Shown: positions 1-64,000 of the stretch, piece after piece
How the letters are laid out: each line of letters starts with the position of its first letter
Numbering within the stretch: the stretch's first letter is position 1
NCBI GenBank assembly: GCA_024704765.1
Contig: JAKMXF010000288.1
Coordinates: 485,445-549,444 of the forward strand
From: Oopsacas minuta
Lineage: Eukaryota > Animalia > Porifera
Direction: 5' to 3'
DNA: 64,000 nt
Program-made: the position numbers and the translations under genes
Notes under the pieces: generated by a model
Seen by the model: only the letters and a program-made list of their open reading frames with translations
What the model was told of the DNA's origin: nothing
Databases searched by the model: none

Positions 1-2970
1 CCCACTAAAATTTGTTAAAACTTCCATAGTTGGTTTGCCATTAACTGAGAATGCTTTGAGTCCATAATGCATTATGGAACCTAAATCGTAACTAACACCT
101 AAACTGTTGATTGACGTCTGTGTGTGTCTTGCGAAATTCACACGCTTTTCTGGGACAATGTTCTCCCAAAGTATCCGGACATATTGGCTTCTGTCTGGCC
201 GGGATTGCTCGTGCCAAAACCCAAGGGCGTGACATATCTCATGAATAATCATTCCCCTATTGTCACAAAATCGGACCGATATTATCTGTTCTCCTCTCCC
301 CTGCATGCCAACATTTGACGCACACCTAGAAAATTAGTAAATAAGTAAACAAATATGTAAATATGTGAAAGTATTATTAATCGTGTAGATATAAAATCGA
401 ATTGTCAAAATTGGAATCTACAGCCCAGTTAGCCGTTAAAGAGAATTTCTAGCATCTTTTTTAAATATTCCCCAAAAGGTGTGAAAATGTGATTAATCAC
501 ATGTTTGGTGTTATTTATCAGTACAACTTACATATAATTCCTACTCTCAAATAAGACATAATTCTCCTCATCATTTCGTTCCACAAATGTGACACAAGTC
601 TTTGAAGATATGTGATTCATAGCTCGATAGATTCTATCCTTTGTTCTTAGGCCTAAAAATAGAATATTCAAAGGTGTGAAATTGGCAGAATCGGGTTCGC
701 AATTTTCGGCGTCCCTTTCACACAATCTGTGGAGATTATACTGTATCCCAGTTATCGAACCATTCGGTCTATAGTTCCGTTATATACATATACAGTATAC
801 TCTGCTTAATAGGGTCACATTGGACCCAGAGGCCATTTGGACCGATTAAGTGGAGTCTACTGTAGTACCAAAATTGAAAATTATCACCTAACGAATGTGT
901 TTCCTTAGTTACCATAAATATTTGACCTTTCATAGTTGTATATATTTTTCTTTCATGTGTGGCTTTGTGGTTTGTACTGCTACTTCAATAATGTCAGTAA
1001 TTTCTTAATTGAATAGTAATGCATTATCAATAATCATATGGATATAACAGCAAGATACATATTGTAAACAAGCTCGTAAACAAAACACCAACATTGCTTA
1101 CATTCTTATAATTTATCTGAATTGAGTTAATTCGAATGTGGCCACTCGCTATAGTAAATACACTAATGGAATGTGTCGAGTATTATCTTGAGTAGAATTT
1201 TATTATTTACGAAGTGTGTATAACAGCTGATTTCGAGATAAATGGTGATGTTATATCATGAAACAGGTGTGAAAATATTCATATTTTAATTATTGTTGCA
1301 TAGTTGCACTTGCTCAGCTATACGTGCCACATGGCAGCCATATTCATGCCACTTTTTGCGAGGATAAAATGCCTTATAATTATTTTCTAATACTACTCTG
1401 CATACACCGTATACTCGACATATTTTGCCATGTGCCACTTGCACCACAAGTGGTAGAGTGCCACAATAAATTCCCCAGATTGTGAACCTCATATTGCACC
1501 CCTGTACCAATTTTCAAGTCGATCGGACCCATAGGGACCGCTGTAGCCCTTAATATTAAATTTTTCTGTTCTCAATGCGTGAACATATCGAATTGATACA
1601 CTAATTTGTACACTTAATGATTCAAATATGTATAATCATATGGAACTAAGAATATGGAACCAAGATTATCATCTTATTGAGTGTAATATTTAATTGTTTT
1701 CCAGTTATTACATTATCATCTTTCTGACAATCAGATTTACACATATCACTTATAATTGTGCTCTCGTGCCGATTAACTTGGATCAGCTGTTTGGAATTGG
1801 TAGAGGGCATGATAAAATATCTGGCGTGATATCCGCATGCCAATATTACCAAGTGGCAATTAGGAAGAGGTTGTTACTTTGTATGTTATTTCCTAATTAA
1901 TATTCTAAAATTTTGTTGTACTCATGCTAGAATTATGTGAGAATGGAATGTTGAGGATTACTCTACCTGGTTCCCATTGGTACTAACTACGGGGTCAGCT
2001 GTATTGTTTATTTATTTGTTTGTTTGTTAGTTAGTTAGTTTAAATGTTTGTTTGGGGAAACTTGATCCCTAACATACCTACATTCGGGACTTCATGGCAA
2101 TACGCAAACTGAAAATATAAAGTTTCTGTCATTCATATCTATAGTTCCATATTAACCTAATCAGGCGTTCAATGCAAACTATTCAAACTGCTAATTAGCG
2201 TAATTAATAATAATAATTCATATTATTATACTCAAAAGTGTATATACAAACAATAATTAACTTAGGAATATATTTACGTTACTCACCTACTGAACTATCA
2301 ATTAGATATGGCACAATAGCATTAGGCCACTTTGATATCTCCCATCTTGTAATAGCCCTCTCTGACAGTCGTCTTCTTGGCTTTAAGTGCCAGACTTTGT
2401 CCAGTAGCGGTTCGTTGAATTTAATATCACCTTCAAATAGTCCACCTTCTATATCACGTTGCCTAGCAACTAAATCATCTTTAGGAATGTCGTGTGTTAT
2501 ATTCAGAGAGTTTAATGCTCGTTTTAGTTCTCTGTATTCTCTACGTGTTAGATTCAATATGAACCAAAGTGTTACTAAAATAGATATATATCATATTTAT
2601 ATTTATTTCTGTCAAATTTATGGAAACAGTAGCCTCCTCTTAAAAGGGCCAATTGGACAGAACCAAAACCATATTATACATTCCAGTTAATGGCACAATT
2701 AAGTGGAGATACTGTATCCACTTTCTGCTTATAATTATTCCAAATATAACTAATAGAAATCGAACTTTTGTCATATGAATAATCAAATTGTTGTTAATTC
2801 ATTTCTGTATCTAACTTACTATTTTGATATTTATCTGTTTGTTCAAAGTTTTGCGGTATTTTCAGTTCACCGTTTCCAAAATATCTCCGTCGTTGTGGGA
2901 GAATAAAATCTGTCTGCAAACTCACTACAGCTGAAATAAACAAAAACACCAACAACAGATACAAACGCAT
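1..2970 (-). CDS. Astacin-family (M12A) zinc metalloprotease; 3' end runs off the window start
   Basis: Exons 2970-2871 (signal peptide MRLYLLLVFLFISAVVS), about 2575-2287 (propeptide GLFEGDI, then KWPNAIVPY), 652-532 and 325-1, with compatible splice phases. The last exon contains HEICHALGFWHEQSRPDR (HExxHxxGxxH) and the SIMHY Met-turn. Confidence 0.93.
793..862. mobile_element. 70-bp Tc1/mariner/pogo-type MITE
   Basis: TA|CAGTATACTCTGCTTAAT ... ATTAAGTGGAGTCTACTG|TA: 18-bp imperfect TIRs starting CAGT, with TA on both flanks. Confidence 0.7.
2627..2714. mobile_element. MITE related to the 793-862 element
   Basis: CAGTAGCCTCCTCTTAA ... TTAAGTGGAGATACTG|TA; same TIR family. The left TA is not preserved. 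Confidence 0.5.
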
Positions 2971-3952
2971 TCAGAATTGTTTATCCTCTATGGTGATTTA
3001 GTATTTATACTATGAGTACACTAGAAGCCTAGTAACCCTTATGTTGAATTGGTATCTTATTTTCAATATGTTTCCTGTCCAACTTATACTACGCATAATT
3101 GCCCAGCTGGTCCAATATTTATTGCATATTGTCACACCTTTTTCGACGTATTTTGAAATGGTATTTTCTTTCATAAAAGTTCACATAAATTGTGTCCTGC
3201 GTGTTGATTAGTATGCTTCTAATGTCTTATCAGCTTAATGCATTCCTATTGTATATTGTGGTTGCTATGCTAATGGTAATTATTAGTATTAGGCGCCTGA
3301 ATTTTAGAAGTTTTACATTTTGTGTGTCAACCCTTACAATATGATTAGACAAGAATTTCTCAAGATTAGCTGCTTTTTTGCTATTCGTTAGCGAACAAAA
3401 TTTGACCGATAGATTGAGGTATTGTGTAGAATATATTATCACCTTTCTCAGAGATTAGTTGAGATTTTGCTTAGCTATTCACGAATTATTTAGTTTACAC
3501 CACTTCACACATATGTGCTACTTTTCAGATTTGTGACTCAAGCCGGTTACTCAAAAGATTATAGCAAAAATATTACACTAACGACATGTGCACTTGAAAT
3601 GCCATCTAGCTTACCTTGTAACTACCTTAAATCCCCAACTTAGTCTGAGCCATTTTCAAAATTATATCACAGTTGGGTGTGCCATAATTGTGTCTTATCT
3701 GCCACCTGAAGATAGCAATAATAGTGTGGATTGCCATTGCATAATGTTATCGTTTCCATCAATCAAATGTGTGTATTTTGCTTGAATGAATATTCAGCGA
3801 TTTTCCTTCAATCTTATTGGTTATTAGAAATTGTTCCGAGTATAAATACTAATTTTTTTCAAATTCCTACTTTTTTTGGTTTTTTATTTCAATTTGTTTT
3901 GACTAATTTCCTTAATTAATACTTTAAGAATATTTCTATTATAGTAATTAAT

Positions 3953-3966
3953 GTAACCATGGCAAC
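3953..3966. promoter_or_regulatory. RFX X-box-like motif
   Basis: GTAACCATGGCAAC matches the GTNRCC-N0-3-RGYAAC consensus. It is intergenic and the target gene is unclear. Confidence 0.3.
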
Positions 3967-4566
3967 GCTAATTGGTGATAGTTATTTATTGGACCAACCC
4001 AGCTATATTGCATGTTCATGCTTTATAGATTATCTACTCTGATCATGAGTGATATAATTTCATTCTAACAACTGTAGCTTAATATTTTCTAATTTTATCT
4101 TAAGTGGTTTGAGCCACATTTGAGCCACAATTCTAAATATTTAATCTAACATTTAAGCCTTCAATTGACTCTTAAAGTTATTTCCTTTTTAACAAATGAA
4201 CTTTCATAACTAACAACAACATGGCAATGTATTCAAATGTGTCAAAAGTGGCTCTGATCATATGATAATAACTTCGTCTCTTAATTTTCATTGCAGAACT
4301 AATTAGCTAATCAATTTAGTTCTTTTAACACCCTGTCGTTAACCTTAAATTGCTAATTAAAGCTATCAACCAACCAAATCTCGTCCTTGTTCTATATAAC
4401 ATCAGAGTTCCTTCAAAAGCGACACATTGTGCCAGTCATTTGGGTGCCACAAACCATTTACCAACCACTTAACTTCCCTGGAAGCCATCCAGCCAATAGG
4501 AAGCTGTATAAAAATAGAAAATTGTTTGTATTTATTTTAATTGAAATAATATGGATAATTAATTCC

Positions 4567-4626
4567 AATGGGTCGTTTTGTGCCATATTGGAATGGGCCG
4601 TTTTGTGCCATATTGGAATGGGTCGT
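4567..4626. repeat. 25-bp tandem repeat, about 2.4 copies
   Basis: Unit AATGGGTCGTTTTGTGCCATATTGG. Confidence 0.85.
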
Positions 4627-5387
4627 GCTTCAGGCACTTGCAGTTTAGATACATATATTATCAATGTTATATATATCTGTTGCTATTGATTAAAATATGC
4701 CCGCTCAACCATTATGATATATTCTTGCAATTCATAAGGAATTTAATCTCATTGAATACTCATAATTGGTAACATAGTTATTCGATCCACCTACCACTTA
4801 TCGTCGACACATTTAAGCCACCTTGATAATATGGTTCTGTTTTATATGAATAAGTGCAGAGGTTTATACGTAATAGACTATCAATTAGAGAGCATTAGTT
4901 ACTGAATTCTTACAAAGGAATTTATGCTGGCCCTGTAAGAGGCATGACGATCTTGCCCGTGTTGATGTGGGCAGGAATGTAGCATGCAGGTGTGAGATGG
5001 TGGATTCATAAATGTGTTATAATATATAGCCTAATTCTTCACACCTAGCGGAGAAATGGTAACGAATGTGTCCGCTGATTTGATTATAAGCGAGTAGGTT
5101 GATATTATATATTAAAAATACAAGTAATGTTTCAGCCATAAACTCCGATACCAATTCTAAGACCTGTAGACCCCTGATCTCCTCCGTGGACCACCAAAGG
5201 TCTAAGGACCCCAGGTTGGGAACCGTTGAGGTACCTAGCACAGCACACTGGGCAATTAGAGTACAGGAAATAAGAGAGGACCCACTTTAGTTTATACACA
5301 TTTTAACACCTATAGGTGTATGTAAATTGGAACTATAGATATTTCAGTTAATGGGGTCAGGTCAATTGTCCCCATTAACTGGAACTA

Positions 5388-5537
5388 CAGTTAACTCCTG
5401 TTATATCTAAGCTTAAGGGACAGTGATAACTACTTCCATATAACCGATGTGACATATGTTACTTTGATGGCTTAGGACCATATTTGTGCAACTCACACCT
5501 CGATATACGCGTGGTAGATATAACGGGGAGTTGAATG
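5388..5537. mobile_element. 150-bp Tc1/mariner/pogo-type MITE (copy 1)
   Basis: TA|CAGTTAACTCCTGTTATATCTA ... TAGATATAACGGGGAGTTGAATG|TA. A second copy of the same length lies inverted at 8564-8713. Confidence 0.75.
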
Positions 5538-6062
5538 TATCACTTTCCAGACCAAGTAGCACTTTACAAGATGTTCTATGAGTCATAGTCTTTAATTCAA
5601 TTATCACAGTTGTAACACCTCACACAAGGTGGAATACATATACAGGTGACTAATGGTTACCGGGTGTGCAGTTTAATAATATAAATAATTCACACTATTT
5701 TAATATGAAACTGGATCTAATTATGATTAATAACATTATCCAAAATATGAAGGAAGGGTTACAGGATACAAATATAATAATATTAGCCCTCTATATTGTT
5801 AATTGAAATATGAAACTAAACTCTAATTAATGTTAATTCAGATTTGTTACACTTTATTATATTCCTTCTAAAGGGGGCAGAATTGTCCCGTTTTATGAGA
5901 CTTACAATGGGTATCACTTACAGAGGAGTAAAGGACCGCGCTCCATTTATGCTTCAAGAGCGGAAGGTGAACCGGCGCTCCTATTTAATTGCTAATAATT
6001 TACAAATTTTATAGTTTCTCTGCATAGAATTCAGTATTTTAGCTATTAAAGTGTGTAATGTG

Positions 6063-6168
6063 ACACTTTAGTATAATTCACGATTTGTTCGAATGCTTTG
6101 AAGTTACACTTTTAGTATAATTCACGATTTGTTCGAATGCTTTGAAGTTACACTTTTAGTATAATTCA
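6063..6168. repeat. 44-bp tandem repeat, about 2.4 copies
   Basis: Unit ACACTTTTAGTATAATTCACGATTTGTTCGAATGCTTTGAAGTT. Confidence 0.85.
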
Positions 6169-6532
6169 ATACTAATTAATACAAATATTATTTGAATCTG
6201 AAAGAATTAATTGGAGCGCAGCTCCTTTTGAGGGCGGGATCACGGAGCTAGAGCGCGCTCTGATCGGTTATTAGAACATACCGGAGTACCATCCTCCGGA
6301 AATCGGTTCTCATATATTCCTGTATATTTATACCGGTTCTAAGAACATAAATAGCTACTCCTAAGGGTGTTGTTATAACCTTATATCTGTACTAATAATA
6401 GCGACCCTCACGGGATATCTGGATTATCTTTCGGGCGGATAATTATATCCATGCTCATGCCACTTTTTCCCAGTGGCTCCCTGGTGGCAGTTATTGACAG
6501 TTTTGATTGTTTTCTAGTTCTAAAATTAGTAA

Positions 6533-9500
6533 ATGAGTTTTGAGATCCCGCCAAAATATCGTGATGCTATTTTTAGAATTTCAAGAGTAAGTGAGATTCT
6601 ATTTTCATTTCTGAGTGGTTCTATAACAATTGTCAGTTACGGAACAGCCTTTTGGTATGTGGAGGTGACAAGTGGCACACATGTTGGATTGTGGCAGAAG
6701 TGTAGCGGAAACCCTTTAAAATGTGTCGGAATAAGTCTGGAATATAGTGGCACAAGTGGTGAGTTATTGATTACTTTTTGACACCTTTAGTTATTTAGTC
6801 AAGTTTATAAATTTTGTAATTATTCGACACTTACGAAAGTGGCACCACCCCTCATATTTTATGTTATTGCTTACAATAGAATTCGAGACGTCTGGTATTC
6901 TCATTATATATGCGTTCAGTTTTGTATAAAATGCAAAATTTCCCAAGAATTCTCATTCGCGATTTTCATAGCTTCGGTCTTTGCCTCGTTGTCATCTGGT
7001 GTCGACACATTTGTGCCCAGTGCTTTCCTTGTCCACTCCTCTGCGCCACTTTTGTCACCTCGCTTGAGACAACATTTCGCGAGGAAAACTTGGTTCCGAA
7101 TCCAAAATCCAGGCTTTAAGTTCTCGGCTTGTAAGAACATTTCCTCTGCTTGCTCTACTGTACCTAGGTGTTAATATTGTGTCGTAAGTGGCATATAATA
7201 TTTACAAATATGTCACAAGTGTCACAAACCTGAGAATATGTTACCGTATAGAGTAGTAGCGGCCTTTTTCATGACCCATGATAGGTGTGAAAGTTCAAAG
7301 TACCAGTTACCCATCAGGTGATATAAAGTTGGCTCATTTGGCGCCAATTTTATAGCAATCTCCAGATGATTTTTGTATTCCGCGCCTAAACGTGCCTACA
7401 TACATTTATTTAGCAACACAGATGGTTAATAACTATGTAGAATGATTGTTAGAAATATGTCATCCAATTAAAATAGGGTGGCCCTTGGGGACCATTTATC
7501 AACTTTTCATAATTGGCTATATTATATTATCTGAGAGGGAGGCGCGATTAAGGAACTAATCCCTACTCTAATTCATTTGTGCTGTGTACTCTGATGGATA
7601 GGGTCGCACAGGCATTATTTTGACCCAATGACCCTGGTAGCAAGTGGCACAGTAAAATGATTTTCTTGTAAATATCAATTTCATATACTTCTTTCTTTTG
7701 GTAAGAAAATCTGAAATTCCTAATTATAATTATTATCGCATAGCAACCAAAATTCTAGAGAATATGTTATCTTTTATTCATGGAATTCATATTTGTGTGA
7801 AACAGCTGGTTGTGTGTCTAAATATGGTGGAGCATGACAAGAACATTTTATTTGCTTACAACTTAATCTGAGTTGTTAGTTCCTGGAAATAATACGCAAA
7901 CATTGGTTCACGCACTTATAAATTGCGGTTCATAAACCATGGATAATAGCCTACACGTATATACGATTTCATATTTTCACACTTTTATACGTTATAAAGG
8001 GCACATTAGTGTATAAGATTAAATTAACTCAAATATCCATGGTTCAATAATGTAATAATTACCTTTTCTTGCGTGGATTCTGATTGACTGAGAGTGCCAC
8101 AACATATAGCATACCATTTGTGAGAAATCCAGCTGTCGTTATCCAATCGGATTGCAGCTTCTGAGTATGATATCCCTAGTTTAACTGTGTCGGTTATTTG
8201 TACCACGTTTATGCCACTTTCTTTCATATGCGCGACACTATGGATATAACACCTTGCTAAACGCCATGCCACTTCAGCTGAGGTTAGGCTAGAGGTGTCA
8301 AGTGGTGGATTGTGTCGCGGACACAATTCCACCAATACCTTTATAACTTCACCACATGTATGACTGTTTGATTGACATTCCAAATCTTTATCATCAATTT
8401 CTAACAAAATTTCTTCTAAGCTATAAATAGATTTATTTCTTAATTAAATTACAACTGAGATTATATAATATGGACCATGGATAATTGATTTATTTCCTAG
8501 CAACAGAAATATTCCACCTATATGCTTATTGGGCGGCTAACCATGGATGGTGGATTTATTTTACAGTCAACTCCCATTATATCTAACACGGATATATCGA
8601 AGTGTTAAATTATACAAATATGGTCCCAAACCGCCAAAGTGACATATATTCCATCGGTCATATCGAAGTAATTATCACGGTCCCTTGAGCTTAGATATAA
8701 CAGGAGTTGATTGTGTATCCGAATCCTCCTCCAACAAAGAGAGGAGTCCTCAAATGGGCGCGCATGCTTTAGTTAGAATTTTAAGGTTGTCATTAGTTAG
8801 AATTTTCTGAATTGTAACAAGTTAGAATCGATTTTTAGTCGATTGGAATAAGTTAGAATCAAATTTTAGTCGATTGGAACAAGTTAGAATCGATTTTCCG
8901 ACTGTGGTCACAAGTGTAAATAAACAAAAATCCATGGTCCGCCATTCTGCAGACTTTACTAATAATTAGTCCAACAAAAGTCCATCCAAACACAAAATTA
9001 CCATGAAGTCCACATCCCCGCCCATAGGTAGCTTAATAACGAATACAAATGAAAACTCCCAGATCCATAAGGTAGTGAATTAAATCCCTAATCCCCTCCC
9101 AATGGTACGGGTGTATAATTACTACAATAAAAAGTTTTCTCGGGCCTCGTTTTGCCATGCGATATCTCGGAAAAGTAGATTCTGATTTGTGACAACAGTC
9201 TGAATTCGATTCTAACTTGTTATAATAGACTCAAAATCGATTCTAACTTGTTCCAATCGACTACAAATCGATTCTAACTTGTTCCAATCGACTACAAATC
9301 GATTCTAACTTGTTCCAATCGACTACAAATCGATTCTAACTTGTTACAATTCAGAAAATTCTAACTAATGACAACCTTAAAATTTTAACTAAAGCAGCGC
9401 CCCCCTCAAATGAGCTAAATAACATCCATGGTTAAATAAATAATGAACATATAAGTGGCTTTACAACCAATCAAATGCTACCTTTTCCGGTTGGGTTTGC

Positions 9501-10731
9501 TATTAGGCTCTTCATCAGAAAAATCGAAGAAGTTGTCACTTTCCCCATTTCTTGATTCATATGTGGATTGAAACTCTGAATCTCTATCACTCACTACTTG
9601 GTTCCTAGTCCTAACACGTCTCCGTACATGTTGTTCATGTGTTAGTTCCAGTTTCAATGTATCAATGTCTGCACTTATCTTTTCAACCTACACACAAGTA
9701 AATATAAAACTCAAATATTCTGACGGAAATTCCCTAATTCATTTCATGGATACCAAATGTGTAATTGGAATTTAGTATAAGGCGCTAGATGAGGTGTGAA
9801 ATAGTCCTGTTATATAGTTCATATATTGTGTGGTACCAATTTGTCCTTCTGGAGAACGAATCCTAAAAACAGCTGATTAATTCTGATTAGCAAATACTCA
9901 CACTCTGTTTTATTTGAGTTAGTTTCAGTTCCATTTCTCGTCTGTTTGCATTTCTAACTTTCCATATGACGTAACATAGTAACACAAAGTTAGCGCCACC
10001 AGCTGCCACCAGTGCCACTTGCGCCCACTTTTCCATTCTAATAAATTTCCAAAATATTTGTATTATAATTATCGCTAATTTCTTTCAATTATGGTTTCAT
10101 AAAAAATGTGTCCTTGTTGATTGTGTCACTATTTTATAGGCCACCTCAGGGCGACACAAGTGTTCCTCAGTCTAGCATTGATAGTTGCAATATTTGGTTC
10201 CATATTAAGTATTTTAAGCGCCATAACACACAAATGGCAGCTGTTAATAGTATCCAGCATCTCTTTAGCTATTCAATGTGAGTTATTATTTGTTTACTTA
10301 AAAAAGTAAACATCAACAATTGTTTACTTTATGTAGCTATCTTACTCCTGATTGGTCTATCTGTATACTCAAATATATTAACAACTCTACAGCTGATCAG
10401 AGATGACACAATAACAGCTGGTTGGAGTTTCTACATAGCTTGGATAGGCCTATTTATAGCTTTTTTAGGCGCCTTATATTTCAGTGGTGTTACTATTTAT
10501 AGATACAAGTATGTTACATAGTTACTAGGAAATGCTTTAGGAATGTATTCCTTATAGCCCAGAAGGAAGATTGCTTATTTATACAAATTGATTGCGTGTG
10601 CATTCCATAGGAACAGATGGTTGCCAGGGAGAGGTGCTCAAGACACTCAGCCATTTATCAGGCCGACACAATTTTTACATTTACAAGGTGCTAATGACGT
10701 ATTAGACTCTGATGATGATGATACAGATTAA
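6533..10731 (+). CDS. Claudin/PMP22-superfamily four-TM protein
   Basis: Exon 1 (6533-6758) has TM1 plus the W...GLW-xx-C-x6-C signature (FWYVEVTSGTHVGLWQKCSGNPLKC). Exon 2 (10140-10277) reads HLRATQVFLSLALIV; exon 3 starts at 10337 and has AGWSFYIAW. It stops at 10521, or at 10731 via a phase-compatible last exon starting at 10611. Confidence 0.85.
6916..10036 (-). CDS. RMDN: Regulator of microtubule dynamics protein, RMDN2/RMDN3 (PTPIP51)-like: N-terminal TM, coiled coil, TPR-like domain; nested in the claudin-like intron 1
   Basis: Exons about 10036-9902 (MEKWAQVALVAAGGANFVLLCYVIWK, TM), 9690-9482, 8410-8064 (AWRLARCY...SHKWYAICCG), 7400-7230 (HLEIAIKLAPNEPTLYHLMGNWYFELSHLSW) and 7170-6916 (FLQAENLKPGFWIRNQVFLAKC). 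Confidence 0.87.
8564..8713. mobile_element. 150-bp MITE (copy 2)
   Basis: TA|CAGTCAACTCCCATTATATCTAA ... TTAGATATAACAGGAGTTGATTG; reverse-complement homolog of 5388-5537. Confidence 0.75.
8757..9403. mobile_element. Non-autonomous foldback (Mutator-like) element with long TIRs built from about 29-bp subrepeats
   Basis: 8757-8900 is the reverse complement of about 9200-9403. The subrepeat is AAATCGATTCTAACTTGTTCCAATCGACT. The 9-bp direct repeat CCTCAAATG lies at 8748-8756 and 9404-9412 (TSD). Confidence 0.8.
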
Positions 10732-11056
10732 CTTGTTGTTGGTTTTATTTACAATATTCATGACATTTCATATCAGAACATGTTTATATTTGTGATTAAC
10801 TTCACACGTCTTTTTACACAGATTGAAGGTTTGGACCATGGATAAATAGTAAATAGGAACTGAATAGAATAAGATTGTAAATGGTCATGTTTATGCATTT
10901 ATCATATGATTAATCATATTTTCACACCTTTTGGATAATACAACTTACGCTAGAGATTTCTTTTCAACGGATAGAGAGGGGTAATTGAGAGATATTTGTT
11001 TGTGTTGTTTGCTTGTTTGTTTGTTTATTTGTTTGTTTGTTTGTTGTTAGTTTAGA

Positions 11057-14000
11057 ATGTTTAGATTCAGAACTTTATTGAAATTCCACAATTCGCTAGT
11101 TGCTATTAATAGTAACAAATCTACTAACCATATTCTTACACGAAACAACCACCTAACTAACGAACAGTATCGTATCTATGGTAAGAGGTGAGGTGTTAAG
11201 ATTAATCATATTATACACACACCAGTTATTGTGCTATTTATAGATTGTGTCGGTATATGAGTGATACATCAGATGACCAATCAAAAGAGGATATAGTGGT
11301 GGTGGAATCTAAGCCACTAGTGGGAAGTGGTGAGTCACTTCAGCCAATTAAAATTCCTGATGTGTTTCCAGAGGTTTGTTTTCTTGTTTGTTTACTTGTT
11401 TGTTTGTTTGTTTGTTTGTTTGTTTGTTTGTTTGTTTGTATAATTTTTCGTATTCGTTAGTTTGTTCACTTGTATATATACATGTTTATTTTAATATGGA
11501 ACTAACAAATCTAGGTTCCAATTATAATCCTAGACAGAAACCCAGTATTCCCTAAATTCATCAGAATGGTAGAAATCTCTGAGCCAAATCTTGTCAAGAT
11601 CCTACGCGCCAAATTACGTATACGTCAGCCTTATGCTGGCGCATTCCTACGTAAAGACCCGTTGCCTAGCAACGAGAACACAGACCAATCTCCCCCCGAA
11701 GTATGCACAGATCTGGAGAGTGTCTACCCAGTAGGTGAGTAGTTATTCATACGGATAAGTTCATACGCTTAATGTTACTATTTTTAGGGACATTTGTACA
11801 AATATCAGATGTACATGACATGGGAGAAAGGATTAGAATGATCCTCCTTGGACACAGGTATGTAACTATGGAATGTTTGAGCTTTTTATAGCTGCCACTT
11901 TGGGTGTCAGGTATTGATTTGTTGTTGTTGACAAACTTATTGTAGACGTATAAAGATAACAGGAATCATAGATACATCTCAACAATCAAAATCTGAGGAA
12001 GAAGTGGCACAAAATGTGGCACAAGTGGCAGAGGACACAAAACCAATATTAATGGTGTCTGTTGAGAATTTGTTTACAAACACATTTAAATCAGATACAG
12101 AATCAAAAGCTCTATCTGCAGAGATTATTAAGACTATTCGAGATATTATGAGTCTGAATCAGCTGTATAAAGAATCACTTTCACACCTTTTGGATTCTGG
12201 GAAGAAAGATATTAACGCGCCATCTTCTCTCGCGGATTTCGCGGCTGCTCTCTCTAGCTCTGAACCACCTCTGGTACAACAGGTGAGAATTGAACCCTAT
12301 TATTACTGTGCTGACTATACATTGTATAGTGGCATGAAGCAGGAGGCCAATCTGAAGGGCTTAAGTCCGAACTTGGATTTAATCATATTTTCACACCTTT
12401 TGGTGAATTTTTCATAATTATCCTGGAGACTATCTTCCAGGTGTCAGTATAGTCTAAACAAATTCAAACAATAAGCTGATTTAATTTATACATACTCAAA
12501 AACAAATAAACAAACAAACAAACAAACAAACAAACTAGTAATATATTTGTAGGCCGTAGTTATAATTATTTGACACACAAACTAATCTTCCTTTTGGAGT
12601 TATAGCTACTCCTTGCGTGTAATTGAACATTCCTTTTTGGTGTCCTTCTTCTCCTATTGTGTGTAGGAGATTGCCTTCTGGAGAAAATACCCGAATTGAA
12701 TTTGTGTCTCTATCGCTAATAACAAAGTTGTTAAGTAGATCTATACAGAAGAAGTGAGGGCGTAACACATCCATTCCTTCTCCTTTCGTGATGAGGGTGT
12801 TTAGTTGCATTCCCTCTAGGGTTAACACATGCATGCACGAGTTGGTATTTGGACACAGTACGTACACGCGGTCACTTGACACTTTCACATCATATGGTCG
12901 ATATATTGACTGGTGAGTAATGTCGCGTATATAGTTCAGATGAGCGCCGTATACACTGATTCTGTCGTTGTTAGTGTCTGCTACGAACACGTGACCAATC
13001 TGATCAGTTGTTAGTTGTCTAGGAAAGTCGAATTGTCCTTTGTTTGAGCCCTTACCTCCTACCCACCTAACTAGACTCATGTTAGTTAGTCTGTATTTGT
13101 TAACAGTGTGATCTCCCCAGCAGCTGACATACAAACTGTCTGCGTGAATTGCTAAACCGTATGGCTTATCCAGTTCTCCTACACCCAGCTGTTTGAGGTA
13201 TTCTCCTGCAGCAGAAAATATCTCTACTGTGTTATTGTTGCGATTTGCTACGAAGATTTGGTGTGTGGCTTTATGTATAGGCAGGATGGCTACACCTGAT
13301 GGATAGTACAACTCGCCAGGATCTGAACCTCTCTTAGCAGTAGCGACAGTGGACGTTTTGAATGTACCATAATCTGGTACTCCTATTGCAACCTCTACGA
13401 TCTTACCGAGATGGGAGATTCTCCTTTCTAGGTCACGTTTGTTACACTCCCATTTTAATTTGGTCTCTACTCCCATTTTATTTCGCAGGTCTCGTAATTT
13501 GTCTTCAAATTCTTGAACAATTCTCTCCTGTATGAGTTGGAGGGGCTTTTCTCTCAGGTCTCCTTGGAGGTGTGCCTGGGCCGCAGTCAATTGGACGATC
13601 ATTTGTTGTTGAGCGATCTCTCCGGCTTTCTTATCCTTGTGTGCGTTGCGGACTTTCTTCAGTAACTCAACTCTGCGGGCATTCAGTAGCCCTATGAGAC
13701 CATCTATGGTTCGGTTAATGTGTTCCTCTATGGGGTCTACGAATTCTGGGGCGATTGAGTATCGGTATGCCATTCGGTGATGAATGTTGGGATAGTTTAG
13801 ATATGAATTGGTTGCTAGGGATAATCTTGTGTATTTATAGCTGTTATATGATTTAGTTTGTACAAGTAAACAAACAACAATAATTAGGTGATGTGAGTAT
13901 ATTTCTTGTTAGAATAAACACGAAGTTATACAGCTGTATGTTATTATGTCTCGTTGCTAGGATACTGTAAGGAATGTGGTTTAAAGTTCTTTCTCAGTAA

Positions 14001-17000
14001 ACTTATTTCTATAATTTGCAAATAACAAAATATCAAATTTCTTAATTAAAATATATTTACTTTAATTTGTGTTCCAAATTGTTTGTTGTTTTCTCTAAAT
14101 TTGTTGTTTGTTTGTTTATGTCTCGTGTTTATATCTTTTGTCTTCTGATTAATCGTGTGAGATGTCCTGTGTATCTCTCATTAGTTATTCTAGAACTAAT
14201 TATGTATTATAGTTCTATATTCTTGTCATTATTTGGACCATGTTGACCATTGATATGTACATATGGAGTTTGTAGGGTCCCAGAGGGGTCTATTGGAGAG
14301 GTCAGGCTACTGACCCTCTTTCTGAATATGGTGTTTAATTATCGTCCCTATTAGGTGTTGGAAGAGCTTGATGTTAAGAAACGCCTTTTTCTTAGTCTAG
14401 AGCTTGTAAAGCGGGAGCTGGCTGTTGCTACATTACAGCAACAGCTGAGTAGAGAAGTTGAAGATAAAGTAAACAAAATGCAACGAAAATATTTACTTCA
14501 AGAACAGCTGAAAATTATACGAAAAGAATTGGGAATTGAGAAAGATGATAAAGAACAGCTGAGAGAGAAGTTTATGGAGAAAATGAAAAAGGTAAATAAC
14601 AACAATTATTTGTTGGTAAACACATTCTGTATGACTGTTCATTTTTCATCTTTACAGCTTAGTATATAGCGGGTATTTGGTTTAGGCGGGAATTTTTGCG
14701 CGCTCAAATCCAGATATAGGCGGGGGAATTTCGGCGCTTAAATTCATGTTTTAATAATAAAAATAATAAAATATTTGTGGATATTATTAAAATTGTGTCG
14801 TCATAGTTATCACCTCCAGAACAAGTGGCAGAAGTGTTCGAGGAGGAACTGACAAAGTTGTCGCTACTCGACACAAACAGCTCAGAATTTAGTGTCACTA
14901 GAAACTATCTTGATTGGTTAACTAACATTCCTTGGGGACAAGCTAGTGATGAGAGATTTGATCTGTCAGAAGCTAAGAATATTCTAGAACAAGATCACTA
15001 CGGTTTAGATGATATTAAGAAACGCATTCTTGAGTTCATAGCCGTATCCAAGCTGAGAGGAGGGGTACAGGGGAAGATCCTCTGTTTCTGTGGTCCCCCT
15101 GGGGTCGGGAAGACAAGTATTGGACGGTCAATTGCGCGGGCTTTGAACAGAAATTATTTTCGATTTAGTGTCGGTGGGTTATCAGATGTGGCAGAGATCA
15201 AAGGACATAGGAGGACATATGTTGGTGCTATGCCTGGCAAATTGATACAAGCGCTTAAAAAGGTTAGTTCCAGTTGTTAACACCTTTTTACACATAGTTC
15301 CATATTATACACATATTATTAGGTACAAACTGAGAACCCACTAATCTTGATAGATGAGATAGACAAGCTATCAAGAGGGTATCAGGGAGATCCTGCATCT
15401 GCCCTCCTAGAACTATTGGACCCTGAACAGAACAAGAATTTCTTGGACCACTATCTTGATGTTCCAATTGACCTCTCTAAAGTTCTATTTATAGGAACAG
15501 CTAACGTGACAGACACTATCCCCGCTCCTCTTATAGACCGGATGGAGATTATTCACGTGTCTGGATATATCAGTTCTGAAAAGGTGAGGTGTTATAATAC
15601 AGAACTATGGGTTATTAGTTTCACATAACATCACCCATAATGCACCATGGATTAACACTTGTATATATTATAGTGTAACCTAACAAATCGGTATTTAGCT
15701 TAAGGCGTGAAGTGGTTTAGTGTCACAATGTGTTACTCTACAGGTAGAAATAGCAAAGAGACACCTACTGCCAGAGGCTCTGACTCAGTGTGGAATATCA
15801 ACCAATCAAATTACACTCACAGATAATGCTATTAACACCTTAATAAGTTCCTATTGTAGAGAGAGTGGTGTAAGAAATTTACAGAAACAGATAGATAAAG
15901 TTCTGAGGAAATCTGCGCGCCAAATAGTAGAATCAGCTGATTTCAAACCAATTCAGGTATACATGGCATTTTTGTATCATAGCAACCAGTTATTACCTAT
16001 GGTATTTATAGATAAATGCTGATAATTTGAGTGATTACGTTGGGAAGCCTGTGTTCCCCTCAGAGAGGATGTACCAATTGACACCTCCAGGGGTCATATT
16101 GGGCCTTGCTTGGACAGCTATGGGGGGATCAACCTTGTACATAGAGTCTGTACCAATCAACCAATCAAAAGATAGAGTAGGGGGTCTGCAATTGACTGGC
16201 AAACTTGGTGACGTCATGAAGGAGTCCGCACAGATCGCACTTACAGTAGCTAAAGGATTCTTACACGACCCCGGTAAGATTAATCACATTCCTTTGTATC
16301 CTAACATCTCGAATAGTAGCCCCCTTCAATGATACCCTCCCTCGCTAAGGGGTGTAGCTAAATACCAACGAGGTAGCCATGGAAACTGGGACATAACACG
16401 TATAGAATGCTATGATCATGGTGTGTAGTATGTGATTATATGTTATGTTCCCCGTCTAAAGGTGTTACATTGTGAATAATCACCCCCAGGCTACTATTTG
16501 AGGTTTATTAGAAATATCCTTTAATTCAAGTTCTTATGTTTCCATGGTTACAGAATTTTTAGTTAGAATGTTTGTAATTATTCTAATACTATCTAGCTTA
16601 TCTCTCTATGGATACAGATTTCTTTGAAAAGAATGCAATACATTTACACGTGCCAGAAGGTGCAACACCTAAAGATGGTCCCTCAGCGGGTGTTACCATG
16701 GTAACGTCGTTGTTGTCTCTAGCAATCGGTAGATCTGTGAAACAGGATTTAGCTATGACTGGTGAAATTAGTCTAACCGGTTTGTTAATCTAATTATAAG
16801 AACACTGTCAGTTGGGAATTGTATGAGCTCCACCGCCCCCATCAAGTTACCTGTCCAATTGGGCACTGGTGGACAATTAGAGAGGACCAACCGTATTTAG
16901 AAGTAGACTCATTGAAATATTTCCATGAATTGGACACTTTGTATTATAAAACAAGTTTCTCATTAACAGAGGCCTTAGCCTGGCTATCATATCTATCCAA

Positions 17001-17218
17001 TTTGTATATGTATATTTTGACACCTTTTAGGGAAAGTACTTCCGGTTGGAGGCATCAAAGAGAAGCTCATTGCTGCCAAGAGAGAAGGTGTTAAGTATGT
17101 GATACTACCCTCTGGAAATCAAAGTGATTATCATGATTTAGCAAACTCGATAAAAGACGGATTAGAAATTAGTTTTGTTTCTGAATACAGAGAAGTTTAT
17201 AGAATTGCTTTTGAGTAG
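11057..17218 (+). CDS. LONP1: Mitochondrial Lon protease
   Basis: Basic targeting-like N-terminus [11 protein letters not shown], Walker [31 protein letters not shown], catalytic region [17 protein letters not shown] and PVGGIKEK. About 11-12 exons; stop TAG at 17216-17218. Confidence 0.97.
12535..13773 (-). CDS. Intronless coiled-coil plus six-NHL-repeat beta-propeller protein (TRIM2/3/71-like C-terminus, no RING/B-box); nested in a LONP1 intron
   Basis: 412-aa ORF with NHL repeats (PSGVAI...[37 protein letters not shown]-like [14 protein letters not shown]). Confidence 0.9.
   Translation of the reverse strand: MAYRYSIAPEFVDPIEEHINRTIDGLIGLLNARRVELLKKVRNAHKDKKAGEIAQQQMIVQLTAAQAHLQGDLREKPLQLIQERIVQEFEDKLRDLRNKMGVETKLKWECNKRDLERRISHLGKIVEVAIGVPDYGTFKTSTVATAKRGSDPGELYYPSGVAILPIHKATHQIFVANRNNNTVEIFSAAGEYLKQLGVGELDKPYGLAIHADSLYVSCWGDHTVNKYRLTNMSLVRWVGGKGSNKGQFDFPRQLTTDQIGHVFVADTNNDRISVYGAHLNYIRDITHQSIYRPYDVKVSSDRVYVLCPNTNSCMHVLTLEGMQLNTLITKGEGMDVLRPHFFCIDLLNNFVISDRDTNSIRVFSPEGNLLHTIGEEGHQKGMFNYTQGVAITPKGRLVCVSNNYNYGLQIYY
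16320..16484 (+). repeat. Dispersed repeat, copy 1 (in a LONP1 intron)
   Basis: Closely similar to 41883-42086 (CCCCTTCAATGAT...GGAAACTGGGACATAACACG...GTGAATAATCACC); lacks an internal segment of about 40 bp. Confidence 0.8.
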
Positions 17219-17375
17219 GTTTGTTTGTTTGTTTGTTTGTTTGTTTGTTATTTGTTTGGTTTGTTTTCATTTCAACATTTCACTTAGAATTTATAATTTT
17301 TTATTGTTGTTTTCCAAATTTAATTATTTTCATAAAACTGTAATGATTTCTGTCATAAATGTGTCGGTTAATTAG

Positions 17376-17729
17376 ATGGAATTGTGTCCACACACCAAAC
17401 AATCAGTTTACCTTCTCAACGGAATCAATACTGAAATATGTGTTATAAAGTTCTCTGACACAATTTTAGTGTCTCTCAACCAAATCAACAAAATTGGCAC
17501 AATTTTATTAGCTAAACAACCGCCAAATTTATTCGAAGATTCAGATGCGACACCAATAATATCGACACTTTTGGGTAAAGATGACCCTGCGACACATTTA
17601 TACGCCAGAGCTCTGGTGGAACAAATCCCTAAACAATACTCTTTGGTGTTATTCTTGGGATTAAAATCACACATTCCTGAAGATGTCAAGTTGGTTGTTA
17701 AGATGTTTAGAGAGAATATGCTATTCTAA
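17376..17729 (+). CDS. PSMG3: Proteasome assembly chaperone 3
   Basis: 117-aa single-exon ORF with FSDTILVSLNQINKIGTIL and STLLGKDDPATHLYARAL, typical of PAC3. Confidence 0.88.
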   Translation: MELCPHTKQSVYLLNGINTEICVIKFSDTILVSLNQINKIGTILLAKQPPNLFEDSDATPIISTLLGKDDPATHLYARALVEQIPKQYSLVLFLGLKSHIPEDVKLVVKMFRENMLF

Positions 17730-17874
17730 TTTATATGTATATTTCACGCCTTATGGCAGGATTAAATTTACATATTCCTGGGTGTTACGCGCCCATTTTA
17801 TATGTATATTTTCACACCTTAAGATCACCCGTATAACTGATACAATTAATAACTACAAATTTCTCAGTTCTAAT

Positions 17875-32017
<14,143 letters not shown>

Positions 32018-33495
32018 TCCAATCTCCAATATGCGTTGCTAGGGAAAGAAGTGAAGAATGTTTGAGTTCGAAAGTTTCTAATATATTTGTAATAATTAAG
32101 TAAATGTGAATATATTAATAAAATATCAAAAAGTAAGAATTAATAGGAAAGTGTCTAATAGCGCGCAAAAAGTGTCGAGTGACAGGTGTCAAAATAGTGT
32201 CGATGTGGCACATAAGTGGCGGTATTATCATAGTTCCGTATTGTATTGATTTACATTCCAATTCGGTTTCACTACGTGTGGGTAAATATTAATCTAGAAA
32301 CCATAGCATTAAAACGGCCATCCTCGAGTTAGGTGCTTTATTTCATAAAATGAAGTATTACGAATTCCAATGAATTTGTACGGTTGCTATGATTATATTG
32401 TGTTGTGATTTGTTTGTTGTGAGAGGTAGGAAGTGGCATGGGTGGTTATTGTGTCGCGTTTGTGTTGTAGTGCTATTTTTAGTCTATTTTACTTTTCTGT
32501 TATTATGTGTGATAAGTTCATTACTTGTTAGTATACAAGTTTGTTTATATTTACAATTGTGCGAAAAGTTTATATGGCTAATTTGTTTGTTTACAAGTTT
32601 GTTTACTTATTGTTGTTGTTGACAACTTTCTGATATACGATTCATAGAAGAATTCTCAAATTTGATTCGTTGACTATATTCAGTCTTTCTTATTTGTTTG
32701 GTGAAAGGTTTGTTGTTATTTGCATTATTTTGTTGTTTACATTTATTGTTGTTTTTTGCAGGAAATGTACATAAAATGTGTTTGTTGCAAGCTATGCTAT
32801 TATTAGCAAATATGTATATATCGTAAATAACAACACATTGATTGTTATCCTCCTTAACAACGCTCAATAACACAGGAATGTTAATTACTTGTACATATCA
32901 TGGCGTCATATTATCACCCATTATTTGTGGGGCACATATCCCATGGGTGCTTAACACCTTCTGATAATTAAATTATAGGAAGTGTTATAAGAAATTCGTT
33001 AAATATTGTTGAGCAAGCGTGACGTCATTTATTTACTTGTTTATATTTTGTATTGAAACTATCATTTACTGACACTTAACACCTCAAGGTGTCTTGTTAT
33101 TGGACCTTATATTGGTGTGTGTAATCCAATAGTTAGTAATCTGCATATAGTAGTACATTCCTATTGACTTATTCATCACTAAGGAAAGTTGGGTAGATTT
33201 TTAAACTATTTTTACTTTGTATTTATTGATTTGTTTTGTATTATTAATATTGTTTATGTAATTTGTTGCTAATAATAACTTTGGCCAAATTTGTAAATTT
33301 ATTAAAATTCCCTAAATTATTGGTTTCAGTTCTATTTTATAATTTTTGAATAAAAATTTCAGGACTTTTGTGTGTTTGGAAATTCCAGGTTTATTTTAGT
33401 AATTCAATAAAAGTACCCTCACAGTTTAGTTGTATAAATAAATGTGTATACAAATTGGCGCCTGAATTCTTTAAGTTTCATATAATATATTCACA

Positions 33496-34140
33496 ATGTC
33501 TGATGATTTGGACTTTTGTGTCCATCCTGATGAATTGGGAGCTTATTTAAAAGGGGATGGATGCGACACATGCGTTTACACCTCACTTCGTGATGTATTC
33601 AACTCTCCTGACTTGAGTGGGACTGCGGGTACAATGAATTTGGACCCTACCCTCGACACTTTTCTAACACCTCAACAGCCAGAGAAGTATTACACGCCGT
33701 ATCATCATACACCTCCTCAAATTGTGTCGCCTATAATGACACACAATAATTTCGCTAGCAACGAACCACAACAAAGGAATTTGACACCTATCGTTACACT
33801 AAAACTCCCGAAACAATTCACACCCCACAGGTCCAATTCCCCGCTGGTTCATCGTCTGAGTTCCATAAGTTGTCTATTTGTAGAGGGGTGGGTCGGCAAT
33901 TGTGAAAAGAGGTCCAAGTATTTGTCCTCTCAGAAGCTTGAAGATGTGATTATCCAATTATTAGATATACGGAAAATACGTAGAAAGAAACCAGAGGAAC
34001 TGAAATCAATTATGAAACCAATTCTAACACCTGATCAGCAGGTTAAGGTGTTAGAAGCACGGAGGAAGATGATGAGGAGGACCAATAAGAAACTCAGACC
34101 CTCCCACCTCCCAATTACACCCCATATTATGTCCTCTTGA
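33496..34140 (+). CDS. Intronless protein with a P/T-rich N-terminus and a degenerate CNC/Maf-like helical-basic region, without a leucine zipper
   Basis: 214-aa ORF. LDIRKIRRKKPEELKSIMKPILTPDQQVKVLEARRKMMRR resembles the CNC/Maf pre-basic region and the neighbouring bZIP-like genes. Similarity judged by eye. Confidence 0.5.
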   Translation: MSDDLDFCVHPDELGAYLKGDGCDTCVYTSLRDVFNSPDLSGTAGTMNLDPTLDTFLTPQQPEKYYTPYHHTPPQIVSPIMTHNNFASNEPQQRNLTPIVTLKLPKQFTPHRSNSPLVHRLSSISCLFVEGWVGNCEKRSKYLSSQKLEDVIIQLLDIRKIRRKKPEELKSIMKPILTPDQQVKVLEARRKMMRRTNKKLRPSHLPITPHIMSS

Positions 34141-34784
34141 TACCATCTTGTACATCTCTCTATAACATTAATTGTAATTAGTTTCAGTTGCAATTCAATA
34201 CTCTTAGTTATGTCTCTTAACGTATAATATATTGTGGTTCTTGTTCTTTAGTTATATACGTGAGTAGTTTCAGTTTTGTTTTAGCTAATGAACCATAATT
34301 ATAGATCTGGCGCGTAAATTGTGTCGGCTGGAGGTAGTGTCACAATAATTGTAACACTTCTGTGAATTCCTTTTGCATATTTTATCACCATGGACGAATT
34401 ATTTTCTGTTTGATGTATGAATAATTAATTTCCCACTCTGAGGGACAGAAAGTGTCCGGTCCTTATCTCATAGGTTAAACCCATAAAATAATTGGTGGTG
34501 AAACCACTTGCACCACTTCTTAGATGGCAACCATATATCATATGTGGAATGTATTTGTGAATTAAACTTTTGTCCAATTTCTGACCAGTTGTGTATTCGA
34601 GTTTATCGTCCAATCGGATTATATACAGGAGATGGTTAACACCTCGGTCATTAGTACTTTATAGTTTCAGTTCCAATTTGGTGTTATATTGGTCAGGTCC
34701 CTATCAACCAATCAAATGTAGCGCAGCAGCAAATTTATTGAAAGCAAAATAACAAATATTTTCTAACAAACAAATTTATTAATA

Positions 34785-35165
34785 TTAACATTCCATATTT
34801 AAGGATTCCCTGTAGAATGAGATCTCATTTGCCAGGTCCGCTCTCTCCTCCTCCAGGAGTCTCTTGGTCCTCAGGAGATCACAAACTTGTGTGTCTAGTC
34901 CTGACATTACGGACCTATCCCTCATCCTTTGGTTCCGTTTATCAACAGCTTTTTTCCTGGAATACCTCATGTTAAGGATGGGAGCACTGACCAAAGGAGA
35001 CACATTAGCCTCTCTGAAGAGTCTGTTCACGATCGATCCGTTTATGGACAACAGGGCTGAATAATCGATCAGCTGAGCAAGGGGTTCCCCTCTATTCACC
35101 AATTCCTGCCAATTGGACACAAGGACAGGGTGTAGGGGTCTAAAATTCACACCTTTGAGATCCAT
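34785..35165 (-). CDS. Small divergent CNC/Maf-like bZIP protein (copy A)
   Basis: 126 aa: helical pre-basic segment, basic region MRYSRKKAVDKRNQRMRD, and zipper heptads L-DTQVCD-L-LRTKRL-L-EEERAD-L-ANEISF-Y. Confidence 0.72.
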   Translation of the reverse strand: MDLKGVNFRPLHPVLVSNWQELVNRGEPLAQLIDYSALLSINGSIVNRLFREANVSPLVSAPILNMRYSRKKAVDKRNQRMRDRSVMSGLDTQVCDLLRTKRLLEEERADLANEISFYRESLNMEC

Positions 35166-35848
35166 TCAATTCTCAACTTATTCAATCCACCTGCGAATTA
35201 GAACCAAAGAGAATATTTATAGACTCAGTTCTGCTATGCTAATGGTTCATTAGTTGCATCTGGAGCCAAAAATAAGCTCCCCACTATAGCTATAGCTTAC
35301 ATAATACAATATGGAACTACGTTTATGTATTCATACAATTAGTGTCAATATGTAATGAACTCAACCCATTAATCTGATTGGTTAAAGAGGAGAGGGACTG
35401 TTCTAATGCGTTCAGTTTTTATTGAAACTGAAAGTATAAAATTCATATAAATAACTAAGAAATGTGTTTAACAATAAAAAATTAAACAAATGGATCTCAA
35501 AGGTGTGAATTTTAGACCCCTACACCCTGTCCTTGTGTCCAATTGGCAGGAATTGGTGAATAGAGGGGAACCCCTTGCTCAGCTGATCGATTATTCAGCC
35601 CTGTTGTCCATAAACGGATCGATCGTGAACAGACTCTTCAGAGAGGCTAATGTGTCTCCTTTGGTCAGTGCTCCCATCCTTAACATGAGGTATTCCAGGA
35701 AAAAAGCTGTTGATAAACGGAACCAAAGGATGAGGGATAGGTCCGTAATGTCAGGACTAGACACACAAGTTTGTGATCTCCTGAGGACCAAGAGACTCCT
35801 GGAGGAGGAGAGAGCGGACCTGGCAAATGAGATCTCATTCTACAGGGA
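34807..35848. repeat. Inverted duplication: 360-bp arms (34807-35166 and 35489-35848) around a 322-bp spacer
   Basis: The arms were identical in every segment I compared, and the two ORF translations differ only in the last 6-7 residues. Confidence 0.92.
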
Positions 35849-35870
35849 CTTATCAACCATCCGCGTATGA
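35490..35870 (+). CDS. Small divergent CNC/Maf-like bZIP protein (copy B)
   Basis: Same sequence as copy A up to EISFYR, with a different C-terminal tail (DLSTIRV). Confidence 0.72.
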   Translation: MDLKGVNFRPLHPVLVSNWQELVNRGEPLAQLIDYSALLSINGSIVNRLFREANVSPLVSAPILNMRYSRKKAVDKRNQRMRDRSVMSGLDTQVCDLLRTKRLLEEERADLANEISFYRDLSTIRV

Positions 35871-36316
35871 TAATGTAATTAGTATAAGCATTCTGATTGG
35901 CTGAGCTGGCAGGCGCGCTTCTTCTCAAAATCTAGGCAAAGATAGGTTATTATTTAATTAATTTTACGCGCCTTTTTTGGGAATTTTTGCTTTTATTAAA
36001 TTAAAATATTGCATTTTTCACATTTTTCTTGGAATTATATTTCTTAGAATTTTCTAGAATTTTTTGTTAATTTTTCTAAAATTATTTATTAATGAAAATT
36101 ATAAATATTTCCAAATTTGTAAATTTTGTTATTTAATTTCTGAGATTTATAATTTTAATATTTTCACTTTTTGAGGTGTCAATATTTTCTAAAATCATTT
36201 CAAAGTTAGAATTGAATTTTCCAATTATTTTATTGTGAAAATCGTGAATATTTTCAGAAATTTCTTATCTGAGAATTTCTATATTTTACTCATTTATTAT
36301 TTGATTTTCTTGACTA

Positions 36317-36489
36317 CAGTGGAGTCTCCCAAAACGGACACTCCGTATGGCGCACAACACCTCTACAACGGACAAGCTTGTGTAACTAAATAATTTATAA
36401 TACATGTAAATAATACTGAGAAGAGGACATCTCATCTACAAAGGATAAAATCTAATCTCCAATGTGTCCGCTATTGGGAGACTCCTCTG
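36317..36489. mobile_element. 173-bp Tc1/mariner/pogo-type MITE
   Basis: TA|CAGTGGAGTCTCCCAA ... TTGGGAGACTCCTCTG|TA: 15/16 TIR match, with TA on both sides. Confidence 0.8.
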
Positions 36490-37084
36490 TATACGAATCT
36501 TTGAATTCCTTATTCGTTCTTACAATCACAGCTGATAGCTGAGTATTAACAAACGTATCCTTCCCTCCTTCTGGCGCTTATATTTAGTAATATATGTGTC
36601 CCATATATCTATACCAGTGAAAAGAATGACAGTAGTTCTCGTTTATGCGTACACGAGCTGACTTCGAAATGTGTCCTATCCGTAAATTCTTATTTATGAG
36701 GTTCTACAGGATGTACCGGAAGTCTTAGAGCCTGTATGTACACCTTGCTGAGATTTACTTGTGTGGAAATTAGTTCAGGCGCCAGATCTGTCGACACTTG
36801 AATAATATTTAGGCGCGTAAACTCACAATATTTCCATAGGGGCATAAACTGTACAATTTTGTTTGATGATTGTTTTGAGTAATTTTCGCTTTTGGGCACA
36901 TTTCTCTGAAAGTTGGCGGATCAAATATGTCCTATTTGTTGACTAATCAATTACCAGAATTGTTTAAAGACACAAATCAGCCCCTTGAACTTTTAGCACC
37001 TTTTAGTATTTGTAATTATTACTGAATTGCAATTTCCGCGCTTAAAAAGGTATAAAAACATGAAAGAATTCTTAAATACAAAAA

Positions 37085-37456
37085 ATGACCTTAGAAATTC
37101 TAGAAAAACTGGAACCAATCCTCAAATCTGATTGGCGGATTCTTCTACCTGAAAATTCTAATTTTTTCGATTTAATAGAAAACGAAAGTTTAGCCAAATT
37201 TGACTCAAAACAAATAAAAAATTTGCTTTGTAAGAGCGAAGTTTCCCGCGTGTTTGCAGAGGCGATTCTTAACATACATTATTCTAAAAGGAAGCTATTC
37301 TATAAGAGGAACAAAAGGGAGCAGGAGACCCTAGAGGAACAGAGATTAGGCGCCACAATTGGTATCCTACAAGAACTTCGAAATTTCTATGAAAACGAGA
37401 AGAATGTTTTGAGAAGTGAGATTGGTTTTTACCAGTCAGCTTTAGACTCTCAATGA
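37085..37456 (+). CDS. Small divergent CNC/Maf-like bZIP protein, older paralog
   Basis: 123 aa, colinear with copies A/B (PILKSDW vs PVLVSNW; AILNIHYSKRK vs PILNMRYSRKK; EIGFYQ vs EISFYR). Confidence 0.68.
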   Translation: MTLEILEKLEPILKSDWRILLPENSNFFDLIENESLAKFDSKQIKNLLCKSEVSRVFAEAILNIHYSKRKLFYKRNKREQETLEEQRLGATIGILQELRNFYENEKNVLRSEIGFYQSALDSQ

Positions 37457-38922
37457 GATTACATTCCTTTCCTCCTTTGCTGTAACGCGCTTATTTTAAT
37501 TATGCATTTACACATATTTTCACGCCTCTTTTATGCTAACAAACTATAAATACTAAACACATGATTCTATGCTATATCTTAAAACAGCTGATACGCGCTA
37601 TAGTTATTATTAAGTGCTGAGGGACTAGTTCTTTATAATTCCAGATATTTTTGGCTAACTGGAACTATGACTGCCACCATTGTGTCACATCCTAGCTCTC
37701 TATTTTGTTGTTTTTAATTAATAGTTAAGATATGTATATATTGTCGTATTATGCCACTTTGTGCCACTTCACACCTTCCAAAGGATACATAATATCCATA
37801 CTGATTATTCTTTAGGATTTGTGTCCCCTCTGGAATGATCCTTTCGTCCCCTTGGGGTCGATAACCTATAGTGTCCCGATGTGATTCTATACTTCTGTTT
37901 GTTTATTAGTAAATATTAAGAATTGTTATGTCTTATCTTTCCTACGCTATTTATTATCAGCAGTGAATTCCTTTTGTGTATTATTGTAACTATGTTCTCA
38001 TCGCCATACTAACCGCTCAATAAACTCACGTCTACCTGGTACTCAGAGGTGTGAAAATTCGTACATACATATATATATATCTCATTAGTTCCAGTTATAT
38101 CAACACTGATATATAGAAATACCCGCTTATATCGAGGTGTGAAATAGTACAAATATAGTAACATATCGAAGTCATTATTACCGTCCTTTGAATTAGCATT
38201 AGACCCTTGTAGGATATATTAATTGTAATATTGCCCCTAGAGCACATAGATACGAATAATGGTATCAGGAATGCATCGGTATAATAGAGGAGACATAATA
38301 CACGAATATGGAAATTCAATTTCTTGCTGCAAATGCCAGCATTTGGATTGTCACATACGTGTATGCAATGCGGCTACTTGGTTCCTGTCTCCAGGACCTC
38401 TGAAGGGGGGAGAGGGCAGGAGAGTTGGCCTGCGTCTCATGCTCCAAGAGGCTTCTTAAAATCCATAATTCATAGATTAATAATAACAACTCTTGATAAG
38501 TGGTGAGGATAATTATTGTGACAATAGTCCAATCAACCACCTACATACCTATATGTGCCACTAGTATGACATAGGGACCTTGGCAAAGTACTTGTTGTAA
38601 CCACATTCCTAATCCTTCTTTCTGTTGTTAGGATTTGAGTGGGAGAGATATTTGCATTTTCATCTTTTGCAAGCTATTTGAATGGTCGCAATAATTATAA
38701 TCGAATAATTATATATTTTGGTTATTGGGGGTGCTGTGTCAACAACAACAACTTGCAATATGAACTATTCTTTTGTTTGGAAAATGTTTCAGCTATAAAA
38801 TGCCACTTTTCTAGACACAATACCACATGGACACATTTTTGGTATTTGTATTTACTTTCAGTTTAGTATTATAGTTTGATTTTAACCATGGATGTTGTAA
38901 ATTGTAAATTTACTAAAAAGTA

Positions 38923-39004
38923 CGCTGCGAGCAGGGTTCGAACCTGCGCGGGGAAACCCCATTAGATTTCAAGTCTAACGCCTTAACCACTCGGCCATCA
39001 CAGC
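38923..39004 (-). tRNA. tRNA-Ser(UGA)
   Basis: GCTGTGATGGCCGAGTGGTTAAGGCG-TTAGA-CTTGAAA-TCTAA-long variable arm-GGTTCGAACC-TCGCAGCG; the acceptor stem pairs. Confidence 0.95.
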
Positions 39005-39793
39005 TCATAAAGAATGTTTAAGTTCATTATGGAACTATAAAATTAGTATACTATTTTGTCTATTTCTACACAATAATTTGATTATTTGTTTTTTCAATTT
39101 GGAAATGTGCTAGTTCCATTCCCAGCCATTCTGCTGAATCAGCTGTTCGATTGAGAGTTTGAATTTAACCAAAAATACTACCAATTTCTCTCTTCTAATT
39201 GATATAAGAAGACTAATAATAAATCATCACTAGTTTCTGGAACTAATATGTAATGAAGAAGCTTAGGTTAGATTTCTGTAATTAGATTAGCATAAACTCA
39301 AATGTAACCAGAAAAACATAATTTTTATCAAATTAGCTTCTTTAAAGCAAGTATAACATTCCTGATAATATCACACTTATACTATAAATGAAGTTTAATG
39401 CGAATTAAGCTTGAATATTTGAGTTATGAAGATTTATTATTTGTTGTTAATAGTTCACACTATTTTGCTATTATTTAGCATCTTAAGTATTCGCATAAAA
39501 CAACAAATATTTGCATTATATCATATATTTGTTTGTTTGTTTGTTTGTTTGTTGTATATCCATGTTTTAACACTCTGACTTCCCAAATTAACAACAAATA
39601 ATTGAAATATGAATATTAATAATATTTAGAAAAGTGATATATAAATTTACAAACAAATCAATGAGCTCATTATTCAAATACAAACAAATCAGTAAACAAA
39701 TTGTAACTATCATAAAATGAAGCGATGATTGTGTAAAACAACAAGTAAATAGAAAACAATAAAATTAACACGTCTGAGCTGTTCTAAAAATAA

Positions 39794-41203
39794 CTACTCA
39801 CATCCAGATTGGTTCTTAGTTGTCCTCATAAGTGGCTTATGCATTCTGTAACCATCTATGGAATGATGCCACTCCCAACAAAGCCTGCAAAAGTATTTGA
39901 AGCAGTTCATGTCCCGACAGAAAAATGGGCCCATTATGCGTCCACATATGTTACAAGGGGTGTCTTCCAGATACGGATCCACCTGAACCTTCTTGGCGAA
40001 TTTTGAGGTTTTGATTTCCACATATCCTGCTTGTACACCCTTCATGTAGTTCTTAGCACTCACAAATGTTACCCTCCCAGATCCAATTGGGTACTTATGT
40101 CTGTCTGTATCGATCCCCGCGTACACGACACCTCCGAAAAGATCGTCCATTATCAGTGCTAGCGCATCTGCGTTCAAGAGTCCGTGTAGACCGCCGACGA
40201 ATACTGTAGTATTCGGATCTAATCGGGGACTAGCTCGGTATACGGAATTAGAGTCAGACAGGACCCAGGGGATCACTTGCACCTCTTTGTTCCTCATCCT
40301 AGAGGATGACACCTTGTAATAGTAGTCCCCTCCCTCGCTGGCGTCCTGTGTGCATCCTGTTAACAAGAGTTTAACACTCTTCTCTGAGTCAAATATGAGG
40401 TATGAGTAACCCTTTGGAGGGTGTCTGTTATGCTTACTATCCTTGCCAGGCCACTCTACTTTGAGGTTACCGAACAGTTTGAAGGTGTTAAGAAGTGTCT
40501 CTTCCGTTATGTCCCATGGTACTCCTCCCAGGAACACCTTTGTACTGTAAACAGGGTTACGGTAACGTCTGGGGGGCAGCTGTCCGGACCAAGTACATAT
40601 GACCTCTGGCATTTTCATGTACTCTTTAGTTTCGACACTTTGCATTTTCTGTCTGGGGAAGAAGGGGCTTGTCTTGTCCGGTTGGTAGAAATTATTGGGT
40701 ACAAGTGAGGGATACGTCCCCTGTGACCCTGGGTAGGTAACACGATGAGTTGTTGGAGACGGATTTCTCATTTGTGCCATTTCAAAGCTCTGATGGATTG
40801 AGTTTATGAATAAAGCACCAGGACTAGGGGAGACAGGCTGAGCGGGTAGCTCCGGGGGCCAGAATCTGGACTCCTGCTGTGGGTGACTCAGCCAATCAAG
40901 TGGAGGGGGGTTTATTATGTCCGCTATAAGGGGATCCTGTTGGTCAGCTGGTAGGGAGCAATTACTAGAGGAACTGTCCTCTTTCTCTGAAATCTGTTCC
41001 TTCTCGTTAAGTGGTGTTACAATACTCATTTCATTTAGTAATTGTGTCATATCTAACAGCTGTTTGTCACCTCCAGTCAGTGGCATATTGTCCTCGGGTG
41101 TTATTTCACGGTGCGACACAATTTGGTGGTTTGTTGTCACCTCTGATGGAATCTCCGGTAGGTATGATCCAAATGGTGAGCACAGGTAATTCGTGGCTTC
41201 CAT
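39794..41203 (-). CDS. CPEB1: Cytoplasmic polyadenylation element-binding protein, CPEB1/Orb subfamily, intronless
   Basis: [23 protein letters not shown]...[32 protein letters not shown] and the ZZ-type C/H finger (CNIC...[19 protein letters not shown]). Likely start is MEATNY at 41203. Confidence 0.95.
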
Positions 41204-41882
41204 TATGACACTAAAAAGGTGATAGTTCCAATAATAAATTCGCCAATAAAAATATTTCAAAAGCGCTGTAAAAATTTCTGACTTAACTCTTGGGCATATA
41301 TATATACTCTTTTGAATAAGAAGCCACTTTTGTATTAGCTAAGGTGTGAAGCCATTTGTGTCGTGAATAGAGCCATGTGGTGGAAACCATTCCTTACAAT
41401 ATTGAGATTCTAAATTTATTTGTTTGTATTTACTTTACTTCCGAGCTTTAATAGTTCCAGATGTTCACACCAGGTGGCTTGGATCTGAGGAATCTTATTG
41501 GTTGATTCTATTCTTGTGCATGGCTTGGGCAGCGAATCAAATTCTTTCTTTTATTTTGTTTATTTTGTTTGTTTGTTTGTTTGTTTGTTTATCACATTTT
41601 GGATTCACAGGTTATACACAGATTTCTTAATTAGAATGTTCACACCTTTTGTGGGAACACTTCAATAATTTTACAATAATTGTATTATCATAAATTATGT
41701 TTTCTAACTCTAAACTGATTGGCTGAACAGAGCTATTGAATTGATAATCAGCTGATTTCCCCGCGTGATTTGTTACATAACTTTATTTCTGAATTCATTT
41801 TATGCTTCAATTATTCAATTATATTCAATATTTATTCAAGAAATTAGGCTAAATTGGCCCAATTTGGAGCCAAATAGTACCC

Positions 41883-42086
41883 CCCCCTTCAATGATCCCC
41901 TCCCTCATTGAGGGGTGTAGCAAATACCAACGAGGTAACCATGGAAACTGGGACATAACACGTCACAGAAACACGTTAGGAAGTTGGTGAATATATTCAT
42001 GTGTAGAATGCTATGATTCATGGAATGTAGTATGTGATTATATGTTATGTCCCCCGTACAAAGGTGTTAAAATATGAATAATCACC
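41883..42086 (+). repeat. Dispersed repeat, copy 2 (upstream of FoxJ2/3)
   Basis: Homologous to 16320-16484. Confidence 0.8.
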
Positions 42087-42159
42087 TTGGTTATTGAAAA
42101 TTTGTAAATATTTGTCATTTTGTTAGTTGTGTGGTAGCTATGATTTGATTGGTCAGTTT

Positions 42160-43430
42160 ATGACAGAACTTGACAGAAGTTTGACTAACATTGATTGGCT
42201 AATCAGCTGTTCAAAAGATAAACAGCCAATCAATTCAAAGATTGAACAAAAACATTTTTGCGGGAATTGTCTTTATTGTTCCCGTCTCGGGACCCGTCCT
42301 AAACCCCAGAAAATCTCTCCTGGTCAATCAGATACCTCAATGAAATCCTCTTCTCCCAGGGCGCCAAATAAACCATCACATTCCTATGCTCATATCATAG
42401 CAACAGCTATTAAGAAATCTTCAAATCAGAAACTGACTCTAAATGAAATATATAGTTCTATCCTAGATACGTATCCGTACTTCAGGAATGCAGCACCTGG
42501 ATGGAAGGTATATATTCATATCTTAACACCTTATAGTTCCAGTATAAAATGTATCTATTTTTAGAACTCTGTGAGACACAACTTGTCACTTAATAAGCTC
42601 TTTAAGAGAGTAGCTCGTCCTAAAGGAGAATCTGGGAAGGTTGTAGCTATTTTTAGTAACATTCTATTTATAGTGACATGTTGTAATTATTATAGGGTGC
42701 TTACTGGGAGATTGACCAATCAGCTGTTTTGTTAGTTAAACGTGAGCCTAAATCTCTTCGAAAGATTGTAAGTCACAGATCAGCTGATTATGTAAATATT
42801 TTCAGACGTGTTATTCTATTTATAGAATTCTTCAAAGGTTAACACCTCTCCTATTATTCCTGTTCCCTATCCTCCTGTCCCCTATCCCATGTGTCATATG
42901 TATCCCTTCGAAACTCAGAACCATCTCAACCAATCATTTACAGCCTTTTATCGGTATATTATCACATATTTGACATGTTACCTTAGCAACCAAATTAATG
43001 TCTGTTTCTAGATCTCTGATAGAAGTACAGAGACTAGATGACGTCACGACTGATACCTCTACATTGGTGAGAGGACAGGGGGAACTGTTAGATGTAGACG
43101 TGTCAAGATTTGAGGGATTAGTATCTTCTATCAATCCGGGTATGCTGTTGTTGTTGTTGTTGTTGTTGTTGTTTTTATGAATATAAAGTAAACAAATACT
43201 TGAGGCTTGCTCTTATTATTATTGTTTATTATTGTTGTTGTTATTATTGATTAGCAGATGCAGTGTCAGGAGATCTGTTCAGGAGTCTCAAAGATTCATT
43301 CAGTAATTTCCTGAGGGGACTGTCCAATGGACCTGAAGTAGAGACCTACCCCAAGCAGTATCCACAAGAAGAGCTCTATTCTAGCAACGAACCATCCTCT
43401 CAGGAATTTGATTGGAATGCTATTTTATGA
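42160..43430 (+). CDS. FoxJ2/3: Forkhead transcription factor, FoxJ2/3 type
   Basis: N-terminal ELDRSLTNIDWL; forkhead domain split over three exons (KPSHSYAHII...GWK|NSVRHNLSLNKLF...GK|GAYWEID); C-terminal EFDWNAIL matches the FoxJ2/3 DFDWD motif. Confidence 0.88.
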
Positions 43431-43563
43431 TTATTCATATACCCGATCGCTTAGGATTTGTTTTAACTAAATTTTCTTTTTTATATAAACTGACACATTC
43501 CAATTCCTCAATTCTATCTCTATGATATTCCTGGTATAACTAGCAATCTGATTGGTTAACAGA

Positions 43564-46500
43564 ATGGTGGATGATAGTATAAATTGTCTCTCTTTCCTCT
43601 TGGAATGTAAGATTATAATCACAGGGCACACACCACTCCCTAGCAACGATAACTACACACAGGTATGCAGACTCAGCTCTGTTACAGAATTACCTACACA
43701 GGATGATGACGTCACGCGAAAATTTCAGAGTATTTTCCTGCGTCGAGTAGCTCTAGAGTATGACGAGATTAAATTTGTAATATTAACATTTAAGCGGACT
43801 TATTTGCATAGCAACCGAGAATCTCCTCTGGAATCTACACCATTCCAGAATCTACGTGTGGTTGCTAGGGAGGTGTGTATTGATAGAATACTTACTCAGG
43901 TTTGTGTAGAATAGTTTAACCAATCATATGTTTAGTTTATATTTCAAACAGCTGATGAGTCTATCTTCAGAATCTGACACCTTGGGAGAGGACAGTTTAT
44001 GGATGAGTGTAGCCAATCAGAATGCAGGGTCTCATGATTCTAGGTTCTTGTCTGCGTTACGACATTTAACCGGATGTGATACTGATACCTCTCCTCTCCC
44101 CGATCAGCTGTTACCAACTTTGGCGCACAAATTAGGAGAAAGTGACTTGGGAATTTCTGCTCTAATTAGGTTAGTTATCATCCATGGTCAGTTAGTGATA
44201 AACTCTCTAATCTGATTGGTCAATAGGATGCTGCGAGCAGGATGCGAGCAGATCAGAGGTGTCGAGTCATTGGAAAAAGTGGCATCGCGACACCAGGTGG
44301 TTTTCCCACCTGTGGAGACATTAGTGTCGCTTCAGGAATGTTCTCATACGATAGCACATCAGCTTATAAAAGAGGTTAGTTTCAGTTCCAATTGGAACAT
44401 AACAATATGATTATTTATTGCTAGGTTAAGGAGCGATCAGCTGACACAGGAAAATATTACTCACATTCCTCTTGTCTCAGTGAGTTGCTAGGTTACAGCA
44501 TAATAATGCCGAGTATAAATGTGAAATATTTGAACAATTCATGTTACATTCCTTTGAAGTCGTTGCCTGGTTACCCAAGAGATTTTCAAAGAATGTTACA
44601 GGTTAGTTACTATGTGAATAGATAGGAATGTTGGGAATGTTATATTTCTATTTTTAGAACAGTAACACGTTAAAACAGCAGAATAGTGAGTATACACATA
44701 AATTGTGTAAATTGACTCACGCAATTTTGAAGAAAATATTAAGAAACTCTGATAAACACCTCAAAAGCGCGCCTTTAATTTGGTTGAGTGACGTCATAAA
44801 TTCCCATCAGCTGTTAACTACACCTAAGTTTATGCGCGGGAAAGAAGAACAGCTGGTAGCTCATCCAGGATGGCGCCTAAATTTCTGTTATTTATTGCTG
44901 TTATTCTGTGAGCCTTTCTTCTCCCGCTCAGCCAATCAGAAGTTATCTTTAATAGCAATAGATTACGTCATCAGTAAGGAATGTAGATTGGATTTACCTA
45001 ATGAGTCTTGTCTAGCTAGAGGTGTTATCCCGCCCAGAACTGACACTAACACCCAATCAAATGTAAGTTTACTGATTTATACATATACTGTAAAACCTCG
45101 CAGATCTTGACAACCTTTGTAATTTATCTCAGAGGTTATACTGCATTCCTTTTACTACATTCTGTATCTAGGCAAACTTCATAACAGAAATATTCCATTT
45201 TACTCTGAGAGCTCTGAATCTATTATTAATTGCTCCGATGAACCAAGCTATGCAGGTTAGTTGTTTGTTTATTTATTTGTTGTTGTTTATCTGTCTGCTA
45301 GGTAGTGTCAGATCTATCCAAAGCAGCTCATAACATGTCTCCAGAGTCTCCGGAGAGGGAACGACTAGAGGAACTATCAGGCCTAACATTCATAACTTGG
45401 GACTTAACAATTCTTAACGAACAGTTTGCCCTTATGGTTTCACAATTCTATATAACAGCTGGTATATGGTTAAATATGAGTATTGAATCTAATCAGCTGA
45501 TTGAGGTGTGTGAATATAGTATACTCTGCTTAATATAGTCGCCGGTTAATCTGCTAACACCTTTTAAAACGGTCTCTGGTACTGGTATGACCCTATTTAG
45601 CTGAGTATACTGTTATAAATGATAACATTCCTGTCTTATCAATTCGTTGCTAGGCTCTATCCCATATTCCTGAATTCCTAATTAAAGACAGCTGTCAATG
45701 GTTCCGGTTTCTAGTGACGTCATCACCCAATCTATTCCGTCTCTTAGAAATGGCGCCTGTTATTGATTTATATGTTTTATTATTGGAGAGACAGGATCTA
45801 ATGCCTGGTCCTGTTAGCCAATCAAAAGTAAGTATTTATACATTCCAATCTATGTATTATGTAACTAGCGTATGAATTGTCACAGGTAGTCTCATTTCTA
45901 CTGAGTCTTGTGCAAACACAGCTGGGAAGTATATCAGCTGTTCAGCTGTCTACCAGCTGGTCCTCTGTCCACGGGGAGTTAGCTACCATCCTCCATTCCA
46001 ATCCTACTGTAAGGGATAAGTTAGGGCCTGCTCTCCTGTCCTGTTACACAGCTGTAGACGTAGTGGAGGGTCTGGATGTGGATAAAGACTCTTTTGATAA
46101 GTTTAGTGCCAGACAGGATATCACTAATCTAATTACACATTTATGGAACAGACAGGATTGTAGGTAAACAGATAGATTAATAGAAACAAACAAACAAACA
46201 AACAAACAAACAAACAAACAAATGAATGAATGAATTTCGCATTTCCTGTTTTCATAATGTAGGGATTCAGTGTTAAGACAGTGTAACACCTCGTTATTTC
46301 CAGCATTCCTTAACAGTATCCTAGATACACTCTTATATATGCTAAATGACAGCATTCACAGACTCAGGAATGCTCGCTTAATCCAGATTAGCATGGAGGA
46401 GGACAGCTGGTCACGTTTGACACCTCGTGAACAGAGAGCAAAGCAGGACTTCTTGAGTAGTGAGGAGAGAGTAACCAGAGGTTTCTTATCCATCTCTCAG

Positions 46501-49500
46501 ACAGCTCTCTCTCTCCTTCAGGTGTTAAGTGAGTCAGCTGATGTGTCTAGCATATTATCTCAACAACCTCTATGTCATAGAGTAGCATCTGCTTTCATTG
46601 GTCAGTTGTTGTTGTTGTTTAATATTTGTTTATGTTTACTTGGCGGGTTGCTAATTTGGAGGTAAACTACAAATTGAATATTTGAATTAATCTCATAGAA
46701 TATATTATACACAAGGTTTGACACCCCTATAGCTGTTATGATTGATAAGATTTCTATTTTTAGAAATATCGAACTGCTATTTATTGGGAATTATAATTCT
46801 CCAGAATTTCTTGTCACTTCCGTTATAATTATCCTGGAAGACAGTTACCATATACGGACAGGATAGCTAATATGAACCAAACCATTTGTTCCAATAAGAA
46901 TTATTATATGAGTAAATATGAAATGTCTTTATTATAAGCAAGGTTCTGGGTCTAAGAGGAAGAGGTGTTTCGACATACCGGATATAAGAACCATCTTTAT
47001 CACACTTCTATTAATGTAGATATTTTGTATTATTTGTAACAAATATAACATAAAAGTAGTTATAATTTAATTAAGAAAATTTGATATTTTGTTATTTGCA
47101 AATTATAGAAATAAGTTTACTGAGAAAGAACTTTCAACCACATTCCTTACAGTATCCTAGCAACGAGACATAATAACATACAGCTGTACAACCTCGTGTT
47201 TATTCTAACAAGAATTATACTCACATCATCCAATTATTGTTGTTTGTTTACTTGACAAACTAAACCATATTACAGCTATAAATGCACAAGATTATCCCTA
47301 GCAACCAATTCATATCTAAACTATTCCAACATTCATCATCAAATGGCATACCGATGCTCAATCGCCCACAAGTCATAGACCCCATAGAGGAACACATCAA
47401 CTATACCATAGATTGTCTCATAGGGCTACTGAATGTCCGCAGAGCTCAGCTGCTGGAGCTAGCCCACAATATCCCCGAAGACAAGAGAGCCGCAGAGATC
47501 GCTCGAGATCAAATGATCGCCCAACTGACAGAGGCCCAAGCACACCTCCAAGGAGACTTAAGAGAAAATCCCCTCCAGTCCATGCAAGAGAGAATGGCCC
47601 AAGAAATGAACGACAAATTACGAGATCTACAAAATATCATCCCCGTAGAGACACAATTAAAGTGGCAGTGTGACACACGTGACCTAGAAACGAGCATTTC
47701 CCATCTAGGAGAGATCATACAGGTACCAGTAGGAGCACCAGATTATGCTAAATTCCAAACTTCCACTGTTGCTACTGGGAAGAAAGGTAGAGGTCCTGGC
47801 GAGTTGCCTTGCCCATTAGGTGTAGCTATACATGAAGATACACACCAAATATTTGTAGCTAATAATCTCAATAAGAGAGTAGAGATATTCTCTGACACAG
47901 GCGAGTACCTCAATCAGCTGGGTGTAGGACAGCTGGATCAGCCATGGGGTATAGCTATACACGGAGAGGATGTGTATGTCAGCTGCTTGGAAGTTAGCAC
48001 TGTAAACCAATTCACACTAACTGACATGAGTCTTGTTAGGAAGATAGGAGGTGAGGGATCAAACAACGGACAATTCAACAGTCCTAGACAACTAACAACA
48101 GAATCAGCGTACACGACACAAACCTGAACCATCTACGTAACATTACTCATCAGTCAATGACACTACCATATGATGTTAAAGTGTCACGTGACCGCATGTA
48201 CGTACTGTGTCCATATAACAACCCGTGTATGCTGGTGCTAACCCTAGAGGAAGACAAGCTACACTCCCTCATTACCTCTGGACAAGGAATGGATGTGTTA
48301 TACCCTTCCTTCTTCTGTCTAGATCCATTTAATAACTTTGGTTTTAGCAATCAAGAATCTCACTCAATTCGGGTATTCTCTCCAGAAGGCAATCTCCTAC
48401 ACACGATAGAAACAAAGGGAGACCAACAAGGAATGTTATTTGAGCCCGGAGGAATAGCTATAACTCCTAATGGGAGATTAGTTAGTGTGTCAAATAATAG
48501 GCACTACAGTCTACAAATATATTATTAGTTTGTTTGTTTGTTTATTTGTTTGTTTTGTTTATATTTATCAATAAATATCCCAAATTATTCTTTACCAAAT
48601 TTGATTTTGTCTTTGAATTTATTCTACATATTTGATTTGAATTCCGTTGCTAGGGTTTTTTGACTCCCTCTGCGGTCCCAGAGCTAAGGAAATAAATGTC
48701 AGGAAGAAAGAGAATTTCAAGTTCGAACCTAAACGGCTATTACGCGGGCTTTCTCAGGTGACAGCTCAGATATTATCAGCTGATCAAGGAAAATTCTATT
48801 CTGCTCTGTTAACCAATCAGGATTTAGAGATTAGTTCTTTTAGGAAAATGTGTCAAGTGGTTTCAGAGGAGGGTGTCAGCTGGTCAAACAGCTGTTATAA
48901 ACTACTTGATAGATTGGTTAGTTATTTCTGGAACTAATTAACAAATATGATACATACTATAAAACTAACTTTTATCTTTTCAGTCAGCTGATATTGTCCC
49001 TGAGCGATCAGCTGATCTACAAGATCTCACCTGGTTATCTCAAGGTGTTGAAATGGAACTTGGCCTTGATTCCCTAACAGAGGCATATATTGTGTCTCTA
49101 GGGGAGAGCCAATATGACTCATGCTCCCTAGCAACATGTCATACATTAAGGAATGCATTACCAGAAGGAGCGCCATCTCAAACCAGACTTAAATCTCTCT
49201 TAAAAGAGGTTAGCAACGCTTTAATATAATAGGAATGTATGCTTATTATTTGTATAGGCTTCTCAGCTACAAGAATCTCTGCCTCTTCATCCGGACTCTT
49301 CAATATTTGTCCGTCAAGATGAAGACAGAATGGATTTAGTGCGGGGGTTAATAACAGGACCGACTGGCTCTCCGTATGCTTATGGATGCTTCCAATTTGA
49401 TTGTTTGTTTCCCCAGAATTATCCGGCGATACCTCCACTTGTTAAGTTCTGTACTACAGGGGGCGGGACCGTGCGGTTTAATCCGAACCTCTACGCTGAC

Positions 49501-50029
49501 GGGAAGGTGTGTCTGTCACTTCTGGGGACATGGCACGGAGGTGACCAATCAGAGAAATGGGATCCTCAGGTATCTATAAATAGACCCAGATTATAGCAGT
49601 GATTTGATTGGTTGTTTGTAGGTGTCATCTCTTTATCAGGTGTTAGTTTCAATTCAGGGAATTATTTTAATTCCTGAACCTCTGTATAATGAACCCGGAT
49701 ATGAGAGTATCAGGGGGACAGAGGAGGGTGTCAGGAGGAGCAAAGAGACCAACTCAGAATTAGCTCTATTTACAGTAAGACACGCAATGTGTGACGTCAT
49801 TAGAAATCCACCTGATGGATTCCAGGAACTAATCCAGGTATTTGATTGGTTGAATTTGTTAATTCCATGTAAAGATTAACCAATCAAATTTTAGATTCAT
49901 TTCTCACTTTTAAAGCCACAAATCTTGTCTCAGTGCCATAAATGGATACAGGAGTGTCCGGCCAATCAAATGCGAGGACGTCTGATCAGAGCAGTCCAAC
50001 AGCTGAAAGAAATTCTTGACACCTTATGA
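43564..50029 (+). CDS. UBE4/Ufd2-core protein with a C-terminal BIRC6-type ubiquitin-conjugating (UBC) domain and no U-box
   Basis: Ufd2-core motifs [10 protein letters not shown]...[18 protein letters not shown] and [11 protein letters not shown]...FEPKRLL. These splice in phase to [21 protein letters not shown]...[19 protein letters not shown], which retains the catalytic Cys. Stop at 50027-50029; the exact start is uncertain. Confidence 0.82.
47343..48528 (+). pseudogene. Frameshifted paralog of the 12535-13773 NHL gene, inside an intron of the UBE4-UBC gene
   Basis: The homologous ATG at 47343 is followed by a 1-nt deletion and a stop within 12 codons. A second frameshifting deletion of about 43 nt at about 48100 removes [14 protein letters not shown]. 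Confidence 0.85.
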
Positions 50030-50142
50030 ATTATTCTATTTTTAGATATTAGATTGATTGGCTGATTGTATATTGAGTTATGACGTAACTATCCACAGTC
50101 CTGGGTAGCTATAAATAGGAGTAAATCTGTGTTAGTTTAGAA

Positions 50143-53100
50143 ATGAAAAATCTTTTTATTTTTGCTCTTTTTCTGTATTTTGTTTCTGCTCAGGAATTTC
50201 TAACATTCCATAGCAACGGATCTGTTGCTAGGTTTGAAGAATGGCGCCCTGGATCTGCTGGGAGAATCAGATTTCAGTTTAGAACACGATTTGACAACAA
50301 AACTTTGTTTGAAATTTCTTCACAGAATGTCAGCTGGTCGGTTAGAATTGAAAGTTCAATAATTGTCAGAGAATATCAGCTGATTCTTAACCAACCAAAT
50401 CGCTTTCTTACGAAAGAAAAATTTCTTCAGAATAATTTTATTCTGGAAGATAATTGGGTAAATTTTGTTGTCAGAATAACTAATCAAACTCTATCTTTCA
50501 AAGTGTCAGATTCTGTAATCTCATTTCCAATCTTACAACATTCCTATCTATTCAATTGGTTGTTAGGGAATGAACAAGACAATTTCATTGGTTGCATAAA
50601 GAATGTTGGGCTAGCCAATCAGAGCTCAGGATTTCTACCTGTTACTCCTGCTAATTTTACCAAAGTTACAATTGGAACTAATTGTGCTAGAAAATGTAAC
50701 TCAAATTCCTGTGAAAATGGTCGTTGCTTAGAAAACTATCAATCAGCTGTTTGTGATTGTACCGGAACTATGTTTAGTGGAGAAAGGTGTGAAATTGGTG
50801 AGTTATTTGAAGTTATTTTAGTAACAATTATTTATTTGCTATTTATAGAAATCACTACAACCCGCTCTCTCAAATATTCATTCGTTAACCAATCAGATTC
50901 GTTTATAGAATTGGCGCCTTGGGAGTATAATATAGGCGGGAAACTTAGAATACATTTTGCAACAATTCACACCTCAGTTCCTATTATAACTCTCTCAGCC
51001 AATCAATTGCTTCTCAGCTGTAGAATTAATTCTGATGGACTGGTAACAGCTGAGCTCAGAAATTTCTCTAATCATATTAGTCAGCTGATTTTATCAGATA
51101 CTAATGTTGTTGACAATGACTGGATCATTTTATCTTTCATTATAATTTATGGCGGATTTATGATTCAAGTACGATCAGGAGCAGTTACACAATCAGCTGT
51201 TCTCTCAGCTGAATGGACACCTGAACAGCTGGTACCGATATTGGGGGCAACTACCGAATCCGATAATTTCATTGGTTGTATGAAAGGTTTTAAAGTGTCA
51301 AATGGCTCAGAATCTGATCTGGTTAACGCACCAATTTTGAGAACTAAAGGAGTTATTTTTGGTTCCAGTTGTGTCGACAGGTGTCAAAATGTGTCGTGTG
51401 GAGATGGCACATGTGTGAATGCCTGGAGCGGACACATTTGTGACTGCAGTGACACTTTAAAAAGTGGCGCATATTGTTCAGAAGGTAAATATTATTCTAT
51501 TAATTTTGGCCAATCAAAATTATTACATTGAATTTTTATGGAATCAACAGATGCCAGTCTGTAATTAGCCAATGAAATATGTTATTTGATTAATCATATC
51601 ATCACACCTTTATAGATATTTTCTAGAAATTGTGAACCAATCAGAATTTGCTATTTTCATAAAACCTTTTAAGTTATATTATTTGAATTGTAAATTCCAT
51701 AAATTTCTGAATGGATTCTTAACCAATCAAATTCTCTAGAAAATGGAGTCTGCTCGCCAATCAGATTCCATACAAACTAGAATTCAGATTGGTTAATTCT
51801 ATGAATGAAATTTGTTTAGATTCCAATCAAATTGGATTATTTGGAAACGAATCAGCTGATTTCTATCTTGAACAGAATCCCCGCCTAAACTATCTCTCAT
51901 TAATGTTCCGTAGTCTCACTGAGGAGGGCAGAATCCTATTGGTCAGATCCTCACAGACTTATCACACATCAAATCATCAAACAGCTGTTCTAACCTTACA
52001 AACAGCTGATTTACAGCTGTACTTCTCTAAGTATATCCTTAAGATTACAGTTAACATAGCTGGAGTTACAAGTTCCATTAACATATCAGCGTTGCTATGG
52101 TCAGGGTACTCTTCAGAATATTGGAATTTTGTTGCAATAAAATTCAACAAAAATTCTATTGAAATTAAGGTTTGTTCTATTTTTAGAATTAATTATTATT
52201 TTATTGGTTGCTATGCTAGGTCAATGGAATGCAAGGTATCTTGACAACAGCTAGCTGGGATTGGCATTCAGATAGAATTGAAATAGGTAGCGGTATGATT
52301 GGATGTTTTTCTCAATTTATCGTCAACAGATTTCAGGTTTGATTTTAGGCGCCAGAATCCTTATTAACGTAAATTTCTGAGTTATCTGTAATCAGCTGAT
52401 TCTGAGACTAGCCAATCAAATGGTAGATAGAAGCAATACTACATTACTATAAATTCTATTTTTAGAAACTTAGTGAGAGATCAGCTGTGAGCAGAACCTG
52501 TCCTTCTCACACCTCTCTATCCGTATACATTCCATTCTCACAGGATCGTATCCAGGGACTAAGCATTAATGTAATATACAAACTTCTGAATTCTATTTTA
52601 AGATAACTTCTCTTAGAATTGAATTATATTTATTACTCAAAACTATAATCTGGAGTTTCAGCTGTTTATACAAATTGGATCTCCCATTGAGATATTTCTA
52701 TTTCTAAGATCTTAACAATTCGTGACATCAGCTGTCTTCTGTACTATTTATAACTCTTACAAATATTCTAGAATGTGTGGATACAGAGCAGATTAATTAT
52801 ATTACAGTTAGAGTTTTTATTGGCTAATCAACAGCTGTCCAATGGACTCATGTACCTCTCTCTCCCTCTCCTAGACTTACAGCTGATTATTAGTGTTATA
52901 CAACAAACAGTAATAATGACGTCATTGAATTATCAGCTGATTAGTGAAATTAAAGTTAGAGATTTTGCTTGGCATAAATTAGAAATTGTTTTAAGATCAG
53001 CTGGTAACAGGTATGTAATTTAATTAGTAAATAATCAGCTGATTAATATAATTATTTTCTAGTACTTTAATCCGATTGGCTGTTGACAGTCACTCAGAAT

Positions 53101-53763
53101 CTCAGGTTTATGTAACAAAGGAATTCAAGAAATCAAAGCATCTGATTGGTCAGCTCCGTGTTGGAGATGATAACTCTAATTCTATTGGTTAGTTTAGGCG
53201 CCAGAATAATATTAATATTTTACGTTCCCATGGTTACAGGTGGCTGTATAAGGAATGTAGTTCTGTTTGGAAATGAGCTCTCTATTGCTACTCTCCTGTC
53301 CGGGCGGGCTTCTAATTATTCTCTCAATTCTTGTCCAATCACCACGCCATGTGATTTCACACCTTGTGCCAACGGTGCCGCTTGTGAGACACAAAACGAC
53401 ACATTCCTTCGGTGCCTTTGCGTAACTAGGTACAGCGGAGATTTCTGTTTAAGTAAGTTTATTAAATTATATTATTTGCAAATATTTTATGTATAATTTA
53501 TAGATTCCACCACGACACAACTGCCACTTCTCACACCTATCCTAACATTCCTACTGCCCCTGTTTATATCGATGTTACTGTTAATAGCGTCATCAGCTGT
53601 TATCCTGATATGTATGGTTGTTAAGAGGTGTGAAAGAGGACAAGGGACCTATCTAACTAGAGAGGAGACAGGTATAACTCTGATGCAAGATCCCCAGCAA
53701 CCAAACACACCAATAGATATGTTCTTACCCCCAATAAAGCCTACACAAGAATGGCCAGTATAG
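50143..53763 (+). CDS. Neurexin/Caspr-like type I membrane protein: signal peptide, several LamG (LNS) and EGF modules, TM, 4.1-binding motif and PDZ-binding C-terminus
   Basis: Signal MKNLFIFALFLYFVSA; LNS strands (IRFQFRT, FIGCIKN); EGFs CENGRCLENYQSAVCDCTGTMFSGERCE and CANGAACET; TM; RGQGTYLTREE; ends QEWPV. The exons between 51550 and 53150 are only partly resolved. Confidence 0.8.
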
Positions 53764-53852
53764 TAACCAATCAAATTGCAGCTTTAATCATTTATGTATC
53801 ATAGCTTATTAAAATTTATTACAAATATTAAATATACAGAATATACCGACGG

Positions 53853-54521
53853 CAGTATATACCGGTAACAGTATATACCGGTAGCAGTATATACCGGTAA
53901 CAGTATATACCGGTAACAGTATATACCGGTAGCAGTATATACCGGTAACAGTATATACCGGTAACAGTATATACCGGTAGCAGTATATACCGGTAACAGT
54001 ATATACCGGTAGCAGTATATACCGGTAACAGTATATACCGGTAGCAGTATATACCGGTAGCAGTATATATCGGTAACAGTATATACCGGTAACAGTATAT
54101 ACCGGTAGTAGTATATACCGGTAACAGTATATACCGGTAGCAGTATATACCGGTAACAGTATATACCGGTAACAGTATATACCGGTAACAGTATATACCG
54201 GTAACAGTATATACCGGTAACAGTATATACCGGTAGTAGTATATACCGGTAACAGTATATACCGGTAGCAGTATATACCGGTAACAGTATATACCGGTAG
54301 TAGTATATACCGGTAACAGTATATACCGGTAGCAGTATATACCGGTAACAGTATATACCGGTAGCAGTATATACCGGTAACAGTATATACCGGTAACAGT
54401 ATATACCGGTAGTAGTATATACCGGTAACAGTATATACCGGTAGTAGTATATACCGGTAACAGTATATACCGGTAGTAGTATATACCGGTAACAGTATAT
54501 ACCGGTAGCAGTATATACCGG
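53853..54521. repeat. 16-bp minisatellite, about 42 copies
   Basis: Unit (C/T)AGTATATACCGGTA(A/G), containing the palindrome TACCGGTA. Confidence 0.95.
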
Positions 54522-54668
54522 CATCTAGAGTATACCAGTTATAAGAACCATGGATATGTACTTATTGAATGATCGGTTATTTGCTATCCAATTGTTCTTA
54601 TCAGCGATATTATCTGTAGTTATCATATTTAGTTATGTAAACAACAATAAATTGTTACTATAAATAGC

Positions 54669-54914
54669 ATGCCTGGGAAGGCCCGCGGTAGATCTGGGAG
54701 TCCTAAGAAGAAAGTTACAGGAAAGAAGAAAACAAAAAAAGGAAAGAAGTCCTCAGGTCCTACCGGACCCACCAAAGAGCCCCTGACACATACAGAGATT
54801 GTAGACGCATACTATGTCTGCCACAATGCTGCACATTTTCTAACTTATACAGGATTTGTAAAGACAGAAACTAAGAAAGGAAAAAAAGGAAAAAAAGGAA
54901 AAAAGAAAAAATAA
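54669..54914 (+). CDS. SMKR1: Small lysine-rich protein 1-like
   Basis: 81 aa with Lys-rich ends flanking DAYYVCHNAAHFLTYTGF, which resembles the SMKR1 core NLYYIAHNVADCL. Confidence 0.75.
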   Translation: MPGKARGRSGSPKKKVTGKKKTKKGKKSSGPTGPTKEPLTHTEIVDAYYVCHNAAHFLTYTGFVKTETKKGKKGKKGKKKK

Positions 54915-54985
54915 ATTTGTGTTTATTTACCAAATTATTAATCAAATTATTAATCAATAAATCACTTTAATTATTTATTTAAAAG

Positions 54986-57900
54986 CTAGCAATAAAATTT
55001 GACTGGGTTAGTCTTATCGTCCTCATCTTCCGAACAGCTGTGTAGTCCTAGGAGAGCGGGTACCAGTCCCCTAGTAGGGCTAGAGGGCATGGGAGTAACG
55101 GTGTCCTGACTCTCAGGCTCTGGAGACATTCTTGGACTCACTGCGTCACTCTTCCGCCTGAATAGAACAAAGCTCTTCCTCTTAGTTTTTTTGTCAGAAT
55201 TGGAAGATTTTTGTTGAGACATTAAATCGGAAACTGATACCTTAAGTAGTTTCCTAGCAACCGAATCATTCTGAGGAATTTGTAGAGTAATAGCTATCTC
55301 ATGATAATCATATGAGTTATCAAAATATAGGATAGCTCCGTGGAGACCTGAGGACTCTATGTTACCCGTGTAACCACCCAGACCAATGGAATGTAACCAT
55401 AATGATATCTGTCTGTTGGACCAGAAGGGTAGATCTGTCCTGTCAGTGACTGATTGTCTCTGCTTGTCTTCTAGAATATTCCTGTCATAGTTGAGAGATT
55501 TGAGAGCAAATATTCCGTACTGGAGACTATTCCTATGGGAACTCTCAACCATTCCTAAACTGGTCCTTAGTTCCTTCTTAGACAAATGTTCTAGCACCCT
55601 ACCGTCTACGCAGCATTGTCTATTAATAATAAGAATAGTAAATAACAACAAATACACGTGTTAACTAACAAGTAAATAATAACAAACCTGAAATTATTGC
55701 TGTACTGAGTTAGACCTAGAGAAGGCAGCCAATGAGAAGCTATCCATTCGTGGTTAACAGCTCTGTAGGGGGAGAAGAGACAGGGGGTACTAGCCTTAGA
55801 GTGAGCTACCCTCTCTTGGACAGCTTTCATGAGTTTGAGTCTCAGGAGAGGCTGTAGAATTCCCAGTTCTTGTTCGTAGTCCCTCTCTCCCATTGACAGG
55901 AGCATAGGAACTGTTTTGCATTGCCATCTGACTGCATCTCCCACTGACTCGGGTAGACCTAGCTCCACCTCTACCCACCCCTGAAGAGCCTCTGGAGACC
56001 ATAACAGGAATTGTGTGTTCTCTCTTTCCACCAATGAGATTGAGGCCTGTAGTCTAGCTAGTCTCCCTTCTGGGGCCTCACACTCCCCTAGAGAAGAGGG
56101 GGTCTCTTTTGTACCCGGGGATTTAGTTCCTTTAAAGGAACTGACGATTCGTCGGATAGAGGACTTCCTCTTGAGTGATTTCTTTCGGGAGCGGGACATG
56201 TAGAGCTTGGGAGCTCCTGGGTCCAATTCTGTCCTCCCAGGGAGGGACTCATCTACTATTATGTGTGAGGTATCAGATATTGTGGTAGCGGTTTCTATAT
56301 CGGAGAGTGAAGAATGACTCTCTCGGAGAGGGGCACCTAGTCCGCTAACACCTGTCTCAGACTCTGTCGGGGATACTTTATTCTCATCGATGGGAGAGCT
56401 CTTCCTGCTGGAATAAGGTGTTAAGTCAGGACTATTACGTCTCTGTCTCTCAGAGTGTCTAGGAGGATCCATGAGCCGTTTCTGTGACCAGGGATGCAAC
56501 TGATCTCCGTTACCATCTGACATTCTGTTAATTTCTGTAATTATATTGTGTATAGATTGTCTGTTGGATTTCTTTATACGTCTAGACCCTCTCTTCTGAT
56601 TGGGTATTGATACGTTCTCATGTAACAGCTGTTCTAGGTCCATTTTGTCTCTCTGTACTCGGGACAACTTCTCAACTGTCTGCTGTAATCTGAGTTGCAT
56701 CAGTCTTTCACTACTTGATTTGTTCTCTAGTTCTTCTCTCTGCTCTGACATTTGTACCTCCATTTCTTGTAACCTCTCCCTCAAGGTATTCCTCTCTGTA
56801 ATCAGCTGATTGTTAGGATCTAACAGCAGATTACTGGGTTCTGTCAATAGATTATTAGACTCAATTAGTAGCTGATTAACTGGTTCAATCAGCTCAGTAT
56901 TAGGCTCAAACATCTGAAGAGGTATCAGTTCCAGTTTACGCTGTAGTTCCAGACATCTTCTGTTAGCTTCTTGTGTCAATTCTGCTAAGTCTTTTTCACA
57001 CTTAATCACCTGTTTCTCCAATTTATTTATATTCCTCTCCTTGCTGGTCAGAAGTGAGTATAGATCTTTTAACTTTTTGTTAGCTTCTTCACACCTTATT
57101 TTCTCCAGGCTGTACATCTCCCTAGCAACCAATATTATATTAAATATGCATCAAATACATTCTTAGCGTTCCTAGCAATATTCCTGGATTTGTAATTTCT
57201 ATGCAAATTTAATTATTCTGCAGATATGTATAATCTGATTGGCTACCTAGCTTCCTCCAATTCCTGTGTACTCTGCTCATTCTGTGATTCATTAATTAAT
57301 CTATTCTCATCTAACTCAAATTTTAACGCCTCTATCTCCCTCTCCCGCTCAATCAGCTGACTCAATCCGTCATAGTTCTGGTACTTCTCCAGCTGATTGA
57401 GTTCTCTCTGAGCTATAGAATCAGTCAGCTGATCCTCCAGGTCTTTATTCCTTGCTACTTGAGTCTTAAGTTTGTCTTTAACTCTGTCTAAAGTTTTGTG
57501 ATGATCGAACAGACATTTCAAGGCCTTTAATACTTCAACCTTAAAGGAATAGTTACATCTTAGCTACGCTAGAGGGAGATAGGAATGTGTAACAAACCTC
57601 TGATGATACTCCATTTTGAGCGGTCTGCCTCTTAACTACTGTAGACCTGAGAGATCTCTCATGTCGTGCTACCAGTCTCTCCAAATGTTCCAATAGGATC
57701 CGAGTGTTACTCCTCTCACTGAGGAGATCCCTAACCTCCCCGTCCCTCTCTCCTACTATGTCCCTCTGTCCTTCAAGTTCCCCCCGCAGTCTCAGGAATT
57801 CGTCCCAGAACTTGCGAGCCCTCGGCTCAATCCCTAACAGATCGGATTCGGGACAAGTTCTAAGACCATCCAAGTCCTCCAGCTGTGAGTTAGAGAGCTC

Positions 57901-58763
57901 TGGAGTCAGCTGACTAAGTTGTGCTATCAACACATCACGCTCCCGCGTACAGCTGCTCAGATCTTGCTGTAGATAGCGCGCCTGATCTCCCTGCACACTC
58001 AGCTGTTCTTGTAATCTCTCTTTCTGATCTAATAACTTCTCTAGAATCTATAAATAGAACCATGGATAACAACCAATAAATAATCTAATTATATAAATAT
58101 TCTCGCATAATGACCCTTGCTTGTACAAGTATCACTAATTTGATAGGTTAATTTGTAAGGAAATCTTAGACTTCTAATCTAATTAATTCACAAAGCAGAA
58201 ACCACTGATTGAATAGCCAATCAGATTACATCTAAGTTAGTGGTCAGAATTATTAAATAATTACCTGTAAGCTAAACCAATCAATTTCCGTCTTTGCTTA
58301 CAAATCAGAACTTTAGTAGCCAAATTTAAAATAGGCGCCATATATGAGATATTATCTAATCTACCAATCAAATTCATTCCTCAGAACACACTCCTACTCA
58401 TGCTAGATATCACATAACATGTTGTAAGTTAAGCAGAAATTAAATAGTATCACATTCCTGAGTGTAATTTGGTTGTTATGCACTTACCTGCTCTAAATGT
58501 TGAGGACTTAGAGCTGTCATATCGTGCTCAGGAGAGAGGGAGAGGGTTAGAGTGTTTGAGGGCTCCCAAATTGTGTCCAATTCATCTGTCCCAGGGCCGA
58601 TGGGGGTGAGGACAGGGGAGGGTGTCGCTGGTTCATTTCTCTGCGGAGAGAGATTGAGAGCGTCCGGTTTCTTGCGTTCCAGTTTGACTGCAGGAGGAGA
58701 TAGAGATCTGGTCCTGTTTAGTTCGGGAAGTGGCGGTGAATGTTTATTTCTGGAATCTGACAT
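54986..58763 (-). CDS. PPFIA: Liprin-alpha (coiled coils plus three SAM domains)
   Basis: [32 protein letters not shown]...[20 protein letters not shown]; SAM motifs [30 protein letters not shown] and [15 protein letters not shown]. Confidence 0.95.
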
Positions 58764-58894
58764 TCTAAAATGTAAATTAATCAGAAACACAGTATTTATA
58801 CTCAACCAATCAGCGACTAGCTTTAAACTAAGGATTGCAGTAAGCTTTCAAATCCAAATAAATTCAAAATTCAAAAAATACAAAATCTGATTGG

Positions 58895-61800
58895 TCAGTT
58901 AGGCTTAGCAACTGGGGAGAAATGAAGGTTAGCCCGAATTGTGAAGAATTCAGTTCCAGTTCTGCCCGCCGGGTAGTGACAGACGTGATGAGCTGTGTCT
59001 TTGATTGGTTCTTCTGTAGCTTGTCCTACAATTATGTAATCATAAAGTAAACAAATAAATATACAACAAGAAATATTTACCGAGTAGCCAGGTCGCGAGA
59101 GATTGTTCCGGTTTCAGTTTAAAATATTCGTAGCAATCTTTGTGTAAGAAATATTGTTTATTGTCAATACAGAATGCTTTAGGAACGCTCTTATAAGGTC
59201 CCATCGGTTTAGTCGGTAGGAAAAGTACGAAACTTCCTTTCTTAAAATCTGCAACACTAAACCGAGCGCTCGTGGGATCCCTCGCCTCCTCATTTGTCAA
59301 TTTCCTACCAACCTCTGCCTTCATTTGTTCTAGCATAGAGCTGGGATATCTGTAACAACCAATCAAATTATGAGCTTAAACAACCAATCAAAAATTAATA
59401 GTCTTACCTTTGTACACTTCTAGAAAGTTCTCTACAACTGGCGCCTAAAGTAGGCTCCCAATCAGCTGTTTGAAATTCTTCACTCAGCTGATCTTCCAAT
59501 GGCGGTTCCAATACTCCCAAAGTTCCTTTCAGCCAATCAAGCCATGAGCTACATTCTGCTATCTATACACAATTGAATAGGAACTAAACCTATTAATTAG
59601 TTCCATATATCAATGATATCTCAGGAATATTACTATAAACGGGACCGATAGGATCCTTAGCTGGATATTAAATATGAATATTTCACACCTTAGAATTTGC
59701 AGAATCGATCACACTTTGTACGATTGGTTTAGCTTCTCTCTCCTTGTCTAGTTGACCAATCAGCTGTTCGTTTTCTACCTTTAATTTGGTGCTAGATTCG
59801 ATCAGCTGTTTATTTTCTCTTTCAAGTTCTGACAATTTCAGTTGTAAGCGACGTGATTGGTCAGAATTGTCCTGTGTGCTCCCCGGGTTCTGATTGGTCA
59901 GTTTAGGTGTCTGAATAATCGCCAGTAAAATAGACTGTAATTTGTCGTTAATTGAATTAATTTTAATTGAGTGAATTTCCTAAAAATAGATTAATAACAT
60001 TCCATTCTATCAACCCAGCAACCACTGACCTTCATTTCCTTTTCGAGCGCCAAAAGCGCTATTTTCGAGTTCTGAAATTGTGACAGAACTTGACAATTGG
60101 AATTCAGTCTGTAATGTATTTGTACACTCATGTCTTGGTGTCTGTTCTCAATATTCATTCTGATTGTCTTAGCTCTGGCCAGCTGTTCTGCCACCTGTAA
60201 TCTCTTAAGAGCTCTACACTCTCCTAGTAACGGTCTACAAACATAGGAATGTTAGAACATTGCTACTAATGAACACAATCAGCTGACCTGATAATATCTC
60301 TGACGGAGAGAGGCGGAGCTCTCTCCGTGTCGGACATTAGAGCTCCGTGTCTCCTGATAACATCAGCGTCTATTTCTGCAATTGAATCCTCCAAATGTGT
60401 CCTAATTGATTCCAGTTCTGCTGCCATCTCTCTGAAACTAACACATTCCTCTCCGTAACTAAGATTAAGAGAATCTGTGTAGCTAGTCAGCTGATTGGTT
60501 AGATAAGTAATCCTCATTCTGAGGGGATTTAACTCCTCATTCAGTTTAACTCTCATATTTTTGTGTCTCTCCTTCGCCCCCAGGGCATACTGAATATAGG
60601 CGCTAAGTCCTGACACCTAAGATAATTATAAACACAGATATTTGATTGGTTACTGAACTCGCCTGTGAATCAGCTGTTAGGTCTATATCCTTGACAAGCT
60701 TAGAGAATATTTGAGGGATAAATTCTATGTTATCTCTCGTCCGAACTTCTTCTATCCTTTCTGGAGATTTAAGGAATTCTGTCAGCTCCTCGTAGGCCAG
60801 GAGGGGAAGGAGAGGAGGGTCCATCTGTGAGAGAATTGATTGGTCCAGCAGAAATAGTTTGGGATCTTTACCGGAACTTCCGAACTGCTGAGACTTTGAA
60901 AAGTTTACAAAACGCTAAAATTAGAATAAATTTATTCACTAATCCATGGTTACATAATACAAACTAACGTCTAAGTCTGATTGGTCAGTAATTGTAGATT
61001 CTGCCTGTAATGTGTCTCTTATTATTACAATATTATCCAATTGGATATTAAAGTCTGTGTGTATAACAATCCTAAGCTCTGAGAGGAGTAGAGGACCATC
61101 TCCGTAAGGGATCTTACTCTCCAGACCGGAGTGTACAGACACTAACCGAATCTTAGTCTGTACAAGATCGTCAACAGTCTAATTAGACCAATATAACAAA
61201 TCTCAAATCTCCTTATAATTCAAATTTATACAAAATTGTTATTCAAGAAAATTTATGGCAGAATTCTCCACTAATAAAGACGCTAAGAATTGGCTCTGTA
61301 TTATAATTACAAACCTCGAAGAATGCGTCATACGTAATTCTATTAGTTGCTTCTACAACTAAACACCTCTTAATTAACCACGTCATTCTATCCTTGAATA
61401 CAGGTGTTAGAATATCATCTACTTCAGGGGGAAGCTCTCTAACATAAGTTGTCTTCCTGGAATGGCGCGTAAATGCAATGGCATCTCCTAACAATAATAA
61501 TTAAGTAAATTCCATTGAATAGTTATATAGCAACGCACCTTTTGCCTTAAGAATTCTAAGAATATCTTGTATAGGAGCAAAGAACCCACACTTCCCTACT
61601 AGTACCCTGTAGAGGAGAGCTCCTACTGACCAGATGTCTACCGTATGGTCATATGATCCTCCAGGATACATCACACAATACAGAGCTTCAGGCGCCATAA
61701 ATACAGGGGTACCCGCTAGGGATTCCATATCGATATTTCTGTTAGCGAACTCTCCCGTATTCTCCTTGTAGAACCTGGAATAACCGAAATCTGCCAATCT

Positions 61801-62462
61801 AATGTCCCACTCATTGGTCTGTTCCTGGCCCCTTGTCCTCCTATCTGCCCCTGGGAACTTAAGGAGGATATTCTGAGGCTTCAGGTCTCTGTGTACAATA
61901 CTGAGGTTATGCATAGCCCTAATACCTATGCTCAGCTGTTTCAGGAATCTATAAATAGATGAATGAACTTAAGAAATGTATAAATTAATTATTTATACTT
62001 CTCACCTCCTGAATTGTTTCTCAGTTATTTCATTCTTTTTTAAATATTCTTCCAAATCGCAGTCACATATTTCCATAACCAGAACCATCCCAAGCCCTTT
62101 CTGTTCCTCTACTTGCATCAGACGAACCACAAACTCACAACTTATTAATTCCTAAATACATTCCTTTAAAATATGATTAATGAGTCTATAAATAGAATCC
62201 TCACTTCCATTATTTTAATCTCCCGTTTCAGATTTGTGTAAACTTTGTGCTCTTTTTTGTAGAAATCTTCCTTGACAACCTTTACGGCTACTTGGAATGA
62301 TTCATGATCGCTATAACCAAGGAAAACTTCTCCAAATGCGCCTTTTCCTAAACGAGTGGTTGAGCTTTGGTGCCAGGAAAAATCTCCAGAACCTTTAAAC
62401 TCTGCCGGGTTCTGTTTGTGGAGTTCCTTTAGTGCCATAATATGCATTCTTTTACCAAGCAT
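58895..62462 (-). CDS. ULK/TBK1-like Ser/Thr kinase fused to a ubiquitin-like domain, helical scaffold, coiled coil and an ATG11/FIP200-type Claw domain
   Basis: Twelve exons join in phase with no stop. Kinase motifs LGKGAFGEV, VAVK, HRDLKPQNILL, DFG and MAPE are intact. The C-terminus reads RFSVADFKKGSFVLF...YFLHKDC...WLLGQ...GTEFFTIRA. The start lies between 62438 and 62462. Confidence 0.85.
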
Positions 62463-62837
62463 TGTTGCTAAGAAGATGGGACAAATGTATAACATAACTA
62501 TATTAATATTTCCCCGCGGATTACGAGCGGTGAATAGGGTAGCGCACAAGGGGATCAGACATTTATAATAGTGGGTAAATGGATCAGTTAGAGTTAGCAG
62601 AATTGTGAAAATATATATTAATAGTTTGTATTAGTTATAACTAGAAATTAAATATTTGTAACATTAATATAAAGATATACTAAAGACAGTGATCATGTAA
62701 GTAATGGATGGATTCTATTCCGCAATTATAAGATAGTAGACATGCCAAATTTGGTGTCGCAATCTTTGAAGATAGACAACGATTATAGAAATAGAGACTA
62801 TTATATGTAAGAGCATTAGTGAAAAAGATTATTAGAT

Positions 62838-62943
62838 GTCAGGATGGCCGAGTGGTCTAAGGCGCCAGACTCAAGGTTACCTTACTCTTAGGGAGTTTTC
62901 TGGTCCACGTATGTGGGCGTGGGTTCGAATCCCACTTCTGACA
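62838..62943 (+). tRNA. tRNA-Leu(CAA) with a 22-nt intron
   Basis: GTCAGGATGGCCGAGTGGTCTAAGGCG-CCAGA-CTCAAG[intron 62876-62897]T-TCTGG...GGTTCGAATCCCACTTCTGACA, followed by a T-run Pol III terminator. Confidence 0.95.
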
Positions 62944-63608
62944 TAAACTTTTTGGAGAAATTAAGAACGAATCTCCAGGATATTACAGAAAGAAATAATT
63001 AAATAGCAAAGCTATATATCACTAAACTTATTGGAATAATTGATGTGCTCAGTGATTAAGGTTTAGCCCATTACTAAAAAATATGAGAACATTTGTTATT
63101 AAAGTGTAATGATTATTACAAGAGTTTGTATTATAAATAATTGCATAAAATAATGAAGAAATTTGTGGTAGTGTCTCAGGGATGTTGATTCGTAACTTAG
63201 CTGTGAGGAGACATGACTAGGACTTCGTATCTTTCAACTCCATCACGAGAGTTGAAGGTAGCTAGCAAATGCAGCAATTAACCGAGTGAGTCCAGAGCAA
63301 TGTAGAAGTAGAATATGCGAGGAAGAAAGGAGAAGATTAAATGTTAATCTTTATACTCAATTGTGATGGTATATATACTTGTTGGTAGGTCCAGGCGTCA
63401 CAACATGTTTATAATTAACTGTACTATTTCGTTAGTTACAACCTGCCACAACAGAAATGTTTGTAATGCCTACACCACCTGCATTAGTAAAAAGAGTATA
63501 AATACAAAGAATATATTTCATTCTGAATGTTTCGTCTATTTTTCTTTCGGTTGGCCCAACTCTTCGTTCTCAAATCATCCCTCACTTCTGCACAATTTTC
63601 TAGTACCA

Positions 63609-63835
63609 TTCTCTCAATTCGTCACTCACCTCTACTCAAATGTATAAAAGATTTCACTCAATTCGTCACTAACCTCTGCTCAATTTTCGTACAGAATCTC
63701 TCATTTCTTTCCTCACCTCTGCTCGATTTTCTGATAGAATTCTCTCATTACTTCCCTCACCTTTGCTCGATTTTCTGATAGAATTCTCTCATTACTTCCC
63801 TCACCTCTGCTCAATTTTCGGATAGAGTTCTCTCG
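63609..63835. repeat. Degenerate 44-bp tandem repeat
   Basis: Unit close to TTCTCTCATTACTTCCCTCACCTCTGCTCGATTTTCTGATAGAA; three good copies plus two degenerate ones. Confidence 0.8.
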
Positions 63836-64000
63836 AAATGTCAATCAGCTCAGACCTACCAAATATAAATTCCTATCTAACTCAACCTAGAAACGTTGGA
63901 CATGCTGAAGAAGTGATTGGAATTACAATTATTGCGTATGTTGATTGATTCTTATAATTGTAAAGAGCCTAGAATTATGATTTGGATATTTGAAATATTA

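What the first reader, a model, noticed from the sequence alone, without database searches (positions are those of the whole stretch)
43564..50029. E4-E2 chimera: UBE4/Ufd2 core with its U-box replaced by a BIRC6-type UBC domain
Seen: the protein follows UBE4 colinearly to the helix after FEPKRLL. Where UBE4 has the U-box (PDEFxDP motif), it has only a 30-aa linker and then [14 protein letters not shown]...[12 protein letters not shown]...[11 protein letters not shown]...[13 protein letters not shown], which matches the BIRC6/UBE2O/UBE2Z class of E2 with the catalytic Cys intact. The splice phases at 46598/48654, 48916/48984 and 49208/49258 all fit one ORF. Established: Ufd2/UBE4 binds Cdc48/p97 and Rad23 and uses the U-box to recruit an E2. 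Inference: the recruiter has been replaced by a covalently attached E2, giving a self-contained E2/E3-hybrid chain-elongating enzyme. I do not know this architecture from characterised proteins.
Basis: partly seen in the sequence, partly recalled or inferred. Interest (0 to 1): 0.85.

Follow-up and report, generated by a model that had tools for sequence, protein, structure and literature searches.

The report
E4 core fused to an E2
This glass-sponge gene does encode one protein in which the body of a ubiquitin-chain-extending enzyme (UBE4/Ufd2) carries its own ubiquitin-conjugating (E2) domain instead of the usual U-box. It belongs to an old, widespread and apparently unstudied eukaryotic family and is not a sponge invention.

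Summary
A 15-exon, all GT-AG gene (43564-50029, + strand) gives one 1170-aa ORF. It comprises a Ufd2/UBE4 trunk, a linker of about 30 aa, and a BIRC6-type UBC domain with its N-terminal extension, catalytic Cys1035 and NPN motif. Spliced RNA contigs support 13 of the 14 introns, including the three that join core to UBC. The window holds no U-box.

This is not a sponge-specific chimera. The same Ufd2P_core + UQ_con architecture occurs in about 90 of the best 120 protein clusters found with the amphioxus orthologue. These come from sponges, cnidarians, molluscs, annelids, brachiopods, amphioxus, green algae (Chlamydomonas Cre12.g510300), haptophytes, chytrids and amoebozoans. Sources mostly call them 'uncharacterized', or give automatic E4-like or BIRC6-like labels.

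On a tree of the core region the family separates from canonical Ufd2/UBE4B by one strongly supported branch. It coexists with canonical U-box genes in several species. The UBC active-site block is invariant across the 37 members aligned.

I found no paper that describes this architecture. The most likely function is a third kind of E2/E3 hybrid, an E4 trunk carrying its own E2, but that is an inference. Interest is moderate to high for the family and ordinary for this one gene.

The parts
43564..44601 (+). Exons 1-4 (43564-43899, 43952-44169, 44227-44374, 44425-44601): start codon and the N-terminal helical region that precedes the Pfam core (aa 1-293).
   Evidence: Gene model. RNA joints or loose ends support introns 2 and 3. 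Intron 1 lay outside the laid stretch, but its position is conserved in a second hexactinellid locus. The ATG has an in-frame stop upstream in both sponges. No N-terminal extension like that of relatives is found upstream.
44658..48916 (+). Exons 5-11 (44658-45062, 45172-45255, 45302-45505, 45654-45827, 45886-46163, 46263-46600, 48654-48916): Ufd2P_core / E4 trunk (about aa 294-875).
   Evidence: Pfam PF10408, profile positions 39-613 of 628. All introns are supported by spliced X4 contigs. The AlphaFold model of the amphioxus orthologue superposes on yeast Ufd2 2QJ0, 3M62 and 9KHS.
46601..48653 (+). Intron 10 (2053 nt). It holds nested NHL-repeat ORFs (47282-48124 and 48088-48525) and is not part of the E4-E2 protein.
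   Evidence: Joint 46600/48654 in RNA. Pfam NHL, E 9.8e-06. A second, diverged copy lies at 12538-13834 on the minus strand.
48984..49070 (+). First part of exon 12: a variable linker of about 29 aa (aa 876-904) in the position where canonical E4s carry the U-box.
   Evidence: In relatives this segment has variable length (about 30-110 aa) and is poorly conserved. It has low pLDDT in the model.
49071..49208 (+). Second part of exon 12: BIRC6-type N-terminal extension of the UBC domain (aa 905-950, Y-x3-L-x4-Y/F-D motif).
   Evidence: The family profile A1 hits only BIRC6/dBruce (3CEG residues 25-99, E 1.8e-10).
49258..49837 (+). Exons 13-14 (49258-49569, 49622-49837): UBC catalytic domain (aa 951-1126). 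It contains the NPN motif (from 49480), the five-residue loop GGGTV (49459-49473) and the catalytic Cys1035 codon TGT (49510-49512).
   Evidence: Pfam UQ_con, E 8.6e-20. BIRC6 3CEG at 6e-42 and 1.6e-15. The active-site block is invariant in 37 relatives. Coordinates.
49895..50029 (+). Exon 15: C-terminal helices of the extended UBC domain and the stop codon (50027-50029).
   Evidence: RNA joint 49837/49895. The C-terminus and stop are conserved in the second hexactinellid. The model aligns with full-length 3CEG (285 columns, TM 0.86).

Best explanation
The gene is the glass-sponge orthologue of an ancient, conserved and uncharacterised eukaryotic family. In this family a Ufd2/UBE4-type helical trunk is followed directly by a BIRC6-class extended UBC (E2) domain instead of a U-box.

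Shown:
- One spliced transcript and one ORF.
- Both domains are intact.
- The catalytic Cys, the NPN motif and the BIRC6-type extension are conserved.
- Family membership.

Inferred: an E1 charges the protein on Cys1035. The trunk, which in yeast Ufd2 binds the ubiquitylated substrate or acceptor chain, brings the acceptor to the protein's own E2 active site. The protein would then extend or branch ubiquitin chains without a separate E3. That would make it an E2/E3 (E2/E4) hybrid in the manner of BIRC6 and UBE2O.
For: Gene and transcript:
- 15 exons give a 1170-aa ORF.
- Ten spliced joints plus three loose-end junctions are seen in RNA run X4, with similar depth on both halves.
- A colinear orthologue with 55-78% identity per segment, the same start and stop, and the same large intron exists in a second hexactinellid assembly.

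Family:
- BLASTP gives a single end-to-end HSP with amphioxus P0003 (35% over 1170 aa) and 42% with the demosponge Dysidea. Canonical Ufd2/UBE4B match at only 19-25% and only in the core.
- Every long hit to a core exon carries Ufd2P_core + UQ_con.
- About 90 of the best 120 clusters share this architecture across Metazoa, Chlorophyta, Haptophyta, chytrids and Amoebozoa.
- On the core tree the family is separated from canonical E4s by a branch with SH-aLRT 99-100, and Metazoa form a clade at 100.

Catalytic competence:
- RFNPNLY...[11 protein letters not shown] is invariant in 37 members.
- The UBC domain is 52-66% identical from sponge to algae, against 20-38% for the trunk. This points to strong constraint on the E2 part.

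Structure: the AF2 model of the orthologue has pLDDT 87.9 and pTM 0.87. Its best matches are yeast Ufd2, including the Ufd2/Ubc4-Ub/K29-diUb complexes, followed by BIRC6 UBC at TM 0.86.

Precedent: BIRC6 and UBE2O carry the closest UBC domains and are the only two E2s so far stated to act without an E3 (PMC12818219). Yeast Ufd2 binds K29-linked chains through its own N-terminal loops (PMC5303827).
Against: No biochemical data exist for any family member. Whether the trunk still binds ubiquitin chains, Cdc48/p97 or Rad23 was not testable. The yeast K29-binding loops lie in the poorly conserved N-terminal region (12-21% identity here), and the sponge protein has the shortest N-terminus in the family. 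The only functional hint in the literature is that the Chlamydomonas member occurs in plus-gamete cilia (PMC9561859), which says nothing about mechanism.
Confidence: 0.6

Rival explanations
1. The protein is an ordinary E2 that still needs separate RING, U-box or HECT partners. The Ufd2 trunk would serve only to localise or regulate it, for example by docking to p97/Cdc48 or proteasome shuttle factors, and would not select the acceptor.
For: Many large E2s cooperate with E3s; UBE2O is also reported to cooperate with other E3 ligases (abstract of PMC10393103). No substrate-binding site in the trunk was shown here. Trunk conservation is modest (20-38%).
Against: The nearest UBC relatives (BIRC6, UBE2O) are the E2s known to work without an E3 (PMC12818219). 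The trunk has stayed joined to the UBC across supergroups, and the model has a high pTM of 0.87. Both suggest a fixed functional unit.
Confidence: 0.27
2. The UBC domain is not used catalytically. It would act as a pseudo-E2 or UEV-like ubiquitin-binding or autoinhibitory module attached to an E4 scaffold.
For: Pfam gives a weak secondary UEV match (E 0.0013, below the cut-off).
Against: The catalytic Cys, the NPN (HPN-equivalent) motif and the surrounding block are invariant across 37 members from several supergroups. UEVs lack the Cys.
Confidence: 0.05
3. Annotation or assembly artefact: two adjacent genes (an E4-like gene that lost its U-box and a separate UBC gene) are joined only by read-through or by the reader's choice of splice sites.
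For: Contigs cannot prove that a single molecule spans all 15 exons (caveat stated).
Against: Exon 12 is an internal exon. It is spliced on its 5' side to the last core exon and on its 3' side to the UBC exon, in frame and at the same depth. The same fusion is predicted independently in dozens of genomes and transcriptomes and in a second hexactinellid locus.
Confidence: 0.02
4. A recent, sponge-specific domain swap: the U-box of the sponge's own UBE4 was replaced by a copy of the BIRC6 UBC.
For: The UBC is 60-70% identical to human BIRC6 over the catalytic exon.
Against: Both halves group with the same fusion family from other phyla and kingdoms. They do not group with canonical UBE4B or with sponge BIRC6-like proteins such as Corticium P0155.
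Confidence: 0.01

Closest known systems
Ufd2 (yeast) / UBE4B and UBE4A (animals): U-box E4 chain-elongation and chain-branching ligases
   Same: The same helical Ufd2P_core trunk, colinear to the last core helix (Pfam positions 39-613 of 628). The model of the orthologue superposes on 2QJ0, 3M62 and 9KHS over 820-990 columns.
   Different: There is no U-box. Identity is only 19-25%. The protein belongs to a separate group on the core tree (SH-aLRT 99-100). The N-terminus is short. It carries an E2 domain in cis instead of recruiting one.
BIRC6 / BRUCE (giant E2/E3 hybrid)
   Same: The closest UBC domain (3CEG, E 6e-42; TM 0.86 and 44% identity for the orthologue model). It shares the N-terminal extension motif, the NPN motif, the five-residue insertion loop before the NPN motif (GGHSV in BIRC6 against GGGTV here; PMC13623948) and the C-terminal helices.
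   Different: There are no BIR or other BIRC6 domains. The protein has 1170 aa against about 4860. In the UBC tree the fusion family lies apart from BIRC6-like sequences, though support is only 87.
UBE2O (E2/E3 hybrid) and UBE2Z
   Same: The same class of extended UBC domain (PDB E-values about 1e-24 and 1e-22; fold matches TM 0.75-0.82). UBE2O has a similar size and the same logic of substrate-binding domains in cis.
   Different: They are more distant than BIRC6. Their non-catalytic regions are unrelated (UBE2O has SH3-like CR domains, not an armadillo-like E4 trunk).
Uncharacterised orthologues: Branchiostoma LOC118417258 (P0003/P0044), Lingula LOC106153808, Nematostella LOC5513359, Dysidea avara 'E4 A-like' (P0068), Chlamydomonas Cre12.g510300 'UBC21' (P0126), Volvox, Rhizophlyctis rosea HDV00_004255, Cavostelium (P0083)
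   Same: The same architecture from end to end: trunk, variable linker, BIRC6-type UBC. The sponge protein nests in the metazoan clade next to Dysidea.
   Different: The sponge protein is the shortest, with no disordered N-terminal region of 280-450 aa and the shortest linker. Some protist members add UBA-like or UIM domains. None has been studied. Chlamydomonas UBC21 is only listed as an E2 (PMC7522501) and detected in plus-gamete cilia (PMC9561859).

Membership tests
Canonical E4 ligases (Ufd2/UBE4A/UBE4B) | Ufd2P_core helical trunk | tested here: met
   PF10408 on four exons, profile positions 39-613 of 628. The orthologue model matches yeast Ufd2 structures.
Canonical E4 ligases (Ufd2/UBE4A/UBE4B) | C-terminal U-box that recruits a separate E2 | tested here: not met
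   No U-box appears in the ORF by Pfam or anywhere in the window by TBLASTN (best E 0.39). The position is taken by a linker plus UBC.
Canonical E4 ligases (Ufd2/UBE4A/UBE4B) | Groups with Ufd2/UBE4B on a tree of the core | tested here: not met
   It falls in the core+UBC group, separated from 14-19 canonical sequences by SH-aLRT 99-100. UBE4A was not sampled.
BIRC6-class extended UBC (E2) domains | UBC fold with catalytic Cys and HPN-type (NPN) motif | tested here: met
   UQ_con E 8.6e-20. 3CEG E 6e-42. Cys1035 and NPN are present and invariant in the family.
BIRC6-class extended UBC (E2) domains | N-terminal extension (E-x-Y-V-x2-M/L-x3-Q-F-D) and C-terminal helices | tested here: met
   Profile A1 hits 3CEG residues 25-99 at E 1.8e-10, and only BIRC6/dBruce. 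The last exons align to 3CEG 189-258. The model covers 285 of 292 residues of 3CEG. The sponge linker exon alone gave no PDB hit.
BIRC6 orthologues | BIR domain and the giant BIRC6 scaffold | tested here: not met
   The ORF has 1170 aa. The only other Pfam match is a sub-threshold UEV hit that overlaps the UQ_con region.
Ufd2-core + UBC fusion family (uncharacterised) | Colinear trunk-linker-UBC in one polypeptide, and closer to family members than to canonical E4s in both halves | tested here: met
   Single end-to-end HSPs to the Branchiostoma, Owenia, Actinia and Oculina orthologues; Nematostella from aa 42 and Lingula from aa 148 to the C-terminus. Core tree. UBC tree. Spliced RNA.
E2/E3 hybrid enzymes (functional class: BIRC6, UBE2O) | E1-dependent thioester on the UBC Cys and E3-independent substrate ubiquitylation | not testable with these tools
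   This needs biochemistry. Only the conservation of catalytic residues is shown.
E4 function (Ufd2) | Binding of ubiquitin chains, Cdc48/p97 and Rad23/Dsk2 UBL by the trunk | not testable with these tools
   The yeast binding loops (residues 35-55 and 75-111; PMC5303827) lie in the region that is only 12-21% identical here. No reliable mapping was possible.

The most novel reading that the evidence does not exclude
The Ufd2-core + UBC family is a third, near-LECA-old class of E3-independent E2/E3 hybrid, a 'self-charging E4'. It would recognise already ubiquitylated (possibly p97-bound) substrates with its trunk and extend or branch their chains with its own BIRC6-type active site. It would have escaped study because it was lost from vertebrates, ecdysozoans, yeasts and land plants.
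Probability: 0.45. Interest if true: 0.8.

Novelty: new variant of a known kind. Interest (0 to 1): 0.6.

Why it matters
E4 enzymes and E2/E3 hybrids are both small, much-studied classes. A 2025 paper still states that BIRC6 and UBE2O are the only two E2s that act without an E3 (PMC12818219). A conserved protein that joins an E4 trunk to a BIRC6-type E2 would be a natural single-chain version of the Ufd2-U-box-E2 assembly.

It could show how acceptor-chain binding and catalysis are coupled in chain branching. The family is present in tractable organisms (Chlamydomonas, Nematostella, amphioxus, chytrids), so the idea can be tested directly.

For the sponge genome itself the gene is an ordinary orthologue. 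It adds to a pattern seen elsewhere in this genome, where old fused ubiquitin enzymes lost from model organisms are retained.

Tried and rejected
- phmmer of the sponge linker exon alone against the PDB gave nothing relevant. Only the family profile revealed the BIRC6-type extension.
- A search for a hidden U-box exon in the window, the introns and the flanks was negative.
- A search for an N-terminal extension upstream, like that of relatives, was negative. The upstream ORFs belong to another gene ending at TGA 43428-43430.
- Literature searches for the architecture found no description (Ufd2P_core + UQ_con, Ufd2 + UBC domain, E4 core + hybrid, Cre12.g510300, the Grau-Bove 2015 survey). Burroughs et al. 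2008 and Tong et al. 2025 are not held, so an earlier mention cannot be excluded.
- The search of earlier findings held no note on a canonical UBE4 in this genome, so whether the sponge also has a U-box E4 is open.
- One MAFFT --auto run timed out and was repeated with faster settings.
- Hit P0002 is a low-complexity false positive.
- Rejected explanations: read-through artefact, sponge-specific swap, pseudo-E2 (see rival explanations).
Full report
**1. What is in the sequence**

ORF scans and three-frame translation show a multi-exon gene on the + strand between 43.5 and 50.0 kb. Pfam assigns Ufd2P_core to four exon translations, together covering profile positions 39-613 of 628. It assigns UQ_con (E 8.6e-20) to 49258-49593. 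Against solved structures, the UBC exon matches the BIRC6 UBC domain best (3CEG, E 6e-42). UBE2O (about 1e-24) and UBE2Z (about 1e-22) follow, and ordinary E2s score only about 1e-11. The next exon gives the same order.

**2. One transcript or two genes**

Four public runs of one sample hold the region. Three behave as DNA and give unspliced contigs. Run X4 gives spliced contigs.

Laid on 44130-50120, X4 shows ten GT..AG joints:
- 44374/44425
- 44601/44658
- 45062/45172
- 45505/45654
- 45827/45886
- 46163/46263
- 46600/48654
- 48916/48984
- 49208/49258
- 49837/49895

Three further junctions appear as loose ends (44169/44227, 45255/45302, 49569/49622). Contig depth is similar (about 1000-1300) on both halves of the gene.

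Exon 12 (48984-49208) is an internal exon spliced to the last core exon on one side and to the UBC exon on the other.

Joining 15 exons (43564-50029) gives one 1170-aa ORF with no stop. Contigs cannot prove that single molecules span the whole gene. Intron 1 (43899/43952) lay outside the laid stretch.

A locus from a second hexactinellid assembly (L001) contains a colinear orthologue. It covers aa 2-1162 at 55-78% identity per segment, has a gap at the same place as intron 1, and has a large intron at the same position as intron 10. Its start codon (with an in-frame stop upstream in both species) and its C-terminus and stop are conserved.

**3. No U-box**

The ORF has no U-box by Pfam. TBLASTN with eight canonical U-box C-termini gives only noise across the whole window (best E 0.39). 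All introns but one are 46-148 nt. The 2053-nt intron 10 holds NHL-repeat ORFs. The next gene starts at 50143, and the previous one ends at 43430.

**4. Anatomy**

| Residues | Feature |
|---|---|
| aa 1-293 | N-terminal helical region |
| about 294-875 | Ufd2 core |
| 876-904 | variable linker |
| 905-950 | N-terminal UBC extension |
| 951-1126 | UBC core |
| 1127-1170 | C-terminal helices |

The UBC core contains the loop GGGTV (1018-1022), NPN (from 1025) and Cys1035 (codon 49510-49512).

The sponge extension alone gave no PDB hit. A profile of the same segment from 17 relatives plus the sponge hits only BIRC6 and Drosophila BRUCE, at 3CEG residues 25-99 (E 1.8e-10). This aligns the sponge '[16 protein letters not shown]' with the BIRC6 'LEEKYVAVMKKLQFDT'.

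A 2026 paper shows that the five-residue insertion loop gates BIRC6 towards UBA6 (residues 4649-4653; PMC13623948). That loop has the same length here. I draw no conclusion on E1 choice from this.

**5. It is a family, not a sponge invention**

phmmer of core exon 10 against 1.84 billion representatives gave only 43 hits. All nine of the long top hits scanned carry Ufd2P_core, and eight of them also carry UQ_con; the ninth, a 421-aa fragment, has the core only. Their sources are amphioxus, gastropods, a green alga and environmental eukaryotes, all labelled uncharacterised or hypothetical.

A search with the amphioxus protein (residues 900-1436) listed 120 clusters, about 90 of which have PF10408 + PF00179:
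- Chordates: Branchiostoma (3 species)
- Lophotrochozoans: Lingula, a chiton, many gastropods, Owenia
- Cnidarians: corals, sea anemones including Nematostella
- Sponges: the demosponge Dysidea
- Green algae: Chlamydomonas, Volvox, Trebouxia, Bryopsis, Ulva, Scenedesmus, Haematococcus
- Haptophytes
- Chytrid fungi
- EukProt protists, including the amoebozoans Cavostelium and Sexangularia

No vertebrate, arthropod, echinoderm, land plant or dikaryan fungus appears with this architecture among those 120; the only nematode hit (Plectus) carries the UBC domain without the core. An orthologue at bilaterian distance would have ranked there.

The spliced sponge protein aligns with amphioxus in one HSP (35% over 1170 aa) and with Dysidea at 42%. 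Canonical Ufd2/UBE4B match at 19-25% in the core only.

**6. Trees**

On 606 core columns (quick IQ-TREE, LG+C20), the 38 core+UBC sequences are separated from 14 and then 19 canonical sequences (fungal Ufd2, metazoan UBE4B) by one branch with SH-aLRT 100 and 99. Metazoa form a clade (100) with the two sponges together (82). Green algae, haptophytes and chytrids also group by taxon. This pattern fits one old origin and vertical descent with many losses. UBE4A was not sampled and the root is not inferred.

On 227 UBC columns the family sits on one side of a branch (SH-aLRT 87), apart from BIRC6-like sequences, except for one long-branch ciliate sequence.

Canonical core+U-box genes coexist with the fusion in Rhizophlyctis rosea, Lingula, Gigantopelta, Branchiostoma lanceolatum, Liolophura and the genera Haliotis and Gaertneriomyces (different species compared in these two). 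The fusion is therefore a paralogue, not a replacement.

**7. Constraint**

The block RFNPNLY...[11 protein letters not shown] is invariant in 37 members. The one exception looks like a broken gene model.

| Region | Identity of the sponge protein to relatives |
|---|---|
| UBC core | 52-66%, even to algae |
| Trunk | 20-38% |
| N-terminal region | 12-21% |
| Linker | 0-22% |

The E2 part is under the strongest constraint. This argues for a working active site.

**8. Structure**

The spliced sponge protein cannot be given to the tool by reference. I therefore modelled the amphioxus orthologue (residues 277-1436, the part colinear with the sponge protein) with a 52-sequence family alignment. 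The model has mean pLDDT 87.9 and pTM 0.87, and confidence is low only in short loops and the linker.

Foldseek against the PDB puts yeast Ufd2 first (2QJ0, 2QIZ, 3M62/3M63). The 2025 cryo-EM complexes of Ufd2/Ubc4-Ub with K29-linked ubiquitin follow (9KHS, 9KHT; 820-990 columns, TM by target 0.57-0.66). Next come BIRC6 UBC (3CEG, 285 columns, TM 0.86, 44% identity), UBE2O and UBE2Z.

**9. Literature**

No paper in the library joins Ufd2P_core with UQ_con in one protein. The Chlamydomonas member Cre12.g510300 is listed among E2s (PMC7522501). As 'UBC21' it is reported in plus-gamete cilia (PMC9561859), and neither paper comments on its architecture. The 2015 survey of ubiquitin-system architectures does not mention Ufd2 in its main text.

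A 2025 paper states that BIRC6 and UBE2O are the only two E2s acting without an E3 (PMC12818219). Yeast Ufd2 adds K48 branches to K29 chains that it binds through two N-terminal loops (PMC5303827). Two papers that might mention the fusion are not held.

**10. Mechanism**

Shown:
- An expressed single-chain Ufd2 trunk plus an intact BIRC6-class UBC domain.
- Conservation of this arrangement since before the split of the sampled supergroups.

Inferred (about 0.6): the UBC is charged by an E1 and transfers ubiquitin to acceptors held by its own trunk, with no separate E3. This would be an E2/E4 hybrid analogous to BIRC6 and UBE2O.

Main rival (about 0.27): an E2 that still needs other E3s, with the trunk serving as a docking or regulatory module.

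Pseudo-enzyme, artefact and sponge-specific swap explanations are unlikely (see rival explanations).

**11. Verdict**

The gene is an ordinary orthologue of a widespread family known only from automatic annotation. The family as a whole is an unstudied variant of E4 and E2/E3-hybrid enzymes and is worth experimental attention.

Noticed in passing
window 47282-48528 (+), inside intron 10; second copy at 12538-13834 (-): Nested NHL-repeat ORFs in two frames (47282-48124 and 48088-48525), which implies a frameshift or a tiny intron. A diverged copy elsewhere in the window is about 64% identical in protein. Contig depth over 47.1-48.5 kb is roughly 5- to 70-fold that of the flanks in the DNA-like runs and is also high in the RNA run. 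This points to a multi-copy, expressed gene family or element that landed in the intron.
   Followed up: partly
L001 10588-12444 (second hexactinellid, orthologous intron): In the related sponge the orthologous large intron holds no NHL gene. Instead it holds about 1.9 kb of a 33-nt tandem repeat, called as a 618-aa ORF of 'LFLENILEYKN' units. The intron position is conserved but its content is not.
   Followed up: partly
window 43428-43564 and 50029-50143: Intergenic spacers are very short. About 133 nt separate the stop of the upstream gene from this ATG, and about 113 nt separate this stop from the ATG of the neurexin-like LamG/EGF gene. Thirteen of the 14 introns are 46-148 nt.
   Followed up: no
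window 45252-45288, 46170-46239, 48517-48569: TTTG/TTGT-rich microsatellites (they translate as FVCLFVCLF...) sit in introns 6, 9 and 10. The reads tool skipped them as repeats.
   Followed up: no
relatives P0127, P0130, P0152: Some protist members of the core+UBC family carry extra N-terminal UBA-like (PF22566, PF14555) or UIM (PF02809) domains. These are ubiquitin-binding modules, which fits a role on ubiquitylated substrates.
   Followed up: no
exons 12-15, window 48984-50029: All exon boundaries from the end of the core onward lie between codons (phase 0). The whole linker+UBC module is therefore built of symmetric exons. Whether intron positions are shared with other phyla was not checked.
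   Followed up: no

Follow-up and report, generated by a model that had tools for sequence, protein, structure and literature searches.

A glass sponge gene that joins a ULK-like kinase and a FIP200/Atg11-type Claw in a single polypeptide

The gene described here lies in a 64,000-nucleotide stretch of contig JAKMXF010000288.1 of the Oopsacas minuta assembly GCA_024704765.1; this whole stretch is referred to as the window, and all coordinates are relative to it. The coding sequence is on the minus strand, starting with an ATG at 62462 and terminating with a TGA stop codon that ends at 58895, and comprises 12 exons that join in phase, with no internal stops, to encode a product of 942 amino acids. 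The first-pass annotation had proposed 12 in-phase exons without a stop and a product of roughly 900-1000 residues, a model that stands once the end of exon 6 is corrected to a GC donor. All the motifs it quoted could be located: HRDLKPQN (aa 154-161), MAPE (219-222), KIRLVSV (338-344), KLFLLD (418-423), ARFSVADF (838-845), WLLG (897-900) and FFTIRA (926-931). Run X4 was taken as RNA, its depth being zero within introns. The features are as follows.

58895-62462, minus strand: complete coding sequence in 12 exons (942 codons and a stop), based on the exon model, RNA joints and collinear orthologs
62205-62462, minus strand: exon 1, aa 1-86, with the start codon (conserved in the ortholog L005), the GKGAFG glycine-rich loop (aa 39-44), the VAVK lysine (aa 61) and the alpha-C glutamate; Pfam match Pkinase/PK_Tyr_Ser-Thr
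62006-62151, minus strand: exon 2, aa 87-135, kinase hinge and alpha-D/E; X4 loose ends at 62151|62205 and 61948|62006
61539-61948, minus strand: exon 3, aa 135-271, HRDLKPQN catalytic loop, 14-residue insert, DFG, activation loop and APE; Pfam Pkinase, 87.9 bits
61315-61487, minus strand: exon 4, aa 272-329, end of the kinase C-lobe; junction 61315|61178 seen as an RNA loose end
60969-61178, minus strand: exon 5, aa 330-399, first four elements of the probable ubiquitin-like segment; RNA joint 60914|60969 at depth 6115; alignable to a continuous ORF of clade B (see below)
60663-60914, minus strand: exon 6, aa 400-483, last strand of the probable ubiquitin-like segment (DPKLFLLD) and first helices of the probable scaffold; GC donor; RNA joint consistent with 60663|60616
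60288-60616, minus strand: exon 7, aa 484-593, probable helical scaffold; RNA joint 60234|60288
60030-60234, minus strand: exon 8, aa 593-661, probable helical scaffold; RNA joint equivalent to 59979|60030
59689-59979, minus strand: exon 9, aa 662-758, predicted coiled coil at aa 704-743 (RRLQLKLSELERENKQL...); RNA joint 59562|59689 at depth 9475
59408-59562, minus strand: exon 10, aa 759-810, linker with a conserved acidic-aromatic stretch, EEFQTADWEP, that is kept in P0001/L005; RNA joint 59349|59408 at depth 8570
59081-59349, minus strand: exon 11, aa 811-900, the larger part of the Claw domain, which starts at about 59267; Pfam PF10377
58895-59025, minus strand: exon 12, aa 900-942 plus stop, last Claw strands (CHYPAGRTGTEFFTIRA); RNA joint 59025|59081

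Joints or loose ends were found in X4 for 10 of the 11 introns. At the remaining intron, between exons 3 and 4 (61538-61488), the joint itself is unlisted; the depth is zero over 61490-61533, and the flanks are highly covered. Depth also falls to zero past about 62483, which places the transcript start slightly upstream of the ATG. Exon 6 ends at 60663, followed by a GC-AG intron (60662-60617), and it is this donor that yields the 942-residue product. A GT donor further down was rejected as the exon end in view of the RNA joint and of the ortholog L005, in which exons 6 and 7 are fused into a single ORF that lacks the three additional residues. The kinase and Claw exons might conceivably have belonged to separate transcripts, a point raised when the architecture was first proposed, but the RNA junctions, including the one from exon 4 to exon 5 at 61315|61178, place them on the same one. 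These observations support a real and expressed gene whose kinase and Claw are parts of one transcript and one polypeptide.

The architecture is conserved beyond this genome. Collinear full-length homologs in other assemblies fall into two clades, A (L005, L011 and L013/14) and B (L001 and L008-L010), which are deeply diverged, with about 29% identity in the Claw region. Both occur in metagenomes of a single study, probably of the glass sponge Vazella, and two paralogs appear to be present in one host. Compared with the ortholog, pN is 0.10-0.27 and pS about 0.87 in every domain (pN/pS 0.12-0.33); exon 7, for instance, is 59% identical to its counterpart in L005 with a pN/pS of about 0.3. Judged by these substitution patterns, all domains are under purifying selection.

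Near-identical truncated copies are present in the sample, and contig L012 of another assembly carries several partial inverted copies. DNA depth is 5-7 times higher over 58800-61815 than over 61816-62600, and the contig graph branches at 61815, within exon 3. Most DNA contigs lack 2 bases of exon 7, at 60562, and depart from this sequence upstream of 61815, features that indicate truncated or frameshifted near-copies. The depth step and the branching, along with the unlisted exon 3-4 joint and the lack of an RNA contig that covers the gene from end to end, could be read as signs that a kinase gene and a FIP200-like neighbor were wrongly joined or that the assembly is chimeric at 61815. Such an artefact is extremely improbable, given that the RNA connects the last kinase exon to the ubiquitin-like exon, that exon 3 runs uninterrupted over the branch point in L005, L011 and L013, that the identical domain order recurs at at least eight loci of other assemblies across the two clades, and that L005 retains synteny with the downstream neighbor. 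The frameshifted and truncated near-copies and the inverted copies on L012 might also suggest that the locus belongs to a lineage-specific family of duplicates and is decaying without a function. This we consider very unlikely: the copy in the window is intact across all 942 codons, about 85% of the RNA depth at 60562 represents the intact form, the low pN/pS extends to each of the domains, and the catalytic motifs are the same throughout both clades.

The kinase domain spans aa 35-329 and has intact catalytic motifs, with Lys61, HRD, DFG and APE all present, as well as a 14-residue insert ahead of the DFG motif. When exon 3 alone was compared with the PDB, ULK1/ULK2 ranked best at 72 bits, the next family reaching 53. 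With the family profile, ULK1/2 again came first (64.6 versus 59.7 bits), although in this search their lead over phosphorylase kinase and CaMK-type kinases is only 5 bits. No TBK1 or IKK chain occurs among the 41 single-sequence PDB matches with E < 1e-10 or among the best 60 profile matches, and a TBK1-type identity was rejected on this ranking. The domain therefore appears, at the level of sequence, to resemble ULK1/ULK2, its nearest solved relatives, rather than TBK1/IKK. Of the earlier assignment to an Atg1/TBK1 type, the intact and ULK-like part holds and the TBK1-like part does not; the SLxGT motif in the activation loop is generic and not specific to TBK1. With ULK1, ULK2 and Atg1, the domain shares the HRDLKPQNILL loop and the G(T/S)PxxMAPE segment. 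It differs from them in the 14-residue insert and in the probable ubiquitin-like segment that directly adjoins it, where the Ser/Pro-rich linker of these kinases is absent.

At the other end of the chain, the C-terminus is a genuine FIP200/Atg11 Claw, as the first-pass annotation had claimed. Exon 11 alone matches Pfam PF10377 (ATG11) with 24.7 bits against a cut-off of 22, and profile A1 retrieves only FIP200 Claw chains from the PDB down to an E-value of 0.19, followed by one unrelated chain at 0.28. In the VIA fold search, the eight best matches of the Claw model (of low confidence, with a pLDDT of 52) are all FIP200 Claws and cover the whole domain. Exon 12 can be aligned to the uninterrupted Claw ORFs P0005-P0011. 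As in FIP200/RB1CC1 and Atg11, the Claw is preceded by a coiled coil. The basic pocket residues of the human Claw, in contrast, are not clearly kept: in the HMM alignment, non-basic residues stand opposite them, and the ligand specificity of the Claw may therefore differ. Other searches with this domain added no relatives: an ESM-Atlas feature search with the Claw ORF returned only unrelated coiled-coil or viral families, an Atlas search by shape, started from the Claw model, gave nothing informative, and a JGI metagenome scan with a Claw pattern found none. P0003 and P0004, which came up in the representative search, were rejected as tandem-repeat artefacts.

The region between kinase and coiled coil probably consists of a ubiquitin-like segment and a scaffold (aa 330-660), as suggested by the predicted order of secondary structure, the DPKLF motif and a language-model match of a paralog. 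For aa 330-760, the prediction is a ubiquitin-like succession of strands and helix, followed by long helices and the coiled coil; the first ubiquitin-like strand starts at aa 338, close behind the end of the kinase at aa 329. An AlphaFold model of a piece of the paralog L010, at low confidence (pLDDT 39), displays the order strand-strand-helix-strand-strand, and Foldseek matches obtained with this model of the ubiquitin-like and scaffold parts were meaningless. The DPKLF motif resembles the NPIF of FIP200 and TBK1 (PMC7337493). Language-model features of the paralog piece L010:4498-5235 point to Atg17-like clusters (0.90 with 181 features in common, 0.86 with 176), as well as to ubiquitin-like families; of the 10 best named matches, no more than 2 belong to the top family. 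Pfam searches of the middle region (E up to 10), which included the Atg17-like PF04108, and PDB profile searches were blank, so that the Ubl and Atg17-like parts are undetected by HMM. An ESM-Atlas feature search with the helical piece of L005, without its ubiquitin-like part, gave only unrelated coiled-coil and viral families, and the coiled coil of exon 9 has weak Pfam matches to ZapB and YabA.

In autophagy initiation as commonly understood, the ULK1/Atg1 kinase is brought to a separate FIP200/Atg11 scaffold, the Claw of which reads cargo receptors. FIP200 and Atg11 are themselves non-enzymatic, whereas the protein described here has an intact kinase at the N-terminus of the same chain. A literature search found no paper describing a kinase and a FIP200/Atg11 scaffold or Claw in one protein, in agreement with the initial statement that no characterized protein has this architecture. 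We propose, with a probability of roughly 0.6, that a ULK/Atg1-like Ser/Thr kinase and a miniature Atg11/FIP200 scaffold form a hard-wired Atg1-Atg11 unit for selective autophagy, a function suggested by analogy with the separate proteins. The kinase would be followed within a few residues by the ubiquitin-like segment, the helical region, the coiled coil and the Claw. The helical and coiled-coil part would dimerize the protein, as in FIP200, Atg11 and TBK1, and the Claw would bind cargo receptors through short motifs that are acidic or phosphorylated. Clustering on cargo could then allow the tethered kinase domains to autophosphorylate their activation loops, and the active kinase would phosphorylate receptors or core autophagy factors, starting selective autophagy locally.

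Work in S. pombe offers an artificial parallel to such a unit. There, the main role of Atg11 is to dimerize Atg1, and a fusion of Atg1 to a leucine zipper bypasses Atg11 (PMC7511232). In that fusion the kinase is covalently tied to a dimerizing element, as we propose for the putatively dimeric protein described here; the fusion is man-made and lacks a Claw, whereas the sponge protein is natural and conserved and would have a cargo-docking module. If the proposal of a hard-wired unit is correct, the protein would be a natural test of the yeast result and a minimal system in which to study how a kinase is switched on through cargo clustering.

The domain order invites comparison with TBK1 and IKK-epsilon as well, which likewise have a kinase, a ubiquitin-like domain, a helical scaffold and a C-terminal adaptor-docking module, the fold of the middle part being a prediction in our case. 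Indeed, the N-terminal domain of FIP200 resembles the ULD and scaffold of TBK1 (PMC7337493). The protein could thus be a TBK1-like signaling kinase in innate immunity or stress, in which the Claw merely docks adaptors and which has no direct role in initiating autophagosomes. The unclear conservation of the basic Claw pocket would fit this, as would the lack of the tandem-MIT (EAT) domain that binds ATG13 in ULK kinases: it has no Pfam match in the exons scanned for it (5-9, 11 and 12, that is, those downstream of the kinase except exon 10), and the C-terminus is occupied by the Claw. We nevertheless regard a TBK1-like signaling role as unlikely. The kinase lies nearer to ULK1/2 than it does to TBK1 or an IKK, and the place of the TBK1 coiled-coil CTD or NEMO-binding domain is taken by a Claw (PF10377), which, to our knowledge, occurs outside this family only in autophagy scaffolds.

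The order that defines those scaffolds, namely Ubl (CDD cd17060), Atg17-like region and Atg11 domain (compare PMC7511232), is also that of the non-kinase part here, in so far as its first two elements are probable. This raises the alternative that the fusion represents the native FIP200/Atg11 ortholog of the glass sponge, having captured a kinase and replacing the canonical multi-subunit ULK complex. The two deeply diverged paralogs that apparently share one host would suit an accessory family better than a core gene, and they make this alternative rather improbable. The same holds for size, the scaffold measuring about 600-610 residues compared with 1,200-1,600 for Atg11/FIP200.

Returning to the hard-wired unit, its architecture would also permit a bolder, decidedly speculative reading, in which TBK1 and FIP200 resemble each other in structure because both go back to an ancestor of this kind, whose organization the sponge protein has retained or acquired anew. 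A single chain of kinase, ULD, scaffold and Claw would then sense cargo receptors by itself and start selective autophagy without ATG13 and ATG101; TBK1, with kinase, ULD and scaffold, and FIP200, with ULD, scaffold and Claw, would be truncated descendants or relatives of it. If the protein does hard-wire kinase and scaffold, its gene would offer an actual sequence for examining whether TBK1 and FIP200 are linked in evolution, as has been proposed (PMC7337493). The family shows, moreover, that variants of the core machinery of the cell are waiting to be explored in glass sponges.

On the minus strand of the window, one expressed polypeptide chain combines a kinase that appears ULK-like and active with a C-terminal Claw, the domain that closes FIP200 and Atg11. 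Reading the minus strand of 58700-62600 and searching for in-phase chains of GT-AG introns gave a gene of 12 exons encoding 942 aa, whose ends at 58895 and 62462 coincide with those of the first-pass annotation. The introns are 46-136 nt long, and 10 of the 11 are GT-AG; intron 6 is GC-AG, because 60663 is spliced to 60616 in an RNA contig, and exons 6 and 7 form one ORF in the orthologous contig L005, in agreement with this boundary. The RNA contig differs by one base at 60664, possibly reflecting an allele or a paralogue. The gene and its neighbours comprise the following features:

62838-62943, plus strand: intron-containing tRNA gene of 106 nt, a short distance upstream of the kinase gene (Rfam tRNA, 50.6 bits)
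62462, minus strand: start codon ATG (exon model)
60617-60662, minus strand: intron 6, GC-AG, donor GCGAGT (RNA contig)
58895, minus strand: last base of the TGA stop (exon model)
58476-58805, minus strand: next downstream gene, encoding a Pro/Ser-rich protein and starting ~130 nt past the kinase-gene stop (sequence)

The stretch is present in four public runs, all from one sample. In three of them the introns have full depth, as expected of DNA, whereas depth within introns is zero in the fourth, X4, which thus behaves as RNA. Joints are visible in X4 for introns 5 to 11, and introns 1, 2 and 4 are represented by loose ends whose letters are exactly those of the neighbouring exon, including the junction 61315|61178 that connects the final exon of the kinase with the ubiquitin-like exon. 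At intron 3 (61538-61488), X4 depth is 0 inside and >20,000 on either side, the joint itself not being among those listed. Depth in X4 ends near 62483, which makes 62462 the first ATG of the transcript, and L005 begins at the homologous methionine. As the contigs are short, no single record covers the whole gene; kinase and Claw are thus placed on one transcript, as had been claimed, by a chain of junctions and not by a single molecule.

In the DNA-like runs, the gene's 3' 3 kb (58800-61815) are covered 5-7 times as deeply as 61816-62600, and the contig graph branches at 61815, within exon 3, the other branch being an unrelated continuation. An A-run in exon 7, at 60562, carries a 2-base deletion in most DNA contigs and in only about 15% of the RNA depth. 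These data suggest that the sample also contains several near-identical copies, 5'-truncated and frameshifted, elsewhere in the genome, and we read the intact copy in the window as the source of most transcripts. In all orthologues exon 3 continues unbroken past the branch point; the structure in the window is therefore the ancestral one.

Pfam Pkinase matches lie in exons 1 and 3, and the Gly-rich loop, Lys61, HRDLKPQN, DFG and APE are all found, with no variation across two clades of relatives, A and B. When exon 3 alone was compared with PDB sequences, ULK1 (72 bits) and ULK2 (70 bits) came out on top, the next family scoring 53 bits; a five-sequence family profile again gave ULK2 (64.6 bits) and ULK1 (61.8 bits), with phosphorylase kinase close at 59.7. 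Judged by best match, the kinase is probably ULK-like, as its HRDLKPQN and APE motifs had led the first-pass annotation to propose. The "TBK1-like SLxGT" activation loop does not hold up: SLxGT is a widespread activation-loop pattern, and TBK1/IKK chains were absent among the matches listed in both PDB searches.

Exon 11 by itself exceeds the gathering score of Pfam PF10377. An exhaustive HMMER search with this exon returned three real relatives, each an exon-sized ORF; one of these, P0005, and six further relatives hold the entire Claw in one ORF. Exons 11 and 12 align end to end onto that of P0005, confirming their splice. Against the PDB, the Claw alignment profile matched FIP200 Claw chains only, down to E 0.19 (best E 0.0023), followed by one unrelated chain at E 0.28. 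An AlphaFold model from the shallow alignment is weak (pLDDT 52), and Foldseek with this model gave the FIP200 C-terminal region as the top six PDB matches and Atg11 C-terminal proteins in the AlphaFold DB. Profile and fold searches thus bear out the proposed FIP200/ATG11 Claw. In the HMM alignment, non-basic residues here face the basic residues that precede the last strands in human FIP200, and the Claw ligand may therefore differ. About 45 residues N-terminal of the Claw (aa ~786-797; 59440-59480, minus strand) sits an acidic-aromatic stretch resembling receptor FIR/LIR motifs and conserved between the window (EEFQTADWEP) and an orthologue (DEFQTAEWEP); that it is an internal Claw ligand or an ATG8-binding site is pure speculation.

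The middle region (aa 330-760) is the weakest element of the original claim, which placed a ubiquitin-like domain and a helical scaffold here; Pfam and PDB searches with it gave no match. The only piece uninterrupted through the ubiquitin-like part, from the paralogue L010, was modelled by AlphaFold at pLDDT 39, so that its fold matches are meaningless; the predicted order of elements in this model is strand, strand, helix, strand, strand, then long helices, as a ubiquitin-like domain and scaffold would have it. DPKLFLL occupies the place of NPIF, which lies at the ULD-scaffold interface in FIP200 and TBK1 (PMC7337493). In a language-model feature search with the L010 piece, two Atg17-like clusters were the top named matches (0.90, 181 shared features; 0.86, 176), ahead of ubiquitin-like families, although by the tool's own warning few of the ten best matches share the top family; an orthologue piece lacking the ubiquitin-like part gave no signal. 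Atg11/FIP200 proteins have in common a Ubl domain, an Atg17-like domain and an Atg11 domain (PMC7511232), and the predicted order here is the same. We consider aa 330-760 likely to be an Atg11/FIP200-type N-terminal module. The coiled coil is plain from heptads in exon 9 (aa 704-743).

Relatives were obtained from contigs encoding exon-sized ORF matches. Clade A (L005, L011, L013/L014) is collinear over aa 1/2-941/942, on one strand within 3.3-3.9 kb, at 54-85% identity per segment to the window; clade B (L001, L008-L010) has kinase, middle region and Claw in the same order, at only ~60% identity for the kinase and 22-34% for the rest. A JGI metagenome scan yielded no relatives. Members of both clades are found in metagenomes from a single study (sample names BUSC20-1), which we believe to be those of the glass sponge Vazella pourtalesii (BioProject PRJNA613976; link inferred); the fusion would therefore predate a duplication within glass sponges. 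Set against L005, the gene shows saturation at synonymous sites (pS about 0.87), whereas pN amounts to 0.10 for the kinase, 0.15 for the Claw and 0.20-0.27 for the remaining parts; every part is therefore coding sequence under constraint. In another assembly, L012 (1-10973) carries four partial clade-A copies in alternating orientation, an arrangement due either to genuine inverted duplication or to a palindrome in the assembly. In L001, an NHL-repeat-like ORF (1517-2209, minus strand) lies on the opposite strand within the long intron between kinase and ubiquitin-like exons. Clade-B introns are full of microsatellites open in frame (L010 4640-4700, 5240-5600; L001 2850-2900), which ORF callers read through, giving poly-Val, poly-Leu or CLFV repeats.

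By analogy with these families, the helical and coiled-coil parts would dimerise the protein and the Claw would dock onto receptor motifs; clustering could then promote autophosphorylation of the activation loop and local phosphorylation of autophagy factors. In yeast, the main task of Atg11 is to dimerise Atg1, and an Atg1-zipper fusion bypasses Atg11 (PMC7511232), which would make a kinase-Claw fusion functionally sensible. Every domain is of a known kind and the combination is new to us; no account of a kinase-Claw protein turned up in the literature searched, and databases may contain uncharacterised entries arranged in the same way.

The upstream tRNA gene was not reported by ARAGORN. The downstream Pro/Ser-rich gene is kept at the same position in L005 (10677-10961, plus strand). 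The octamer CCAATCAG (complement CTGATTGG) has 35 occurrences in the window versus 2.4 expected from shuffles, 7 of them within 58806-60984; exonic, intronic and intergenic DNA all contain it.
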